Source: a bacterium (GTDB lineage: Bacteria; Patescibacteriota; Saccharimonadia; CAILAD01; JADZBC01). Taken from it: a stretch of DNA of 64,000 nt. Position numbers and translations under genes: made by a program. Shown in pieces: positions 1 through 64,000 of the stretch. The stretch lies in the NCBI GenBank assembly GCA_020852295.1, contig JADZBC010000009.1, positions 286,435 to 350,434 of the forward strand, in the 5' to 3' direction. The notes beneath the pieces are model-generated. The model worked only from the letters and a program-made list of their open reading frames with translations. It made no database searches and was not told the origin of the DNA. Positions within the stretch are counted from its first letter, which is position 1. The number at the start of each line of letters is the position of its first letter.

Positions 1-52
1 ACGCAATTCTACAATAATTTAGCTGCCTTTTCAATATTTTTGCATCCAGGAC

Positions 53-81
53 TTGAAGGAAAGACGAAAATTTGGTATCAT
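53..81 (+). promoter_or_regulatory. sigma70-like promoter TTGAAG-17nt-TATCAT upstream of rpmG
   Basis: Seen in sequence: TTGAAG at 53-58, a 17-nt spacer, TATCAT at 76-81, about 40 nt upstream of the ATG at 121. Confidence 0.4.
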
Positions 82-120
82 ATCAGCCAATTGCTAAAAA
101 AGTAACGAAGAAAGAATACT

Positions 121-294
121 ATGGCTAAGAAGCAAGCACGCGCACTCATTGTGCTGAAAAACCCCAAGACCGGTACGCTCTACTTCACCAACAAGAACTC
201 TCTGAACTCACCAGATAAGATTGTCTTGAAGAAGTACGACAAGAAGACTCGCAAGGTTGAGACCTTCACTGAGTCAAAGATGAAGCTCGGTTAG
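121..294 (+). CDS. rpmG: 50S ribosomal protein L33 (Cys-less, non-zinc form), 57 aa
   Basis: Translation MAKKQARALIVLKNPKTGTLYFTNKNSLNSPDKIVLKKYDKKTRKVETFTESKMKLG matches the L33 pattern Y.T.KN..N.P.K..LKKYD...RK..F.E.K; a terminator follows. Not in the ORF track because it is under 60 aa. Confidence 0.7.
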   Translation: MAKKQARALIVLKNPKTGTLYFTNKNSLNSPDKIVLKKYDKKTRKVETFTESKMKLG

Positions 295-303
295 TTTTTC
301 TGA

Positions 304-334
304 AAAGGGGTGCCTTTACCGGCGCCCCTTTTTG
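304..334 (+). terminator. rho-independent terminator after rpmG
   Basis: GGGGTGCC / GGCGCCCC stem (one G-U pair), 6-nt loop, then TTTTT. Confidence 0.6.
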
Positions 335-364
335 ATTCTCAGCTTGATCTGTTACAATAAGCCA

Positions 365-1036
365 ATGAAAAAGTATCTACCAACAATTATTTTTGTAGTA
401 GCAGTGCTGGGACTGCTTGTTTTTGCGATTTTCTCAGCGAGTAATTCAAAAAATGACAGTAGCAACGCCACCACATCGGTCAAGGCAAATGACCAGGATG
501 CAGCCCTACTCAACCAGGGACCCTCAAAAGGCGCCGAGAACGCCAAGGTTACCCTTGTAGAGTTTGGTGATTTTCAGTGTCCAGTTTGCCGCAATTTCGA
601 GATAAGCATCTTGCAAAAAGAGATTTTCCCGGCCTATGGCGATAAGATTAAGTTTGTCTGGAAGCAGTTCCCGCTCAACCCACAGCCACACAAGAACGCT
701 TTCACTTCAGCAGTAGCATCTGAGGCGGCCAATGATCAAGGTAAATTCTGGCAGATGCACGATATCTTGTTTGACAAGCAGACCGAGTGGTCTGAGCTTG
801 ATGATCCGGCTGCTAAGTTTGCAGAGTATGCTGGCCAGATTGGCCTAGACGTTGAAAAGTTCAAGTCTGACTACGCGAGCAAGAAGTACGACGATAAGAT
901 CAATCAAGATAAAAATCTTGGACAGAAACTTCAGGTGCAGGGTACACCGACATTCTTTGTGAATGGTGTTCAGGTTGCAACCGACGGTGGTCCAGATGCT
1001 ATAAAAAAAGCTCTGGATGAAGCGCTTAAGCAATAA
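365..1036 (+). CDS. DsbA-like thiol:disulfide oxidoreductase (secreted or membrane-anchored thioredoxin fold)
   Basis: N-terminal hydrophobic anchor and the CPVC active site in FGDFQCPVCRNFE. The ORF-track start at 332 lies inside the rpmG terminator, so the internal MKKYL start at 365 is preferred. Confidence 0.75.
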   Translation: MKKYLPTIIFVVAVLGLLVFAIFSASNSKNDSSNATTSVKANDQDAALLNQGPSKGAENAKVTLVEFGDFQCPVCRNFEISILQKEIFPAYGDKIKFVWKQFPLNPQPHKNAFTSAVASEAANDQGKFWQMHDILFDKQTEWSELDDPAAKFAEYAGQIGLDVEKFKSDYASKKYDDKINQDKNLGQKLQVQGTPTFFVNGVQVATDGGPDAIKKALDEALKQ

Positions 1037-1487
1037 CCTCACACTTGTTGTGCTCTTTGTAGTTGCCGTGATTGGGCTAGCAGACGCTAGCTATCTGACA
1101 TACGAGCACTATACGGGCAATAAGGTCGTCTGCAGTATTACTGGCGGCTGCGAGAAAGTCCTCACAAGTGAATATTCGACGGTGTTTGGTGTGCCGATTT
1201 CCTTAGGAGGGATAATCTTCTATCTCGCGGTATTAGGTTTCGCTTTTCATTTTCTTTTGCAGCCAATCCACAAGCGAGCTACGCAATTGTTGCTCGCTAT
1301 GTCGACTATTGGTTTGCTGACCTCGACGTATCTTACCGGACTGCAGGCTTTTGTTATCCGCGCCTGGTGCCAGTTCTGTCTCCTATCTGCCTTCACATCG
1401 CTCTGCATTTTTCTACTAAGCATTGCGCTGTATCGTAAGGGTCATAGGGCAGATAAGAAGGAGGAGAAAAAAGATGAAAAAAGCTGA
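1017..1487 (+). CDS. Vitamin K epoxide reductase (VKOR) family membrane protein, a DsbB analogue
   Basis: Multi-TM protein with the CxxC pair in CSITGGCEKV; overlaps the end of the DsbA-like gene, which is the usual DsbA-VKOR pairing. Confidence 0.7.
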   Translation: MKRLSNNLTLVVLFVVAVIGLADASYLTYEHYTGNKVVCSITGGCEKVLTSEYSTVFGVPISLGGIIFYLAVLGFAFHFLLQPIHKRATQLLLAMSTIGLLTSTYLTGLQAFVIRAWCQFCLLSAFTSLCIFLLSIALYRKGHRADKKEEKKDEKS

Positions 1488-1809
1488 TCATATTATTGAG
1501 TTTTATGGCGAGACATGTCCGCACTGTATCTCGATACGACCGATTATTGAGAGTCTCGAGAAGGAGCTCGGGCTAGAGATACGAAAACTCGAAGTCTGGA
1601 ATGACGCCGACAACCAGAAACTGATGGAGGAGTACTCCGAGATTATCAGTGAGGCATGCGGTGGTTTTGCAGCCGTACCAAGCTTTGTGAATACAAAGAC
1701 CAGGCAGGCACTCTGCGGAGTGCACGACAAGGCAGACATCCAAAAGCTGATTGAAGGCGGGGACTGCAAAGATAACGTCTGTATGCCGCACAGCAAAATG
1801 CAAAAATAG
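1474..1809 (+). CDS. Thioredoxin-like protein (CPHC active site)
   Basis: FYGETCPHCISI thioredoxin-fold motif; AAGGAGG Shine-Dalgarno before the ATG at 1474. Confidence 0.6.
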   Translation: MKKADHIIEFYGETCPHCISIRPIIESLEKELGLEIRKLEVWNDADNQKLMEEYSEIISEACGGFAAVPSFVNTKTRQALCGVHDKADIQKLIEGGDCKDNVCMPHSKMQK

Positions 1810-1810
1810 T

Positions 1811-2575
1811 CTAGGCCATAAGATTCATGCGTTTGAGCTCAGGCCCAATTTTTTCCAGTAGCTTTTGCGCTTGCTGATGCAGGCCCTCCAATTCGTTTGG
1901 ATCACTCAGAATGCCATCAAGAATATAGACCGCCCGGGAGTTGAGTAGTTCAATTGAGTATTCACGGCTGTAATCGACTAGTAGTGCCATGACATCCGGG
2001 CTCAAGATGGTAAGTGACTCGGTCGAGCTGCCTTTCGCCATGTACATGTTGAAGTGATCAGGAAAATCACCCTCAAGATCAACTCGCTCGCAATTGGCCA
2101 GCAGTTCGGGTTGTGCGGTAAAGAAATCGTGGCGCGAGTCCAGGTAAATGTGCGGCGTTGGGGCGGGTAGGTCGATACACAGCACTGTCCAGAAAAACGT
2201 TTGGTAATGATTTTCACTGATCTTTATGTCGTACGCGAGCGTCGCAATGACCTCTCCTTTACCGACAACGATATTATCAAGCCGCTGGTTTGTGCCGATT
2301 CGAAAAATGAGCCCCTCGAGGTTGATTGCTAATTCTTTGACGTCCTTGCCGATATACGTAAAATCGTGAAGTTTGGCAAAATCCGCGAAAACAGACTTAT
2401 TGTAGTGGGCGGCGCCATAGACAAGTAGGGTTGCATAACAGATGAAGATGAACGCTACGCCGAATAAGATATTGCCAGTCAGCACAAATGCTACCGAGAG
2501 GCAACCGGCCACAATCATCAGATACCAATAGTTTTGCCAGACGAATTTATTGAGCCGAGCGTTAAATAGATACAT
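1811..2575 (-). CDS. hypothetical membrane protein
   Basis: 254-aa ORF with two N-terminal TM helices; no recognisable motif. Confidence 0.4.
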   Translation of the reverse strand: MYLFNARLNKFVWQNYWYLMIVAGCLSVAFVLTGNILFGVAFIFICYATLLVYGAAHYNKSVFADFAKLHDFTYIGKDVKELAINLEGLIFRIGTNQRLDNIVVGKGEVIATLAYDIKISENHYQTFFWTVLCIDLPAPTPHIYLDSRHDFFTAQPELLANCERVDLEGDFPDHFNMYMAKGSSTESLTILSPDVMALLVDYSREYSIELLNSRAVYILDGILSDPNELEGLHQQAQKLLEKIGPELKRMNLMA

Positions 2576-2665
2576 AGACGCCTTTCTGTCTTTATCTTAG
2601 CACTTGAGTGTACCCTCCTAAAACGATACACTATAAACATAACAACTTAAGGAGGGTGAGCGCCT

Positions 2666-3694
2666 ATGACACGGGTTGCCATCAATGGTTTTGGGCGGAT
2701 TGGGCGAAATGCCTTCAAACTCGCTTTTGCAAATCCAGAGCTGCAGGTCGTCGCAATCAATGATTTGACCGACACAAAGACTTTGGCACATCTACTCAAG
2801 CACGACAGTAATTATGGTGAATATCATCACGATGTATCGGCTGACGAAAAAAATATCATCGTAGATGGTCACAAGATAGCAGTGACGGCCGTCAAAGACC
2901 CGGCGCAGTTGCCCTGGAAAGCAATGGATATTGACGTTGTGATCGAATCGACTGGCCGTTTTACACACATTGAGGATGCGGGCCTACACCTTAAGGGTGG
3001 TGCCAAGCGTGTTGTCGTGTCGGCCGCGGTGAAGGGTGATGACAATAAGGTTGGCAACTATCTCATTGGCGTCAACGACGAGAAGGTTGGTACGAAAGAC
3101 GAGAAGGTGTTTTCTAATCAGTCATGCACCACCAACTGTATCACTCCGATTGCTTCAGTGATCGAGAAAGAGTTTGGTATCGAGAAGTCACTCATGACTA
3201 CCGTGCATGCTTATACGGCTAGCCAAGCTTTACAGGATGCGCCCAACAAAGACCTGCGGGAAGGTCGAAATGCTGCAGAAAACACAGTGCCAACGACGAC
3301 CAATGCCACAGTGGCAGCGACCAAAATTTTGCCCAGCCTGCGTGGTAACTTCTTGGGGCTATCTATTCGGGTACCGGTACCAGTTGTGTCGATCGCTGAC
3401 TTTACAATGGTGCTCAAGAAGAAGACGACCGTTGAAGAGCTCAACAAGGTACTCAAGGCGGCCAGTGAGACTGAGCGACTGCGCCCGATTATCGGCTACA
3501 CCGACGAAGAGCTGGTGAGTTCAGACTACATTGGTAACTCGCACTCGGCGATCGTGGACAGTAAGCTCACTCAGGTAGTGGGCGGAAATCTCGTTAAGAT
3601 TGTGGCTTGGTACGACAACGAATGGGGCTACTCAAATCGTTTAGTAGAGCTCACGACATTGGTCGGTCGTAGCATTCGACGCGAAGCAAGATAA
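2666..3694 (+). CDS. gap: glyceraldehyde-3-phosphate dehydrogenase, type I
   Basis: N-terminus MTRVAINGFGRIGRN and the active-site SCTTNC region; GGAGG Shine-Dalgarno. Confidence 0.95.
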   Translation: MTRVAINGFGRIGRNAFKLAFANPELQVVAINDLTDTKTLAHLLKHDSNYGEYHHDVSADEKNIIVDGHKIAVTAVKDPAQLPWKAMDIDVVIESTGRFTHIEDAGLHLKGGAKRVVVSAAVKGDDNKVGNYLIGVNDEKVGTKDEKVFSNQSCTTNCITPIASVIEKEFGIEKSLMTTVHAYTASQALQDAPNKDLREGRNAAENTVPTTTNATVAATKILPSLRGNFLGLSIRVPVPVVSIADFTMVLKKKTTVEELNKVLKAASETERLRPIIGYTDEELVSSDYIGNSHSAIVDSKLTQVVGGNLVKIVAWYDNEWGYSNRLVELTTLVGRSIRREAR

Positions 3695-3712
3695 AAAGAG
3701 AAAGGGGACTCA

Positions 3713-4171
3713 GTGAAACTATTTATCGCGAGCGATCATGCCGGATATGCTGACAAGCAGTTGCTCGTGAGTGAGCTGGGGGATGAGTTCGACGTTGAGG
3801 ACTTGGGTCCGACTACTTATGACCCAGCCGATGATTATCCAGTCTACGCCCAGAAAGTGGCGACTGCGACCGTGGCAAATCCAGGCAGCTTTGGAATTTT
3901 GCTCTGTCGCAGTGGTGAGGGTATGGAGATCGCTGCCAATAAGGTGGATGGTGCTCGGGCTGCACTGGTCTGGAATGAGGCGCTGGCGCGCGAGACGCGA
4001 TCTGACAATGATAGTAATATTTTAGTGTTGCCAGCTGGTGAAGTTGATTTTGAAATGATGCAGCGGATCGCATTGGCATTTATTCAAGCCAAGTTTTCCG
4101 GTGAGCAGCGCCATAAGCGTCGTCTCGATGAGATCGCCCAACTGGAAGAAGGGGAGAAGCTCGATGGCTAA
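3713..4171 (+). CDS. rpiB: ribose-5-phosphate isomerase B
   Basis: MKLFIASDHAGY...GILLCRSGEGMEIAANK, which is the RpiB/LacAB family pattern. Confidence 0.9.
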   Translation: MKLFIASDHAGYADKQLLVSELGDEFDVEDLGPTTYDPADDYPVYAQKVATATVANPGSFGILLCRSGEGMEIAANKVDGARAALVWNEALARETRSDNDSNILVLPAGEVDFEMMQRIALAFIQAKFSGEQRHKRRLDEIAQLEEGEKLDG

Positions 4172-4796
4172 ACTCTGCCCAGCCCTACTCGTGCCTGATC
4201 TTACGGCCTACCGTGAGGCATTGGCAGTAGTGCGTCAGCTGACCAATCGTTTTCAGCTCGACGTAATAGACGGTGAGTTTGTTGATAACCGCACGGTTCA
4301 GCCAGATGATATTCAGCCACTCCCTGGAGAAATCAAACTGGACATACATCTGATGGTGAATGATCCGGTGGCATATGCTGAGAAGGTGATTCGTCTCAAG
4401 CCAAGCTTGACGATTTTCCAGTTTGAGACGCCAGGCGATCTATCTTCGGCGATCGCCCGGGTTCGTAAATCAAATCTCAAGGTGGGCATTGCTCTTAATC
4501 CCAAGACCGAGATTAGTGTGCTGGATGAATATGCTGAGCAGATCGCACACGTGCTGATCATGGCGTATCCGGCCGGCTTTGCCGGGCAGGAGTTTGATAA
4601 GAAAGTGCTGCATCGTATCGATGCGGTGCGTGACAAATTTCCGAATGTAGAAATCGGTATCGATGGAGGGATTACTGCCGATACCGTTGAGCTTGTCATG
4701 CAGCACGATATAGATGTCGTCAACGTAAACTCGTACTTGTTTGGCTCGAGTGATCCACTGAGTCGGTATAGTGAACTGATGGGAAAGATGCTATGA
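4164..4796 (+). CDS. rpe: ribulose-phosphate 3-epimerase
   Basis: TIM-barrel Rpe motifs (DVIDGEFVDN, HLMV, GIDGGI); the internal ATG at 4164 overlaps the rpiB stop by 8 nt, so the ORF-track N-extension is rejected. Confidence 0.85.
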   Translation: MAKLCPALLVPDLTAYREALAVVRQLTNRFQLDVIDGEFVDNRTVQPDDIQPLPGEIKLDIHLMVNDPVAYAEKVIRLKPSLTIFQFETPGDLSSAIARVRKSNLKVGIALNPKTEISVLDEYAEQIAHVLIMAYPAGFAGQEFDKKVLHRIDAVRDKFPNVEIGIDGGITADTVELVMQHDIDVVNVNSYLFGSSDPLSRYSELMGKML

Positions 4797-5656
4797 CAAC
4801 CGAAAAACTTGAATTGCTTGCAAATTCAATTCGGCAAGACATTATAGAGATGTTAATTGAGGCTGGTAGTGGCCACACGGCTGGGCCGCTCGGACTGGCC
4901 GATATATTTGCTGCACTGTATGGCAAGGTTTTGATTCATGACCCCAAGAAGCCGGACTGGCCTGATCGCGATCGTTTAATTCTGTCAAACGGTCACGTGG
5001 TCCCGGTGCGTTATGCGGCGATGGCAGAGGTCGGCTACTTTCCAAAAGCGGAGCTAAAGTCGCTGCGTCGATTTGGCAGTCGCTTGCAGGGACACCCGGA
5101 GCGCTTACGTCTGCCGGGTCTCGAGTCAACCAGCGGACCGCTCGGCAGTGGTCTAAGCCAAGCCGGGGGCATGGCTTATGCCTTTCGGATGGATGGTCGT
5201 AAACATGTTCGCGTTTACTGTGTGACCGGTGATGGTGAGCTGCAGGAAGGTAACGTCTGGGAAGCGGCGATGTTTATTGGCAAAAATCGTTTATCAAACC
5301 TTACTATGATCATCGATCGCAACAATATTCAGATTGATGGTCCGACCGAATCGGTTATGCCACTCGAGCCACTCGGCATGAAGTTTCAGGCCTTTGGTTG
5401 GCACGTGATTGAGGTTGATGGCCACAATATTGAGCAGATTGAGGCCGCCTGTGAGCAGGCCAAGGCAATCTTTGAAAAGCCGACTTGTATCATTGCCCAC
5501 ACAATTGCTGGTAAGGGCGTAGATTTTATTGAGTATGACTTTCGCTGGCACGGCTACGACCCAACTGGTGATACGAGTGATAAACTGCGTGATTATCGAC
5601 ATGCGCTGTCAGAACTGCGGACGTTGCACGGCAAAATCAAATCGGAGCACGAATGA
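4793..5656 (+). CDS. transketolase, N-terminal (TPP-binding) subunit
   Basis: GSGHTAGPLG...GDGELQEGNVWEA motifs; split two-gene transketolase arrangement. Confidence 0.9.
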   Translation: MTTEKLELLANSIRQDIIEMLIEAGSGHTAGPLGLADIFAALYGKVLIHDPKKPDWPDRDRLILSNGHVVPVRYAAMAEVGYFPKAELKSLRRFGSRLQGHPERLRLPGLESTSGPLGSGLSQAGGMAYAFRMDGRKHVRVYCVTGDGELQEGNVWEAAMFIGKNRLSNLTMIIDRNNIQIDGPTESVMPLEPLGMKFQAFGWHVIEVDGHNIEQIEAACEQAKAIFEKPTCIIAHTIAGKGVDFIEYDFRWHGYDPTGDTSDKLRDYRHALSELRTLHGKIKSEHE

Positions 5657-6645
5657 TGATCAATAAGCTATTACACCTCAATCCAAAACTTTTTAAGCCA
5701 ACCCTCGAGCACGTGCCGAACCGCAAGGGTTTTGGTGATGGGCTGTACAACGTTGGTACTGCCAACAAGCAGGTTGTTGCGGTGTGTGCTGATCTCGAAG
5801 AGTCTACCCAGATGAATACGTTTGCGAAGGCCTTTCCGGAGCGGTTCATCGAAGTCGGTGTGGCTGAGCAAAACCTAGTAACAGTGGCGTCTGGCCTGGC
5901 CGCTGCCGGCAAAGTACCATTTGTAACTAGCTATGCGGCATTCTCACCGGGGCGCAACTGGGAGCAGATCCGAACGACAATTTGTCTCAATGATCAGCCG
6001 GTCAAGATTGTCGGCTCGCACGCTGGAGTCTCTGTCGGTCCCGATGGCGCAACCCATCAGATGTTAGAAGACATTGCCTTGATGCGCACACTGCCAAATA
6101 TGATCGTGGTGGTGCCGTGCGACTATCATGAGGCTCGTCGCGCCACCGAGGCGCTTGCGAAAATCAAGCAGCCTGCCTATTTGCGACTGGCACGCGAAAA
6201 GACAGCAGCCATCACCACCGAGCGCACACCCTTTGCTATCGGAAAGGCGCAGGTGCTGTGGGAGGGTAGTGATATTACTGTAGTGGCCTGTGGCCCACTC
6301 GTTTACGAAGCGCTTGTCGCTGCCAAGCAGCTCGCAGCACATGGCGTGAGTGTTGAGGTAATCAACTCGCCAACTGTGAAGCCTCTCGATCACGTGACGA
6401 TACTGCGAAGTGCGAAGAAAACCAAAGCAGTCATCACCGTGGAGGAGGCCCAGGTTAATGGTGGACTTGGCGGGGCAGTGGCAGAATTGCTGGGCGAACA
6501 GTATCCGGTGCCAATGTATCGCATCGGGGTGCGTGATCGGTTTGGTCAGTCGGGTACTCTGGCAGAGCTGTGGGATGAGTATGAGCTCAATGCTCAGCAT
6601 ATCGAAAAGCACATATATAGCCTGTTGGCGAGGAAGCCTCAATGA
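5653..6645 (+). CDS. transketolase, C-terminal (pyrimidine-binding) subunit
   Basis: 4-nt ATGA overlap with the N-terminal subunit gene; FIEVGVAEQN motif. Confidence 0.9.
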   Translation: MMINKLLHLNPKLFKPTLEHVPNRKGFGDGLYNVGTANKQVVAVCADLEESTQMNTFAKAFPERFIEVGVAEQNLVTVASGLAAAGKVPFVTSYAAFSPGRNWEQIRTTICLNDQPVKIVGSHAGVSVGPDGATHQMLEDIALMRTLPNMIVVVPCDYHEARRATEALAKIKQPAYLRLAREKTAAITTERTPFAIGKAQVLWEGSDITVVACGPLVYEALVAAKQLAAHGVSVEVINSPTVKPLDHVTILRSAKKTKAVITVEEAQVNGGLGGAVAELLGEQYPVPMYRIGVRDRFGQSGTLAELWDEYELNAQHIEKHIYSLLARKPQ

Positions 6646-7601
6646 GCTTTGATGTGGTCACAATTGGCAATGTTACCCAAGATATTTTTTTGATTAGCAA
6701 GGCCTTTGCTGCCAGCGATATCGATGGCGAGAAATATACGATTTGGCCGTATGGAGCGAAGGTCGATGTGCCCGATGTGGTGTATGAAACTGGTGGGTTT
6801 GCCAGCAACGCAGCGGTGACATTCGCCCGGCAGGGGCTGAAAGTCGCCTGCATGGGCAAGGTTGGGATCGATTCGGCTGGTCGGGAGATCATTCGTGTCC
6901 TGGAGGCGGAAAAGGTGAGCAGTGCGCTGGTGACCAAGCATGCCAAGCATCACAGCGCCTTCACTACGATTTTGAAGCCGTACAATGGTGATCGCACTCA
7001 GCTCATTCATCGTGGGGCAACCTACGAGTACACCGATACTGACCTCAAGCTTGATAAGCTAAAAACCAAGTGGCTCTATGTAGGATCGCTGGTTGGTAAC
7101 TTCAAACTGTATAAATCAATAATCTCTTGGGCGAAACATAATGGCGCTAAAGTTGCCTTCAATCCTGGTCCGCCGGAGCTCAAAAAAGGTCGTCGGTTGA
7201 TGAACTTGCTCGGCAGCATTGATCTACTGGTCATCAATCGGGCTGAGCTCGAAGAGTTGACCCACTACCAACATCCCGAAGACAGTTTGCGCAAGGTGCG
7301 TCAAGCAGGTGGACGCAATGTCGTCATGACGGCCGGGCCGAATGGTGCATGGGTGCTCGATGAGGGCTTCATCTATAGCTCATCGATCTACAAAAAAGTC
7401 CGCGTGGTTGATCGTACTGGGGCCGGCGATGCGTACTCGGCAGGCTATCTGGCTGCACGCTTGCGCGGTGCATCGGTTGAGCAGGCCATGAGTTTTGCGG
7501 CAGCCAATGCTACCTCAGTGGTCGGCTATATCGGCGCAAAATGCGGTATCTTGCGCAATTCAGACGTGCATCCAATGAAAATAAAGCAAAGTTATATATA
7601 G
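6642..7601 (+). CDS. PfkB-family carbohydrate/nucleoside kinase
   Basis: Ribokinase-like fold; PfkB signature DRTGAGDAY near the C-terminus. Confidence 0.75.
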   Translation: MSFDVVTIGNVTQDIFLISKAFAASDIDGEKYTIWPYGAKVDVPDVVYETGGFASNAAVTFARQGLKVACMGKVGIDSAGREIIRVLEAEKVSSALVTKHAKHHSAFTTILKPYNGDRTQLIHRGATYEYTDTDLKLDKLKTKWLYVGSLVGNFKLYKSIISWAKHNGAKVAFNPGPPELKKGRRLMNLLGSIDLLVINRAELEELTHYQHPEDSLRKVRQAGGRNVVMTAGPNGAWVLDEGFIYSSSIYKKVRVVDRTGAGDAYSAGYLAARLRGASVEQAMSFAAANATSVVGYIGAKCGILRNSDVHPMKIKQSYI

Positions 7602-7610
7602 GAGATTATT

Positions 7611-8621
7611 ATGAGCGAGACTATGGATATTTTGGCAATTGGCGATGTGGTGACTGATGCGTTTATCGAGCTGCTGCCGCATGAAGCAGAGATCGATGAG
7701 TCGCCCAAGGATCACCATCCGCTCCTCTGTATGACATATGGCACCAAGATACCATTTAAGCAGGCGATCATTATCAACGCAGTGGGCAATAGCGCCAATG
7801 CCGCCGTCAGCTTCGCCAAGCTTGGTCTGAAGACTGGCTTTATTGCCAACGTTGGTGACGATCAGGTAGGGCAGGACATTATCCGTCAGCTACATCACCA
7901 AAAAGTATCGACAGAGTTTGTCCACGTCAATAAAGGCAAGGTTTCGAATTATCACTATGTGCTGTGGTATGGCGATGATCGCACAATCCTTATCAAGCAT
8001 GAAGACTACGAATACCATCTACCAAAACTGCACGGTCACCTCAGGCCAAACTGGCTGTATCTGAGCTCGGCATCAGAGTCAGCTACGCCGATGTACGATG
8101 AGCTAGCTGAGTTTCTCGAACAGAATCCTGAGGTCAAGCTAGCCTTTCAGCCAGGCACATTTCAAATGCGACTTGGCGTCGAACGACTCAAAAAACTTTA
8201 TGCCCACACTGAGCTCTTCGCGGTCAATAAAGAAGAAGCTCAGCTTGTGACGGGCAAGAAGACAGATGACATCAAGGAGCTAGCCAAGACACTTCATAGC
8301 TACGGGCCGAAGATTGTCGTAATCACTGATGGGCCAAAGGCGAGTTATGCGAGCGACGGCCAAAAGGTCTGGCATATGCCGAACTATCCTGATCCGAAGC
8401 CACCATTTGAGCGTACCGGCGCCGGGGATAGCTATACTTCGACGTTTGTTGCCTGTATCGCGAAAGGCATGTCAATCGAAGAGGCGCTTCTGTGGGCTCC
8501 GATCAATTCGATGAGTGTTGTGCAAAAGCTTGGCGCCCAGGCGGGCCTACTGGATGAAGCGGGTATCAAAGACTGGCTCAAAAAAGCTCCACAGAACTAT
8601 AAACCATCGGTAATGAACTAA
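7611..8621 (+). CDS. PfkB-family carbohydrate/nucleoside kinase (second paralogue)
   Basis: ERTGAGDSY signature; tandem with the preceding kinase gene. Confidence 0.75.
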   Translation: MSETMDILAIGDVVTDAFIELLPHEAEIDESPKDHHPLLCMTYGTKIPFKQAIIINAVGNSANAAVSFAKLGLKTGFIANVGDDQVGQDIIRQLHHQKVSTEFVHVNKGKVSNYHYVLWYGDDRTILIKHEDYEYHLPKLHGHLRPNWLYLSSASESATPMYDELAEFLEQNPEVKLAFQPGTFQMRLGVERLKKLYAHTELFAVNKEEAQLVTGKKTDDIKELAKTLHSYGPKIVVITDGPKASYASDGQKVWHMPNYPDPKPPFERTGAGDSYTSTFVACIAKGMSIEEALLWAPINSMSVVQKLGAQAGLLDEAGIKDWLKKAPQNYKPSVMN

Positions 8622-9550
8622 TGCAAGAACGTTTCGACCTCATCATCATTGGCGCAGGACCGGCCGGTATGACAGCTGGCGTCTATGCGGCACGCAAAAA
8701 GCTCAAGACGCTCATCTTGACCAAAGATATTGGCGGTCAGGCGGCGTGGAGTAGCGATGTAGAAAACTACCTCGGCTTTACCATGGTGACAGGCGCTGAC
8801 TTGGTAGCGAAGTTTGAGCGACATCTCGAGGAGTTCAAGGACGACGTAACGCTGCATCTGCTCAATGGTGGTGTCGTCCGTGTGGCATGCAACGACGATG
8901 AGATCGAAGTGACAGCGAGCGACAATCAGAAGTTTCGTGCGCGTGCACTCATTATTACGAGCGGCAAGAAGCCACGCGAGCTTGGGGTGCCAGGCGAGAA
9001 AGAGCTGCTCAATCGGGGGGTTACGTACTGCGCTTGGTGTGATGGGCCGCTTTTTAAGGGTAAAGATGTTGTGATCGTCGGCGGTGGTAATTCTGCCCTC
9101 GATGCTGCGCTCAATGTTCAGAAGCTGGTCCACGAAATCTATATCGTCAATGTCGCCAAAGAGCTCACGGCTGATCCAGTCATGGTAGAGAAGGTCAAAG
9201 CGGCTGACAATATTCGCATCATCAATCAGGCGGAATTGAAACAGATCGAAGGGGATAAGGCGGTGATCGGTGTGAAAATCCTCGACCATGATTCAGGACT
9301 TGAAAAAGATATTCCCTGCCAAGGTGTGTTTATCGAGGTGGGCTATATACCAGCAACTGATTACCTAAAGGGTACGATTGATCTTAACGACCAGGGCGAG
9401 ATTGTGATCGATACACACAATGCCACGAGTCTAGCGGGCGTATTTGCGGCTGGTGATGTAACGACGGTTGCGGAGAAGCAAATCATTATCGCTGTTGGCG
9501 AGGGCGCCAAGGCTGCGATCGCTGCAGCACAATATCTTGCGAAGTCATGA
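8621..9550 (+). CDS. trxB: thioredoxin-disulfide reductase-like flavoprotein
   Basis: IIGAGPAGMTAG FAD motif, CAWC redox pair, VVIVGGGNSALD NAD(P) motif. Confidence 0.8.
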   Translation: MQERFDLIIIGAGPAGMTAGVYAARKKLKTLILTKDIGGQAAWSSDVENYLGFTMVTGADLVAKFERHLEEFKDDVTLHLLNGGVVRVACNDDEIEVTASDNQKFRARALIITSGKKPRELGVPGEKELLNRGVTYCAWCDGPLFKGKDVVIVGGGNSALDAALNVQKLVHEIYIVNVAKELTADPVMVEKVKAADNIRIINQAELKQIEGDKAVIGVKILDHDSGLEKDIPCQGVFIEVGYIPATDYLKGTIDLNDQGEIVIDTHNATSLAGVFAAGDVTTVAEKQIIIAVGEGAKAAIAAAQYLAKS

Positions 9551-9604
9551 TTGTTGGCTATTGCATAGAGTGCTATACTTAGTATAGTAAGTGGAGAACG
9601 AGAA

Positions 9605-9853
9605 ATGGCAACTAAAAAACCTGATAATGTCCTTATATACACCACCCCAACATGTGTGTTTTGTAAGGCCGTCAAAGAGTATTTGACTGAGCACAATATT
9701 GAGTACAAAGAAGTTGATGTAGCTGCAGACTCAGCCGCCGCTCAAGAAATGATCGACAAATCTGGTCAGATGGGTGTGCCAGTGACTGTCATCGATGACC
9801 AGATCGTGGTTGGCTTCAACAAGCCAAAGTTTGACCAGATCCTTGCAGCATAA
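9605..9853 (+). CDS. NrdH/glutaredoxin-like small redoxin
   Basis: 82 aa; YTTPTCVFCKAV CxxC glutaredoxin-fold motif; GGAG Shine-Dalgarno. Confidence 0.65.
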   Translation: MATKKPDNVLIYTTPTCVFCKAVKEYLTEHNIEYKEVDVAADSAAAQEMIDKSGQMGVPVTVIDDQIVVGFNKPKFDQILAA

Positions 9854-9930
9854 GCTTGACAAGTATGCTACTAAATCCTATGATGTAGCAAACACAACAC
9901 AACCGTACAACAAAAACTAAATAAGTCTAT

Positions 9931-9975
9931 GCACAAAACTTCCGATATTTCGACGGAAGTTTTGTGCGTTTTGTC
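9931..9975 (+). terminator. strong hairpin terminator after the NrdH-like gene
   Basis: Perfect 14-bp inverted repeat GCACAAAACTTCCG / CGGAAGTTTTGTGC with a 9-nt loop, followed by GTTTTGT. Confidence 0.6.
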
Positions 9976-10075
9976 GATGCACTTATCTCCGTTGGTCTGT
10001 TACACTAAGTACATCGGGTGAGTTTAGGTTGATGGTCTTGCTGGAGGGTGAGGACTCAACTGGTATAATGGCACT

Positions 10076-10597
10076 ATGATTGCCGTTGGCCACACCAGTG
10101 TAGGAGTAGTTACGGCACTGCTTATTAACCAAGCAGTGCCAGCAACTACTCCTTTTTGGTTGCGACTTTGCCTCGTTGCCTTGGTGGCGTTTGTGAGCCA
10201 CTATGTGACGGACTTTATTCCGCATGGGCACTATTCTGCCAAAATTGATCCTCGGCGGTGGTGGACGAATTGGCCATTGATGATCGATCTGGTCAGCGCG
10301 GCGGCGATATTTGTAGGTATTGGCTTTTTACGTTTCGGACTTGATCAGCAATTGATACTGATGATAGTTGGTATAGCTGCTGCACAACTGACAGATGTGT
10401 GGGATTGGTATATCGTTTCGCGCGGTTGGGTGCCACTCCGTGGCGCTGTACTGAAGCATCGCAAATTTCATGAACTCATTCACTGGCACAGCACCACCGA
10501 TGCGCACGGTAAACGTCATGGTTTGCCATTGAGTCCAATCGACATCTGGCAGGTGCTAGCGGCGGCCACTGCGCTTTATCTGGTGCTCACGGTATAA
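10076..10597 (+). CDS. YdjM/DUF457-like membrane-bound putative metal-dependent hydrolase
   Basis: N-terminus [10 protein letters not shown] resembles YdjM family starts; His-rich ([12 protein letters not shown]); 4-5 TM helices. TATAAT at 10064-10069 sits immediately before the ATG, consistent with a leaderless transcript. Confidence 0.45.
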
Positions 10598-10604
10598 TAG
10601 GGCT

Positions 10605-12590
10605 ATGAGCTTATTTAACCTCAATGCAAAATACGAGCCGTCGGGTGACCAGCCACAGGCGATTGAGAAGCTGTCAGAAGGTCTCAAGTCGGGCATGCGC
10701 GAGCAGACCCTGCTTGGTGTAACTGGTTCGGGTAAGACTTTTACCATGGCCAATCTTATCCAAAACTATGGTAAGACGACGCTGGTGCTCTCGCACAACA
10801 AGACATTGGCTGCCCAGCTCTACGGTGAGTTTAAAGAGTTTTTTCCTGATAACGCGGTGCATTACTTTGTGAGCTATTTTGATTATTATCAACCAGAAGC
10901 TTACATCCCACGCAGCGATACTTACATAGAGAAAGATAGTGACATCAATGAGGAGATCGATCGCCTGCGTCACGCAGCTACCTCGGCGCTGCTGAGTCGC
11001 AAGGATGTCATCATCGTGGCCTCGGTCAGCTGTATCTACGGTATTGGTAATGTCGATGACTACACCAGCATGACGATTGATTTGGAGGTGGGAGAGTTGC
11101 GGAAGCGCGACAAGCTTTTGCGCCAGCTCAACGATATTCAGTACGAGCGCAAAGACGTGGCATTTGAGCGCGCAACTTTTCGTGTGCGTGGAGATAGTCT
11201 GGACATCTTTCCAGCCGGCGAAGAGACCGCCTATCGCCTAGAGTTTTTTGGCGATACGCTTGAGCGTATTGTGCAGATCGACCCACTCACTGGCGAGATC
11301 AGCCGTGAACTGCAGTCGCTCAAAGTTTTTCCGGCCAAACACTACGTGACGCCACGCGAGCAGCTCGAGCGAGCCATTGCGAACATCAAGCAGGAGAGCG
11401 AAGAGCGGATAGCGTGGTTCAAGGCGCACGACAAATTACTCGAGGCCCAGCGGCTGGAGCAACGCGTCAAGTTTGATACTGAGATCATGGAGCAAACTGG
11501 CTACGTGAAGGGAATTGAGAACTATGCCCGATATCTGACTAACCGTGAGCCCGGCGAGCAGCCAGCCACTTTGATGGACTATTTCCCAGATGACTTTCTT
11601 ATGCTGATTGATGAGTCGCATATGACGGTGCCGCAGGTGCGGGGCATGTACAATGGTGACCGCGCCCGCAAAGAAATCCTGATCGATCATGGCTTTCGAT
11701 TGCCGAGTGCGCTCGACAATCGACCACTGACATTCACCGAGTTTGATCGACATATCAATCAGGTGGTTTACGTTTCTGCCACACCAAGCGAGTACGAGCT
11801 GAGTCACAGTAAGCAGGTGGTCGAGCAGATCATTCGACCGACCGGTTTACTTGATCCAGTTATTGAGGTGCGGCCGGTTGAGCATCAAGTTGATGATGTG
11901 ATAGCCGAGATTCGCGCGCGCAACGCCAAGCATCAGCGTACCCTCGTTACTACGCTGACAAAGAAAATGGCCGAAGACCTGACGGAATATCTGACCGATG
12001 TCGGCATCAAGGTGCAGTACCTGCACTCGGATGTGAATACGCTTGAGCGTAGTGATATCTTGCGCGATTTGCGAGCTGGCATCTACGACGTGGTTGTGGG
12101 CATTAACCTCTTGCGTGAAGGCTTGGATCTGCCGGAGGTTTCGCTCGTGGCGATCATCGATGCTGACAAAGAGGGTTTTCTGCGCTCGGAGTCAGCTCTG
12201 ATCCAGACGATCGGTCGCGCGGCTCGCCACCAAGAAGGCAAAGTGATCATGTATGCTAATACGGTAACCGGCTCGATGCAGCGAGCTATTGATACAACCG
12301 AGCGCCGCCGTGAAATCCAGCAGGAGTACAACACCAAGCATGGCATTACGCCACAGACGGTGCAAAAAGCCATTGCCGAGCGGATGGTTGAGGAGCGGGA
12401 GGCCGAGACGGCTGATGTTCGCGAGATTGATTTTAGTAAAGTGCCAAAAGACGAACTCAGGCAGCTTTCGCGTCAGCTCGATGAGCAGATGAAGCTGGCC
12501 GCTGCCAACCTGCAGTTTGAGAAAGCCGCCGAACTACGGGACCAAATCAGCGAGATAGCCGAGATCGTCCGCGCGAAGCGAATAAAATAA
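10605..12590 (+). CDS. uvrB: excinuclease ABC subunit B
   Basis: GVTGSGKT Walker A, helicase motifs and a C-terminal UVR domain. Confidence 0.95.
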
Positions 12591-12626
12591 TCGCGAAACA
12601 TAGCCATTTTGGTGTAAGATATTGAC

Positions 12627-13949
12627 ATGACAGACGATCAAGCAAAACGCGCAAGTGATCAGTCAAGCCCTGAGGTGAATCAGGGGGCGGCAGACCCGAC
12701 TTTAGTAGAGCACGCTGATGATATTGCGAAAATAGCGGCCGAAGCATTCGATAAGCCATCCGGTAATGCGGGTCCATCTCCGGAAATTGCACGTGATGAA
12801 CAGTTGGCCGCACGTGATCGTCGAGCGGGTGAGACGAGCGATGCTGGACCTGCTGCGGACACAGATCCTACAGCGCGACCAAATCACTTCGAAGGGTTTG
12901 ATGCGGGTAGAATATTGACCCAGGGAATTGCGGAAGAAAGTGGGCTGGCGAGGCCTGGTGAGGTAGTAGCTGCAGCAAGTGGCGGCAGTGCTAGTGCTGA
13001 GCACCACCGACCACGCGCTGAGGCTGGCCATCCTAGCCCGACCGGCCCAGAGCAACGTGGCACAGATCTGGCGACACCATCAGCCGTCGTAAAAGAAACG
13101 GGCTCAGACGAAGTAGTGCGCTCACCGATTGACGATAATCCGGAAAAAGCGGTACAGCCAGAAGCTCAAGTTGTAGCTGCTGCAGAAACACCACAGGAGC
13201 CAGAGCAAGATACTGCCTCCCCGGAAGACAGAAGATACAAGGAAGATATTGAACGTGGCGCGAAGGATCTGGAGCGCTCATTGACCGATATGATCAAGCG
13301 AGCTGAGGAATATCGCGAACAGCTTATTCAGTCGGCACACGATGCACGTACGCTTGTCCTTTCAGCGCTTGGACGTTTCGAAGGTATGAATGGCGCAAAC
13401 GAGGAACTACGCGAGAGAATAGAAGTGATTCGTCAAGATGTTGCGGAAACAGAGTCGGTATTGAACGGCGCAAAGGCTGCCTACGAACAGCAGTTAGCTG
13501 GCACGAAAAAATATGTCGCCGAAAACATTTCTAGAGAAAAGATCATCGAAGCAATCGCAGCTGACGATTCATACGCGAGCGGCCGGGTCTTGAGCGAAAC
13601 AGCGCGTACGGCTGGCGACATTAGCGAAGATTATTACCGGTCTAGTCAAAAAATTATTGATGAAATCGGTTTGTTGAGCAATGCATTTGAAACTCGAGCT
13701 CGCTCGATAGAGGATGAGGACATCAAGCGAGCTTCATACATTGTTTTGGAGTCACTAGACCAACAGCGCTTGATGACCTCTCGTCTGAGAAATGCTTTGT
13801 CTGATGTCCTGGCTGGAGAAGCACTACAGATACGTAAAGAAGCAACAAATCTGGCAGAGCTTGCTGAAAGAAAGCCCCAGAGGGATGAAAATCGAACGGT
13901 CTCTAGCTCGTCACGGTCGGTCGACGATGCGCCAGTCGACACCCTTTAG
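12627..13949 (+). CDS. hypothetical acidic protein: disordered N-terminal half, helical C-terminal half
   Basis: 440 aa with no TM helix; N-terminal ~200 aa are rich in Asp/Glu/Pro/Ala; located between uvrB and uvrA. Confidence 0.5.
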
Positions 13950-14016
13950 GCTTGTTCTGAGTGCATTTTTTTGATACACTAGTCCGCAGTTTTTAATCTC
14001 GGAAAAGAGGTGGAAA

Positions 14017-16830
14017 TTGCACGACAAGATCGTTATCAAAGGCGCTCGTGAGCATAATTTGAAGAATATAGACCTGGAGATACCACGGGATAAACTGGTG
14101 GTCATCACAGGTCTTTCTGGTTCTGGGAAGAGCTCGCTGGCATTTGATACCATCTATGCCGAGGGTCAACGCCGCTATGTCGAGAGCCTGAGTGCCTATG
14201 CGCGACAGTTTCTTGGTCTGATGGAGAAGCCGGATGTTGATCAGATCGATGGACTCAGTCCAGCCATCTCAATCGACCAAAAGTCATCGAGCCGCAATCC
14301 GCGCAGTACTGTCGCCACAGTGACGGAAATATATGACTACCTTCGTTTGCTGTATGCCCGCATTGGTATACCACATGATCCGAAGACCGGTGAGGTGATG
14401 ACACGCCAAACCCCAGCTCAGATCGTCGACGCGGTGCGCGCACTGCCGAAAGGTGTACGGCTCGTCATACTGGCGCCGATTGTGCATGACAAAAAGGGTG
14501 AACATCGTCATATCCTCGACGAGATCCAAAAGGCTGGCTATTCACGCGTTCGGGTTGATGGCACGATCATGCCGATTGATGAAGTGCCTGAACTTGATCG
14601 GCAGAAAAAGCACACCATTGAGGTGGCAGTCGATCGACTGGCGCTCGATGAAGAGATCGGTCAGCGCTTGGTCGAGTCAGTCGAAGCAGCCCTGCATCTC
14701 GGCGAGGGCATCATAAAGGTGCTCGAAGTTGATACTGATAAAGAACACGTTTTTTCAGAACATTTCACTTCCGACTCCGGCTACTCACTAACCGAGATTG
14801 AGCCACGAATCTTTTCATTTAACTCACCGCACGGTGCCTGTCCGACCTGTACTGGTCTGGGTAGCTTACTGGTGGTTGATCCTGAGTTGGTGATTCCCAA
14901 TAAACGCCTGAGCGTCACCGAAGGAGCTATTCGGCCATGGTCACGCACGACCAGCCGCATGACATGGTATGGCAAGCTCCTCGATGCCGTTGCCGACGAG
15001 TTTAAGTTCAATCTCAATGTTCCGGTTGAAGAATTGAGCAAGGAAAGCTTGCAGATACTTTTCTATGGTGCGGGTGACCGTACAATTGGGGTGCGTGGAC
15101 CAGGCGGCCGCACATACAAAACAACTTTTGAGGGTATCATTCCAAATCTGGAGCGACGTTACCGTGAAAGCGATAGTGATTTCGTCAAAGGCGAGATCGA
15201 GAAGTACATGACCAACAAGGTCTGCCCGACTTGCGAGGGTCGTCGTCTCAAGCCGGAGGTTCTAGCTATCACGGTGGCTGACAAATCAATCGCCGATATT
15301 ACCCAAATGTCGGTCGAGCAATCTTTGGACTACTTCAATAGCCTCAAGCTCAATGAACAAGAGCAGAAGATTGCCAAGCAGATCATGAAAGAGATTTGTT
15401 CACGCCTGAGTTTTCTTAATGATGTTGGCTTGAATTATCTGACGCTCGATCGCTCAGCCAATACACTTGCCGGTGGTGAGGCGCAGCGAATCCGCTTGGC
15501 GACGCAGATTGGCTCAAGCTTGATGGGTGTGCTCTACATCCTCGATGAGCCATCGATTGGTTTACATCAGCGCGACAACGATCGATTGATTGAGACGCTC
15601 AAGCATCTGCGCAATCTCGGTAATACGGTGATTGTCGTTGAGCACGACGAAGACACCATTCGCGAAAGTGATTTTGTGGTTGATATCGGCCCGCTGGCTG
15701 GTGAACACGGCGGAGAGGTGGTAGCAGTTGGTACCCCAGATCAAGTGGCGAAGAACAAAGCTTCGCTTACAGGCCAGTATCTATCGGGCGCTAAGAAGAT
15801 CGAAGTGCCGAAGTCGCGGCGTAAGGGTAGTGGTAAGTCGCTACGAATCGTAGGAGCGACCGAGCACAACCTAAAAAACGTTTCCGTCGATATTCCACTT
15901 GGTCTGATGGCGGTTGTGACAGGAGTGTCTGGCTCCGGTAAGAGTTCGCTTATTAACGACATTCTTGCCAAGCAGCTCAGTCAGCAATACCACCGAGCGC
16001 AAGAGCCAGCCGGCAAGCACGAGCGAATCGAGGGGATGGAAAATCTTGATAAGGTGATTGATATTGATCAGAGTCCGATCGGCCGTACGCCTCGCAGTAA
16101 CCCGGCTACGTACACGGGCGCATTTACGGATATTCGCGACTTATTTGCGAGTGTGCCTGAAGCGAAGATTCGTGGCTATTCGGCTGGGCGATTTAGCTTT
16201 AACGTCAAAGGTGGTCGCTGTGAGACCTGTCGTGGTGATGGGATTATTAAGATCGAGATGCACTTCTTGCCCGATGTCTATGTGACGTGTGAAGTCTGTC
16301 ACGGTAAGCGCTACAACCGTGAAGCGCTCGAGATTCAATACAAAGAGAAAACGATTGCAGATGTACTGGAAATGACCGTCGAGCAAGCCTGCGAATTCTT
16401 TAGCAATATCCCTACTATTAGCCGAAAGCTGGAGACCCTTAACAGTGTTGGTTTAGGCTATATCAAACTAGGTCAGCCGGCAACGACTCTCTCGGGCGGT
16501 GAAGCACAACGTATTAAGCTCGCGACCGAGCTTAGTCGACGAGCCACTGGTCGTACGCTGTATATTCTCGACGAACCAACGACCGGCTTGCATTTTGAAG
16601 ATGTGCGAAAGCTACTCGAAGTCTTGAACGCACTGGTTACGATGGGTAACTCAATCTTAATTATTGAGCACAACCTCGACGTCATTAAGTGTGCCGACTG
16701 GTTGATTGATCTTGGACCTGAGGGCGGTAGTGGTGGCGGAACAATTGTTGCTGAGGGTACTCCCGAGGCAGTCGCCAAAGTCGCGGCCAGCCACACCGGC
16801 AAATATCTCAAACGATTACTCAAATCCTAA
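14017..16830 (+). CDS. uvrA: excinuclease ABC subunit A
   Basis: TTG start with an AAGAGGTGG Shine-Dalgarno; two ABC ATPase modules ([18 protein letters not shown]) and zinc-finger Cys clusters. Confidence 0.95.
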
Positions 16831-16907
16831 TAAAGGGAAAACCCGCGAAGTTGCCGAGTACGATACGGCGTCTTCACGGGTTTGCCCAATCGCTGGGGAA
16901 GTGGGGC

Positions 16908-17240
16908 TCAGGCAGCACGGCTTCCTTTCTTGGCCAATTGGCCTGTCGGGTGGCGGCTGCGAGAACCTGCCTCATCCGGGGTGGGATCCGTCTGCTCGAT
17001 GGCATCGAGCAGTTCGAACAGGTCATCGGCGGTCAGCCCGTAGCGCTCACGGAGCTGGGCAGACAGTTGCGCTGCCTTGCGTCGCACATCGGCCTGCTGC
17101 TCTTCGCTGAGCGTGGGGTCGGTGATTGCGCTGGTGGCATCGATCCAGTCGAGCACCTCGTCGGTTGCTCGAGTCAGCAGCGGCTGGAACATACGCCTGA
17201 CCTTCGGTCGGATGGCATCCCGGTCCAGTGGTTGTGCCAT
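16908..17240 (-). CDS. hypothetical small protein (110 aa) encoded in a ~64% GC islet
   Basis: Perfect Shine-Dalgarno AAAGGAGGTGAC 5 nt before the ATG; high GC3 codon usage unlike flanking genes; lies between uvrA and uvrC on the opposite strand. The ORF-track N-extension would read through the Shine-Dalgarno and is rejected. Confidence 0.55.
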   Translation of the reverse strand: MAQPLDRDAIRPKVRRMFQPLLTRATDEVLDWIDATSAITDPTLSEEQQADVRRKAAQLSAQLRERYGLTADDLFELLDAIEQTDPTPDEAGSRSRHPTGQLAKKGSRAA

Positions 17241-17347
17241 GTCACCTCCTTTCATTGTTCGGGTGCATAGCACGGGATTGGACAGCCGCATTGTACAATC
17301 AAAAACCGAAAATAGCAATGGATAATATCACACTCTATAATGTAGGC

Positions 17348-18754
17348 ATGAATACCGCCCTAAAACACAAGCTCACTCAACTGCCGCAGTCGCCAGGAGT
17401 GTATTTTTACAAAGACGACAAAGGCAAGATTATCTACGTCGGCAAAGCCTCAATTTTAAAACGGCGCGTGAGTTCGTATTTCCAAAATACCAAGCGACAC
17501 GATCGCAAGACGTCGGTATTGGTGACCAAGATTCATGCTCTGGATTGGATCGAAACAGCCTCTGAGCTCGATGCCCTTTTTCTTGAATCGGAGATGATCA
17601 AGCGGTACAAGCCGGCATTTAATGTGCTCGAGAAAGATGACAAGAACAATATATATATCAAGATCACAGTCCATGATGACTATCCAGTGGTAAGTTATGT
17701 TCGTCGACCGAGCGATGATCGTGCGCGTTACTTCGGTCCGTTCTTGCACAGTTGGAATGTAAAATCGGCCATGAAGTATCTGCGTAAAATATTTCCCTAT
17801 ATCACCGATCGACGTTGGCCAAATGTCAGTCCGTTGCAGTATCAAATCGGTGTCATGCCGCACCCGGATACACCAAAGGAAGATTATCGGGCTCAGATTT
17901 TTCAGTTGATCATGGTGCTTGAGGGTAGGAGCCAGAAATTGGTGCGCGAGATTGAACGTGCTATGAAGCGAGCCGCGCGCGAAAAGCGCTTTGAGGAAGC
18001 TGCTCAGCTTCGCAACCAATACCTCGCCCTGCGTAGTCTTGAACAAAAGATGATTTTTGGTAAAGAAGAATCGCATGATCTGACGCTCGACCAGGCCCTG
18101 AGTGGACTGAGCGAAGTGCTCGGGCTGAAGGGCGAACCGCGTCGTATCGAGGCGTACGACATCAGCAACTTTGCTGGCGGTGACGCTGTCTCGAGTATGA
18201 TTGTCTTTACCGACGGCCTTCCCAACCAGGCAGAGTACCGCAAGTTTAAGATGCGCACAAAGGGCCCCAATGACTTCGCCATGATGCGCGAGACGCTGAT
18301 GCGTCGCTTTTCTGGCCGCAATGATTGGCCAAGGCCAGATGTTATTTTGATCGACGGCGGCAAGGGCCAGCTGTCGGCTGCCCTCGAGGCCATGACCGAG
18401 CTCGGCATTGCGATACCGATGTTTGGTCTGGCTAAGCGCCTGGAGGAGATTGTCACCCGTGATGAGTCGGGTGAATTTGTGGTTCGTGAGCTCGGTCTTG
18501 ATTCGCAGATTGTCCAGCTTTTACAGCGGGTCCGCGATGAAGCGCATCGCTTTGCGGTGAGTTACCACACGACCTTGCGCGACAAGCGTACCAAAGCCTC
18601 GGCGCTTGATACCATACCAGGGGTTGGTCCTGTGACCCGGCGCAAGCTGATTCGTTCTTTTGGCAGTGTGGCTGGTGTCAGGGCTGCAACCGCGTCTGAG
18701 TTGAGAAAAGTTGTTGGTGTGAAAGCGCGGGTCATAAAGGAGCATTTACGATGA
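17348..18754 (+). CDS. uvrC: excinuclease ABC subunit C
   Basis: GIY-YIG N-terminus (GVYFYKD...IIYVGKA), UvrBC-interaction and RNase H-like/HhH C-terminus; start moved to MNTALKH because the upstream ORF-track extension overlaps the islet. Confidence 0.9.
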   Translation: MNTALKHKLTQLPQSPGVYFYKDDKGKIIYVGKASILKRRVSSYFQNTKRHDRKTSVLVTKIHALDWIETASELDALFLESEMIKRYKPAFNVLEKDDKNNIYIKITVHDDYPVVSYVRRPSDDRARYFGPFLHSWNVKSAMKYLRKIFPYITDRRWPNVSPLQYQIGVMPHPDTPKEDYRAQIFQLIMVLEGRSQKLVREIERAMKRAAREKRFEEAAQLRNQYLALRSLEQKMIFGKEESHDLTLDQALSGLSEVLGLKGEPRRIEAYDISNFAGGDAVSSMIVFTDGLPNQAEYRKFKMRTKGPNDFAMMRETLMRRFSGRNDWPRPDVILIDGGKGQLSAALEAMTELGIAIPMFGLAKRLEEIVTRDESGEFVVRELGLDSQIVQLLQRVRDEAHRFAVSYHTTLRDKRTKASALDTIPGVGPVTRRKLIRSFGSVAGVRAATASELRKVVGVKARVIKEHLR

Positions 18755-18888
18755 GCCACAAAAAACTACAACGAGCGGTGCAACGCGCTCAGTCGCGCGA
18801 CAAAAAGCGCCAAACGAAGATGAAAGTATCGGGCAAAAGTGTCTTTACGCTGGCGAAACTAAAATCGCGCCCACCAGGTAAATCTTAA
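18751..18888 (+). CDS. hypothetical small basic protein (45 aa), translationally coupled to uvrC
   Basis: ATGA start/stop overlap with uvrC; Lys/Arg-rich sequence MSHKKLQRAVQRAQSRDKKRQTKMKV...; not in the ORF track. Confidence 0.3.
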   Translation: MSHKKLQRAVQRAQSRDKKRQTKMKVSGKSVFTLAKLKSRPPGKS

Positions 18889-18920
18889 AAAATACCTCGA
18901 AATATGCTAGAATTGGGGGC

Positions 18921-19283
18921 ATGTTAAAGCGGTTCTTATTTTCGTGGCTCGTCAATTTTCTCGGCCTCTGGGTGGCATCTGAGCTTTTTTCGAGCATCCA
19001 GTATGGGGGTAAGTTGCGATTTCTGATTATTGCCAGTGCAATCTTCGGCATCGTCAACGCATTAGTCCGTCCTATTGTGGTGATCTTGTCGCTCCCGGCG
19101 ATTGTTCTCACATTTGGCTTATTCACACTGGTCGTCAATACCCTGATGCTCTACGTTACCAGCTTCTTTTATCCAACCCTCCAGATTAATTCACGTTGGA
19201 GCGCATTTGGAGCGGTAATTATTGTCTGGCTGGTTAACTATTTGATGACAGATCTCATCGTAGAGCGGAAGGAGCGAGCATGA
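18921..19283 (+). CDS. DUF360 / phage-holin-family-IV-like small membrane protein
   Basis: 120 aa with 3-4 TM helices; the LGLWVASELF...GIVNALVRPIV pattern resembles PF04020. Confidence 0.45.
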   Translation: MLKRFLFSWLVNFLGLWVASELFSSIQYGGKLRFLIIASAIFGIVNALVRPIVVILSLPAIVLTFGLFTLVVNTLMLYVTSFFYPTLQINSRWSAFGAVIIVWLVNYLMTDLIVERKERA

Positions 19284-19501
19284 AAAATTTTCTACAGGCA
19301 CTGACCTTAGTATCGGCAATCTTATTGGTGGTCTCAGTTTTACTACAAAGCCAAGGATCGGGCTTGGGCGCGGGCTTTGGTGGTGATAGCAATTTCTATC
19401 GCAGTAAGCGCGGCATTGAGAAATTCTTGTTTTTCGGCACGATTGTCTTGGCAGTCATTTTCTTTGGGAGCCTGTTAGCCGGTCTTATTATTCAGAAATA
19501 A
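19280..19501 (+). CDS. secG: preprotein translocase subunit SecG
   Basis: 73 aa with two TM helices and the LLQSQGSGLGAGFGG Gly-rich loop typical of SecG. Confidence 0.7.
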   Translation: MKNFLQALTLVSAILLVVSVLLQSQGSGLGAGFGGDSNFYRSKRGIEKFLFFGTIVLAVIFFGSLLAGLIIQK

Positions 19502-21246
19502 TGAGTTCATACGCTACATTTCGATTGCACCGCTTGGTGCGTAGGTTGCAGCGTCAAGTACGCACGCTGCGCCCCTGGCTACGCAATTATCTCCATCGAC
19601 ATATTTATGGTGCTTGGCAGAAGCTCGGCACGAGCCGATGGACTTTTGTGAGTTGGATTGGGATTGTCCTGTTGACCGGATGGGGGCTACGCAATGACAT
19701 CATGCGACTTGATGCTTTCTATAAAACAGAAGTGCCACAGGTTGGCGGGATTTATCGCGAAGGTGTGGTGGGGAAAGTCCGTGTTGTGAACCCAATTCTT
19801 CTTGAGAACTCGGCCAGCCGGGATGTCTCGAGGCTCGTCTTCAGTGGTCTTACCAAGGTAAATCAGAAGCGCCAGATTGAGTCTGATTTGGCACAATCGT
19901 GGGATTTGGCTGCCGACCAAAAGACATACACGTTCAAATTGCGCAAAGACGTTGTTTGGCATGATGGTGTACCGTTGACGGCAGCCGATGTTGCCTTTAC
20001 GATTTCGGCTATTCAAAATCCAGACACTCGTTCTTCGCTCAACGCCAACTGGCAAGGTGTGAAGTACGAGGTAGTTGATGACGCCACTATTAAGCTTGTC
20101 TTGCCAAATCCGTACCCAGCCTTCATAAACGAAACAACCGTCGGTATTTTACCGAAGCATATCCTTGAGACGACACGACCATCGAGCTTACGTCTCAGCG
20201 AGTTTAATCAGCGACCGATCGGGACAGGGCCATTCAAGCTGAGTCCACTGGTTGAAGGTGCAGGTTCGATTAAACTATCGGCCAATCAGCGCTACTACGG
20301 CGGCAAGCCACGGCTGGATGGCGTTGAGATAATCGTCTACCAGAAGCAGTCCGACATGCTAGCGGGGTATAGCCGGAAGCAGATCGATGGCGTGAGTCAG
20401 ATCGGCGCAAGCGATGTGGCAACTGCTGATAAAATTGACGATTTGCGAGTAACACAGCTGGCACAGCCTGCTTACGTCGGAGTGTTCTTCAACCTCAAAT
20501 CACCGGCGCTCGCCGACATTGCAGCCCGCCGCGCGTTAGCCAGTGCGACTGACCGTAAAACGATCATCGAGCAAGCCTTAGCTGGACAGGCGACCGAGGT
20601 ATATCAACCATTGCTGCCGGGCTTTGTTGGTTACAACCCACAGGCGGTCAAGTACAAATACAACTTGGAGGCTGCCAAGACATTTTTAGCTCAGTCATCA
20701 ATTGCGAAGGCGAAAGAGAAGCCGACTCTCTTTCTCGTGACACTCAATGACCCACAGTTACTTAAGGTGGCCGATCTAATTAAGCAGCAGTGGGGCGCGC
20801 TCGGTATCGCCATAGACATCAAGGCTGCCGATACCATCGAATTGCAGCAAGACTATATTCGTTCGCGCAATTATGACCTACTACTCTTTGGCCAAAACCT
20901 TGGGATTGATTCTGATATCTATAGTTTTTGGCACTCTTCGCAAGTAGCGGATCCGGGTCTAAACGTCTCAGTATATTCAAATGCCGACGCTGATAAAGCG
21001 CTCGAGAGTGGCCGTCTCGCACGTGACCCCAAAAATCGCGCCAACAAGTATGCGACGTTTGAGTCGATTTGGGCAGGCGATCAGCCGGCAGTGCTGCTTT
21101 ATAGCCCGTATTATATCTATGGACAAGCTACCAAGCTCAGTGGTCTACAGGCTAATCGTATCGCTGAGCCGGCCGACCGCTTTTATGGTATCGAAAAGTG
21201 GTCAGTGCGCAGTCGCGAGATACTCAAGAAAGATCTTTATAAATAA
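19501..21246 (+). CDS. ABC transporter substrate-binding protein, family 5 (oligopeptide/nickel type), with an N-terminal signal anchor
   Basis: SBP_bac_5-like length and motifs; no adjacent permease or ATPase genes. Confidence 0.75.
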   Translation: MSSYATFRLHRLVRRLQRQVRTLRPWLRNYLHRHIYGAWQKLGTSRWTFVSWIGIVLLTGWGLRNDIMRLDAFYKTEVPQVGGIYREGVVGKVRVVNPILLENSASRDVSRLVFSGLTKVNQKRQIESDLAQSWDLAADQKTYTFKLRKDVVWHDGVPLTAADVAFTISAIQNPDTRSSLNANWQGVKYEVVDDATIKLVLPNPYPAFINETTVGILPKHILETTRPSSLRLSEFNQRPIGTGPFKLSPLVEGAGSIKLSANQRYYGGKPRLDGVEIIVYQKQSDMLAGYSRKQIDGVSQIGASDVATADKIDDLRVTQLAQPAYVGVFFNLKSPALADIAARRALASATDRKTIIEQALAGQATEVYQPLLPGFVGYNPQAVKYKYNLEAAKTFLAQSSIAKAKEKPTLFLVTLNDPQLLKVADLIKQQWGALGIAIDIKAADTIELQQDYIRSRNYDLLLFGQNLGIDSDIYSFWHSSQVADPGLNVSVYSNADADKALESGRLARDPKNRANKYATFESIWAGDQPAVLLYSPYYIYGQATKLSGLQANRIAEPADRFYGIEKWSVRSREILKKDLYK

Positions 21247-21284
21247 GGTATAATTGTCAGGTATTTTGTAGCTGCTGGATATAT

Positions 21285-21371
21285 GCGGATGTGGTGAAAT
21301 TGGTATACACGCTACGTTCAGGTCGTAGTGGGGGCAACCCCGTGGAGGTTCGAGTCCTCTCATCCGCACCA
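21285..21371 (+). tRNA. tRNA-Leu(CAG), class II, CCA encoded
   Basis: Cloverleaf with a long variable arm, anticodon loop TTCAGGT, GGTTCGAGTCC T-loop; GGTATAAT -10 element upstream. Confidence 0.85.
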
Positions 21372-21376
21372 AAAAT

Positions 21377-22036
21377 ATGAAAAAAACAATTCTTTACTCT
21401 CACGGCTTTGGTGTCGAACGCGACGATCGAGGACTCTTCACTGATATTGCTGCAGCTCTACCGTCTTTTAGGCACGTGATGTTTGATTATAATCTGATTG
21501 ATGCTGAGCGACATCGACTTACGGTTCAGCCGATCGACATTCAAGCTGCACTATTGCAGAAACAATATAATGAACTGCATGAGGCAAATGAAGACGTGAC
21601 ATTAATATGCCATTCACAAGGCTGTTTGGTTGCTGCTCTCGCTCAATTGCCTCGTGTGGCGAAAACAGTTTTTATTACACCTGCACAGACGATTAACGTC
21701 GATGCGTTCCTCAAAAAATTTGTCGATAGACCCAATACCGTTATCGATCGGAACGGGGTTTCGACCTTTGGCCGCAAAGATGGCAGTACTACGATCGTAC
21801 CCAAACAGTATCTCGATAGTATTGAGCAGATAGATGTCGAGGCGGCATACCGCAACCTAGCAACGAGAACGGAGCTACTCGTTATCTCGGCGAAGGATGA
21901 CGAGGTGCTGCGTATGACAAATTTTGATTATCTCAATGATGTTGCCCGCGTCACAACTCTTGCCGGTGACCACAATTTCTCTGACGCAGAAGATCGCACG
22001 GCAATGGTCCGTATGGTCAGTGAGTTTCTTCGCTAG
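21377..22036 (+). CDS. alpha/beta-fold serine hydrolase (YdeN/RBBP9-like)
   Basis: HSQGC nucleophile elbow (GxSxG-like); 219 aa. Confidence 0.6.
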   Translation: MKKTILYSHGFGVERDDRGLFTDIAAALPSFRHVMFDYNLIDAERHRLTVQPIDIQAALLQKQYNELHEANEDVTLICHSQGCLVAALAQLPRVAKTVFITPAQTINVDAFLKKFVDRPNTVIDRNGVSTFGRKDGSTTIVPKQYLDSIEQIDVEAAYRNLATRTELLVISAKDDEVLRMTNFDYLNDVARVTTLAGDHNFSDAEDRTAMVRMVSEFLR

Positions 22037-22876
22037 CTACTGCTTGGCGTACCAGAATACAAAGCCACTATCATCTCGACGATCCCATGAGAACTGCGCG
22101 GAGAACAGCTGCCAGAAGCTGTGATATAGATTCTCGCCAGCTTTTTGGTATTCGTAGCTTTGTGCTGTGGCGTGTTCGGGGTTGTTGTTGCTTTGTGCAA
22201 GGGTGTAGCCAGCTGGAATGCCGCTGGCGACACGTACGCAGTAATCATCGCCCTTTGGTATCTCAGCACTGAACCGGCCGTCATCATTTGTATTTACATA
22301 GAAGCCATTTGACGTACAAAACTCGACTTTGGCCCCTTTGATTGGCTTGTTGTCCACCAGGACCCGACCGGTGACTGTGACGTTTGTCGCGGAAGCAGCT
22401 GGTGGAGCTGGTGTTGGTGGGGCGGGCGTAACTTCGGCTGGTGGTTCCGATCCAGGTCCCCAGCAGAAATAGCTCGCATTCCACGGTTGAGTGCCGCGGC
22501 GGGCAAAAGTACTGTAAAAGGCTTTGTCCTGAACCTCTGGCGGTGCATCCGTGGCCCGTGGATAGACCAGTGCAAGCTCTGGTCCAACCGCGCCACGCCA
22601 CGTGCCGGTATCGTATTGATAGGCCCCGGTATGATTGCTGGCATTGATGGCCTTATAGTTTGGTGTTGAGTTCGGGCCGCTACCAGATTCGCAGCCGGCA
22701 ATACGGGGACGCCAATAGTCTGGGTTGGTGCGATACACCGGTATTCCTGCCGCGAAGCTACGAAGGACATAGATGCCACCGATAGCAACAAAAACCAGCA
22801 TAAACAGTGCTACAACAGGATTGTTGAAGCGAGCGGTTGGTTTTATAAGCTTGGCTTTGTTCTTTGGGTTGGGCAT
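22037..22876 (-). CDS. membrane-anchored Rpf-like (transglycosylase-like domain) cell-wall hydrolase with a Pro-rich linker and a C-terminal carboxypeptidase-regulatory-like beta-sandwich
   Basis: N-terminal TM helix; IAGCESGSGPN...TGAYQYDTGTW resembles the Rpf domain (CE[AS]GGNW...NTGNGYYGG.QF...TW); PAPPTPAPP linker. Confidence 0.6.
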   Translation of the reverse strand: MPNPKNKAKLIKPTARFNNPVVALFMLVFVAIGGIYVLRSFAAGIPVYRTNPDYWRPRIAGCESGSGPNSTPNYKAINASNHTGAYQYDTGTWRGAVGPELALVYPRATDAPPEVQDKAFYSTFARRGTQPWNASYFCWGPGSEPPAEVTPAPPTPAPPAASATNVTVTGRVLVDNKPIKGAKVEFCTSNGFYVNTNDDGRFSAEIPKGDDYCVRVASGIPAGYTLAQSNNNPEHATAQSYEYQKAGENLYHSFWQLFSAQFSWDRRDDSGFVFWYAKQ

Positions 22877-22958
22877 ATGCTAGTAAACGATGCTTATGTT
22901 TACTATAGCGCTGTAATCTGTTGAGGTCAATTTTGCAGATTGTAATCTCGGCGTATGA

Positions 22959-24611
22959 TTGTTATGCTTTAAGGCAATGAAAGAAATAATTCGTGAACTA
23001 GGCAACCTGCTTGTTGGTGAGATAACGGCCGAAGCTGGCACTCGTGAATTTTTTTCGACCGACGGGAGTGTCTTCAAGGTTGAGCCAAGTCTTGTGATCT
23101 ATCCGCGCAATGAGTCTGATGTTGTGATAACGGTCAAATATCTTCGTAACAAAGCTGAAAATGGCGAGTATTTGCCGATCACGGCTCGCGGTAAAGGCAC
23201 CGATCAGGGCGGCGGCGCGCTTGGTACCGGTGCTTTGATGGTGTTTCCTGCACATATGAAGCGGCTTATTCATATAGACAAAGAATCCGTCACCGTTCAG
23301 CCAGGCATGATCTACTCGCATCTGGAGGGGATATTGCACTCCCATGGGCGATTTCTACCGCCGTATCCGGCCAGCGTTGATTTTGCCACAATCGGTGGTG
23401 CCATTGCCAACAACTCAGCTGGCGAGAAGACGGTCAAATATGGTTCGACGCGTGACTACGTTGGTGCACTACGAGTTGTATTGAGCAATGGGGACGTCAT
23501 CAGTACCTATCGTATGAGTAAGCGTGAGCTGGAAAAGAAAAAGATGCAGGACGATTTTGAGGGGCACATCTATCGGGCGGTGGATCAATTGATTGAGTCC
23601 AATAAGGCGCTCATTCACCAAGCTCCGCCACACGTGAGCAAGAACTCGGCAGGGTATGATCTGTGGGACGTAAAACGAAAGAATGGCAGTTTTGATCTCT
23701 CGCAATTGATCGTCGGCTCGCAGGGTACGCTTGGCGTTGTCACAGAGGCGACGCTGTTGCATGAGGCACTTAATCCACAAACAACCTTGTTGGTTGGCTT
23801 TTTTGACTCGATCGAGAAGGCGACAGAGGCAGTTGAGCGAATAATGTCGCTCAATCCAAGTGCTCTTGAAGTGGTAGACTATCATCTGCTCGATTTTCTG
23901 CGCACCCACAAACCTGAGCAGATCGAAGGTCTCGTGCCGGAGCAGCTCCCGCAAATTGCACTGTTGATTGAATTTGATGATCAAAAAGCGCGACATCAGG
24001 CCAAGAAGGCACGCAAAGTGGCCAAGCTTTTCAAGAAGTTGGCGTACGATTCGCGTTTTGCAACCGATCCCGATGAGCAGGACGCACTGTGGAAGATACG
24101 CCGTGGCGCAGCAGCCGTCATCTGGATGATCAACGGCCCGAAGAAAGCGCTGCCAATCATCGAGGATGGGGTGGTGCCGCTACATAAGATGCCAGAGTTT
24201 CTCGAGTCGGTCTATGCACTATTTCGCAAATACAAACTCGACATCGCGGTCTGGGGTCACGCCGGCGATGCCAATTTTCATCTCCAGCCGTTTATGGATC
24301 TGAGCAATATGCGTGATCGTGGTAAAGTCTTTGATCTGATGGATGATTTTTATAAACTCGTTATCCGTATGGGTGGCAGCACCTGTGGTGAGCATAACGA
24401 CGGAAGGTTACGGGCACCATATCTGAAGAAGCTATACGGAGCAGACATGTATCGCATCTTCGAGCAAGTGAAGCAGATCTTTGATCCGGCCAATATTCTC
24501 AATCCAGGGGTAAAGATCGGTGTGACCCAAGAGGATGCAGCTGTGCACTTGCGTCGAGAGTACTCCATGAAGCATTTGCACGATTTCTTACCAGGAGTGA
24601 TGCGAAAATGA
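22959..24611 (+). CDS. FAD-linked oxidase (GlcD / D-lactate dehydrogenase family)
   Basis: PCMH-type FAD-binding domain (ITARGKGTDQGGGALG) plus a C-terminal FAD-oxidase domain. Confidence 0.75.
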   Translation: MLCFKAMKEIIRELGNLLVGEITAEAGTREFFSTDGSVFKVEPSLVIYPRNESDVVITVKYLRNKAENGEYLPITARGKGTDQGGGALGTGALMVFPAHMKRLIHIDKESVTVQPGMIYSHLEGILHSHGRFLPPYPASVDFATIGGAIANNSAGEKTVKYGSTRDYVGALRVVLSNGDVISTYRMSKRELEKKKMQDDFEGHIYRAVDQLIESNKALIHQAPPHVSKNSAGYDLWDVKRKNGSFDLSQLIVGSQGTLGVVTEATLLHEALNPQTTLLVGFFDSIEKATEAVERIMSLNPSALEVVDYHLLDFLRTHKPEQIEGLVPEQLPQIALLIEFDDQKARHQAKKARKVAKLFKKLAYDSRFATDPDEQDALWKIRRGAAAVIWMINGPKKALPIIEDGVVPLHKMPEFLESVYALFRKYKLDIAVWGHAGDANFHLQPFMDLSNMRDRGKVFDLMDDFYKLVIRMGGSTCGEHNDGRLRAPYLKKLYGADMYRIFEQVKQIFDPANILNPGVKIGVTQEDAAVHLRREYSMKHLHDFLPGVMRK

Positions 24612-24934
24612 AGCAGAGTCAGACCTACATTCGATTAGCCGGCTTATTGCTTTTCTTATGGTTGCTGTATGAAACCAGTCGAGCGCAAGAGTTCGGCGTT
24701 GTCGGCCTCGGTACGCTACTGATTGTTGCGGCACTGTGGTCAGTATTTCGTGCGAAACGTATCTGGAAAGACTACCGGGCACGATATCGGGTGCGTAAGA
24801 AAAATCAGAAATCGATTTGGACAGAGCCTAAAGAAATCTATTTCTACTTGCATCTTTTTGTCGTCGTTCCGTTGATGATCGCGACCGGTTTGATTTTATT
24901 GTGGACCGCGGCATTTCTCCACTCCCAAACTTAA
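24608..24934 (+). CDS. hypothetical small membrane protein
   Basis: 108 aa with three predicted TM helices; overlaps the upstream gene's stop. Confidence 0.35.
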   Translation: MKQSQTYIRLAGLLLFLWLLYETSRAQEFGVVGLGTLLIVAALWSVFRAKRIWKDYRARYRVRKKNQKSIWTEPKEIYFYLHLFVVVPLMIATGLILLWTAAFLHSQT

Positions 24935-24987
24935 CCTAGCCAGATAGAGACTTTTTCGGTACAATATGGGCTGTTCTGTGCGGACAT

Positions 24988-25077
24988 GCGGCCGTGGTGG
25001 AACTGGTAGACACGCTAGCTTGAGGGGCTAGTGCCCGTTTTTAGGGCGTGGAAGTTCGAGTCTTCTCGGCCGCACCA
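24988..25077 (+). tRNA. tRNA-Leu(GAG), class II, CCA encoded
   Basis: Acceptor GCGGCCG/CGGCCGC; anticodon loop TTGAGGG; long variable arm. Confidence 0.8.
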
Positions 25078-25111
25078 ATTCCGTGTTTAGCGTGCTAAAT
25101 AGGGAATTGGT

Positions 25112-25660
25112 ATGAAAAAAGTGAATTCACGATTTATGATTGCCGGCCTATTGCCGCCCACTACTGCGGCAGCAGTTGAGTACACTCAGCGTCGCTATGA
25201 GACTAAAGGATGGCATATCACGCAGTTGCCCCATATTACGTTGGTCCGCCCCGGTACTGCGCTCGCCGAGGAAGCTGCGATCGTCGATCATTTTTCGGAA
25301 CTAAAACTTGCCTTGCGACCACCGAGGATTGAGTCCAATGGGATTGGAGTTTTTCTTAACGCCGCATATGCCAATGTCGTCTATCTCAAAGTTGAATTGA
25401 GCCCAGAGTTAACAGAGCTACACGGGTCCCTCAAGGCCCAGATGGACTCATGTATCGAGGACAATCAGGCTGTTGACAATTTTGTGCCACATGTGACGCT
25501 GGCGAATAACATAGCTGACAAGCAGACGGTCGATCAGATTATCGACGAAGTTGCCGACGACAATTTAGATCTACACTTCTTACTGAGGGAGGTGCACCTT
25601 TTTCGCAAATCAGACACCGACCCGCGCTGGGTGTGGCTGGCCAAGAAATCAATCGGCTGA
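25112..25660 (+). CDS. 2H phosphoesterase superfamily protein (LigT / 2'-5' RNA ligase-like)
   Basis: Two H-x-T-x motifs (PHITLV, PHVTLA) at the spacing typical of LigT. Confidence 0.6.
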   Translation: MKKVNSRFMIAGLLPPTTAAAVEYTQRRYETKGWHITQLPHITLVRPGTALAEEAAIVDHFSELKLALRPPRIESNGIGVFLNAAYANVVYLKVELSPELTELHGSLKAQMDSCIEDNQAVDNFVPHVTLANNIADKQTVDQIIDEVADDNLDLHFLLREVHLFRKSDTDPRWVWLAKKSIG

Positions 25661-26491
25661 TTGGCGTCGCGCTGCTTTAATTACATTACTCATCAGCATT
25701 ATGACCGTCGTTGGGCCGACTCCACCGGGCACTGGTGTGATGTAGCTGGCTTTGTCTTTGACCATATTGTAGTCAACGTCGCCGACGATCCGCTCACCAT
25801 CTTCATTGATGCCGACATCGATGATGGCAGCCCCCTTGCGAACCATGTCGGCCGTAACAAGTCGTGGGCTGCCGGCGGCACTGACGATGATGTCTGACTC
25901 TCGAGTGAGTGCCGCGATATCTGGAGTGCCACGGTGAGCGATGTGGACATGGGCGCCTTTACGCTTGAGCAGGCAGGCGAGCGGATAGCCAACAAGATCA
26001 CTGCGACCGATAACCGTGACGGTTTTGTCGGCGGGGTTGATGTGGTAATCACGCATAATCTTAAGTACACCACGTGGCGTAGCCGGCCAAAAGTCTGGTT
26101 TGCCTGATTCGAACCGCTCGCGATTGGCCGTGGTTAGACCATCGACGTCCTTGTGGGGTGGGATGCAGTCGATCAGGGCTTGCTTGTCGAGTGAATCAGG
26201 AATGGGAAGTTGCAGTATGATGCCGTGGATATTGGGCCGTGCGGCGACACTGTGAATCTGTGCGGCGTAGTCAGTTTGAGACTGCTGCTTGAGTGTGATC
26301 TCTTCAATCTCAATGCCTAGCTCTTCGGCGCGGCGATGCTTCATACGCACATATATGAGCGAGCGTTTTTGCGGCTCGATCATAATGACTACCAACTTTG
26401 GCACGATGCCGCGCTTTTTCAGTCTCGCTACTCGGAGTTTCAGCTTGGCGGCAAACTCATCGGCTACTTTTTTTCCATCTAGTATCTGCAT
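25649..26491 (-). CDS. folD: bifunctional methylenetetrahydrofolate dehydrogenase/cyclohydrolase
   Basis: MQILDGKKVADE start with a GGAGACAAC Shine-Dalgarno. The ORF-track N-extension would run into tRNA-Val and is rejected. Confidence 0.9.
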   Translation of the reverse strand: MQILDGKKVADEFAAKLKLRVARLKKRGIVPKLVVIMIEPQKRSLIYVRMKHRRAEELGIEIEEITLKQQSQTDYAAQIHSVAARPNIHGIILQLPIPDSLDKQALIDCIPPHKDVDGLTTANRERFESGKPDFWPATPRGVLKIMRDYHINPADKTVTVIGRSDLVGYPLACLLKRKGAHVHIAHRGTPDIAALTRESDIIVSAAGSPRLVTADMVRKGAAIIDVGINEDGERIVGDVDYNMVKDKASYITPVPGGVGPTTVIMLMSNVIKAARRQSAD

Positions 26492-26500
26492 GTTGTCTCC

Positions 26501-26567
<67 letters not shown>

Positions 26568-26577
<10 letters not shown>

Positions 26578-27059
26578 TTATTATCTAGTTTGGTGTGCCA
26601 GTAGTATCCCAATATTTTTCGTTCGCTGCCATCTTCATTGGTAATGACGATATTGTGTTCGATCGGCGTGCCGGCCTTGTAGTTATTACTAATCGCTGTT
26701 TCACCACTCGTGCAGATGCCGATGTGGGGAAAGCTGCCATTGCTAAAGTGTGCATCATCGTACACAATGACTGCCCCGGGTCGAGCTTTATCAATTTCGG
26801 TCCAACCAGATTCTTTCATGTCCGCAACCGCGCGTGGTACCGTCATGTGTACTCGCTCTATCAGGTTGGAGATGCGCAATACTGATGATACGAAGTAGGC
26901 ACAGGCTAGATTGCCGTCCTGGACGATCTCGGTTTTGACCCCATCGATATCGGCGTAATACTGACTCCAACTTTTGCTGCCAACGCTGTTTTTGGTAAAT
27001 GCCATGTAGCTATCAAAAATGCGACGCTCAACTTTTGGTTCTGTCTGCGTATTAGTCAT
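26568..27059 (-). CDS. putative papain-fold cysteine hydrolase (NlpC/P60- or CHAP-like)
   Basis: Cys in NLACAYFVSSVL and His in FPHIGICTSG at a spacing compatible with NlpC/P60 or CHAP; the last ~3 codons overlap tRNA-Val. Confidence 0.35.
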
Positions 27060-27621
27060 TGCTGCTTTCCAAAAAACGTAGCAAAACGGCGGCACTGCGG
27101 TCCTCACTCATTTTGGCAGCATCGAGGGCTAGCTTGCGCGCTTCATCACGGCTAACTGTTTGCAGGGTGATGTCTTCGCCATCTTCGAGCTGTTGTTTTT
27201 TCAGACGATCGGCCGCCACCTTGATCACAAAATAGTATAAATCCCACTCCACTGTTGCGCCGCAGACGGATTTATAAAGGAACTCAAGCTCTTCAGACGT
27301 GGCATCGATACCAGCTTCTTCCCGGAGCTCGCGAACCGCACCTGCTCGGGCGGCATCAAGCTTTTGATCGTCGGTGGGGTTCGTCGAGAGAAAATCATTG
27401 TACTCGGTGAGCTTATCGAAAACTTTGCCGCCAGGGAGGCGATAGTCGTAGCCATCGATCTCATGGCGGTGCTCACGGGTTAGTAAAATATCATCACCGA
27501 CACAGATGATAGTGCGAGTACCAGGGGCACGTCGCGCCAACTCAAATGTACGAGTACCATCTGGTGAGTACTCGACAACCTCGATGATCTTGCCTTGGTA
27601 GGTGATTTTTTCGTTTGTCAT
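27052..27621 (-). CDS. NUDIX hydrolase
   Basis: Nudix box GGKVFDKLTEY...AVRELREEAGI; start chosen at MTNEKITYQ because the longer ORF would overlap tRNA-Leu. Confidence 0.75.
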   Translation of the reverse strand: MTNEKITYQGKIIEVVEYSPDGTRTFELARRAPGTRTIICVGDDILLTREHRHEIDGYDYRLPGGKVFDKLTEYNDFLSTNPTDDQKLDAARAGAVRELREEAGIDATSEELEFLYKSVCGATVEWDLYYFVIKVAADRLKKQQLEDGEDITLQTVSRDEARKLALDAAKMSEDRSAAVLLRFLESSND

Positions 27622-27626
27622 AATTA

Positions 27627-27710
27627 TGGTACCCGGGGCGAGACTCGAACTCGCAAGCCTTGCGGCAAAGGATTTTAAGTCCTTCGTGTATACCATTCCA
27701 CCACCCGGGC
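27627..27710 (-). tRNA. tRNA-Leu(TAA), class II, CCA encoded
   Basis: Reverse complement GCCCGGGTGGTGGAATGGTA...; anticodon loop CTTAAAA; long variable arm. Confidence 0.85.
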
Positions 27711-27717
27711 TCGAATT

Positions 27718-27791
27718 TGGAGGCACCTACCGGAATTGAACCGGTGTACGCGGTTTTGCAGACCGCTGCGTAACCACTCCGCCAAGGTGCC
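27718..27791 (-). tRNA. tRNA-Cys(GCA), CCA encoded
   Basis: Reverse complement GGCACCTTGGCGGAGTGG...; anticodon loop CTGCAAA. Confidence 0.85.
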
Positions 27792-27878
27792 AGAAAGTGG
27801 ACCACTACATTATACCTGGGCACGCCACACCTGACAAAGCGTCTTGGCGGTCCGAAGTGCATATGCTACGCTGAGATC

Positions 27879-28640
27879 ATGAAAAAACTCGATCCAATTC
27901 TCAAAAACAGCTTTACCAAAAAAGTCTTGCGGGCTACAGGCTTGCGCAAGCCATTTGCCGAACAGGTCAAAACCGACCATTATCGCATGCCGATTCTAGA
28001 AGAAAACGGTGGCTTTCTGGCGCTCAACAAGTATGACGGTCCGGACATCCCAGCCAAAGAATGGGAGGATCTAGAGTATATCACCTACCCAACTGACCCA
28101 AACACGTTTTTTGCACCACTGGCTTCGGCCACTGGCGAAATCAAGATGGAAGGCTTCTGGGAAGTTGGCAAGACCGACAAAGATGGTATCTGGACTGAGA
28201 ACGCCAAGAAGGCACCACACCTCAAGAAATGGGTTGAGTCGCTTGGCGTGAACTTTGGTCGAGTCCAGCTTTTGCGCATGGAGCCAAACTCGCTCCGTGA
28301 AGCTCGTTGGGGCCTGCATCTAGATGACAATAACCGTCTCAATCCCGAAAAAACTGGCTGGGTAGTGCGTATCTGGCTCGAGCTGACCGATGACCCAAAT
28401 AGTTATATGGTCTTGCGCAAGAATGACCTCAATCGTACCGAGGAGGTTCGTTTGCCGCTGCCGAAGTTTACCCAGATGGTTGTGGACTCAGAGTATCTCT
28501 TTCATGGGGTGCACCATGGCGGCAAGAAGACGCGGTATGGCCTGATCGTGAGCGGGGAGAGCAGTCCGGCCCTCGAAAAGTGGATAAAGGCACGTCTGCC
28601 AAAAGAGCCACAAATTCGACCCAAATGGCTAGATAATTAG
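27879..28640 (+). CDS. hypothetical protein, possibly a cupin/2OG-Fe(II) oxygenase-like fold (Asp/Asn beta-hydroxylase-like)
   Basis: HLDDNN ... HGVHHGG gives an HxD...H spacing; weak assignment. Confidence 0.35.
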   Translation: MKKLDPILKNSFTKKVLRATGLRKPFAEQVKTDHYRMPILEENGGFLALNKYDGPDIPAKEWEDLEYITYPTDPNTFFAPLASATGEIKMEGFWEVGKTDKDGIWTENAKKAPHLKKWVESLGVNFGRVQLLRMEPNSLREARWGLHLDDNNRLNPEKTGWVVRIWLELTDDPNSYMVLRKNDLNRTEEVRLPLPKFTQMVVDSEYLFHGVHHGGKKTRYGLIVSGESSPALEKWIKARLPKEPQIRPKWLDN

Positions 28641-28688
28641 ATCATTTTCTGCTACCATATCGTTTGTACTTTTTAGTGTGCTTGTTGT

Positions 28689-28764
28689 GGCGCCTTAGCT
28701 CAGTTGGTAGAGCAGAGGCCTGAAGAGCCTTGTGTCGTTGGTTCGATTCCAACAGGCGCCACCA
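28689..28764 (+). tRNA. tRNA-Phe(GAA), CCA encoded
   Basis: GGCGCCTTAGCTCAGTTGGTAGAGC...; anticodon loop CTGAAGA. Confidence 0.9.
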
Positions 28765-28774
28765 AAATCATTAT

Positions 28775-28850
28775 GCGGGTGTAGCTCAGCTGATAGAGCG
28801 CTTCCTTGCCAAGGAAGAGGCCCCGGGTTTGAGTCCCGGTACCCGCACCA
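28775..28850 (+). tRNA. tRNA-Gly(GCC), CCA encoded
   Basis: GCGGGTGTAGCTCAGCTGATAGAGC...; anticodon loop TTGCCAA. Confidence 0.9.
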
Positions 28851-28865
28851 AATGTCATCACTACC

Positions 28866-28890
28866 AAAAAGACCACCAGGTCTTTTTTTG
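28866..28890 (+). terminator. rho-independent terminator after the tRNA-Phe/Gly pair
   Basis: AAAGACC-ACCA-GGTCTTT stem followed by a T-run. Confidence 0.6.
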
Positions 28891-28903
28891 TTATCCTAAA
28901 CAC

Positions 28904-29278
28904 ATGCTACGCGACAACACTGAATCATTTGCTCCAGAATTTGCCGATATATTGCTGCGCCTCGGTGTCGAAGAAGACGCCGTGACGACGTCGTTTCAGC
29001 TTCTCAAGTTTGAACGTCTTGAGCCAGATCTCTTTGTCTGGCTGCTGCGGGGAACGCACACATATCTGATGACCATTGCGGATGGGGGCTCCGACATGCC
29101 AAATAGTCAGTGGCTGGCACAATGGGCTGGAGTGGCAATCAAAGACCTGAACCAACTCACACCACAAGGCACTGGCCTGCTGCGGCTTCGTGGCATGAAA
29201 GATGGCTATGATTTTGTGCACGTCTACCAGCTGCCGGCCGGATACGAGTACAGTCCAGACTACCACGACAAAAGTTGA
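28904..29278 (+). CDS. hypothetical protein (124 aa)
   Basis: The ORF-track frame reads through tRNA-Gly and the terminator; the first ATG after the terminator (28904) is preferred. Confidence 0.35.
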   Translation: MLRDNTESFAPEFADILLRLGVEEDAVTTSFQLLKFERLEPDLFVWLLRGTHTYLMTIADGGSDMPNSQWLAQWAGVAIKDLNQLTPQGTGLLRLRGMKDGYDFVHVYQLPAGYEYSPDYHDKS

Positions 29279-29353
29279 TAGCGCTTTTTGTATAAGGAAA
29301 TGTTCTCAAGTCTTTTTGATTTTCCAGTTCATCGAAGCAGTATACTAATTAGG

Positions 29354-29965
29354 ATGACGTCACAAGATATTGATTCTCAAAATAATCATCCGGGCTCTCG
29401 TCGTAATGCTCGGCCTAAGCTATTAATTGTACTTGCGATAATATTGCTTACGGCAGGGGCGTATTTATTGTTGTTGGTACTGTCTCCCTCGTTGAAATCC
29501 TTTCTTCCCATTGGCAAGAGTTCGATCGACCTCAATCTCGCTGATGATGCGAACGACAGTCGAGATCGCATTCAGATAGAAAAAATAAATCTTGAAGTAC
29601 CATTTGGTCCGGGCGGCAATGAGCAGCTTGAAAAAGGTGCCTGGCACCGATATCCAGAAAGGGGTAATCCTGAGAAAGGAGGGAATTTTATCATCAGTGC
29701 ACACCGATTCCGAATAGGCACAACTCCAGGTCAGACCAAAAACACTTCACCTTTTTATAATATTGGGAGGCTCGCTGTCGGAGACAGTATGCGAGTCTAC
29801 TACCGAGGGAAATGGTACGACTATGTGATCACAAAGAAATATCAAGTTAAGCCAGATGCTGTCTATATAGAGGCGCCGAGCAAGGAGGCGAAGCTAACGC
29901 TATATAGCTGCACACTCGCCGGCTCAGCCGATGGTCGCGATGTTATTGAAGCCAAGCTCAAGTAG
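29354..29965 (+). CDS. sortase (transpeptidase)
   Basis: N-terminal TM anchor; catalytic His in FIISAHR, Cys in LTLYSCT (sortase TLxTC motif) and a conserved Arg downstream. Confidence 0.7.
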   Translation: MTSQDIDSQNNHPGSRRNARPKLLIVLAIILLTAGAYLLLLVLSPSLKSFLPIGKSSIDLNLADDANDSRDRIQIEKINLEVPFGPGGNEQLEKGAWHRYPERGNPEKGGNFIISAHRFRIGTTPGQTKNTSPFYNIGRLAVGDSMRVYYRGKWYDYVITKKYQVKPDAVYIEAPSKEAKLTLYSCTLAGSADGRDVIEAKLK

Positions 29966-30015
29966 CTTTACAAAATCACTGATTCCTTGTACTATTACGT
30001 AGTTATTAACGCTTT

Positions 30016-30092
<77 letters not shown>

Positions 30093-30093
30093 T

Positions 30094-30122
30094 AGAAGAC
30101 CTTGGAAATTGGGTCTTTTTTG
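30094..30122 (+). terminator. rho-independent terminator after tRNA-Val
   Basis: AGAAGACC ... GGTCTTTTTT hairpin followed by a T-run. Confidence 0.55.
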
Positions 30123-30163
30123 TTTGCTCCGCTTCGGTTGCTCCTGTAGACTACAATGTAGTT

Positions 30164-32533
30164 ATGGTTATTACGAACTTGATAAATAGGTACCTCATGG
30201 CTAGCGTGCTGGCCATTTTTACGCTTGCATTTTTCTACCCGAGCCTACGTGCATTACCGGTAAGCGCTGCCGATAATAATTTCGCTGACGGCATAACGGT
30301 GGACAGTACTGGCGACGGAGCGGATGCAAATATCGCTGACTCGATTTGCGATGACGGCTCCGGTAACTGTACGCTACGCGCTGCCATAGAAGAGGCCAAT
30401 GACACCCCGGGCACGCAAACTATCCGGTTTAATATTACAGGCCTAGCTGATTTTACAAACGCCGGACAGAATGGCTATGCTATTCGGCCAATAAGCGCAT
30501 TGCCGGTTATCACAGATAGTACAATTATTGACGGGTATACCCAGGCAGGAGCGACGCCAAATGCGACTGTCTCACCTCAGCCGTTTGATGCAATATTGCT
30601 TGTCGAATTGGACGGACAGAATGCAGGCGGAAATGGCATCCTCGGCGATCCCTCTAATGTTGCAGGTTTACAATTTGGCCCAGGTTCTCAGAACAGTTTA
30701 GTGCGCGGTTTGGTGATTAATGAATTTACCGGTGCCGGATTATCGGTAGGCATAGGCGCGGATAATATCGAAATATACGGCAATTATATCGGAACAGATT
30801 ATTTAGGCTTGGTGGCCGAACCAAATAACGGTCAGGGAATTACAGTCTTTGGACCCACGAGTACCACGGGTGGACCGGTGAATGGTCGTATAGGCGGCTC
30901 TGCTGCTGAAGAGCGGAATATAATTTCTGGTAACGACTCTGGATCGAATGACCCCAATCGGGTCATTGGCGTTCAGGGGATATCTATGACGAGCAGTTCG
31001 GCAGGATGGACTATCCAGGGTAACTATATTGGCTTGGGTTCGGATGGAGTGTCTAATCTCGGCAATGAGCTTGGAGGCATGACAATCGATTACGTCCAGG
31101 ATCTTTTAGTAGGTGGAGGTGGTCAGGGTGAGGGGACCGTTGTTTCGGGTAATGGTGATGGTGGAATTCAGCCAGACGGCTCCGATAACATTGTGATCCA
31201 GGGCAACTACATAGGCACTGATTACACAGGAACGAGCCCACTCCCAAACTATAGTAAGGGTATATCATTTTTGGGAACAACCAATAGCCTGGTTGGTGGT
31301 GACAATAGTGGGGAGGGTAATATTATTGCAAATGCAGGAAATACATCACCAGGTATATTTTTAAATGATGGCAATGGGGTTGCAGGCCCCCTCGGCGACT
31401 CTCAAGACATTGCGATACTCGGCAACTCGATATACGACAATTCCGACATCGGTATTGATTTAGGCTTTGACGGCGTCACGTCAAATGATACAAATGACAG
31501 TGACGTCGGATCCAACAACTCCATGAACTTTCCGGTATACACTCGCGTTGCTGAGTCTGGTGGCGATACTGTTGTTGATTATCGGCTGGATGTACCGGCT
31601 GGAGATTATCGTATAGAGTTTTTCAGTAATTTGATCGCCGACCCATCAGGATATGGTGAGGGTGAGATCTTTCTGGGTTACCAAAATATTAGCCACCCCG
31701 GCGGGGGGAATGTAAATTTCTCTCACACCCTGATCGCTACGACCGGCATTACTAATCTGGCGATGACCACGACGCAGCGAAACGTCGCCACAGCTTCTGG
31801 GTTTGGTGCAACTAGTGAATTTTCTAGTAATGGCACCTCTCAGCCAGTAGCCGACTTCGGGGTAGAGAAGGTGTTGTTAAATCCCCAGGATGTCGCGATT
31901 GGCGCTACGATTGGCTATCGGGTGACGGTGCGCAACGTTGTCGGCGATCCGATTGATTTGGCTGCATTTGATGGGGGAGTATTTGGCAGCACAAACTTGC
32001 TGACCGATATCATGTCGCCGGACATCACTTATGCTGGGGGTGTGAGTGATGCAAATATTGATTGTCAATCTGCCGGTCCTGGCTCGGCTAGCATTTTTGG
32101 CCCTGCTATGGCAAACCATTCTGAATTTGAAATTCTCCTCTGCTCATGGGTCGGCGCAAGTCATGTGCTGAGTCCCGGAGAATCTTTTAGCTTTACCTAT
32201 AACGTCACCGTGCAGCCGAACAGCGACTTAATCTTCGATAACTATGCAATAATTCCACCAACACCGTCCGACGACCCTGATACAGCTGCGCTTGGGGCAA
32301 TCTATCTATCGGGCAGTGATATCATTGATAGCTTGCTCACAAATGGCACGATCAATAATTTCGCAGCCAGTCATTACCCTATTGTCGTTCAGTCAACAGA
32401 GTTGAATGGCGTAACGCTGCCTTCGACTGGGGAAAACGATAGTCTTTATCGACTACTGGCGTACAGTGCTGTTGGATTAGGGATGCTGCTACTGGCTATA
32501 TTTTGCCTTGACAAGCACAAGCGTCATCGCTAA
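30164..32533 (+). CDS. LPXTG-anchored surface protein with right-handed beta-helix (PbH1-like) repeats and a DUF11/CARDB-like domain
   Basis: Signal peptide (alternative start MASVLA at 30197); repeated NxxIxGNYIGTDYxG units; C-terminal LPSTG, then a hydrophobic stretch and KHKRHR, which is a canonical sortase sorting signal. Confidence 0.75.
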   Translation: MVITNLINRYLMASVLAIFTLAFFYPSLRALPVSAADNNFADGITVDSTGDGADANIADSICDDGSGNCTLRAAIEEANDTPGTQTIRFNITGLADFTNAGQNGYAIRPISALPVITDSTIIDGYTQAGATPNATVSPQPFDAILLVELDGQNAGGNGILGDPSNVAGLQFGPGSQNSLVRGLVINEFTGAGLSVGIGADNIEIYGNYIGTDYLGLVAEPNNGQGITVFGPTSTTGGPVNGRIGGSAAEERNIISGNDSGSNDPNRVIGVQGISMTSSSAGWTIQGNYIGLGSDGVSNLGNELGGMTIDYVQDLLVGGGGQGEGTVVSGNGDGGIQPDGSDNIVIQGNYIGTDYTGTSPLPNYSKGISFLGTTNSLVGGDNSGEGNIIANAGNTSPGIFLNDGNGVAGPLGDSQDIAILGNSIYDNSDIGIDLGFDGVTSNDTNDSDVGSNNSMNFPVYTRVAESGGDTVVDYRLDVPAGDYRIEFFSNLIADPSGYGEGEIFLGYQNISHPGGGNVNFSHTLIATTGITNLAMTTTQRNVATASGFGATSEFSSNGTSQPVADFGVEKVLLNPQDVAIGATIGYRVTVRNVVGDPIDLAAFDGGVFGSTNLLTDIMSPDITYAGGVSDANIDCQSAGPGSASIFGPAMANHSEFEILLCSWVGASHVLSPGESFSFTYNVTVQPNSDLIFDNYAIIPPTPSDDPDTAALGAIYLSGSDIIDSLLTNGTINNFAASHYPIVVQSTELNGVTLPSTGENDSLYRLLAYSAVGLGMLLLAIFCLDKHKRHR

Positions 32534-32815
32534 GCTGGATATAGAAGATAAGGAATAAAATGGCTAAAAAAGCAGCAAAATCTAAGTCAAAAATCGCACT
32601 ACTTGATGCCAAAAATGTACCTTTCAAGGGGCCATTTCTGGTGTTAGTTGTACTCATGTTCTTGGCGGTCGGCGTATTCTTCGTCGTCAGCACATTCGCG
32701 GCCACCGTCGGCTCATACTAATATCCATTAAGGGGCATATCATCGGCCCCTTTTTGTGTGCATATTTATTCCATAAGGGGTATAATATGCTCAGTTAGAC
32801 AAGGAGAATCGTTTA

Positions 32816-33397
32816 GTGAATATCTTATTTATTGTGTTAGCAATTGTAGTCGTGGTCGTTTTATGGCTGTGGCTGACCTACAACGGCTTGATTCGGGGCA
32901 AGATTCGCACCGATGAGGCCCTTAGTGACATTACAGTACAGACCAAGCGTCGATTTGACCTGATACCAAACATTATTGAGACCGTGAAGGGTTATGCCAA
33001 GCAAGAAAAGTCAGTGCTTGAGAACGTAACTAAGGCCCGTACGGCCGCCATGGCCGCACCCGAGGGGGATCTAAAGGCTCAGGCCGAAGCGGAAAACATG
33101 CTCTCAGGTACACTCAAGACGCTCTTTGCGGTGAGTGAAAACTATCCAGACCTGAAGTCAAACCAGAACTTTTTACAGTTACAGCAAGAACTCGTTGACA
33201 CTGAAGACAAGATTCAGGCTGCACGCCGTTTCTACAATGGCAATGTTCGCGACTTCAACATCAAATTGCAGGTTTTCCCAACCAATATGATTGGTGGCAT
33301 GCTCGGTTTCAAGCCGCGTGATCTCTACGACGTCGCAGCCGAAGAGAAAGCTGCAGTTGAAAAGCCAGTTGCAGTTAGCTTCGAAGACAAAAAATAG
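32816..33397 (+). CDS. lemA: LemA family membrane protein
   Basis: GTG start with an AAGGAG Shine-Dalgarno; N-terminal TM helix and LemA motifs (YNGLI...FDLIPNIIETVKGYA...ENYPDLKSN...FYNG). Confidence 0.8.
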   Translation: MNILFIVLAIVVVVVLWLWLTYNGLIRGKIRTDEALSDITVQTKRRFDLIPNIIETVKGYAKQEKSVLENVTKARTAAMAAPEGDLKAQAEAENMLSGTLKTLFAVSENYPDLKSNQNFLQLQQELVDTEDKIQAARRFYNGNVRDFNIKLQVFPTNMIGGMLGFKPRDLYDVAAEEKAAVEKPVAVSFEDKK

Positions 33398-33420
33398 ACT
33401 TTTACAGATAAGCGAACGAC

Positions 33421-33458
33421 GGACCCGTGCCGATGGCACAGGTCCGTTGTCGTTTGTA
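33421..33458 (+). terminator. hairpin terminator after lemA
   Basis: CGGACCCGTGCC-GAT-GGCACAGGTCCG 12-bp stem followed by a T-rich tract. Confidence 0.5.
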
Positions 33459-33471
33459 TGGTTGCGTACGA

Positions 33472-33786
33472 CTAGACGCGTTGGCGTTCGGACAGGCGAC
33501 GGGGACGCGGATCCTCGATGCGAACCCACTTCTTGCCTGTCAGGCCATGTGGTTGCTCTTGCTCGAAGATCAACAGCTCTTGTTCGCCGACGGCCAATGC
33601 ACGCTGCCGGCGCGCCGTCTCAAGATGAGCTTCAAGCAGATCAGTCAGATGCTGGACGCTGTAGTACGTGCCGATCGGCTGATGCCAGTCGCGTCGCTTG
33701 CCCATACGATCGGTCGTGCCAGCACGCAGTACTCGGTACATGTCTACTCCCAGATCTGTCACCCAGCCGCAGCTGGATTTCCTCAC
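33472..33786 (-). CDS. hypothetical protein or gene fragment in a ~60% GC islet (GTG start; a better internal ATG with GGGAG at 33741)
   Basis: Charged, protein-like ORF with high GC3. The plus-strand ORFs over the same islet look like GC-driven artefacts. No recognisable family. Confidence 0.3.
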   Translation of the reverse strand: MRKSSCGWVTDLGVDMYRVLRAGTTDRMGKRRDWHQPIGTYYSVQHLTDLLEAHLETARRQRALAVGEQELLIFEQEQPHGLTGKKWVRIEDPRPRRLSERQRV

Positions 33787-33868
33787 ACGATGTGATTGGT
33801 CTCATCTAATCACAATACGACGCATTATAACAAGGTTTTTCTCAGGAACTTTCAGGTATAATAATGCT

Positions 33869-34781
33869 ATGTATACAGAGATAAGTAAGAACAAGCGCAA
33901 TTCAATCTTGTTGATGCTTGTATTTATGATGGTCGTGATAGCGCTCGGCTGGGTATTTTCACAAGCTCTTGGTGAGCCCGCGATTGTCTATGGGGCGACC
34001 GCCTTTGCACTGATTTACACCTGGATCAGCTATTACAATTCTGACAAAATGGCCCTGGCAGCAAGTCATGCTCGAAGAGTTGAGAAAAAAGATGCGCCAG
34101 AACTCTATCGTTTGGTGGAAAATCTTGCAATCACCGCCGGACTGCCAACGCCGAAGATATATATTATTGACGATACTGCGCCGAATGCATTTGCGACTGG
34201 TCGCGATCCTGAGCATGCGGTCATCTGTGTCACCACTGGCATACTGCAAAAGCTCGATAAAGCTGAGCTAGAGGGCGTGATAGCCCATGAGTTAAGCCAC
34301 GTCGGCAACTATGATATCCGCTTTATGTCGTTGGTTGTCGTGCTTGTTGCGATTATTGCACTGATGTCCGATTGGTTTCTGCGCTTCACATTTTGGGGTG
34401 GTGGTGATAATGATCGTGACCGAGGTAACGGCCAGCTGCAAATGATCTTGATGGCAGCTGGAATTATTTTGGCAATCTTGGCGCCGATTATCGGTACGCT
34501 CATGCAGTTGGCACTGTCGCGAAAGCGTGAGTATTTAGCTGACGCCTCAGGTGCACTGCTCACTCGCCATCCGGCGGGGCTGGCAAGTGCTCTGCGCAAG
34601 ATTTCAGACGACGCCGAGCCACTCGAAGCTGCCAATAAAGCTACGGCCAATCTTTATATCGTTAATCCGTTTCGTGCTAATGTAAAAGTTGGTCGTGATG
34701 CGCGGCGTTGGTTTGCCAATCTGTATAGCACGCATCCGCCGATTGATGAACGTATAAAACGACTTGAGGAAATGAACACCC

Positions 34782-34789
<8 letters not shown>
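33869..34789 (+). CDS. htpX: zinc metalloprotease HtpX (peptidase M48)
   Basis: HELSHVGNYD HExxH motif; two N-terminal TM helices; TATAAT at 33857-33862 is 7 nt before the ATG, consistent with a leaderless transcript. Confidence 0.85.
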
Positions 34790-37605
<2,816 letters not shown>

Positions 37606-37642
37606 CTATGATGCTCAAAGATTTTGATGTAGCATAAGCAGT

Positions 37643-38353
37643 ATGAAAAACAAACAATCTGAAACTCTGTACTGCTTTTCACCGCCGGTCATGATCGTCA
37701 CTTTTTTGATCGAAATTGGGTTGGCAGCATACAGTGCCTGGCGCTTTCGACTGACCAAGCTCAACCGGCTCGCGATACTGACGTTAGTTTTACTGGCAAC
37801 CTTTCAGTTAGCTGAATTCAATATCTGTCAGGGTACTTTTCCTGGGCCCGACTGGGCGCGCCTTGGTTTTGTGGTGATCACGCTTTTGCCGCCCCTCGGC
37901 CTCCATATGGTCACTGCCATCACTGGCCGAAAACGGACCAACATACTTCTTTTGTCATATGTTCTCGCTGGTCTGTTTGTAACGTTTTTTGCTTTTTTTC
38001 CGAATTCTGTTTTTCATGAGCTCTGTGGCGGCAACTATATTATATTTCGACTTGATCTACTGGCTGGCCGCCTGTATGGCTTGTATTACTACGGCTTGCT
38101 TATCCTCTCTATTGGCTTGGCAGCCTACGAATATCGTCTCCCAAAGACAAAAGCACTGATCAAGCAGACATTACGCTGGCACATTTTGGGTATGCTCGTC
38201 TTTATGGTGCCAACTGCCATCGTCAATACGATCGATCCATCAACGATCGCTGGCATTCCATCGATCTTGTGCGGTTTTGCCGTACTTTATGCGCTCATAC
38301 TAGCGCTCGTAATTATTCCGGCCAATTCGCGCAAATCGCCGCGCTTGAGCTAA
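37643..38353 (+). CDS. hypothetical 7-TM membrane protein
   Basis: 236 aa with about 7 TM helices. Confidence 0.45.
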   Translation: MKNKQSETLYCFSPPVMIVTFLIEIGLAAYSAWRFRLTKLNRLAILTLVLLATFQLAEFNICQGTFPGPDWARLGFVVITLLPPLGLHMVTAITGRKRTNILLLSYVLAGLFVTFFAFFPNSVFHELCGGNYIIFRLDLLAGRLYGLYYYGLLILSIGLAAYEYRLPKTKALIKQTLRWHILGMLVFMVPTAIVNTIDPSTIAGIPSILCGFAVLYALILALVIIPANSRKSPRLS

Positions 38354-38379
38354 GCACGACAACAGATTAGAATAGGACT

Positions 38380-38673
38380 ATGTCAAAACTATCAAAAGAG
38401 GAGCTCGCAAATATTGCGACGCTGGCACGGCTTGGTTTGTCTGAGGATGAGCTTAATAGGCTTGGCGGCCAGGTCGGTAGTATTCTTGAGTTTGTTGAAC
38501 AGCTTCAAAAAATTGATGCCAGCGGGGTTAAGCAGACCAGCCAGGTGACCGGCTTGGTCGATGTTTGGCGTGAAGACGAGGTGGTACGCTGTGAGTTGAG
38601 TCGTGAGGAGCTACTCAAAAATGCACCAGCGACTGAAAAGGGCTATATCAAAGTAAAGCGAGTTTTGCAGTGA
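38380..38673 (+). CDS. gatC: Asp-tRNA(Asn)/Glu-tRNA(Gln) amidotransferase subunit C
   Basis: 97 aa; LARLGLSEDEL and the VDVWREDEV GatC motifs. Confidence 0.85.
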   Translation: MSKLSKEELANIATLARLGLSEDELNRLGGQVGSILEFVEQLQKIDASGVKQTSQVTGLVDVWREDEVVRCELSREELLKNAPATEKGYIKVKRVLQ

Positions 38674-40124
38674 GCGACCTGAGTTATCTTTCTATCGATC
38701 AGGCTCATGATTTGCTGGTACAGAAAAAAATAACTGCAGTTGAGCTGACTCAATATCACCTAGAGCGCATTCGACAGCTTGACGAGGTCTTGGAGCTTAC
38801 TTTGGAGATTTGCGAATCTAGTGCGCTTGCGCAAGCAGAAAAGGTTGATGCTAAGATTGCCGCCGGTGAGGCGATCGGTCTATTGGAAGGTATTCCATAT
38901 ACCGCCAAAGATATGTTCTTAACCGCTGGGATAAAAACAACCGCTGCGAGCAAGATTTTAGAAAAATTCGAGCCGCCGTTCTCGGCAACCGTCATCAAGA
39001 AACTTGATCAAGCTGGTGCAATCCTCATCGCCAAAGTAAATCATGATGAATTCGCCCACGGCACCACGACTGAAAATTCTGCCTATCGCGTGACGCGCAA
39101 CCCTTGGGATACCAATCGGGCACCTGGCGGAAGTTCAGGTGGCAGCGCTGCAGCAGTGGCGGCCGATGTCGGCATCTTTAGCATTGGTACTGATACTGGT
39201 GGTAGTATCCGTCAGCCAGCCGCATTTTGCGGCGTGACTGGACTCAAGCCAACGTATGGCCTCGTCAGTCGCTATGGGGTGGTGGCGATGGCAAGTAGCC
39301 TCGATACGATTGGGCCCGTGACGCGTAGTGCGCAGGATGCAGCCATTGTCCTGGCAGCTATTGCCGGACGCGATGTGGCTGATTCAACCACCATTCAAAT
39401 TGATGACTATGACTTTGTAAAAGGCAATGATTCTCTAGCTGGTAAAACGGTTGGTGTGATTAAGCAGTATATTGATGGGCTCGACGATGATAATCGACAG
39501 GTTTTTGATGCAGCTGTTGCACGTATGAAGGAGGCCGGTGCAAAGGTTCGTGAGATCGATATGCCAAACATTAGCTACAGCTTGCCGTGTTATTACATTG
39601 TTGTGCCGTCGGAAATTAGTTCGAATCTTAGCCGCTATGATGGTATCCGCTTTGGTTACTCTGATGAGACAGCTACCGATTTGCAGCAGACCTACCTCCG
39701 GTCGCGCGGGAAGGGATTTGGACCAGAGGCAAAGCGTCGCATTATGACCGGCACCTATGCGCTCTCGGCGGGATACTATGATGCCTATTACAAGAAGGCA
39801 ATGCAGGTTCGCACGCTTATAATCGAAGATTTTCGCCGAGCGCTTGATGAAGTTGATTTTTTAGTAGGCCCGACGTCGCCGACGCCGGCCGTGAAACTTG
39901 GTGAAAATGCCGAAGACCCGGTCGCGATGTACCTGCTGGATATCATGACCGTTGCGATCAATCTGGCTGGTGTACCTTCTGTTTCGGTACCGGCTGGTTT
40001 TGTCGACAACCTGCCAGTTGGCATGCAGATCATTGGCCGGCAGGGTGATGATGGCGATGTGCTGCGCGCCGCTCGCGCATTTCAGCAGGTTACTGATTGG
40101 CATGCGAAGAGGCCACAGCTATGA
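38670..40124 (+). CDS. gatA: Asp-tRNA(Asn)/Glu-tRNA(Gln) amidotransferase subunit A
   Basis: Amidase signature GGSSGGSAAAVAA; 4-nt overlap with gatC. Confidence 0.95.
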   Translation: MSDLSYLSIDQAHDLLVQKKITAVELTQYHLERIRQLDEVLELTLEICESSALAQAEKVDAKIAAGEAIGLLEGIPYTAKDMFLTAGIKTTAASKILEKFEPPFSATVIKKLDQAGAILIAKVNHDEFAHGTTTENSAYRVTRNPWDTNRAPGGSSGGSAAAVAADVGIFSIGTDTGGSIRQPAAFCGVTGLKPTYGLVSRYGVVAMASSLDTIGPVTRSAQDAAIVLAAIAGRDVADSTTIQIDDYDFVKGNDSLAGKTVGVIKQYIDGLDDDNRQVFDAAVARMKEAGAKVREIDMPNISYSLPCYYIVVPSEISSNLSRYDGIRFGYSDETATDLQQTYLRSRGKGFGPEAKRRIMTGTYALSAGYYDAYYKKAMQVRTLIIEDFRRALDEVDFLVGPTSPTPAVKLGENAEDPVAMYLLDIMTVAINLAGVPSVSVPAGFVDNLPVGMQIIGRQGDDGDVLRAARAFQQVTDWHAKRPQL

Positions 40125-40597
40125 ATCTCGCAGTGACACTTTTGATATTGGTTTTGGCTGCCGGCCTGCTACTGCTTGGTTTTATTGTGATGTTTGATGC
40201 GCGCGGTGGGGTCAATGCTGTGGCCGGGATGAAAAAGCGCCCGAAAAAGAATGTAGTGTATACCGAACGGTTTGATATCGATATTGTGCGGCAGCGCTGG
40301 TCGGAGATAAATGCCAGTATGCATACTCCATCCGGCTTAAAGCACGCCGTTGTTGAGGCCGACAAATTGCTCGATCACGTCCTCAAAGCCAAGGGCTACC
40401 ATGGTGAAACGATGGCAGATCGCATGAAGAAGGCTCAGAATCAGTTTAGCCGCCGCGAGGCAGTTTGGGCGGCCCACAAGCTGCGTAACCAGATGGTGCA
40501 TGAAGTGAACCATGATCTTGTTCCTGCTCAGGTCCACGCGGCCGTGAAAGACCTTGGTCAAGCGATAATCGATCTAGGAGTGAGGCTTTATGACTAA
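40121..40597 (+). CDS. membrane-anchored HEPN-domain protein (HepT/DUF86-like) inserted between gatA and gatB
   Basis: N-terminal TM helix (LAVTLLILVLAAGLLLLGFIV), then a C-terminal W-x5-RN-x3-HE motif (VWAAHKLRNQMVHEVNHDL) matching the HepT HEPN Rx4-6H RNase motif; ATGA overlap with gatA and an 8-nt overlap with gatB. Confidence 0.5.
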   Translation: MNLAVTLLILVLAAGLLLLGFIVMFDARGGVNAVAGMKKRPKKNVVYTERFDIDIVRQRWSEINASMHTPSGLKHAVVEADKLLDHVLKAKGYHGETMADRMKKAQNQFSRREAVWAAHKLRNQMVHEVNHDLVPAQVHAAVKDLGQAIIDLGVRLYD

Positions 40598-42008
40598 ATA
40601 TACCCCAACCATCGGCATTGAAATTCATGTTCAGCTCAATACAAAAACGAAGATGTTTTGTAGTTGTGACAACGACAGTCGTACGGCCGAGCCGAACACC
40701 AATATATGCCCAGTCTGCTTAGCCTATCCAGGTACTCTTCCGGTCGTAAATGGTGCAGCCGTTCGTTCGGCCATCAAACTTGGTTTAGCTCTCGAGGCTG
40801 AGATAGCGCGCGATACAAAGTTTGATCGTAAAAACTATTTTTATCCCGACCTACCAAAAGGCTATCAGATTAGTCAGTTTGATCAGCCGATTGTTGGCGA
40901 GGGGTACGTTGAGGTACTGGTCGATGGTGAGTGGCAGCGCATTGGCGTGGAGCGTGCTCATCTCGAGGAGGACGCAGCCAAGTTGATCCACCCAGCCGGT
41001 AAGGATTACAGCCTCGTTGACTATAACCGTGGCGGCACACCGCTGATTGAGATCGTTAGTAAGCCCGACATCCACTCCCCGTCGGCAGCGAAGCGCTATC
41101 TGCAGGAAATCTACAACATCGCGATGAGCCTTGGCATCACCAATGGTGATATGGAACACGGCAACTTTAAGTTCGACCTCAACATCAGTGTGAGTGACAC
41201 GGACGAGCTTGGTACTAAAGTGGAGCTTAAAAATCTCAACTCATTTCGCAATGCCGAGCGGGCTTTGAGTTACGAGATAGCGCGACAAACTGAACTGCTC
41301 GAAAAAGGGGAAAAAATTGATCAAGAAACTCGCGGCTGGGATGACGCGAAGTCAAAAACATTTTCGCAGCGCGGAAAAGAAATGGCGCACGACTATCGTT
41401 ATTTCCCTGAACCGGACCTACCTCCGCTCAAGATTACAGATGAGATGATTGATGAGGTGAGAGCTGTGATGCCAGCCTTGCCGCGAGAAGTGCGCAAGCG
41501 CCTCGAATCGATTGGTATTGTCGTTGACGATCAGGATCTACTGATAGATCAGCCGCAGACACTGCAGATTTTTGATGATGCCGCAGACGCGCTTGAGCAG
41601 CCGGCGCTGATCAAAAAGGCGGTCAATTGGTTGGTTGGTGATTATCAGCCGTTGCTTGCCAGGGGACCCTCGAAGCTGACGGGTGCACACTTGGCTGAAC
41701 TCATTTTACTGGTTGATAGCGGAGACATTAGTGGCAAGATCGCCAAAGATATTTTTGCTGAGGTCGTCAATGGGGCGTCACCAAAATCTATTGTGGCCGA
41801 CAAGGGCCTCAAACAGATGTCCGATACTGGCGAGCTCGAAGCAATCGTGAAAGACGTATTAGATAAGAACCCGCAGGCTATTGCGGACTACAAGGCGGGT
41901 AAGGCTCAGGCGCTCGGATTTCTCGTTGGGCAAGTTATGGCCGCGACGCGTGGTCAAGCGAACCCTGGTTTGGTCAACAAACTCCTGGTACAATATCTGC
42001 AAGCATGA
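40590..42008 (+). CDS. gatB: Asp-tRNA(Asn)/Glu-tRNA(Gln) amidotransferase subunit B
   Basis: N-terminus IGIEIHVQL...KMFCSCDN and a C-terminal GatB/YqeY domain. Confidence 0.95.
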   Translation: MTKYTPTIGIEIHVQLNTKTKMFCSCDNDSRTAEPNTNICPVCLAYPGTLPVVNGAAVRSAIKLGLALEAEIARDTKFDRKNYFYPDLPKGYQISQFDQPIVGEGYVEVLVDGEWQRIGVERAHLEEDAAKLIHPAGKDYSLVDYNRGGTPLIEIVSKPDIHSPSAAKRYLQEIYNIAMSLGITNGDMEHGNFKFDLNISVSDTDELGTKVELKNLNSFRNAERALSYEIARQTELLEKGEKIDQETRGWDDAKSKTFSQRGKEMAHDYRYFPEPDLPPLKITDEMIDEVRAVMPALPREVRKRLESIGIVVDDQDLLIDQPQTLQIFDDAADALEQPALIKKAVNWLVGDYQPLLARGPSKLTGAHLAELILLVDSGDISGKIAKDIFAEVVNGASPKSIVADKGLKQMSDTGELEAIVKDVLDKNPQAIADYKAGKAQALGFLVGQVMAATRGQANPGLVNKLLVQYLQA

Positions 42009-42607
42009 AGTATTTAGGTGTCCTCGACATCACCACTCAGCGCATAGTCGCACCGATCAACCAAGTGCTTGATCGAATCATTCCGAATATTCCGGCTGCT
42101 ATTTTTATACTCCTGGTCGGGATCATCTTCATCCGTCTTTTGTCGCACCTCATCAGCTTTAGTTTGCGCATCACACGACTGCAGCGATCCTTGGTTGATA
42201 TCATCGTCAAGCTGATCGATATTGCACTATGGATATTTTTAGGGATCGCCTGTCTCCAGTTTTTGGGTCTCAACAATGTTGCATTGGCGGTATCAGGATC
42301 CTTCGCCTTTATCGTCCTCGGCATTAGCCAGGGTGGCGCGGCTATGGTTGGAGACACACTGTCGGGTCTTGGGTTGGCCCGCGATCGTGATTTCGCAATA
42401 GGGGATCATATTAAGGTAATCGATAAAAAGATTGAGGGTATCATTGAGCAAATGGATATTCGGCGAACACGCATACGCACACTTGAAGGCAAAAAGTACA
42501 TTGTGCCGAACTCAATGATCGATAAGTCAGGCTGGGTGTTGGTGGCGAGGCGGCGCGATCTACTAGCGGCCAATCAGAAAAAAACTAAGAAGAAGGGTGA
42601 ATTATGA
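42005..42607 (+). CDS. small MscS-family mechanosensitive channel
   Basis: Three TM helices followed by the MscS beta-domain (IGDHIKVIDKKIEGIIEQMDIRRTRIRTLEGKKYIVPNS). Confidence 0.7.
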   Translation: MKYLGVLDITTQRIVAPINQVLDRIIPNIPAAIFILLVGIIFIRLLSHLISFSLRITRLQRSLVDIIVKLIDIALWIFLGIACLQFLGLNNVALAVSGSFAFIVLGISQGGAAMVGDTLSGLGLARDRDFAIGDHIKVIDKKIEGIIEQMDIRRTRIRTLEGKKYIVPNSMIDKSGWVLVARRRDLLAANQKKTKKKGEL

Positions 42608-42861
42608 CAACTACAGAGCAAGTTTTGATCGTGGTGCTCAGTATCGCAACATTGTTGCTGCTTACATTTTCAATAATCGCCGCCGTTTTGGTGGTGAAGA
42701 TATTGCGTCGCATACGCGAGATCGCTGACCGGGCACGAGAGGGTGTCGATAGTGCAGCCGATATCGCCCGCGAGGTGGCAGATTCGGTGGCAAGTCCTGC
42801 CTCGATCGCAACGATACTAACAAAAATAATCAATAATCGAGTTAAGAAAAGGAGGAAATGA
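42604..42861 (+). CDS. DUF948-like small membrane protein (N-terminal TM helix plus coiled coil)
   Basis: 85 aa; similar in architecture to B. subtilis YtxG-type proteins. Confidence 0.4.
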   Translation: MTTTEQVLIVVLSIATLLLLTFSIIAAVLVVKILRRIREIADRAREGVDSAADIAREVADSVASPASIATILTKIINNRVKKRRK

Positions 42862-43346
42862 TGGCAGATAAAAAAGATGGTGGAAAAAAGGGTTTTCTAG
42901 CGGGAACAATTCTTGGTGCGGCAGCCGGGGCGGTTGCAGGCGTATTACTGGCGCCAAAAAGCGGTAAGCAGACCCGTGCCGACATTGTAAAAGCAGTTCA
43001 CAAAGGTAACACTGAGCTCGCAAAAGCTGCCCACAACGCACAGGATGAGCTAGGCAAGCGCGTTAATGAACTCAAAAAGGTAGCCGAGGGACTCGGTGGC
43101 AAGGCTGGTGACGACGCCAAAGAGCTCATCAAACAGGCTCAGAAGTCTAAGACGGTACTCGTCAAGAAGACAGCCGAGATCGTTGCGAGCAGCAAAGAAC
43201 TGTCTGAGGCTGCCAACAAAGAGGCTAAAGCGCTCATTGAAGAAGGTCTCAAGCTTGCTAAGAAGCTGGAAACTGAAGTGAAAAAAGCTGGCAAGGACGT
43301 AGCTGCAAAGCCAGCCGCTAAGAAGTCAGCTCCAAAAAAGAAATAG
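42858..43346 (+). CDS. YtxH-like general stress protein
   Basis: N-terminal GxxxGxxxG TM segment (GTILGAAAGAVAGVLLAP) followed by a Lys/Ala/Glu-rich coiled coil. Confidence 0.5.
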   Translation: MMADKKDGGKKGFLAGTILGAAAGAVAGVLLAPKSGKQTRADIVKAVHKGNTELAKAAHNAQDELGKRVNELKKVAEGLGGKAGDDAKELIKQAQKSKTVLVKKTAEIVASSKELSEAANKEAKALIEEGLKLAKKLETEVKKAGKDVAAKPAAKKSAPKKK

Positions 43347-43352
43347 ACTTCT

Positions 43353-43613
43353 ATGCTAAAGCCGCAAAATAAGATTGAAGAACTGCAACACAGTAGCGCT
43401 AAGCTTGGTGTCGATGAGCTCATCGAAGTGCTCAACAGTCCCAAGCGGTTGGCTTGGCTCAATTTCTACACTGGCTTTCTCAAGGGAGCTGGCGGTGTAC
43501 TTGGTGCCGCGGTTGTCTTGGTGTTGTTAGGTTTGGCGGTGCGCTATCTCGGTGGGGTGCCATGGATTGGTGAGCTCATTCGTCAGATTGGTCAAGCGGC
43601 CAAGATAAAATAA
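43353..43613 (+). CDS. hypothetical small membrane protein
   Basis: 86 aa with one central TM helix. Confidence 0.35.
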   Translation: MLKPQNKIEELQHSSAKLGVDELIEVLNSPKRLAWLNFYTGFLKGAGGVLGAAVVLVLLGLAVRYLGGVPWIGELIRQIGQAAKIK

Positions 43614-44356
43614 TGGCTCGTCCAGAGTCACCATCGGGCGAGCATTTACCGTTTCGTAGTGTTGGTGACAAGATTGGTGAAGGCAACTTTGCTGAGGTTC
43701 ATGCCTTCGAACATGACCCAACGAAGATCTTGAAGGAGGTACGGTCGGATGTCTGGCAGAGTGAGACGTTGCAGAAAGCTCGTCAAGAAAGAGGCTTTGT
43801 GCTACCTGAAACGATTCAAGATATTCAGACCTATACAGATTTCTTTAAGGCACTAGCTGAAACTGGCAATCGCGCGGGAGATTTGATCCCGCAAACAATG
43901 TTTGTGTTGGGCCATGGTCGCGACGGCAAACCAACCACCTTCATGGTGCAAGATAGGATTGAAGGGAGCTCCCTAGATCAGGGCGGTACTTATTATGACG
44001 CTCATTTGACGCATGAGCAGAAATACGACCTTTGTGATATTATCGACGGCCTGATTGATGCCTATATCAAGACATACGATGGGCAGCGTGGTTCGACCGT
44101 ACGGTTTGAGAAACCTGATAATTTTATCTATGGTCGGCGAGTTGGCTCCCATGAGCCCCATCGGCTGCATTACATCGATGTGGTGCCACTTGAACGGTTC
44201 ACCCCTGACCGGATGATACTAGAGCTCAACTGGGGCATGGTTAATTACGGCATCGACGACGATTCGGCCCTCCAAACTCGTTACGCGGAGATCGTACAAA
44301 GGATCAACGAGATCGATGAGCTTGGTCGTACGGCGCATCGCCCCCAGGTTGCATAG
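43613..44356 (+). CDS. atypical small protein-kinase-like fold protein
   Basis: Glycine-loop-like IGEGNFAEV, lysine in ILKEV, catalytic-loop-like FEKPDNFIYG and a DFG-position YIDVVP; 247 aa. Confidence 0.4.
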   Translation: MARPESPSGEHLPFRSVGDKIGEGNFAEVHAFEHDPTKILKEVRSDVWQSETLQKARQERGFVLPETIQDIQTYTDFFKALAETGNRAGDLIPQTMFVLGHGRDGKPTTFMVQDRIEGSSLDQGGTYYDAHLTHEQKYDLCDIIDGLIDAYIKTYDGQRGSTVRFEKPDNFIYGRRVGSHEPHRLHYIDVVPLERFTPDRMILELNWGMVNYGIDDDSALQTRYAEIVQRINEIDELGRTAHRPQVA

Positions 44357-44431
44357 CATATCAGGCAATCCCCAACTGATAAGCGCAAGACTGCTCAAAA
44401 CGCTTATAATAAACTACAATAGAGAAAACGT

Positions 44432-47400
44432 GTGAGTGAAAGGGGAGGGTTCCGTTTGTCTCAAGTTCCAGAGCAAACTCAAGATACAGTCGACTTTGTG
44501 CATCTTCATATGCACACCCACTACAGTCTGCTCGACGGGCTGCAGAAAGTTCCGCAACTCGTCGACAAGATAGAGGCTATGGGCCAGAAGGCTGTTGCTA
44601 TTACCGATCATGGCAGCCTGTCGGGAGCGATTGAATTTTACAAAGAATGTACCAAGCGCGACATTAAGCCGATTATCGGTATCGAGACCTACGTGGCACC
44701 ACGCAAATACACCGACAAGACTTCTGCTGAAGATCGCAACCCGTATCACTTAATTCTGCTTGCCAAGAACAATGCTGGCTACAAAAACCTGATGAAGTTA
44801 AGCACAATTGCAAATCTCGATGGTTTTTACTACAAGCCGCGCATCGATCACGACCTACTCGAGCAGCACAGCGAAGGGCTGATCTGTCTGTCAGCCTGCA
44901 TCGGTGGCGAGGTCGGTAGTGCCATACTCAATGACAATATCGATCAGGCTCGCTCGATCGTTGATTGGTATATCAGTGTGTTTGGTCGGGAAGATTATTT
45001 CTTAGAAATCCAACCGCACGTTGGCTGGGCTCCGCAAGAAAAAGTTAACAAAGCCCTGGCCAAGATTGCGAAAGAGAAAGGCATTGGCCTGGTCGCAACC
45101 GGTGACTCACACTACACCAACGAAGCGGACCACTACCCACACGAAATCTTACTGTGTGTCCAAACGGGCAGCAATATCGACGATCCGAAGCGCTTTAAGC
45201 TTGATCAAGATCTGAGCGTTCATACTGGCGAGCATATGCTCAAGTGCCTGCCAGATTATCCCGAGGCGATTAGCAACACCGTCAAGATCGCTGAGCGGTG
45301 CAATGTTGAGATTAAGCTCGGCGATATCTTGATTCCAAAATTTGATACGCCGGACGGTCAGTCGGAACAGGCCTATCTACGGCAGCTGGTCTTCGCCGGA
45401 GCGGCACTGCGTTACTGCGGTGTGCCGCACGAAGATATTTCGCTGATGACCGAGGAAAAAGTGAAGCAAAAGCTTGATAAGAAGATTCTTGATCGTATCG
45501 AATATGAATTGTCGGTCATCGCGAAGATGGGTTATGACGGCTATTTCTTGATCGTGGCTGATATGATCAACTGGGCAAAAAATCAGGGTATCGTATGTGG
45601 GCCTGGCCGCGGAAGTGCTGCCGGATCAATCATCGCCTACGTTACCAATATTACCGATCTTGACCCCATCAAATATGATCTGCTTTTTGAGCGTTTCCTT
45701 AATCCTGATCGCATTAGCATGCCTGATATTGATATGGACTACGCCGATGACCGACGCGAAGAGGTCATTGAGTACGTAACCGAAAAATATGGTCAGGAGC
45801 GCGTGGCACAGATTATTACCTTTGGCGTGATGGCGGCTCGAAACGCTGTTCGTGACACCGGACGTGTACTCGGTTTTCCGTATGGCGAAGTCGATGCCCT
45901 CGCCAAACTTATCCCGGCACCGGTGCAGGGGAGGCACATCCCACTGCGTGACTCGGCTGGACTGAGTGATCCTGCAAAAGGTAACCAGGAGCTCATGGCT
46001 GAGTACCAAAATAACCCACGGGCTCGGCAGATCATTGATGTGGCCGTGCAGCTCGAAGGCACGATACGCAATGCTGGCACGCATGCAGCCGGTGTGGTTA
46101 TCAGTAAGGATCCTATAGTCGAGCACGCTCCGCTGACACGGGCATCCAAAGGGGGTGTGGCAACGCAGTACTCGATGACGCCGATCGAAGAGCTTGGTTT
46201 GCTCAAGTTTGACTTCTTGGGTCTATCAAACCTAACTGTCATCAAGAACGCCCTGCGTATTATCAAGAAGGTCTATCATCGCGATATCGATATCGGTCAG
46301 ATCCCACTTGATGACAAAAAAACGTTTGAACTGCTCGCCAAGGGTGATACAACCGGAGTTTTCCAGCTAGAATCTGCTGGTATGAAGCGCTACCTGCGCG
46401 AGCTCAAGCCGAGCCAGTTTGAGGATATTATCGCCATGGTCGCACTATACCGTCCTGGCCCGATGCAGTGGATCGATGATTTTATTCGCCGTAAGCACAA
46501 TCCTGAACTAGTAACATTTGGGCACCCAAAGATGGAAGCTGCCCTGCAGAACACCTATGGCATCATTGTCTATCAGGAGCAGGTTATGCAAATTGCCAAG
46601 GATCTCTGTGGTTTTACCGGTGGCCAGGCCGACACATTGCGTAAGGCGATTGGTAAGAAGCAGGTTGAGACGATGGCCAAGATGAAGAAAGACTTCATTG
46701 CCGGAGCGGTCAAGCACTCTGATGCTGACCCAGTGTTTGTCGAAGGTCTTTGGAAGAGCCTCGAAGACTTTGCGGCGTATTGTTTCAACAAGTCACACGC
46801 GGCCTGTTATGGCCTCATAGCCGTCTGGACGGCATATCTGAAGGCTCACTACCCAAGTGCCTTTATGGCGGCGCTGATGACGAGTGATTATGGTGATCTC
46901 GACCGTATCGCCATCGAGGTCGGCGAATGTCGCCATATGGGCATTGAGTTGTTAGCACCTGACATCAACGAGAGCTACGCTGAGTTCGCGGTTGTGCCCG
47001 AGACAGGCAACATTCGCTTTGGACTGAGTGCGATCAAAAACGTTGGCATGGGGCCGATCGAGGCAATTTTGAGCGCGCGTGAGGATAAGCCATTTAGCTC
47101 AATCGAAGACTTCGTTCGTCGAGTCAACGCTACGGCCATCAACCGCAAGACGCTCGAAAGTCTGATTAAGGCAGGGGCGTTTGATTCGATGGGTGATCGT
47201 GACCTGCTGCTCTTCAATATCGATAAGATGACTGCGTATGCAGCGCGCGCGCAAAAACACGCCCTGTCTGGTCAAATCGACATCTTTGGCAGTCTTGGTG
47301 TGGCCGAAGAGGAGCCGCCATTGCATCTGGATACACCAGCCGAAAAAACTGACGCCCGCGAGAAACTAACCTGGGAACGTGAACTACTCGGACTTTACAT

Positions 47401-48073
47401 TAGCTCTCATCCGCTGGATGAATATGAAGCGTACTTTGCCGACAAAACTGAGCCTATTAGCTCACTCAATGCCCAGTGGGAAGCGAAGTCCGTTAAAGTT
47501 GGTGGGATCCTCACGACAGTACGCAAGATTGTGACGAAAAATGGGGCCAATATGGCTTTTGTCGGGCTCGAGTCAAAGCACGGTGAGACGGAGTTGATCG
47601 TATTCCCGAAAGCGTACGAAAAGGTTAACCGCTACCTCGTGCCCGACCAGGTCGTGATCGTTCAGGGTAAGGTTAGTACAAAGGATCGCGACGGCAAACA
47701 GTCAAATGAGGTCAAGATCATGCTCGACAAGCTCGTACCGATCGAGATCGAAAAAGCGCGCAATTACAAACCCAAGCCAAAGCCCGTGCCGACACCCGTT
47801 GAAGTGAAGGCAAAGGATGACGAGCTGATTATTTTTCTTCCGGCGGCAGTCAACCCGAATCGATTAGTGACGATTAAACGTTTTCTGGAGTCCATCCCGG
47901 GGCAGCAGTCGGTTTATTTGACGATCGGTGATGACCGGGCGAAAACTATTCGTTTGCCGTTTCGAATATCGCTCAATCAGGCAGCGATTGATTCGATGGC
48001 CGAGGAGCTCGGCGACGTCGAGTATGAGGTGAGGCCGGCTGTTCGTACGCATCAAGCACAATCTGCGTCTTAG
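44432..48073 (+). CDS. dnaE: DNA polymerase III alpha subunit
   Basis: PHP domain (HLHMHTHYSLLDG), polymerase core and OB fold; GTG start at 44432, with an alternative TTG at 44456 behind a GGGGAGGG Shine-Dalgarno. Confidence 0.95.
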   Translation: MSERGGFRLSQVPEQTQDTVDFVHLHMHTHYSLLDGLQKVPQLVDKIEAMGQKAVAITDHGSLSGAIEFYKECTKRDIKPIIGIETYVAPRKYTDKTSAEDRNPYHLILLAKNNAGYKNLMKLSTIANLDGFYYKPRIDHDLLEQHSEGLICLSACIGGEVGSAILNDNIDQARSIVDWYISVFGREDYFLEIQPHVGWAPQEKVNKALAKIAKEKGIGLVATGDSHYTNEADHYPHEILLCVQTGSNIDDPKRFKLDQDLSVHTGEHMLKCLPDYPEAISNTVKIAERCNVEIKLGDILIPKFDTPDGQSEQAYLRQLVFAGAALRYCGVPHEDISLMTEEKVKQKLDKKILDRIEYELSVIAKMGYDGYFLIVADMINWAKNQGIVCGPGRGSAAGSIIAYVTNITDLDPIKYDLLFERFLNPDRISMPDIDMDYADDRREEVIEYVTEKYGQERVAQIITFGVMAARNAVRDTGRVLGFPYGEVDALAKLIPAPVQGRHIPLRDSAGLSDPAKGNQELMAEYQNNPRARQIIDVAVQLEGTIRNAGTHAAGVVISKDPIVEHAPLTRASKGGVATQYSMTPIEELGLLKFDFLGLSNLTVIKNALRIIKKVYHRDIDIGQIPLDDKKTFELLAKGDTTGVFQLESAGMKRYLRELKPSQFEDIIAMVALYRPGPMQWIDDFIRRKHNPELVTFGHPKMEAALQNTYGIIVYQEQVMQIAKDLCGFTGGQADTLRKAIGKKQVETMAKMKKDFIAGAVKHSDADPVFVEGLWKSLEDFAAYCFNKSHAACYGLIAVWTAYLKAHYPSAFMAALMTSDYGDLDRIAIEVGECRHMGIELLAPDINESYAEFAVVPETGNIRFGLSAIKNVGMGPIEAILSAREDKPFSSIEDFVRRVNATAINRKTLESLIKAGAFDSMGDRDLLLFNIDKMTAYAARAQKHALSGQIDIFGSLGVAEEEPPLHLDTPAEKTDAREKLTWERELLGLYISSHPLDEYEAYFADKTEPISSLNAQWEAKSVKVGGILTTVRKIVTKNGANMAFVGLESKHGETELIVFPKAYEKVNRYLVPDQVVIVQGKVSTKDRDGKQSNEVKIMLDKLVPIEIEKARNYKPKPKPVPTPVEVKAKDDELIIFLPAAVNPNRLVTIKRFLESIPGQQSVYLTIGDDRAKTIRLPFRISLNQAAIDSMAEELGDVEYEVRPAVRTHQAQSAS

Positions 48074-48115
48074 CCTCTTGTAGAAGAGCGAAGTTTATGC
48101 TACTATTTGTTGGTC

Positions 48116-48721
48116 ATGAATCTGTTAGAAACAGTCAACAAGCCACAGCTCAAAACCAAAGTCGCCGATGTTCGTTCGGGCGACACCGTTCGTGTACACC
48201 AGACTATTCGAGAAGGTAACAAGTCTCGTGTCCAGGTTTTTGAAGGTGTTGTGATTCGCCGCCAGCGACTTGCCGGTGTTGGTGCCAGCATCACGGTGCG
48301 AAAAATCAGCTCTGGTATCGGCGTCGAAAAGACGTGGTTTTTGCACTCACCAAATGTTGTAAAGGTCGAGGTGATGCGCCGCAGTAAAGTCCGTCGCGCC
48401 CTACTTTCGTACATGCGAGCTCGACGCGGTAAATCTGCTCGTTTGGCAGAACTCGAGTTTGACCGTGAAGCGGCCAATGCCGCTGATGCACGGACTGCTT
48501 CACAGGTAGCCGCCGATGATGCCGAGCAGAAGGAAGCTGAAAAGCCCCAATCTGATGATGCACTCAATCAACCCGACACCGAATCAATCGACAAGGAAGT
48601 AGCTGCAGAAGAGAAAGCTGCTACTGCAGATGACAAAAGCCCAGTCGAAGACGAAAAGACCGCACCGGCTGAAGAGGCAGAGGCTGGCAACGATCGCGTC
48701 GAGAACGACACCAAAAATTAG
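48116..48721 (+). CDS. rplS: 50S ribosomal protein L19 with an ~85-aa acidic, Ala/Glu/Asp-rich C-terminal extension
   Basis: L19 core (GDTVRVHQTIREGNKSRVQVFEGVVI...ITVRKISSGIGVEKTWFLHSP) followed by a low-complexity tail. Confidence 0.85.
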   Translation: MNLLETVNKPQLKTKVADVRSGDTVRVHQTIREGNKSRVQVFEGVVIRRQRLAGVGASITVRKISSGIGVEKTWFLHSPNVVKVEVMRRSKVRRALLSYMRARRGKSARLAELEFDREAANAADARTASQVAADDAEQKEAEKPQSDDALNQPDTESIDKEVAAEEKAATADDKSPVEDEKTAPAEEAEAGNDRVENDTKN

Positions 48722-48734
48722 TTATTACCCAGAA

Positions 48735-48765
48735 TAAAAAAGACCGTTTGATCGGTCTTTTTTCG
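48735..48765 (+). terminator. rho-independent terminator after rplS
   Basis: AGACCG-TTTGAT-CGGTCT hairpin followed by TTTTTT. Confidence 0.65.
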
Positions 48766-48779
48766 TATATAATAGGGCC

Positions 48780-49385
48780 ATGAAGCGTGTGTGGGCAACC
48801 GACCAGTTAGAAACTGACTTACGACGAGCAGGCTGCTTAATCGTGGCGGGAGCTGATGAGGTTGGCCGAGGTGCAATAGCGGGGCCGCTCGTAACGGCTG
48901 TGGTCGTGCTGCCAGAGCATTGGACGGAGCCGGTGTGTGATTCTAAGCTGCTTACGTATAAGATGCGCGCCCGCCTCAGTGATTATATACTGCGAGGTGC
49001 GGATGGTTATGGCATTGGAATCGTAGCCGTGGAGGAGATTGATCGGTTAGGACTGCCGGAAGCTCTGCGGCTTGGTTTTGAGCGCTGTCTTGAAGATATC
49101 GATCTGCCGGTGAGTCATATACTCCTCGATGGAAACATTGATTTCCTGCAAGATTACAGGGTAACAACTACGGTCATTGGTGGCGATCGCTTGAGTATCA
49201 ATATTGCTGCCGCCTCTATCGTGGCCAAGCATTTTCGAGACGAGCTTATGCGCGAACTCGCGCTCGTACACCCTGAGTATCATTTTGAACAAAACGTCGG
49301 TTACGGTACCGCCGCCCATTTAGAAGCTCTGAGGCAGCATGGCTTCTCGCCGCAACACCGGCGTAGTTTTCAGGTCAAGCTATGA
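48780..49385 (+). CDS. rnhB: ribonuclease HII
   Basis: VAGADEVGRGAIAGPLV DEDD active-site region. Confidence 0.9.
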   Translation: MKRVWATDQLETDLRRAGCLIVAGADEVGRGAIAGPLVTAVVVLPEHWTEPVCDSKLLTYKMRARLSDYILRGADGYGIGIVAVEEIDRLGLPEALRLGFERCLEDIDLPVSHILLDGNIDFLQDYRVTTTVIGGDRLSINIAAASIVAKHFRDELMRELALVHPEYHFEQNVGYGTAAHLEALRQHGFSPQHRRSFQVKL

Positions 49386-49741
49386 AGACAACCACACAAA
49401 TTGGTCGACAGGCCGAAGCATTGGCGGCACGCTATCTGCAAAGTCACGGCTATCAGATCTGTGCTCGCAACGTCCGCACGCGGTATTACGAGATTGACCT
49501 TATTGCACGTACCGCAGAGGATATCGTGTTTGTTGAGGTGAAATACCGGCGATCGCCCTGGTATGGCGGCGGTGAGTCATCCGTTGACGCGCGAAAAGCC
49601 GAGCGGCTTATTCGGGCAGCACTCGCTTGGTTAGCCGAGCAACAGACTTATCAAAACCTTCAGCCAAGGATCGATGTAATCACAGTGACGGGTGAGCACA
49701 ACGTTATCCAGCACTACCAGAACGCAATAAATCTTGACTAA
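49382..49741 (+). CDS. yraN: YraN family (UPF0102) endonuclease
   Basis: 119 aa; RYYEIDLIA...FVEVKYR motif; overlaps the rnhB stop. Confidence 0.8.
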   Translation: MKTTTQIGRQAEALAARYLQSHGYQICARNVRTRYYEIDLIARTAEDIVFVEVKYRRSPWYGGGESSVDARKAERLIRAALAWLAEQQTYQNLQPRIDVITVTGEHNVIQHYQNAINLD

Positions 49742-49772
49742 AAACATAATAGGTGTGATAATAGTTCACCCC

Positions 49773-49845
49773 GGGGGCGTACCTCAATTGGCAGAGCGGT
49801 TGACTTAAACTCAGCTGGTTACGGGTTCGAGTCCCGTCGCCTCCA
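49773..49845 (+). tRNA. atypical tRNA-like gene: 73-nt class I cloverleaf, anticodon UAA (Leu-decoding), A73 discriminator, no encoded CCA
   Basis: Acceptor GGGGGCG/CGCCTCC (one G-U pair), 3-bp D-stem, anticodon stem GTTGA/TCAGC with loop CTTAAAC, 5-nt variable loop, T-arm ACGGG-TTCGAGT-CCCGT; a GC hairpin follows at 49853-49875. Confidence 0.5.
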
Positions 49846-49883
49846 CGTATTGCGCCCTGGTTTCGGCCAGGGTGCAAACCCCC

Positions 49884-49912
49884 TTGACTCACGCGTTAGG
49901 GGACTGTAATAT
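49884..49912 (+). promoter_or_regulatory. sigma70-like promoter TTGACT-17nt-TAATAT upstream of nusA
   Basis: Seen in sequence; a possible 6-codon leader ORF (MKKSVQ) and a small hairpin plus T-run lie between the promoter and nusA. Confidence 0.4.
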
Positions 49913-49994
49913 TGGAGACATACAGCATATCAGTTAGTCATGAAGAAGTCGGTTCAATGAAGCCGGCCTTTTTGTTTCAAAGAAAGGAAATACT

Positions 49995-51197
49995 ATGAAT
50001 CAACAATTTATCGGTGCTCTCGAGCAGATCTGCGAAGAGAAGGGCCTCAGCAAAGATATCGTTTTAGAGGCGATCGAAGCAGCTCTCGCTGCCGCCTACA
50101 AGAAAGACTATGGTGATCGTGATCAGGAGGTTCGGGTTGCACTTGATCCTGATTCCGGAGATGCTCGCATCTTTGTCACCAAGGAAGTTGCCAAAGAAGT
50201 CGAAGATCCATATCTGCAAATATCGCTCGAAGACGCGAAAAAGCATGATCCCAAGGCAAAAGTTGGTGTGATGGTTGAATACGAAGAGAAGAATAAAGAC
50301 TTTGGGCGCGTTGCAGCCCAGACTGCAAAGCAGGTGATTGTGCAACGTATCCGCGAAGCTGAGCGTGAAGTTGTCTTCACGGAATACAGCGACAAAGAAG
50401 ACACCATTATGAACGCTGTTGTGCAGCGCGTTGAGGGTAATAATGTGTTTGTTGATCTCGGTCGTGCTAGCGGTATTATGTTTCCGACCGACCAGATCCG
50501 CAACGAGCACTACTACCCAGGGCAGCGCCTGAAAGTGTACGTCGTTCGAGTTGAGCAGACCGCCAAGGGCCCTCAGATCGTGGTGAGCCGCTCACATCCA
50601 AATATGATACGCAAACTTTTTGAAATGGAAGTACCTGAGATCGAAAACGGAACAGTTGAGATTATGGGTATTGCCCGTGAAGCTGGTCAGCGTACCAAGA
50701 TAGCGGTCAAATCAAACGCTGACAGTGTTGATGCAGTCGGTACTTTTGTTGGTGGCCGTGGTGCTCGAGTTCAGGCAGTTATGGGGGATCTTGGCGAAGA
50801 AAAGATTGATATCATTTCCTACAGTGACGACACTGCTCAGTACATCACCAATGCTCTCAGCCCGACTAAGGTTATCTCAGTCAAGATTGACGAAGAAGAG
50901 AAAAAGGCCGTGGTGAAAGTACCGGAAGACCAGCTGAGTCTCGCGATTGGTCGACAGGGTCAAAACGTGCGCCTAGCAGCTAAGCTAACCGGCTGGAATG
51001 TTGATATCGATGGTGCCGACGATGCTCATATCGAAGAAACCGCTGAAGCCGTTGAAGACGCACCGAAGCCAAAACGCAAAACAAATCTTGAAGATGCTAT
51101 CATTGCCGCAACTGCCGCAGAAGAAGAGGCTGTTGAGCAGAGCACAGAGAAGTCGGACAACTCTGAGCCGAAAGCTGACGACCAAGCGACCGAATAG
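49995..51197 (+). CDS. nusA: transcription termination/antitermination factor NusA
   Basis: N-terminal domain, S1 and two KH domains (GRQGQNVRLAAKLTGW), with an acidic C-terminus. Confidence 0.9.
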   Translation: MNQQFIGALEQICEEKGLSKDIVLEAIEAALAAAYKKDYGDRDQEVRVALDPDSGDARIFVTKEVAKEVEDPYLQISLEDAKKHDPKAKVGVMVEYEEKNKDFGRVAAQTAKQVIVQRIREAEREVVFTEYSDKEDTIMNAVVQRVEGNNVFVDLGRASGIMFPTDQIRNEHYYPGQRLKVYVVRVEQTAKGPQIVVSRSHPNMIRKLFEMEVPEIENGTVEIMGIAREAGQRTKIAVKSNADSVDAVGTFVGGRGARVQAVMGDLGEEKIDIISYSDDTAQYITNALSPTKVISVKIDEEEKKAVVKVPEDQLSLAIGRQGQNVRLAAKLTGWNVDIDGADDAHIEETAEAVEDAPKPKRKTNLEDAIIAATAAEEEAVEQSTEKSDNSEPKADDQATE

Positions 51198-51266
51198 TTT
51201 CGTTTCGTTTTCGTATCGGTTCTTATGTTTGTGGTAATATAAACGTAAGGAGAAAGGGGACTGGGT

Positions 51267-53738
51267 ATGCAGACTGATTCAAACCAATTTGAGAGATTTA
51301 CCGATAATGCGAAGCGTAGCTTACAAAATGCTGGCGCATTTGCGCAGAGCATGGGGGCAAGCTATGTCGGTACGGAGCATCTACTGCTGGGGGTACTAAA
51401 GCAAGAGGGCTCTATTGGTGCACGAGTGCTCAATGAAATGGGTGTAACGCTCGATAAACTCAACATCCAGGTCTCGAGTGATGCTGGCCTCATGTCTCCA
51501 TCCCAGCTGAGTGAAACCGCCAAAAAAACCGTTACACTTGCCCTGCGGGTGGCACAAGAATTTGGCCAGCCATTTGCTGGCACTGAACATATTCTTTTTG
51601 CGCTACTAAGCCAGAAGAATGCCCGCGCCAATGTTATGTTGCGTGAGCTAAAGGTGAACCCTACGTCTGTGCGAAATGAACTCGAAAACTATCTGAGCTC
51701 GCAGAACTACGGCTATACAGACGAAGCCAATACTCGCAAAGGCAAACAGAGCAAGACTCCGGCACTCGACCATTTTGCAGTTGATATGACCGAAAAGGCG
51801 CGCCAGAATGAGCTTGATCCGGTGGTTGGTCGCGAGAGTCAGATCGAGCGAATGGTCTCGATTCTTAATCGTCGGACCAAGAATAACCCAGTGCTGATCG
51901 GCGAGCCCGGAGTTGGAAAAACGGCCATTGTTGAAGGTTTGGCGCAGCGCATCGTGAATGAAGATGTGCCGGATATGTTGGTCGGCAAGAAGCTTTTGAT
52001 GCTCGACTTGGCGGGCGTGATTGCCGGCACGAAGTATCGAGGTGAGTTCGAGGAGCGATTAAAAAAACTCATCGAGGAGGCAAAGGCCAACAAAGATGTG
52101 ATCTTGTTCATTGACGAGTTGCACACGGTGGTTGGTGCAGGTTCGGCCGAAGGCGCGATTGATGCTGCTAACATCCTCAAGCCAGCGCTATCACGTGGTG
52201 AAGTACAGACGATTGGCGCGACAACGCTCGATGAGTATCGCAAGTACATCGAGAAAGACTCAGCACTTGAGCGACGTTTCCAGCCCGTTATCGTACCCGA
52301 GGCGACCGTTGAGGAGACTATCGAAGTACTAAAGGGGCTTCGGCCGCGCTACCAGGATTTTCACCAAGTTACGATTTCCGATGAAGCGATTGAAGGGGCG
52401 GCAAAGCTCGCTAAGCGCTATATCTCTGATCGATTTATGCCCGATAAAGCGATCGATCTTGTCGATGAAGCGGCCAGCCTTGCGCGCATTAAGCGGGGTG
52501 GTACGAGTAAGCGTGTAAAAAATCTTCAGACGAAACTCAATGACATAATGAGTCAGATTGATGATGCGGTGTATAATCAAGATTTTGAATATGCTGCTCG
52601 TTTGAAATCTGAGGCGAGTATTCTCGAGCAGAAACTGACCGAGCAATCCAAGAAAGAGCGACAGGCTGGTAAGATCATGATCGACGGCGAAGACATCGCT
52701 GCGGTCGTTGCCCAAGCAACTGGCGTTCCCATCACGAAGTTGATTAAGGTCGAAAGTGAAACTCTCATCAAGCTTGAACAGACACTCAAGTCCCACGTTA
52801 TTGGTCAGGATGAAGCAGTTGAAGTCGTTGCCCGCTCGATTCGACGTTCACGAACTGGTATCGCAGATGTGAATCGGCCGATCGGAAGCTTTATCTTCCT
52901 CGGCCCTACTGGTGTCGGCAAGACAGAACTGGCACGCGTGTTAGCTAAAGAAATCTTTCATGACAAAGACGCTATGATAAAGGTCGATATGAGTGAATTC
53001 ATGGAGAAGCACAACGTGTCACGCTTGGTGGGTGCGCCGGCTGGCTACGTAGGCTTCGAAGAGGGCGGTCAGTTGACCGAACAGGTTCGTCGTAAGCCGT
53101 ATAGCCTGATTCTCTTTGATGAGATCGAAAAAGCCCATCCAGATGTCTTCAATATGTTACTGCAAATCCTTGAGGATGGCATGTTGACCGACGCTAAGGG
53201 ACGAAAAGTTGATTTTCGCAATACCATTATCATCATGACAAGCAATGTCGGTGCCAAGGTTTTGCGTTCTGAGGCAGAGCTTGGCTTTAAGACCGAGACG
53301 GCCGACGAACAAAAGAAACTCGAACAGCTGCATGAGCGCATGAAGAAGACGATTCAAGATGAAATGAAGAAAGTGTTCAAGCCAGAGTTTCTCAACCGCA
53401 TCGATCATATAGTCGTTTTTCGAGCGTTAAGCCAAGTTGATATTCGCAAGATTGTAAACTTACAATTGGCGAATTTAGCGAGTCGACTGCAAGAGAAGGC
53501 CATTGTGCTGCGATTTACGACCAAGCTCAAGAATCTGCTCGTTAGCAAGGGCTACGATGCTGAGCAGGGCGCTCGACCAATGCGTCGTGCAATTCAGTCA
53601 TTGGTTGAAGACAAGCTCGCAACACAGATCCTGGATGGCTCAATCGTTGCCAGTAGTGAAGTCGTGGTTAGTGCAAGCGGCGAAGAGGTGACCACGAAAG
53701 TCCTTGGGCAAGAGCCGCAAAAAACCGCAACCAAATAG
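51267..53738 (+). CDS. clpC: ATP-dependent Clp protease ATP-binding subunit ClpC (class III HSP100)
   Basis: Two Clp_N repeats, two AAA+ modules ([16 protein letters not shown]), UVR-like linker and a ClpB D2-small domain. Confidence 0.9.
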
Positions 53739-53778
53739 AGCGCTGTTCGTAAAGCGTTCGCTTTGATATACTGGATAC

Positions 53779-55116
53779 ATGCCAAAGTCACAATCTCAGT
53801 TTGTCTGCCAGGAGTGTGGTTCTACTTATTCAAAGTGGGCCGGCAAGTGTCTGAACTGCGGTAGTTGGGACAGTCTTGTCGAGACGAGCGCACCGTCGGG
53901 TAGTAAACGAGCAAGCAGCAGTGTGAGCCTTTCGCCGCAGGTTTTGTCTGGGGTTGCGTCTTCGCAACATAGTCGAAAGCTGACTGGACTGAGCGAAGTA
54001 GATGCTGTATTGGGCGGTGGGCTTGTGCCTGGATCTTTGACGCTGCTTTCGGGGGACCCGGGTATCGGAAAATCAACCCTTGTCTTACAGCTGGCAGCAA
54101 CACTCGCCAAGCAGGCGAGGGTGTTGTACGTGAGCGGCGAGGAGTCATCTAGCCAGGTGAAGCTGCGAGCCGAGCGATTGGGTCTAGGTGAGAGTGAATT
54201 TGAATTTATTGCCTCGACAGATATTGATGCCGTCTTACAGACTGTCGTTACGAGCCACTATGACCTCGTTATCGTTGACTCTATTCAGACGATGAACTCA
54301 GCGAGCCTGAGCTCGGCAGCTGGCACTGTGAGCCAGATAACAAATAATGCAAACGCGATTATGCAGACTGCCAAGTCGACCAATACGAGCTTTATCGTGA
54401 TTGGCCATGTCACTAAAGAAGGTAATGTTGCGGGACCAAAGATTCTTGAGCATCTTGTCGACACAGTACTTTATTTGGAGGGTGAGCGTTTTGGCCTACT
54501 CAAAATATTACGAGCCGTCAAGAACCGCTTTGGGTCAACCAACGAAGTCGGCATTCTAGAGATGACCGAGAAGGGTCTCGAGTCGGTTGGGAGCCCATCG
54601 AAAATGCTATTAGCCGAACGGCAAGAGCTGCCGGGTAGTGTTATTTTTGCAGCTATTGAGGGTACACGGCCACTATTGGTTGAAGTCCAGGCGCTGGTGA
54701 GCCCGAGCGTTTTTGGTTATCCAAAACGCGCCGCCGATGGCGTTGATTTAAATCGGCTGTCACTTTTAGCGGCAGTTATGACGAAGCGGGGTGGCATCAA
54801 TTTGAGCAGCTCTGACATCTATGTTAATATCGTAGGCGGACTCAACGCCAACGAACCCGCAATTGATCTCGCAATTATTTTAGCGATCGCCTCGGCACAC
54901 AAAAATATTATTGTGCCCTCAGACGTCGTAGTATTTGGGGAAGTTGGCCTGAGTGGCGAGTTGCGTTCGGTCACTATGAGTCGCGAGAGACTCAAGGAAG
55001 CCAAGAAGCTTGGTTTTGGCCGAGCAATTGTGCCGGCCAGTCAGCATCAAACAGGTGCCACCGGCTACCAGACCATTCGCCAGGCTATCGCCAGCTTGCA
55101 ATTATCTAAAAGCTAA
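53779..55116 (+). CDS. radA: DNA repair protein RadA/Sms
   Basis: C4 zinc finger (CQECGSTYSKWAGKCLNCGSW), RecA-like ATPase (GDPGIGKST), KNRFG motif and a Lon-like C-terminal domain. Confidence 0.95.
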   Translation: MPKSQSQFVCQECGSTYSKWAGKCLNCGSWDSLVETSAPSGSKRASSSVSLSPQVLSGVASSQHSRKLTGLSEVDAVLGGGLVPGSLTLLSGDPGIGKSTLVLQLAATLAKQARVLYVSGEESSSQVKLRAERLGLGESEFEFIASTDIDAVLQTVVTSHYDLVIVDSIQTMNSASLSSAAGTVSQITNNANAIMQTAKSTNTSFIVIGHVTKEGNVAGPKILEHLVDTVLYLEGERFGLLKILRAVKNRFGSTNEVGILEMTEKGLESVGSPSKMLLAERQELPGSVIFAAIEGTRPLLVEVQALVSPSVFGYPKRAADGVDLNRLSLLAAVMTKRGGINLSSSDIYVNIVGGLNANEPAIDLAIILAIASAHKNIIVPSDVVVFGEVGLSGELRSVTMSRERLKEAKKLGFGRAIVPASQHQTGATGYQTIRQAIASLQLSKS

Positions 55117-55124
55117 GGAACCAC

Positions 55125-56123
55125 ATGTACCCACTTCTTCTATTGGTAATCTGTCTTATTATTGCTATCGGCATTCTTATTTCTGTAAAAATTGTCCGCA
55201 TGAATATGCAGCGACTTATATTGGTTCTGGCTGGATTCTTTGTCGGCGCACTGGGCGGGCTTTTAATCGGTACGCCATTTGCTTTTCTGCCCGACCCATA
55301 CGGCAAGATCATCCCACCCACAGTTGGTATTGTTGGGGCACTTTCGATCGCTATTGCGCTCTATTTGCGCAAGGACTTTCTGACACAGTTTCTACCGAAG
55401 TTCTCGAACCCAATCAAGAAAAATTCGGTGAAAATGAGCGATAAAACAAAGCCACTCAATCAGATCTTGGTGGATACTTCTGCAATTATCGATGGGCGTA
55501 TTGCTGATATTGTGAAAACAGGCTTTATTCCAGGAAAACTTTTAGTACCTCGCTTTGTTTTAGCTGAGCTACAGAACATTGCCGACAGCGATGACGGCAT
55601 GCGACGTGCCCGTGGTCGCCGTGGCCTGGAAGTACTCAACATGATTCGCCAAAATCCAGCCGTCGAGCTCGACATTATCGAGGAAGACCCGAAGCAAATC
55701 AAAGAAGTTGATGCAAAGCTTGTCTATCTTGCCAAAAACTACCGCACTGACATCTTGACCACCGACTACAATCTCAATCGCGTCGCCACCATCGAAACGG
55801 TGCGGGTGCTCAATATCAACGAACTTGCCCAGGCAATTCGTCCTGTTGTGATCCCCGGCGAAGAGCTGATGGTTAAGGTTGTTCAGCTCGGCAAAGAGAA
55901 AAACCAGGGCGTTGGCTACCTTGAAGATGGCACCATGATCGTAGTGGAAAACGGCGACAAGCTGATTGGCAAACAAGTAGCCACTGAGGTAACGCGTATC
56001 TTTCAGACGGTTGCGGGCAAGATGATCTTTGCCGTAGAGAAAGGCAAAAAGTCATCATCTAAAACGACGATGAAGCCAAGCAAAAACGTTGCCAAGTCGG
56101 CCAAGAACGCGAAGTTGAAATAA
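55125..56123 (+). CDS. YacL-like membrane protein with PIN and TRAM domains
   Basis: Four N-terminal TM helices, a PIN domain (ILVDTSAIIDGRI...) and a C-terminal TRAM-like beta-barrel; follows radA as in Firmicutes. Confidence 0.7.
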   Translation: MYPLLLLVICLIIAIGILISVKIVRMNMQRLILVLAGFFVGALGGLLIGTPFAFLPDPYGKIIPPTVGIVGALSIAIALYLRKDFLTQFLPKFSNPIKKNSVKMSDKTKPLNQILVDTSAIIDGRIADIVKTGFIPGKLLVPRFVLAELQNIADSDDGMRRARGRRGLEVLNMIRQNPAVELDIIEEDPKQIKEVDAKLVYLAKNYRTDILTTDYNLNRVATIETVRVLNINELAQAIRPVVIPGEELMVKVVQLGKEKNQGVGYLEDGTMIVVENGDKLIGKQVATEVTRIFQTVAGKMIFAVEKGKKSSSKTTMKPSKNVAKSAKNAKLK

Positions 56124-56138
56124 AACAATTATAGAACG

Positions 56139-58994
56139 CTAGGGCGACCAGGTGGCTTGGTTGCTGTTGCCGAATACATCAGCCACTTCAACTCGCGCAG
56201 AAGAGAGGCCTCCAATTTTTGCACAGTCTTTTGAGCCGCTAATTACATTTGGGGTCGAAGTACATCGTGCAGCGCCTCCGTTATAGAAAAATGCAACACT
56301 GTTGATATTGCCACCGCTTTTTGATGCGAAGAGCGTCACACATCTACTGCCGCTACAGTCAATTCCAACCGTTGGACTATCTGCCCCAGCCACGACACTA
56401 ACTGTTGAGTCATTGCTGGTTGCAGAGTAGAGTCCAGCGTCAACAACCTTGACCGTGAAGGAGCCGGAGCCACTCTGGGTTGGGCTGTAGCTGAGGGCGT
56501 AGATGCCGCTGCCATTGATATTCTGGCTGTCGACTTGACTGCCATTGTAGAGCAAGATGAGTTTATTGGCAGTAAAGGTGCCACTCGTGACATTGGCTGT
56601 TACCGCAAAGGTACTGCCGGAATTTGGTGTCACCGTGATGCTAACCTTTGGCTTTACATCAGAGCACTTGTGGACATCATCTTTAGCGGTGGGGAGTCCA
56701 CCGGTGGCAAGGCCAAGCGACGCAGCGAGTGCCGCAACTGGTGGTTGCCAACGCTGATAGGCCGGATCACTTGGGGATACTTCGGCTGAAATGCCGCCAC
56801 CTGTGACGGTATCAATTGCGTCCGGCGGTGTACACTCGGTCGCCAACTTGCCCGAGACTTTATCAATCTTAGCGGTTGATGTGGCACTCGCCTTTGGCAG
56901 CTCGTACCACGAAGCAAACATATCAGTGCGAGTTTGTTTCGTGGCGCTCGTTGGTGCGCGCCCCGTGAAGGCATCGATCGTGGCGTCCTTTATGCCATTT
57001 GGACGACTGAAGTTTTCGATTGGATCATCTTTGGTGGCGTTACGCATGTATTCTTGCCAGACAGGTGCCGCGATAATTACCGAAGCATCGGTCATCGGGG
57101 TGTTGTCGTTATTACCAGCCCATACGCCGGTCACAAGCCTTGTCGTGTATCCCATCGTCCAGGCATCCTTAAAGTCAGAGGTTGTACCGGTTTTCGCGGC
57201 AACAGGGCGGTTGCCGAGCGTGAGGGGGTTGTTGACCGGGAAGATGCCGAGGCTAGAGCGGGCCCGATTGTCAGCAAGGATGTTGCTTATAAGGTAGGCG
57301 ATCTGTGGGTCGATAGCATTCTTGTTGGCAATAGTGTTTTCAGGCTTATTTTCCTCGAGTACCTTACCTCTGCTATCAGTAATTTTTTTGACGTAAACCT
57401 GTTCGTGGCGTACACCACCATTGGCGAGTGCCCCAAAGGCATTGACCATATCGATAACTTTTACTTCACCGGTACCAAGTGCGAGACTCAAGCCGTAGTC
57501 TTCGATCGGCTGGTCGAGCGTAGTGAGGCCCATGTCTTTGGCGGTCTCGATGAAATTGGCTTGCCCGCCGAGGTAGAGCGCTTTGATGGCTGGAATATTG
57601 AGAGAGTTTGAGAGAGTTTGACGGACCGAGAGTACGCCATAGTGACGACCATCGTAGTTCTTTGGCGTGTAGCCACCACCAAAGTCGGTCTTTACATCAT
57701 ACATTGTTGAGCCGGGGCCGTAGTCCTTCCGGTTCTTAAAGAGGTTAGCGTAGACCAGCGGCTTCATAGAAGAGCCCGGTTGTCGGTTGGCGACCGCTAC
57801 GTTGAAGCTCCCGAAGTCTTTATCGCCGTAGTTATAGCTTCCAACCATGGCAACCACTTCACCTGAACGCGGGTCAGCCGACACGAGCGCAGCATTGGAG
57901 CCACCCGATCGACGAATTGCTGGCATTTGCTTGGTAATTGCGTCCTCGGCCATTTTTTGTTTTGCAAGATCAAGCGTGGTGATGACTTTGAGTCCACCCT
58001 CGTTGACCTCTTTGACGCCATACTTGTCTTCGAGTTGCTCCCGAACATACTGGACGAAGTGTGGCGCTGTGATATTGGCGTAGAGGTTCTGCGGCTTCAC
58101 CTGGGCGAGAATGTCGACCTTCTTAGCTTCATCGGCTTCTTTTTGGGTGATATAACCCTGTTCCGCCATCTTTGTCAGGACTGTTCGTTGTCGAGCAATC
58201 AGTGCATCGGTACGTCGACCATAGGGGGAGTAGTAGCTTGGTGCTTGCGGCAAGGCGGCTAGCATCGACGCCTGGGCGAGCGATAAGTCTTTGGCTGGGA
58301 TGCCAAAGTATGTTTTTGAGGCCGCCTCTATACCGTATGCTGTTGAGCCGTACGGAATTTCATTGAGGTATAGCTTGAGGATGTCGTCCTTGTTGTAGAG
58401 TAGCTCGATCTCGATCGCCAGAATCAACTCTTGAATCTTGCGGCCAAAAGAACGCTCACCGGTAAGAAATGCGTTCTTAACATATTGTTGGGTTATGGTA
58501 GAGCCACCACCTTTCGACGGGTCGCGGAAGATCAGACCAGAAAAAGCGCGGGCGATACCAAAGAAGCTAAAAGCGCCATGCTTATAAAAGTCTTTATCTT
58601 CAATGGCGACGGTTGCATTTCGGATGTTCTTTGGCATCTGATTGAATTCAATCAAGGATCGGTTCTTATTGCCGTAAACCTCGTAGAGTACGGTATTTCC
58701 GGTGTTGTCGTAGAACTTGGTAGTTTGAGCGGCAACACGGGCGTTAATCTTATTTGGACTTGGCAGGTCTTTGGCAAACCATAAGAAGGTAAGGACCAGC
58801 AAGGCAAATCCTGAACCAGCAGCAATTGCTAAGATTTTTAGTCCCTTTTTACTCGTCCAAAAAGCCCATGCTCGACCAAACAAGCCCTTAGCGCTTTTCT
58901 GCAGCTTGGCAGTTTTGCCGGCCGATCCAGGTGCATAAGGGCGTCTTTTTACGACTCGTCGAGTGCCTAATTTTGGTCGAAATTTTGTAGCCAT
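56139..58994 (-). CDS. penicillin-binding protein 1A (bifunctional glycosyltransferase/transpeptidase) with a C-terminal Ig-like extension
   Basis: GT51 motifs (EDKDFYKHGAFSF, RAF, GGSTITQQ), transpeptidase motifs SxxK (SSMKP), SxN and KTG (KTGTT); N-terminal TM anchor. Confidence 0.9.
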   Translation of the reverse strand: MATKFRPKLGTRRVVKRRPYAPGSAGKTAKLQKSAKGLFGRAWAFWTSKKGLKILAIAAGSGFALLVLTFLWFAKDLPSPNKINARVAAQTTKFYDNTGNTVLYEVYGNKNRSLIEFNQMPKNIRNATVAIEDKDFYKHGAFSFFGIARAFSGLIFRDPSKGGGSTITQQYVKNAFLTGERSFGRKIQELILAIEIELLYNKDDILKLYLNEIPYGSTAYGIEAASKTYFGIPAKDLSLAQASMLAALPQAPSYYSPYGRRTDALIARQRTVLTKMAEQGYITQKEADEAKKVDILAQVKPQNLYANITAPHFVQYVREQLEDKYGVKEVNEGGLKVITTLDLAKQKMAEDAITKQMPAIRRSGGSNAALVSADPRSGEVVAMVGSYNYGDKDFGSFNVAVANRQPGSSMKPLVYANLFKNRKDYGPGSTMYDVKTDFGGGYTPKNYDGRHYGVLSVRQTLSNSLNIPAIKALYLGGQANFIETAKDMGLTTLDQPIEDYGLSLALGTGEVKVIDMVNAFGALANGGVRHEQVYVKKITDSRGKVLEENKPENTIANKNAIDPQIAYLISNILADNRARSSLGIFPVNNPLTLGNRPVAAKTGTTSDFKDAWTMGYTTRLVTGVWAGNNDNTPMTDASVIIAAPVWQEYMRNATKDDPIENFSRPNGIKDATIDAFTGRAPTSATKQTRTDMFASWYELPKASATSTAKIDKVSGKLATECTPPDAIDTVTGGGISAEVSPSDPAYQRWQPPVAALAASLGLATGGLPTAKDDVHKCSDVKPKVSITVTPNSGSTFAVTANVTSGTFTANKLILLYNGSQVDSQNINGSGIYALSYSPTQSGSGSFTVKVVDAGLYSATSNDSTVSVVAGADSPTVGIDCSGSRCVTLFASKSGGNINSVAFFYNGGAARCTSTPNVISGSKDCAKIGGLSSARVEVADVFGNSNQATWSP

Positions 58995-59054
58995 AACGTA
59001 TAGTTTCTAGGCCGAATTGTACCACAACCGCGATTCTCTTGCTATAATTGTCAT

Positions 59055-60254
59055 ATGAGTAGCGTAGGTGGAAAAAAATCGATCCCAGATGATTTGTTGA
59101 CGCGTAATGTCGTCGACATAATTGTCCGTGATGAACTTGAGAAAAAGCTGAGTTCTGGCAAGAAGCTTAATATCAAACTTGGCTTTGATCCGACCGGTGC
59201 GCAGCTACACATTGGCCGCGCCGTAACGCTTTGGAAGTTGCGCGCATTTCAAGATCTTGGGCACAATATTCAGTTTGTGATTGGTAATTTCACCGGTACG
59301 ATCGGTGATAGTTCGGACAAAGATTCGGAGCGACCAATGCTTGATCGCAAGACCGTCGAGCAGAACGCCAAGGATTACCACCGTCAGCTGGAGAAGATTC
59401 TTGACATGAAGAAGGTTAAGATTTTCTACAACGGCGACTGGTTTGACAATATGCCATTGTCGCAATTTTTTGAACTTACGCAGCTTTTTACTATCCAGCA
59501 AATGACCGAGCGTGATAACTTCTCCAATCGCATCAAGGCCGGTAAGCCCGTTGGGCTACACGAAACCCTCTACCCGCTCCTACAGGGCTATGATTCGGTT
59601 GCCATGAAGACCGACCTCGAAGTTGGTGGTACGGACCAGCTTTTTAACCTATTAGCAGGTCGCACGGTACAGAAACACTTCGGCTTAGAGCCACAGAGCG
59701 TCATGACTTTTGAACTACTTGAGGGGCTGGATGGCCGCAAGATGAGTACGAGTTGGGGGAATTGTATCTATATTATGGATGAGCCAGTTGAGATGTACGG
59801 CAAGGTTATGACCTTGCGTGACGAGCTTATTCCGCGCTACTTCCGGCTGTGTACCGATGTAGAGATCGGGGTGATTGAGCAGATCGAGCAGAACCTGGCG
59901 GCGGGCGATAACCCTCGTGACACCAAGGCAAGTCTTGCTCGCGCAATTGTGGCACGCTATCACGGTGGCGAGATCGCTGATCGTGCTGAAGAAACTTGGA
60001 ATAAGCGCTTTCGGGACGGCGAAAAGCCAGAACACATCGAAGAGGTCTACATTAAGAAAGCCGACTCTCACAATCTCGTAGATTTTGTGAGTGAGAACTT
60101 CAATATCAGTAAGTCAGAGGCGCGACGCATTATTAATCAAAATGGTCTGAAGATTGATGACGAGATCACGACCGAGAGTGCACTCGAGCTCCGAGACGGT
60201 ATGGTCGTTCAGGTCGGCAAGCATCGTTTCAAGCGAATAACGACGCAAAAATGA
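59055..60254 (+). CDS. tyrS: tyrosine--tRNA ligase
   Basis: HIGH-type motif (QLHIGR), IGDSSDK, KMSKS-type motif (GRKMSTS) and a C-terminal S4 RNA-binding domain; TATAAT lies 5-6 nt before the ATG; no T-box leader. Confidence 0.85.
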   Translation: MSSVGGKKSIPDDLLTRNVVDIIVRDELEKKLSSGKKLNIKLGFDPTGAQLHIGRAVTLWKLRAFQDLGHNIQFVIGNFTGTIGDSSDKDSERPMLDRKTVEQNAKDYHRQLEKILDMKKVKIFYNGDWFDNMPLSQFFELTQLFTIQQMTERDNFSNRIKAGKPVGLHETLYPLLQGYDSVAMKTDLEVGGTDQLFNLLAGRTVQKHFGLEPQSVMTFELLEGLDGRKMSTSWGNCIYIMDEPVEMYGKVMTLRDELIPRYFRLCTDVEIGVIEQIEQNLAAGDNPRDTKASLARAIVARYHGGEIADRAEETWNKRFRDGEKPEHIEEVYIKKADSHNLVDFVSENFNISKSEARRIINQNGLKIDDEITTESALELRDGMVVQVGKHRFKRITTQK

Positions 60255-62296
60255 CCGAACGGGGGTGGCGGCTTGATACGCCAGTAGAAGTACTCAATGG
60301 GGTTGGTCCAGCGCTGTCGCGCGGCTTGCATCGTCTGGGTATTGCCACGATCGGTGATTTGCTCAATCATTACCCGCGGCGCTGGGAGGACTATAGCGCC
60401 ACTAAGAAGATTGCTGCGCTCAAGCCGGGCCTCGTCACGCTCAAGGCTGAAGTTTTAGGCGTACAGGCACGCCGATCGTTTAAGCGCAAGCTCACCGTTA
60501 GCGAGGCGATACTAGGTGATGACTCGGGGACGGTGCGGGCAGTTTGGTTTAATCAACCATACATTGCCACTCAGCTCAAAGAAGGGCAGAGCTACTTCTT
60601 TTCAGGAAAGTTTGAGTTCAAAAATAATCACCTCAGCATACAAAACCCCAGTTTTGAGCCAGCCGACGACCAAAGCTCAGTAAGCTCGAAGATTTTACCG
60701 ATCTATCCGGAGAATGCACAGATCAATTCGCGGCTATTGCGTAAGTTAATCGCACAAGTGATTCGCCTAACCGATCGGCTGAAAGACGGACTGCCCGACC
60801 ATATTGCCCGCGAACAGGGCTATGAGTCGCATGCTCGCGCCATAGCTCAGCTTCATCAGCCCAGCTCAATGCGAGAACTAGAGTTGGCCCAGGATCGCCT
60901 GGCCTTTTCTGAACTATTCATGTTGAGCGTATCTGGTTTGGCGCTCAGGCGTGAGCTCGAAGCCGAGACTTCAGTGGCGATTCCTTTTAAATTAGAAACA
61001 GTCAATGCATTTTTGGATCAGTTGAGTTTTCATTTAACCTCGGCCCAGAAGCGAGCGGCCTGGACGGTGTTTAAGGATATCGAACGCACCAGTCCAATGA
61101 ACCGTTTGATTGAGGGTGACGTAGGAAGCGGTAAGACGATGGTTGCGGTCTTGGCGGCGGCGATGGCGGCACAGGCCGGCGTACAGACCGCCATCATGGT
61201 GCCAACCGAGATCCTAGCTCGTCAGCACTTCAAGAGTATTGAGCGTTATCTCCGGCCGCTTGGAGTGAAAGTTGACCTGCTGGTTGGTGCTTTGGCGCGC
61301 AAAGAGAGGGTGGCGGCGCAGCAAAGACTGGCGGCAGGCGAGACGCAAGTTGTTATCGGCACCCAGGCACTCATTGGCGACACTACTCAGTTTCATAGGC
61401 TTGGGTTGGTCGTGGTTGATGAGCAGCACCGCTTTGGTGTGGCGCAACGACGGGCGTTGCGGGCCAAGGCTGACATAATGCCGCATCTGCTGTCGATGAC
61501 AGCAACCCCGATCCCGCGTTCATTGGCGCTCGTGATTTATGGCGATCTCGATGTGAGTATCATTAACGAATTGCCACCTGGCCGGCAGCCAATACAAACC
61601 AAACTGGTTGATCCATCGCATCGAGCAAAAGTTTATGGCGAAATTGATAAACAAATTACACAAGGGCGACAGGTCTACGTAGTTTGTCCCGCCATTAGCG
61701 CCTCTGATCACTCTGGCCGCAAAAGTGTTGAAATTGAATATGACAAACTACGCAAGGGGCAATTCGTTCATCGTCGGATTGGTATGCTTCACGGTCGTAT
61801 GAAGGCTGAAGAAAAAGAATCCGTTATGGCGGATTTTGCGAGTGGCAAGCTCGATATGTTGATCGCAACCTCGGTAATCGAGGTGGGGGTCGATGTGCCA
61901 AACGCTACGGTCATGATGATCGAGGGTGCCGATCGTTTTGGACTGGCTGCGCTCCATCAACTCCGTGGTCGAGTTGGCCGCGGTGAGCATCAGTCTTTTT
62001 GTTATCTTGTCAGCGAATCAGAGCACGATGAGGCACTCAATCGCTTGCGCAGCCTTGAGCGAACCAACGATGGATTTCGGTTGGCCCAGATTGACCTCGA
62101 ACTGCGGGGACCCGGCGAGGTGTATGGTGTGAAGCAACATGGCCTGGATTTGCGCTTGAGTGGCATCGTCGATCCAGAGCTTATTAAGCGAGCCCGCGCT
62201 GCCGCCGAGTCTTTCCTGGCAACAGAAAAAGTGGTAGAATATCCACTGATTGCGGCGCGCGTTGAGGAATTGAAGAGCGTCACGTCACTCGATTAA
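60251..62296 (+). CDS. recG: ATP-dependent DNA helicase RecG
   Basis: Wedge domain plus helicase motifs (GDVGSGKT, DEQHRFG, QLRGRVGRG). Confidence 0.95.
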   Translation: MTERGWRLDTPVEVLNGVGPALSRGLHRLGIATIGDLLNHYPRRWEDYSATKKIAALKPGLVTLKAEVLGVQARRSFKRKLTVSEAILGDDSGTVRAVWFNQPYIATQLKEGQSYFFSGKFEFKNNHLSIQNPSFEPADDQSSVSSKILPIYPENAQINSRLLRKLIAQVIRLTDRLKDGLPDHIAREQGYESHARAIAQLHQPSSMRELELAQDRLAFSELFMLSVSGLALRRELEAETSVAIPFKLETVNAFLDQLSFHLTSAQKRAAWTVFKDIERTSPMNRLIEGDVGSGKTMVAVLAAAMAAQAGVQTAIMVPTEILARQHFKSIERYLRPLGVKVDLLVGALARKERVAAQQRLAAGETQVVIGTQALIGDTTQFHRLGLVVVDEQHRFGVAQRRALRAKADIMPHLLSMTATPIPRSLALVIYGDLDVSIINELPPGRQPIQTKLVDPSHRAKVYGEIDKQITQGRQVYVVCPAISASDHSGRKSVEIEYDKLRKGQFVHRRIGMLHGRMKAEEKESVMADFASGKLDMLIATSVIEVGVDVPNATVMMIEGADRFGLAALHQLRGRVGRGEHQSFCYLVSESEHDEALNRLRSLERTNDGFRLAQIDLELRGPGEVYGVKQHGLDLRLSGIVDPELIKRARAAAESFLATEKVVEYPLIAARVEELKSVTSLD

Positions 62297-62305
62297 TTTC
62301 ATTGT

Positions 62306-63067
62306 ATGAATTCTGGATTATTACAGTATGCAGCCCGTGGACGAGCCTTTCGCTCTATTGGCACGCATCAAAAATTTGATAGGGAAGCCTTTCGGCTTAT
62401 TTCGCCGCTGGTTGACCATACAAAATTTCCGCGCCGTCGAGATATATTAAAGTTTGAGGGTCTGGGTGGGCCGGATGGGCTCAAGCTCAAGGGCGATTAC
62501 AATACTTCGCACATGTGGGATCCGGTCAACGAGATTGGCCATTTGCCAGTATGGATCGAGAGTCACCATAAAAACATGGCGGCTGCCCTCAAACGAGGCG
62601 ATATCGTGGAGGCTAGTTTTCATGCCGGCTGGATGGCACACTATCTGACCGATAGCATGACTCCCGCACACCATATCAGTCATGAGTTGGTGACCGCCGA
62701 ATACAAGGATGCAGGCAAGTTGCGCTATAGCTGGCTGTATTGGGGTAGTAAGGGGTTGATGAGTACGCACGTCGCTTTTGAGATGGGCGTGAGTAGTGCA
62801 GTATTTTTCTCGCCAATTCGTAGTAAGTATGATGCTAAGCTGACGCAAAAGATTGCGACAAACGGACTGGCGGCAGTTGTCAAAGAGGAGTCGCTTCAAG
62901 TGGCCAAGCTCGGGCTGTATGATCGTTTTCTCAAGAAAGGGTGGACAACGGATCTTGCGAAGGCAATGAAGAGTCAGGTTATCCCGCGTACTACCCAGCT
63001 TATTGCTGCCGCGTGGGCAAGTGCCTATGATACGGCTGGGTTTAAACTGGCGGAGAAAAAGCGCTAG
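62306..63067 (+). CDS. hypothetical protein, possibly the zinc-dependent phospholipase C / S1-P1 nuclease-like family
   Basis: HAGWMAHYLTDSMTPAHH resembles the Zn_dep_PLPC H..YL.D...P.H motif; weak assignment. Confidence 0.35.
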   Translation: MNSGLLQYAARGRAFRSIGTHQKFDREAFRLISPLVDHTKFPRRRDILKFEGLGGPDGLKLKGDYNTSHMWDPVNEIGHLPVWIESHHKNMAAALKRGDIVEASFHAGWMAHYLTDSMTPAHHISHELVTAEYKDAGKLRYSWLYWGSKGLMSTHVAFEMGVSSAVFFSPIRSKYDAKLTQKIATNGLAAVVKEESLQVAKLGLYDRFLKKGWTTDLAKAMKSQVIPRTTQLIAAAWASAYDTAGFKLAEKKR

Positions 63068-63068
63068 T

Positions 63069-63611
63069 ATGCTGAAGATCTCAGGTGGACAATTTGCTGG
63101 ACGCACGCTGAGTCTGCCATCGAGCGCGACAACCCGCCCGGTGACTGAGAAAAATCGTGCCTCAATTTTTAATTCGCTATTTTCATACGTACTAGATGCC
63201 AAAGTCCTCGATCTCTATGCGGGGAGCGGAGCATTGAGTTTTGAGGCGTTGAGTCGTGGGGCGGCTACAGCGATGATGATCGAGAAAAGCAACAAAGTGG
63301 TTGGTCAAATCAAAGAAAATATCGAACGGCTCGGGGTTGGTGAGCGTGCCACGGTTGAGTCATTTGACGTCGCACACTGGCTCAAGCGTGATCATGAACA
63401 GCGGTATGACCTCATCTTCTTTGACCCGCCGTACGTCCAGTTTGACACGGCGCTAGCCGAAATGGCTACCAATTTGCTACAATCAGGTGGCATTTTAGTA
63501 GTTTCTATGAGTTCGCGATCGAAAATGCCTGAAAGTATTGGTGAAGCGAAGTTGCTCAAAGAGAAGAAATACGGCGATAGCCAGTTTGGTTTCTTTCAGA
63601 AACTGCTTTAA
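63069..63611 (+). CDS. rsmD: 16S rRNA (guanine966-N2)-methyltransferase RsmD
   Basis: SAM motifs LDLYAGSGALSFEALSRGA and DPPY; start placed at MLKISGG immediately after the upstream stop. Confidence 0.8.
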   Translation: MLKISGGQFAGRTLSLPSSATTRPVTEKNRASIFNSLFSYVLDAKVLDLYAGSGALSFEALSRGAATAMMIEKSNKVVGQIKENIERLGVGERATVESFDVAHWLKRDHEQRYDLIFFDPPYVQFDTALAEMATNLLQSGGILVVSMSSRSKMPESIGEAKLLKEKKYGDSQFGFFQKLL

Positions 63612-63621
63612 GTACCAACGT

Positions 63622-63708
63622 GCGGATGTGGTGGAACTGGTAGACACGCTAGCCTTAGGAGCTAGTGGGGTTAAACCCGTGAAGGTTCGAGTCCTTTCAT
63701 CCGCACCA
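63622..63708 (+). tRNA. tRNA-Leu(TAG), class II, CCA encoded
   Basis: GCGGATGTGGTGGAACTGGTAGACACG...; anticodon loop CTTAGGA; long variable arm. Confidence 0.85.
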
Positions 63709-63751
63709 GATTAATGGCTATCCGCGGGGTAGCTATTAATCTGGTTAAGTC

Positions 63752-63988
63752 TTAATCATTGCTTCGTTTTCTGCGGACGTCAGGTTTGTAGGGTAGTGCA
63801 AGGTAGTATATTGCAACAATAAGCAGACTGAGGCCCGCTATGCCCCAGATAGCGTCAAACGGATCTGCTGTATTGAAATTCGCAAATGTCATTTCGAACC
63901 CTGGCGACGGCAATGGAATCGTGTCTATCGTGACAAGCTCGACCAAAAGGTTAATGAGTGCGAATACCCCGAAGATTACCCAGAGCAT
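63752..63988 (-). CDS. hypothetical small membrane protein
   Basis: 78 aa with two TM helices and a basic C-terminus. Confidence 0.3.
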   Translation of the reverse strand: MLWVIFGVFALINLLVELVTIDTIPLPSPGFEMTFANFNTADPFDAIWGIAGLSLLIVAIYYLALPYKPDVRRKRSND

Positions 63989-64000
63989 TTGTACACTAAA

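Follow-up and report, generated by a model that had tools for sequence, protein, structure and literature searches.

To our knowledge, HEPN RNases of prokaryotes are encountered almost only as toxins or immune effectors, such as HepT, Abi proteins, Csm6/Csx1, Cas13 and retron effectors. HepT/DUF86 toxins of the type VII HEPN-MNT systems (Shewanella SO_3166, PDB 5yep; Aphanizomenon HEPN, PDB 7ae2) consist of a minimal HEPN four-helix bundle of about 100 residues, with an R-N-x3-H motif some 30 residues from the C-terminus. The protein discussed here appears to share both features. The signature of HepT is RX4HXY, in which the Tyr is AMPylated by MntA (PMC7641770). Membrane-associated HEPN proteins of bacteria have also been described (Anantharaman et al. 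2013, PMC3710099): a DUF4145 type with a WP-signature transmembrane helix, an Abi2/Swt1 type in which the domain stands behind a transmembrane helix, and a HEPN-2TM-Zn-ribbon type. In these proteins a single- or double-pass anchor carries a cytoplasmic HEPN domain that is predicted to be active, and the same can be suggested for the product of the present gene.

This gene lies in a stretch of bacterial DNA of 64 kb, which we call the window. Its predicted HEPN domain has an intact active-site signature, and the gene itself has the marks of a core housekeeping gene, with a fixed place after gatA in the essential gatCAB operon. A large part of the bacterial diversity that has not been cultivated belongs to Patescibacteria, whose lineage-specific essential genes for the most part still lack an assigned role. 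The gene is found in thousands of Patescibacterial lineages and is apparently required for growth in one genetically tractable relative. We found no account in the literature of a HEPN gene together with gatA or gatB. The arrangement had been called undescribed in a preliminary description of the locus, and for the arrangement our search agrees; membrane-associated HEPN proteins as a class, on the other hand, were already known.

The operon and the parts of the protein are listed in Table 1. The 158-codon open reading frame is a real gene, because NCBI holds an identical annotated protein and 80 homologues were found, with E-values down to 1e-97. The two overlaps noticed at the outset are there in the sequence: its ATG (40121-40123) forms an ATGA junction with the gatA stop codon TGA (40122-40124), and its own stop codon TAA (40595-40597) lies within an 8-nt overlap with gatB, whose ATG is at 40590. 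The GTG start of gatA likewise overlaps the gatC stop by 4 nt. A TTG at 40097 was considered as the start and rejected, since the homologues and the NCBI protein start from the ATG at 40121, a codon preceded by a Shine-Dalgarno sequence. Four-nucleotide start/stop overlaps are frequent across this compact genome (gatC/gatA, gatB/mscS-like, and the junctions at 42604 and 42858). Hence such an overlap alone is nothing special; what is special about the gatA-ORF-gatB arrangement is its conserved gene order.

Table 1. Features of the gatCAB operon and of the gene between gatA and gatB, in positions of the window
Feature	Positions	Strand	Basis
gatC, first cistron of the operon	38380..38673	+	Pfam GatC E 8.6e-23
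gatA, glutaminase subunit	38670..40124	+	Pfam Amidase E 2.7e-141
Shine-Dalgarno-like GAAGAGG within the gatA 3' end, 8 nt 5' of the ATG of the 158-aa gene	40106..40112	+	sequence reading
158-aa gene, predicted single-pass membrane protein with cytoplasmic HEPN domain	40121..40597	+	ORF list, homologues, AF2 model
N-terminal transmembrane helix, residues 2-28	40124..40204	+	AF2 helix 2-28
K/R-rich flexible linker, residues 29-52	40205..40276	+	pLDDT 54-68, variable length in alignment, charge counts
HEPN domain, residues 53-151	40277..40573	+	
D81-K-L-L-D85 in helix 2	40361..40375	+	alignment A1 and HEPN definition in PMC3710099
W116-x-A-H-K-L-R122-N123-x3-H127-E128, Rx4H motif closing helix 3	40466..40504	+	alignments A1, A2
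Shine-Dalgarno-like GGAGTGAGG for gatB, within the 3' end of the HEPN gene	40577..40585	+	sequence reading
gatB, kinase/transamidase subunit with YqeY tail	40590..42008	+	Pfam GatB_N E 9.4e-116, GatB_Yqey E 1.3e-42

No terminator-like site was seen on the + strand from gatC to gatB, save a weak one inside gatB. A promoter-like TTGAGC-17-TAGAAT stands 5' of gatC (38345-38373), such matches being at chance level in the region; in a scan of 35-45 kb, promoter and terminator counts were no higher than chance.

Residues 3-25 of the protein are hydrophobic and are followed by the K/R-rich linker. The membrane anchor supposed from the first reading is well borne out among its relatives, as a hydrophobic 19-mer is present in 282 of 315 family members. 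On average across the family, 0.17 K/R residues stand ahead of this helix and 3.6 behind it. The absence of a positive n-region argues for an anchor rather than a cleavable signal peptide, and by the positive-inside rule the basic linker would place the C-terminal domain in the cytoplasm. Only about two residues are predicted to remain outside the membrane.

In the AF2 model, the C-terminal domain shows the HEPN fold, a four-helix up-down bundle (helices 53-66, 70-90, 112-127 and 135-151) with an insert between helices 2 and 3 that carries a short helix, 98-104. R122 (40484-40486) and H127 (40499-40501) of the VWAAHKLRNQMVHEVNHDL segment, which also contains W116 (40466-40468), N123 and E128, are separated by four residues and close the third helix; they are invariant in both family alignments (A1 and A2). 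The same is true of N123, which supplies the polar residue (N, D or H) expected after the Arg. The pattern W.A[HF]..RN...H is matched by 315 of 328 family proteins, so that the W-x5-RN-x3-HE segment picked out at first is not a peculiarity of one sequence. D81 and D85 in helix 2, which do not vary in A1 and are conserved to at least 90% in A2, appear to stand where HEPN active sites have their second conserved acidic residue. Judged from the sequence, then, every active-site feature in the published definition, including the Rx4H position, the polar residue and the helix-2 acidic residue (PMC3710099), is present in the protein.

The HEPN assignment rests on predicted structure and motif, because sequence-level matches are sub-threshold and Foldseek E-values are 0.03-0.16. 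Scans of the protein and 57 relatives with Pfam, NCBIfam and PADLOC gave nothing above threshold; NCBIfam gave nothing at E<=10, nor did a profile search against all PDB sequences. Matches to HEPN-family profiles stayed below significance: HEPN_Swt1 in 8 of 36 members (best E 0.012), Cthe2314 HEPN (0.012), RiboL-PSP HEPN (0.0014) and CARF_HEPN (0.0024-0.005), with PADLOC adding weak matches to its CARF_HEPN and Csm6 models. The nearest folds are HEPN proteins, HepT toxins among them. Thus a structural comparison points to a HEPN-type fold, as the preliminary description had expected.

That description had gone further and likened the protein to the HepT/DUF86 toxins, as an orphan HEPN RNase in the operon. 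In fact neither PF01934 (at E<=1) nor PF08780 occurs in the complete hit lists for the window protein and for ten long-form relatives, or among the 25 most frequent families listed for the scans of 36 and 21 members. Two positions after the His, a Tyr stands in 1 of 315 proteins, the usual residues being V, A, I or T, while the residue directly after the His is E or D in 281 of 315. Almost throughout, the family lacks the Tyr that MntA modifies in HepT. No adjacent MNT antitoxin with GSX10DXD was found in 93 loci, where gatA precedes the gene and gatB, lgt or other genes follow it. The lack of an MntA-type partner in the vicinity had been correctly noticed, a regular-expression search of the window having found no small MNT-like ORF. 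With its N-terminal anchor the family differs further from HepT. The protein is not a HepT toxin and needs no MntA. For an orphan HepT-type toxin, or an abortive-infection or stress RNase that landed in the gatCAB operon without MntA, there would speak the nearest folds, the RNxxxH motif and the weak PADLOC matches; the points just given are against it, and so are those on inheritance and growth that follow.

Other described HEPN proteins do not provide a closer match. As with the Swt1 type, the weak profile matches of the family go to Swt1-like HEPN, and the gene at the same position in Southlakia epibionticum (SEML1_0535) was labelled 'DUF4145 domain-containing protein' by ProtNLM (0.98; PMC10633639 Table S2). 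In contrast to the membrane HEPN proteins of Anantharaman et al., the family here has no significant DUF4145 or HEPN_Swt1 match, no WP signature and no extracytoplasmic sensor domain; PF13643 (DUF4145) does not occur in the complete hit lists for the window protein and ten long-form relatives, nor among the 25 most frequent families of the scans of 36 and 21 members. Those proteins stand in restriction-modification and defence neighbourhoods, whereas the present family stands in a housekeeping operon and is restricted to Patescibacteria. AF0298/UPF0332 HEPN-T (PDB 2hsb) and TTHA0636 (1wwp), at 10% sequence identity, are soluble and MNT-associated, unlike the family here. In addition, in the AF0298-type family the motif His is typically missing and a different His is used instead (PMC3710099), while the classical R...H is kept in ours.

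At E<=1e-3 the family comprises 2,059 clusters at 50% identity. Its named members come from Saccharibacteria, Falkowbacteria, Kuenenbacteria, Yonathbacteria, Peregrinibacteria and the 'Patescibacteria group', the exceptions among the names being three MAG bins labelled Chryseobacterium (P0029), Gracilibacteria (L065) and Gammaproteobacteria (L071). A look at synteny in related genomes had been proposed, and it found much the same placement: of 92 informative loci, 89 have gatA as the immediate upstream neighbour, and gatB follows directly in 74 of 93. Start and stop overlap at 74 of 85 junctions with gatA and at 54 of 79 with gatB. Loci in which gatB lies elsewhere, such as gatC-gatA-X-lgt and gatC-gatA-X-PKD (X being our gene), keep the link to gatA as well. 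When a metagenome sample was anchored on gatA instead, the gene was present in 12 of 80 loci, each time downstream of gatA on the same strand; 33 further loci showed a canonical gatA-gatB junction without it.

A tblastn search against 72,556 plasmids and 50,697 phages gave no match, which we count as evidence against mobility. Judging from these distributions, the gene appears to be not mobile but vertically inherited and core across Patescibacteria, operonic with gatCAB, quite unlike the mobile and patchy HepT. A toxin or abortive-infection module would hardly be expected to behave in this way.

There is also published evidence on growth. SEML1_0535 of S. epibionticum encodes 139 aa, overlaps its neighbours by 4 nt and 1 nt, and is marked as belonging to a core, Patescibacteria-enriched family (PMC10633639 Tables S1/S2); DPAM assigned its residues 26-135 to a 1wty-type domain (PMC10633639). 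Its Tn-seq calls are GD/GD/ES, that is, essential by the last time point, with normalised reads falling from 126.6 to 5.9 and 2.8 (PMC10633639), a depletion that rests on 8 insertions in the input. The effect may be a polar one on the essential gatB downstream. Still, the gene is likely to be important for growth. For an orphan toxin, insertions that are depleted rather than neutral are a further difficulty; this reading is largely refuted, and we regard it as very improbable.

What might such a protein do? The short N-out/C-in anchor and the flexible basic linker would tether a minimal HEPN domain to the cytoplasmic side of the membrane. The gene is probably inherited vertically as a fixed cistron directly after gatA, and in Saccharibacteria between gatA and gatB; hence its product would be made together with the tRNA-dependent amidotransferase GatCAB. 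[quoted passage not shown] It may be a metal-independent endoribonuclease, or at least a specific RNA-binding module, and by analogy with other HEPN RNases it would work as a dimer. Songailiene and colleagues reportedly found in 2020 that the Aphanizomenon HEPN toxin (PDB 7ae2 family) trims tRNA acceptor ends. Targeting of tRNA by HEPN RNases is frequent according to the abstract of a Cas13 paper. A tRNA or another translation-linked RNA could then be the target, in functional association with GatCAB. We therefore suggest that the gene encodes a housekeeping protein peculiar to Patescibacteria, in which a HEPN RNase or RNA-binding module tethered to the membrane has a functional tie to GatCAB and tRNA, and our confidence in this suggestion is evenly balanced. 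Gene adjacency is no proof of a physical or functional link to GatCAB, and an active RNase made constitutively would have to be highly specific or closely controlled.

That an additional, lineage-restricted protein can work with GatCAB and the transamidosome is known from Hp0100 (QueH) of H. pylori, which stimulates GatCAB and stabilises the Asn-transamidosome (PMC8406222). Its fold and sequence are unrelated to those of the HEPN protein, and its link to GatCAB is biochemical, while that of the HEPN protein is genomic alone. This precedent brings to mind a non-catalytic accessory subunit, in which the HEPN domain would be an adaptor that binds protein or nucleotide/tRNA and tethers GatCAB or the transamidosome to the membrane, or stabilises it, with no cleavage of RNA. 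The strict placement after gatA across Patescibacteria and the frequent start/stop overlaps would suit such a subunit. HEPN-fold domains of nucleotidyltransferases and of sacsin do serve as binding domains, and GatB and GatC of S. epibionticum likewise carry the 'Patescibacteria-enriched' flag (Wang et al.), a hint that the enzyme has diverged and could have evolved together with an additional partner. However, non-catalytic HEPN domains typically lose Rx4-6H (PMC3710099), and here R, N and H are kept in nearly all family proteins, together with the helix-2 acidic residues. We find this explanation rather unlikely.

RNase Y combines an N-terminal single transmembrane anchor with a cytoplasmic endoRNase domain, and in eukaryotes the soluble Las1, which works with the kinase Grc3, is a HEPN nuclease that is essential and not a toxin; it shows that housekeeping rRNA processing can be the task of a HEPN nuclease. 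Neither RNase Y nor Las1 has a link to GatCAB, and the KH and HD domains of RNase Y are unrelated to the HEPN domain. If our protein were an analogue of RNase Y, a general membrane-associated endonuclease of RNA processing or decay, its position after gatA would provide constitutive co-expression only and would have nothing to do with transamidation. An invariant catalytic motif in a predicted cytoplasmic, membrane-tethered domain is what one would expect of such an enzyme. Several lineages have lgt or another gene downstream instead of gatB, and one relative is not linked to gat genes at all. [quoted passage not shown] Nevertheless, the persistence of the gatA junction from Saccharibacteria to Falkowbacteria to Yonathbacteria-like genomes is stronger than mere co-expression would predict, and we consider a general endonuclease unlikely.

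A bolder form of the suggested tie to GatCAB and tRNA can be imagined. The tRNA amidotransferase of Patescibacteria could have four components, the HEPN protein being a GatCAB partner that docks the transamidosome at the membrane, with an RNase site that acts on tRNA, for example by cutting or trimming unamidated Glu-tRNAGln or Asp-tRNAAsn, or by processing tRNAGln or tRNAAsn. We mention it as a speculation with a small chance of being right. If correct, a HEPN nuclease would be an essential housekeeping factor of translation fidelity in a whole bacterial superphylum; and if the link to GatCAB is physical at all, a new component would be added to a textbook pathway of aminoacyl-tRNA synthesis. 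The gene is small, and its product has a clear predicted fold, two residues that are obvious targets for mutation (R122A, H127A) and a candidate partner that is already defined, which makes these suggestions directly testable.

A few loci depart from the usual order. The relative that is not linked to gat genes is a long form (L089) located between a DUF8128 gene and a gene for a VirD4/TraG-like ATPase, and because of it the wider family cannot be called exclusively gat-linked. At another locus with a long form (L093), a 423-aa protein upstream was suspected to represent a second partner family, matching the DUF8128 protein of L089, an idea that was rejected when it proved to be GatA (Amidase, E 1e-145). 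For the bin labelled Gracilibacteria (L065), we considered that recoding of the Gracilibacteria type might hide the gat genes, but tblastn with code 25 changed nothing. Its contig stops after coaE, and the Peregrinibacteria-type locus L058 likewise has coaE, followed by gatB.

The gene between gatA and gatB encodes a HEPN domain that is tethered to the membrane on its cytoplasmic side and has a full, invariant active-site signature, and it is a Patescibacteria core gene that is co-transcribed, and probably co-translated, with GatCAB. As the preliminary description had it, the 158-aa ORF overlaps both neighbours: its ATG shares ATGA with the TGA of gatA, and its TAA lies 8 nt past the ATG of gatB. 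Pfam identifies the flanking products as GatC, GatA (Amidase, E 2.7e-141) and GatB (GatB_N plus GatB_Yqey). That the ORF is genuine follows from an identical protein in NCBI, labelled hypothetical, and from the 80 homologues that our first search returned. 4-nt overlaps are common in this compact genome (gatC/gatA, gatB/next gene, junctions at 42604 and 42858), and therefore that of the HEPN ORF is unremarkable by itself.

The stretch 38380-43613 opens with seven co-directional genes, nearly every one of which overlaps the next by 4 or 8 nt at the start and stop codons (gatC and gatA, then the HEPN gene, gatB, the MscS-like channel gene and two more), and closes with a DUF5665 gene. The order ligA...gatCAXB-mscS-...-DUF5665...dnaE, where X is the HEPN gene, is seen again in other Saccharibacteria (loci L002-L004). 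Two ORFs that flank the operon match nothing in Pfam: the one between ligA and gatC (37643-38353) codes for a multi-pass membrane protein of 236 aa, and the one ahead of dnaE (43613-44356) for a soluble protein of 247 aa.

Features of the window and of the HEPN protein, and gene layouts at individual loci
Source	Feature	Position	Strand	Remark
Window	Shine-Dalgarno-like purine run GAAGAGG	40106-40112		before HEPN ORF start
Window	HEPN ORF	40121-40597	+	158 aa from ATG
Window	Shine-Dalgarno-like purine run GGAGTGAGG	40577-40585		before gatB start
Window	MscS-like channel	42005-42607		fifth gene of run
Window	85-aa membrane protein	42604-42861		sixth gene of run
Window	YtxH-like protein	42858-43346		seventh gene of run
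Window	DUF5665 gene	43353-43613		6-nt gap after YtxH-like gene
AlphaFold2 model	TM helix	residues 2-28
AlphaFold2 model	basic linker, disordered	residues 29-52
AlphaFold2 model	helical bundle	residues 53-66, 70-90, 98-104, 112-127, 135-151		98-104 is a short insert helix
L086	gatC-gatA-HEPN gene-lgt	4001-5292		lgt in place of gatB
L088	gatC-gatA-HEPN gene-lgt	4001-5268		lgt in place of gatB
L090	gatC-gatA-HEPN gene-lgt	4001-5280		lgt in place of gatB
L071	gatC-gatA-HEPN gene, then 243-aa ORF	3872-5102		ORF probably lgt, by size and position
L085	gatC-gatA-HEPN gene-PKD protein
L091	as L085			396-aa neighbour, no Pfam hit on record
L092	gatC-gatA-HEPN gene, then convergent gene
L093	gatA-HEPN gene
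L058	HEPN gene-coaE, then gatB			Peregrinibacteria-type
L065	as L058			Peregrinibacteria-type; contig ends before gatB
L089	long-form relative between DUF8128 gene and VirD4/TraG-like ATPase gene	2704-6184

Searches of Pfam, NCBIfam and PDB sequence profiles with the HEPN protein gave no significant match, and no curated family fits. The recurrent sub-threshold matches among 57 relatives were all to HEPN-type models, never to DUF86; they include Swt1-like HEPN, matched by 8 of 36 members with a best E of 0.012, Cthe_2314 HEPN, RiboL-PSP HEPN, CARF_HEPN and Csm6. With 36 homologues as input, AlphaFold2 gave a confident model (mean pLDDT 89.5, and 95-98 across residues 53-151), whose structure-match ranking includes YutE, 7ae2, Csm6 and sacsin. 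The Foldseek ranking, a check proposed at the outset, is concordant and gives HEPN toxins at probability 1.00, but with weak E-values (0.03-0.16).

Anantharaman et al. (2013; PMC3710099) list as HEPN hallmarks an Rx4-6H motif ending helix 3, in which the Arg is followed by a polar residue, and an acidic residue conserved within helix 2. All are present here: helix 112-127 ends in R122-N123-x3-H127, and D81 and D85 sit in helix 70-90. The W-x5-RN-x3-HE motif reported initially is found in the segment VWAAHKLRNQMVHEVNHDL (W116, R122, N123, H127, E128), and its R, N and H are kept in 36/36 orthologues, together with D81, D85, W116, A118, H119, K120 and G95. R, N, H, W and G are still invariant in a far more divergent set (27-36% identity), and W.A[HF]..RN...H is matched by 315 of the 328 collected family proteins. 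The N-terminal transmembrane helix is likewise borne out, the hydrophobic stretch covering residues 3-25. In 282 of those 315 proteins the domain follows a hydrophobic 19-mer, which has on average 0.17 K/R among the 10 residues that lead up to it and 3.6 among the next 15; the positive-inside rule therefore places the HEPN domain in the cytoplasm. Since only about 2 residues lie outside the membrane in the window protein, it has no extracytoplasmic sensor domain.

The assignment to HepT did not survive. Yao et al. (2020; PMC7641770) recognise HepT/MntA pairs by PF01934 or PF08780 membership, by an RX4HXY motif whose Tyr takes AMP from MntA, and by an MNT gene next door that carries GSX10DXD. 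In the HEPN family, DUF86 is not among the matches listed for the protein and the relatives scanned, just 1 of the 315 proteins has Tyr at H+2 (281 have Glu or Asp at H+1), and none of 93 loci has an adjoining MNT gene; HepT identity is thereby ruled out. Scanned by regex, the window gave no small MNT-like ORF, as previously noted, but this is not an orphan state: the family stands outside the HepT/MntA system, and so a missing antitoxin is no anomaly.

Membrane-associated HEPN proteins were placed in three groups by Anantharaman et al., with RNA processing predicted at the inner membrane face (PMC3710099). Our family fits none of them: a WP-signature helix, an external domain and a Zn ribbon are all absent, and no Pfam model covers it. 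Its biology differs too, for it is a housekeeping, vertically inherited family inside an essential translation operon.

HMMER, run exhaustively over 1.84 billion representatives, gave 2,059 clusters with E<=1e-3, of which 357 reach E<=1e-10; almost all are 100-260 aa long. Named members are almost all Patescibacteria (Saccharibacteria, Falkowbacteria, Kuenenbacteria, Yonathbacteria, Peregrinibacteria, 'Patescibacteria group'), the exceptions being three MAG bins labelled Chryseobacterium (P0029, a first-search homologue), Gracilibacteria (L065) and Gammaproteobacteria (L071). With tblastn, no relatives were found among 72,556 plasmids or 50,697 phage genomes. An orphan toxin or abortive-infection module, suggested earlier, is thus exceedingly improbable for this core family.

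Gene order was compared at 93 loci anchored on the HEPN gene (80 GTDB species genomes and 13 metagenome places; L069 reassigned by hand). The insertion proposed for a synteny check is kept: gatA lies directly 5' in 89 of 92 loci with upstream sequence, and gatB directly 3' in 74 of the 93, with one intervening gene in 4 more. Start/stop overlaps, in counts tilted slightly upward by start-codon choice, occur at 74/85 gatA/HEPN gene junctions (47 ATGA) and 54/79 HEPN gene/gatB junctions. In a control anchored on gatA (80 metagenome loci, GatA at 45-58% identity), 12 had a family ORF, each time 3' of gatA and in the gatA orientation, and 33 had a plain gatA-gatB junction without it. The HEPN gene is therefore a lineage-specific insertion in a widespread ligA...gatCAB neighbourhood, not a general operon feature. 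Beyond Saccharibacteria, linkage to gatA is kept even with gatB elsewhere; three loci depart from it (L058, L065, L089). This fixed place after gatA points to a role tied to GatCAB or its tRNA substrates, and a general membrane RNase with no tie to GatCAB beyond the common operon is unlikely.

In several non-Saccharibacteria Patescibacteria, lgt (prolipoprotein diacylglyceryl transferase) replaces gatB after the HEPN gene, often with a 4-nt overlap, and DsbA/thioredoxin-like genes then follow; lgt is thus a second recurrent, membrane-related neighbour. The long form at L089 (198 aa) has an extra N-terminal hydrophobic region and no adjoining gat gene, and the ATPase beside it is VirD4/TraG/HerA-like; it may belong to a paralogous branch that does something else, possibly in secretion or conflict. 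A QueH gene about 3 kb downstream of gatC-gatA-HEPN gene in a Falkowbacteria-type locus (L085:7455-7988) may be a coincidence. Extra inserts of 0.45-1.5 kb lie between the HEPN gene and gatB (L019, L042, L046, L047) or between gatA and the HEPN gene (L161, L164), so the operon tolerates further insertions exactly there.

Wang et al. (2023, Cell; PMC10633639) carried out Tn-seq and structure-based annotation of Southlakia epibionticum. Their SEML1_0535 is a 420-nt 'hypothetical protein' between gatA (SEML1_0536, 4-nt overlap) and gatB (SEML1_0534, 1-nt overlap), flagged as core family and Patescibacteria-enriched (Table S1), without a Pfam hit and with the ProtNLM label 'DUF4145 domain-containing protein' (0.98; Table S2). 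Position, size, overlaps and fold label, rather than sequence, are the grounds on which we equate it with the HEPN family. It is called GD, GD and ES (essential) at three time points, normalised reads falling from 126.6 to 5.9 to 2.8, calls that rest on 8 input insertions only; insertions may also be polar on essential gatB. The main text does not mention it. Existence, fold class and fitness call are thus already on record, in one paper's supplementary tables and without interpretation. We found no paper linking HEPN to gatCAB, and to that extent the arrangement is undescribed, as had been claimed, but the membrane HEPN class was known and the gene is in those tables. An intact HEPN site in a core gene should surprise HEPN and toxin-antitoxin specialists, and the gene offers a concrete, testable handle on one Patescibacteria-specific essential gene.

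HEPN RNases act as dimers with a composite site, and by analogy this protein would do so too. Since Rx4-6H is usually lost in non-catalytic HEPN domains (PMC3710099), its retention makes the domain probably an active endoRNase, predicted to be metal-independent. The intact motif also makes a non-catalytic tether or adaptor of GatCAB unlikely. A lineage-specific helper of GatCAB does have a precedent in QueH/Hp0100, which is reported to stimulate H. pylori GatCAB (PMC8406222), and in S. epibionticum both GatB and GatC carry the 'Patescibacteria-enriched' flag as well (PMC10633639). Judging from gene position, the predicted RNase would serve GatCAB or its tRNA substrates.

One HEPN toxin, of the 7ae2 family, reportedly cuts tRNA acceptor ends. 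The abstract of a Cas13 study names tRNA as a frequent target of HEPN nucleases. A housekeeping membrane-tethered HEPN RNase tied to GatCAB/tRNA has, as a whole, about an even chance of being right; its structural and evolutionary part is near certain, and its tRNA/GatCAB substrate part is possible but tentative. It is decidedly doubtful that the tRNA amidotransferase has this protein as a fourth component, one that bears an RNase site and docks at the membrane.

Among the tRNA genes of the window, ARAGORN calls two tRNA-Leu(taa), at 27627-27710 and 49773-49846. The latter, only 74 nt, is short for a class II leucine tRNA with its long variable arm; its identity may be miscalled, or the tRNA may be unusual. 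The window has 10 tRNA genes, of which 5 are called Leu.

Follow-up and report, generated by a model that had tools for sequence, protein, structure and literature searches.

The window analyzed here, a stretch of bacterial DNA 64,000 nucleotides in length, derives from a member of Candidatus Saccharibacteria (TM7), as judged by the names of its NusA homologues, with a GC content of 50%. At the locus of interest the genes follow the order dnaE, rplS, rnhB, yraN, tRNA, nusA, clpC-like, radA and PIN/TRAM, and the arrangement is syntenic in relatives. The tRNA gene in the spacer between yraN and nusA is preceded by a promoter-like site and followed by a hairpin, after which comes the promoter-like site of nusA (Table 1). 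The rest of the window has a housekeeping character, with no integrase, no Fem- or MprF-type user of alanyl-tRNA and neither cca nor rnz in the 64 kb.

Table 1. Features of the tRNA locus and the resident tRNA-Leu(UAA), in positions of the window
Feature	Position	Strand	Evidence
Promoter-like site of the tRNA: -35 TTGACT (49734-49739), 17-nt spacer, TG-extended -10 GATAAT (49757-49762)	49734-49762	+	Consensus match
Lineage-specific insert (promoter core, tRNA, hairpin), approximate	49740-49882	+	Alignments with tRNA-free relatives
Class-I tRNA gene, 73 nt, UAA anticodon, alanine identity elements	49773-49845	+	ARAGORN, Rfam, direct reading
G3:U70 pair	49775/49842	+	Direct reading, pair table
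C10·C25 mismatch in the D stem	49782/49797	+	Pair table
Anticodon UAA	49806-49808	+	ARAGORN and direct reading
Discriminator A73	49845	+	Direct reading
Hairpin, 12-bp stem, UUCG loop	49850-49877	+	-21.9 kcal/mol, z = -4.88, 0/200 shuffles fold as well
Promoter-like site of nusA, TTGACT-17-TAATAT, outside the insert	49884-49912	+	Region conserved in tRNA-free relative L001
Canonical class-II tRNA-Leu(UAA) with encoded CCA	27627-27710	-	ARAGORN, Rfam, direct reading

ARAGORN calls a tRNA with the anticodon taa at 49773-49846 of the plus strand, and the Rfam model RF00005 matches 49773-49845 over model positions 1-71 with 59.1 bits (threshold 29; E = 3e-10 for the window), so that the class-I tRNA with a UAA anticodon reported in a preliminary description of this DNA is real. 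Its acceptor and T stems of 7 and 5 bp are those of an ordinary class-I cloverleaf. The acceptor stem (GGGGGCG/CGCCUCC) is followed by U8 and A9, the D arm (CCUC-AAUUGGCA-GAGC) by G26; the anticodon arm reads GUUGA-CUUAAAC-UCAGC, the variable loop of 5 nt UGGUU, and the T arm ACGGG-UUCGAGU-CCCGU. The core nucleotides U8, A14, G18G19, U33, purine 37 and the T-loop motif UUCGA are all present, and the 7-bp acceptor stem, T arm, A73 and anticodon loop C-U-UAA-A-C listed previously can each be read in the sequence. The cloverleaf had also been called clean, which is not quite the case for the D stem, where pair 10:25 is broken by a C10·C25 mismatch in the window copy and is G10-C25 in the common population allele. 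A73 is followed by CGU; CCA is therefore not encoded, and the gene is, as noted before, the sole exception among the ten tRNA genes of the window, CCA being encoded by all nine others. The class-II tRNA-Leu(UAA) described earlier is likewise present on the minus strand, as called by ARAGORN; it is the resident decoder of UUA and UUG, with which the new tRNA would compete. A tmRNA was considered and rejected, given the complete cloverleaf, the lack of an ARAGORN tmRNA call and a score of 17 bits for the permuted tmRNA model against a threshold of 47.

The promoter-like site upstream of the tRNA agrees with the consensus at 10 of 12 positions, carries a TG before the -10 element and stops 10 nt short of the 5' end of the tRNA. 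Four promoter-like sites were found in the region, compared with 0.7 expected from shuffled sequences. The site is kept in 12 of the 12 population contigs that carry the tRNA and is absent from tRNA-free relatives; we infer its function from the match to the consensus. This site had been overlooked in the preliminary description, as had the G3:U70 pair of the tRNA. The hairpin begins 4 nt past the tRNA 3' end, has no U run after it, accompanies the tRNA in all population contigs and is missing in the tRNA-free relatives. It had been taken for a 9-bp GC hairpin, whereas its fold has the longer stem given in Table 1, and it probably delimits the tRNA transcript at its 3' end or serves as a processing or termination signal. 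Downstream, the nusA promoter of the preliminary description was recovered as a promoter-like site.

The tRNA and its flanking signals make up an insert of about 145 nt, bounded by CTTGACT motifs at 49733-49739 and 49883-49889. In the tRNA-free relative L001, approximately 14 unrelated bases lie between the corresponding motifs, and the spacer between yraN and nusA measures 253 nt in the window versus about 133 nt in L001, L002 and L005. A check of the same slot in relatives found the cassette absent at every level of NusA identity: those at 91, 83 and 73% have the 133-nt spacer without a tRNA, and those at 89 and 86% carry, in place of a tRNA, an ORF of 98 aa (L009 and L010) that has no match in Pfam, PHROG or PADLOC. 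Annotated phage and plasmid collections returned generic tRNA similarity and no copy of the cassette. Because the extra 145 nt or so leave the nusA promoter and leader unchanged, the tRNA is to be seen as a lineage-specific insert and not as part of nusA regulation or the remnant of an attachment site. It is a horizontally acquired, lineage-specific cassette that brings its own expression signals; besides its absence from the slot in relatives, the missing CCA and the related hybrids in phages (see below) speak for acquisition.

What kind of tRNA does the cassette encode? The acceptor end reads G1-C72, G2-C71, G3·U70 and G4-C69 with A73 as discriminator, and G3:U70 is invariant across all alleles and homologues of the gene. 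This pair is the alanine identity element, which alanyl-tRNA synthetase (AlaRS) reads instead of the anticodon (PMC11415595, PMC7609411, PMC10543346), and it is sufficient for recognition by AlaRS (as cited in PMC11415595 and PMC7609411). The secondary determinants A73 and G2:C71 are present as well; the minor determinant G20 is replaced by C20, as it is in the canonical tRNA-Ala L053. Among some 1,900 distinct tRNAs that were gathered, G3:U70 together with A73 occurs in 142 of 158 with an alanine anticodon and in about 5 of the approximately 1,700 unselected non-alanine tRNAs (about 0.3%), a count that excludes the hybrids retrieved on purpose. Viral tRNAs with the same acceptor design or T arm are mostly tRNA-Ala (35 of 42, with UGC, GGC or CGC anticodons). 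A scan of 185,579 species, with one genome each, for the precise sequences of acceptor stem and T arm, whatever stood between them, gave four matches, three of which are canonical tRNA-Ala genes (UGC/GGC) in genomes of Actinomycetota, Planctomycetota and Epsilonproteobacteria, the fourth being one more UAA hybrid. Outside the anticodon arm the tRNA is identical to two canonical tRNA-Ala at 51 of 54 positions, of which about 34 were fixed by the search pattern; 17 of the roughly 20 free positions also agree. The family as a whole was retrieved with patterns that fix the acceptor stem and T arm, and conservation in these parts is partly by construction.

The anticodon arm is of a different kind. 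It carries UAA and not the NGC of a canonical tRNA-Ala isoacceptor, it is unlike the arms of either alanine or leucine tRNAs, and its nearest counterparts are generic arms of the Gln, Asn, Lys and Thr type. Sequence-only isotype profiles built here, from which the pattern-matching alanine tRNAs had been removed to avoid circularity, scored the tRNA at 36.9 bits for Asn, 33.1 for Lys and 30.8 for Ala, within about 6 bits of one another, and did not separate Ala from Asn or Lys. The leucine profile fell outside the top five for the window copy, for the common allele and for the Dehalococcoidia homologue described below, so that leucine is excluded for these UAA copies; the class-II control scored 53 bits.

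Could UUA and UUG have changed their meaning in this organism? In codon alignments of seven conserved genes of the window with those of relatives, UUA corresponds to leucine at 70 of 84 and UUG at 93 of 112 ortholog positions (163 of 196 in total, or 83%), and CUN codons align with leucine at 81-84%, that is, like UUR. Alanine is found opposite UUA or UUG once in 196 positions. A reassignment of UUR to alanine was rejected on this basis and in view of the class-II tRNA-Leu(UAA), which is still present. There is also no depletion of UUR in the carrier, in which it makes up 24% of leucine codons versus 27% in the closest tRNA-free relative, and class switches are symmetric (40 versus 42). Because UUA and UUG still mean leucine here, we are inclined, with moderate confidence, to read the gene as a hybrid tRNA combining alanine identity with a leucine anticodon, rather than as a class-I tRNA-Leu or the mark of a changed genetic code. 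Of the interpretations offered in the preliminary description, that of an unusual or orphan tRNA of changed identity is essentially right, with an alanine acceptor identity set against a leucine UAA anticodon; its other options fared less well and are taken up with the rival explanations below.

The cassette was found in 12 contigs from several projects, nine with what we call allele A and three with allele B. Allele A has the UAA arm of the window together with G10 and hence a perfect D stem (GCUC/GAGC). Seven allele-A contigs are 99.9% identical to the window, and because they have G10, the C10 of the window is a private, recent change; in L006, at 2.8% divergence, allele A is unchanged. The window copy, whose G10C change breaks the 10:25 pair, is likely to be a weakened form of the common allele. 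Allele B (L007, L008 and L185) retains the acceptor stem, D loop, variable loop and T arm, and has the D stem GCGC/GAGC with a G12·A23 mismatch, A26, and the arm GUCGG-AGUUAUG-UCCGA, for which two folds are possible, a helix of 6 bp closed by a 6-nt loop and one of 5 bp closed by an 8-nt loop. The ARAGORN label for this allele is tRNA-?(Stop|Ile), and its Rfam score is 47 bits.

Of the 19 positions in the arm, 10 differ between the two alleles, compared with 1-3% of the flanks; the allele-B strains are 2.7% diverged overall, and the arm is more than 15-fold more diverged than its flanks. Both alleles co-occur in one sample (L182 versus L008 and L185). Their differences span position 12 to 2 nt past the tRNA 3' end, a pattern most simply explained if a related gene has replaced the original one. 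In a search for a phage donor the allele-A arm gave no matches and the allele-B arm gave two, chance matches inside coding sequence, and the window holds no silent donor cassette in the form of a second T arm, an acceptor copy or an allele-B arm. Local hypermutation, or a mechanism of the kind used by diversity-generating retroelements (DGR), is an unlikely origin, since the changes are not adenine-specific, preserve the helix and extend past the 3' end. Taken together, G10C and the aberrant allele B suggest a gene that is often attenuated or retargeted, which would fit a costly mistranslating tRNA and fits decay equally well.

More distant relatives of the gene exist outside Saccharibacteria. 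The fourth match of the species scan, L054, lies in a Dehalococcoidia metagenome-assembled genome (DAOUFR010000011); it agrees with the window gene in acceptor stem and T arm, has the loop CUUAAAA and lacks CCA; it scores 73 bits against the Rfam tRNA model. A second copy of the Dehalococcoidia type, L178, came from a metagenome scan. Both were retrieved with no constraint on the loop sequence, and they share the loop CUUAAA with the Saccharibacteria gene. At 13:22, 29:41, 30:40 and, in L178, 31:39, both bases are replaced and pairing is retained. L054 and L178 are 94% identical within the tRNA and 79% identical over the surrounding 900 nt. The compensatory changes in the stems, along with the retained CUUAAA, point to selection for a working anticodon arm. 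Dehalococcoidia also provide a second case of one slot that holds different tRNAs between conserved flanks. The homologue there lies upstream of an IS5-family element, 48 nt from its left end as placed by the best inverted repeats. The idea that the tRNA is carried as cargo of this element was rejected, since the transposase occurs in eight more copies (74-90% identity), none of them with a tRNA beside it.

Phages supply further examples. The phage contig L057 encodes an alanine-bodied UAA tRNA without CCA, L058 and L163 have alanine bodies with 6-nt loops (UUAAAA or UUCAAA), and in L059, L098 and L075 an alanine body is joined to a UCU or GUC anticodon. Two genes with precisely the acceptor stem and T arm of the window gene, in L011 (the same as L179) and L012, also phage contigs, have degenerate arms. 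In isolated Aeromonas phages, an alanine-bodied CUA amber suppressor is annotated as tRNA-TERM, Pyl or OTHER. The gene is one of a loose set of alanine-bodied tRNAs with non-alanine anticodons, whose members occur in phages and distant bacteria. When viruses were surveyed broadly for G3:U70 with a non-G at position 35, most of the matches were ordinary phage tRNA-Ala with 4-nt variable loops.

We propose the following model for how the cassette may act. A sigma-70-type promoter of its own, postulated from the consensus match, would drive a short transcript ending at the hairpin. RNase P and a 3' nuclease would trim this transcript, and CCA would be added enzymatically, because it is not encoded. 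AlaRS would then load alanine by way of G3:U70, A73 and G2:C71, ignoring the anticodon; these elements are present in the gene, and charging is what the identity rules predict. Because its T arm does not differ from that of canonical tRNA-Ala genes, the hybrid tRNA is expected to be delivered normally by EF-Tu. On the ribosome, U34-A35-A36 would read UUA and UUG, and competition with the class-II tRNA-Leu(UAA) for these codons would result in partial substitution of leucine by alanine. The tRNA has C38 in place of A38. An A36-A37-A38 context is typical of UNN readers with an i6A37 modification, and C38 may weaken decoding. On balance, we consider it somewhat probable that the cassette encodes an acquired and potentially mistranslating hybrid, a tRNA-Ala body equipped with a leucine anticodon. 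Several points tell against this reading, among them the C38 just mentioned and the isotype profiles that do not single out alanine. An efficient inserter of alanine with a near-consensus promoter should be costly, yet UUR, at about 24% of leucine codons, is undepleted; moreover, the broken 10:25 pair of the window copy and the D-stem mismatch and 6- or 8-nt loop of allele B are compatible with decay.

Decay is indeed the alternative that has to be considered most seriously, although we deem it unlikely: an acquired tRNA gene, by now a pseudogene that persists only through its small size and recent arrival, would be non-functional or decaying and would never be charged or used. C10·C25 in the window copy, set against the intact pair in sister contigs of 99.9% identity, is readily explained in this way, as are the G12·A23 mismatch and non-canonical anticodon loop of allele B, the missing CCA next to nine tRNAs that encode it, the absence of the gene from all relatives beyond the species level, and the lack of a response in codon usage. 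Decay accounts poorly for a promoter and hairpin that are intact in 12 of 12 population contigs, for the perfect cloverleaf of allele A in nine contigs, including the lineage at 2.8% divergence, for the compensatory stems, conserved loop and excess identity of the tRNA over its flanks (94% versus 79%) in Dehalococcoidia, and for the perfect 6-bp helix of allele B, which is unlike the product of random decay. Rather improbable, in our estimate, is a tRNA-shaped RNA acting off the ribosome, either as a decoy for an anticodon-loop nuclease or for a tRNA-targeting toxin or defence, or as an alanine donor for a tRNA-dependent transferase. Such a role would constrain the acceptor and T arm and leave the anticodon arm free or diversifying, consistent with the contrast between an invariant acceptor stem and T arm and 10 of 19 differing arm positions in alleles whose flanks differ by 1-3%, with the 6- or 8-nt loops or broken arms of tRNAs in phage arrays (L011, L012, L058, L104 and L163), and with the exchange of tRNAs in the Dehalococcoidia slot. 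Against it, the insert contains no partner enzyme and no gene of the Fem, MprF or nuclease type lies nearby in the window; the fully canonical G18G19, T loop and T stem give no hint that EF-Tu or the ribosome is avoided; and the preservation of CUUAAA across diverged stems suggests that the anticodon itself has a function.

If the gene were instead a true class-I tRNA-Leu, with LeuRS charging it as a supplement to the class-II tRNA-Leu(UAA), the UAA anticodon and the A73 discriminator would be explained. A73 is the major LeuRS determinant in E. coli, and the E. coli enzyme does not strictly need a long variable arm. Nevertheless, we regard this explanation as very improbable in view of the G3:U70 pair, a body that agrees with canonical tRNA-Ala at 51 of 54 positions, a D arm (4-bp stem GCUC/GAGC) that differs from those of the four class-II leucine tRNAs of the window, a 5-nt variable loop where these four genes have long arms, and the low rank of the leucine profile beside the 53 bits of the class-II control. 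The mitochondrial-like class-I Leu(UAA) of the preliminary description is not supported either, as the body is of the bacterial tRNA-Ala type and the D-arm design of the four class-II genes is absent. The least probable explanation, one to which we give hardly any weight, is that the gene is what remains of a mobile-element integration site, or else a tRNA-like element that regulates the nusA operon in cis. It draws on the position of the tRNA directly upstream of nusA, where metY sits in E. coli, on the spacer between yraN and nusA as a variable slot that holds the 98-aa ORF in L009 and L010, and on the short distance (48 nt) between the Dehalococcoidia homologue and an IS5-family left end. 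The gene is complete, however, and has its own promoter. Both forms of the idea had been raised before, and neither is supported: for a regulatory RNA, the tRNA-free relatives keep the same nusA promoter and leader; for a remnant, the flanks are syntenic housekeeping genes, the 64 kb contain no integrase and no second copy of the tRNA 3' half (with up to 3 mismatches), and the eight other IS5-family transposase copies stand without a tRNA.

How does the proposed hybrid compare with known systems? With canonical bacterial tRNA-Ala it shares A73, the acceptor stem with G1-C72 to G4-C69, the T arm and the larger part of the D arm; unlike canonical tRNA-Ala, it has UAA in place of NGC and an unrelated anticodon stem, and its gene lacks CCA, is strain- or species-specific and lies in an inserted cassette. 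The allo-tRNAs of Mukai et al. (2017) are 8/4 and 9/3 tRNAs of serine or alanine identity with leucine, arginine or stop anticodons (PMC5389517). Natural allo-tRNAs with G3:U70 are charged with alanine in E. coli, and some were shown to insert serine or alanine there (PMC5389517). They resemble the tRNA described here in being natural, of bacterial or phage origin and sporadic, and in their clash between identity and anticodon, which includes UAA (Leu) (PMC5389517), but their acceptor/T branch of 12 bp is divided 8/4 or 9/3 and their variable arm is long, in contrast to its 7/5 class-I structure. In yeast, tRNA-Ala with leucine anticodons misincorporates alanine at leucine codons (PMC10543346). 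Leucine codons have been reassigned by the mitochondrial tRNA-Ala(UAG) of Ashbya gossypii and in Pachysolen, where CUG means alanine (PMC7609411, PMC4937558). These systems, too, employ a G3:U70 tRNA that reads a leucine codon family; there the codon is reassigned and the tRNA-Leu is lost, whereas here UUR means leucine and the class-II tRNA-Leu(UAA) is present. The tRNA-ProA/ProX of Streptomyces are chromosomal bacterial tRNAs of hybrid identity with predicted mistranslation of sense codons (PMC11415595), but they come with a dedicated ProRSx and insert proline, while the tRNA of the window has no partner gene and the housekeeping AlaRS would suffice. Finally, the 'tRNA-Sup-CTA' of Aeromonas phage Akh-2 (MK318083, 64060-64131) has the G3:U70/A73 acceptor with a non-alanine anticodon, and its anticodon stem (GCGGA/UUCGC) differs from that of L054 at 1 of 14 unmasked positions; it is distinguished by its CUA (amber) anticodon, its encoded CCA and its location in a phage tRNA array. 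The hybrid tRNA would work like the allo-tRNAs, the tRNA-Ala reading leucine codons in mitochondria and yeast, and tRNA-ProA, but with its 7/5 structure, no reassignment and no dedicated synthetase it belongs to none of these three families, and the reviews and papers that could be searched, with incomplete coverage, held no description of a canonical-shaped bacterial tRNA-Ala(UAA).

One may go further and speculate, doubtful as we consider this extension, that such genes form a mobile family of self-expressed tRNA cassettes with a fixed, alanine-accepting acceptor and T arm and exchangeable anticodon arms (UAA, UAU-like, CUA, UCU and odd loops), circulating among phages, episymbiotic Saccharibacteria and Chloroflexi. 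They might then serve for deliberate and tunable recoding of leucine or other residues to alanine, or as weapons and counter-weapons in conflicts between phage and host or symbiont and host, and new specificities would arise by exchange of arms, as between alleles A and B or within the Dehalococcoidia slot.

Natural tRNAs whose identity and anticodon do not match are raw material for changes of the genetic code and for deliberate mistranslation. Earlier bacterial cases had unusual shapes (allo-tRNAs and tRNA-Sec-like molecules) or a dedicated synthetase (tRNA-ProA with ProRSx). The candidate described here would combine an ordinary shape with expected charging by the housekeeping AlaRS and a common leucine codon pair, in an episymbiont with a tiny genome. 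The gene varies within a natural population, and relatives of it occur in phages as well as in a second phylum. If active, it would offer a natural system for studying how a proteome-wide substitution of leucine by alanine is tolerated, would show how genes for mistranslating tRNAs spread and are then disabled or retargeted, and would yield compact parts for engineering of the code. The gene also carries a warning for annotation, as naming by anticodon, such as the 'tRNA-Leu' of ARAGORN, mislabels genes of hybrid identity.

The spacer between yraN and nusA is a variable cargo slot. L009 and L010, from relatives with 89% and 86% NusA identity, have a 98-aa ORF in place of the tRNA gene; the ORF has no match in Pfam, PHROG or PADLOC. 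A second instance of differing tRNAs inside conserved flanks is found in Dehalococcoidia, where a block conserved at 75–88% comprises, in order, a perfect hairpin, a tRNA, a trailer and an IS5-family transposase, with conservation starting exactly at the hairpin. The tRNA position is occupied by the Ala-bodied UAA tRNA in L054 and L178, and by a Gln-like UUG tRNA in L196, L198 and L199. The latter combines an unusual C33 and C54 with G3-C70 and an encoded CCA; it scores 40–51 bits with Rfam and receives no ARAGORN call.

Coordinates of the features discussed.
Feature	Location	Remarks
98-aa ORF	L009 3524-3820; L010 1776-2072	slot equivalent to window 49742-49994
Hairpin-tRNA-trailer-transposase block	L054 84-1285; L178; L196 and L199 1017-2211	Dehalococcoidia
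Phage tRNA	L189 1502-1573 (Aeromonas phage Akh-2, MK318083 64060-64131)	also in related phages
Phage tRNA-like genes	L058 7684-7844 and 11224-11300	related contig L163
Phage G3:U70/A73 tRNAs	L059 112-182; L098 10305-10376; L075	
nusA 5' leader	window 49915-49994	hairpin 49948-49967, then U run
tRNA genes, including the cluster	window 21285-30092 and 63622-63708	
ORFs without Pfam match	window 12627-13949; 30164-32533; 22037-22876(-); 27879-28640	440; 789; 279; 253 aa
Ribosomal protein L19 ORF	window 48107-48721	204 aa

Ala-type bodies also occur among phage tRNAs. The tRNA of Aeromonas phage Akh-2 and its relatives, annotated inconsistently between records as tRNA-TERM, tRNA-Pyl or tRNA-OTHER, carries G3:U70 and A73, and is therefore predicted from its sequence to be, most likely, an alanine-inserting amber suppressor. 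In phage contig L058, which has 32 tRNA genes, the anticodon loops of two neighbouring tRNA-like genes are 6 nt long; one of these two genes combines an Ala-type body with the loop UUAAAA. The pair adjoins a normal tRNA-Ala, and the contig additionally has a tRNA with the ochre-suppressor anticodon UUA. The related contig L163 has the same body with the loop UUCAAA. Further candidates for hybrid tRNAs of Ala identity are the G3:U70/A73 tRNAs of three other phage contigs (L059, L098 and L075), with anticodons UCU (Arg AGA) and GUC (Asp).

Directly 5' of the nusA start codon, the leader contains an intrinsic-terminator-like hairpin, GUCGGUUCAAUGAAGCCGGC, followed by CUUUUUGUUU. The hairpin is near-perfectly conserved in the tRNA-free relative with 91% NusA identity and looks like a transcription attenuator, which could possibly serve NusA autoregulation.

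Elsewhere in the window, eight tRNA genes cluster inside 9 kb, and class-II tRNA-Leu is represented by four isoacceptors (CAG, GAG, UAA and UAG), all with encoded CCA. A gene of the 2'-5' RNA ligase (LigT) family (25112-25660) also lies inside the cluster. For several sizeable ORFs (440, 789, 279 and 253 aa), Pfam gives no hit with E<=1e-5. In the ribosomal protein L19 ORF, the Pfam L19 domain spans residues 6–115 only, so that the protein has a C-terminal extension of ~90 aa; in L006, a carrier of the tRNA at 2.8% divergence, gene callers divide the L19 region into ORFs of 100 and 92 aa.
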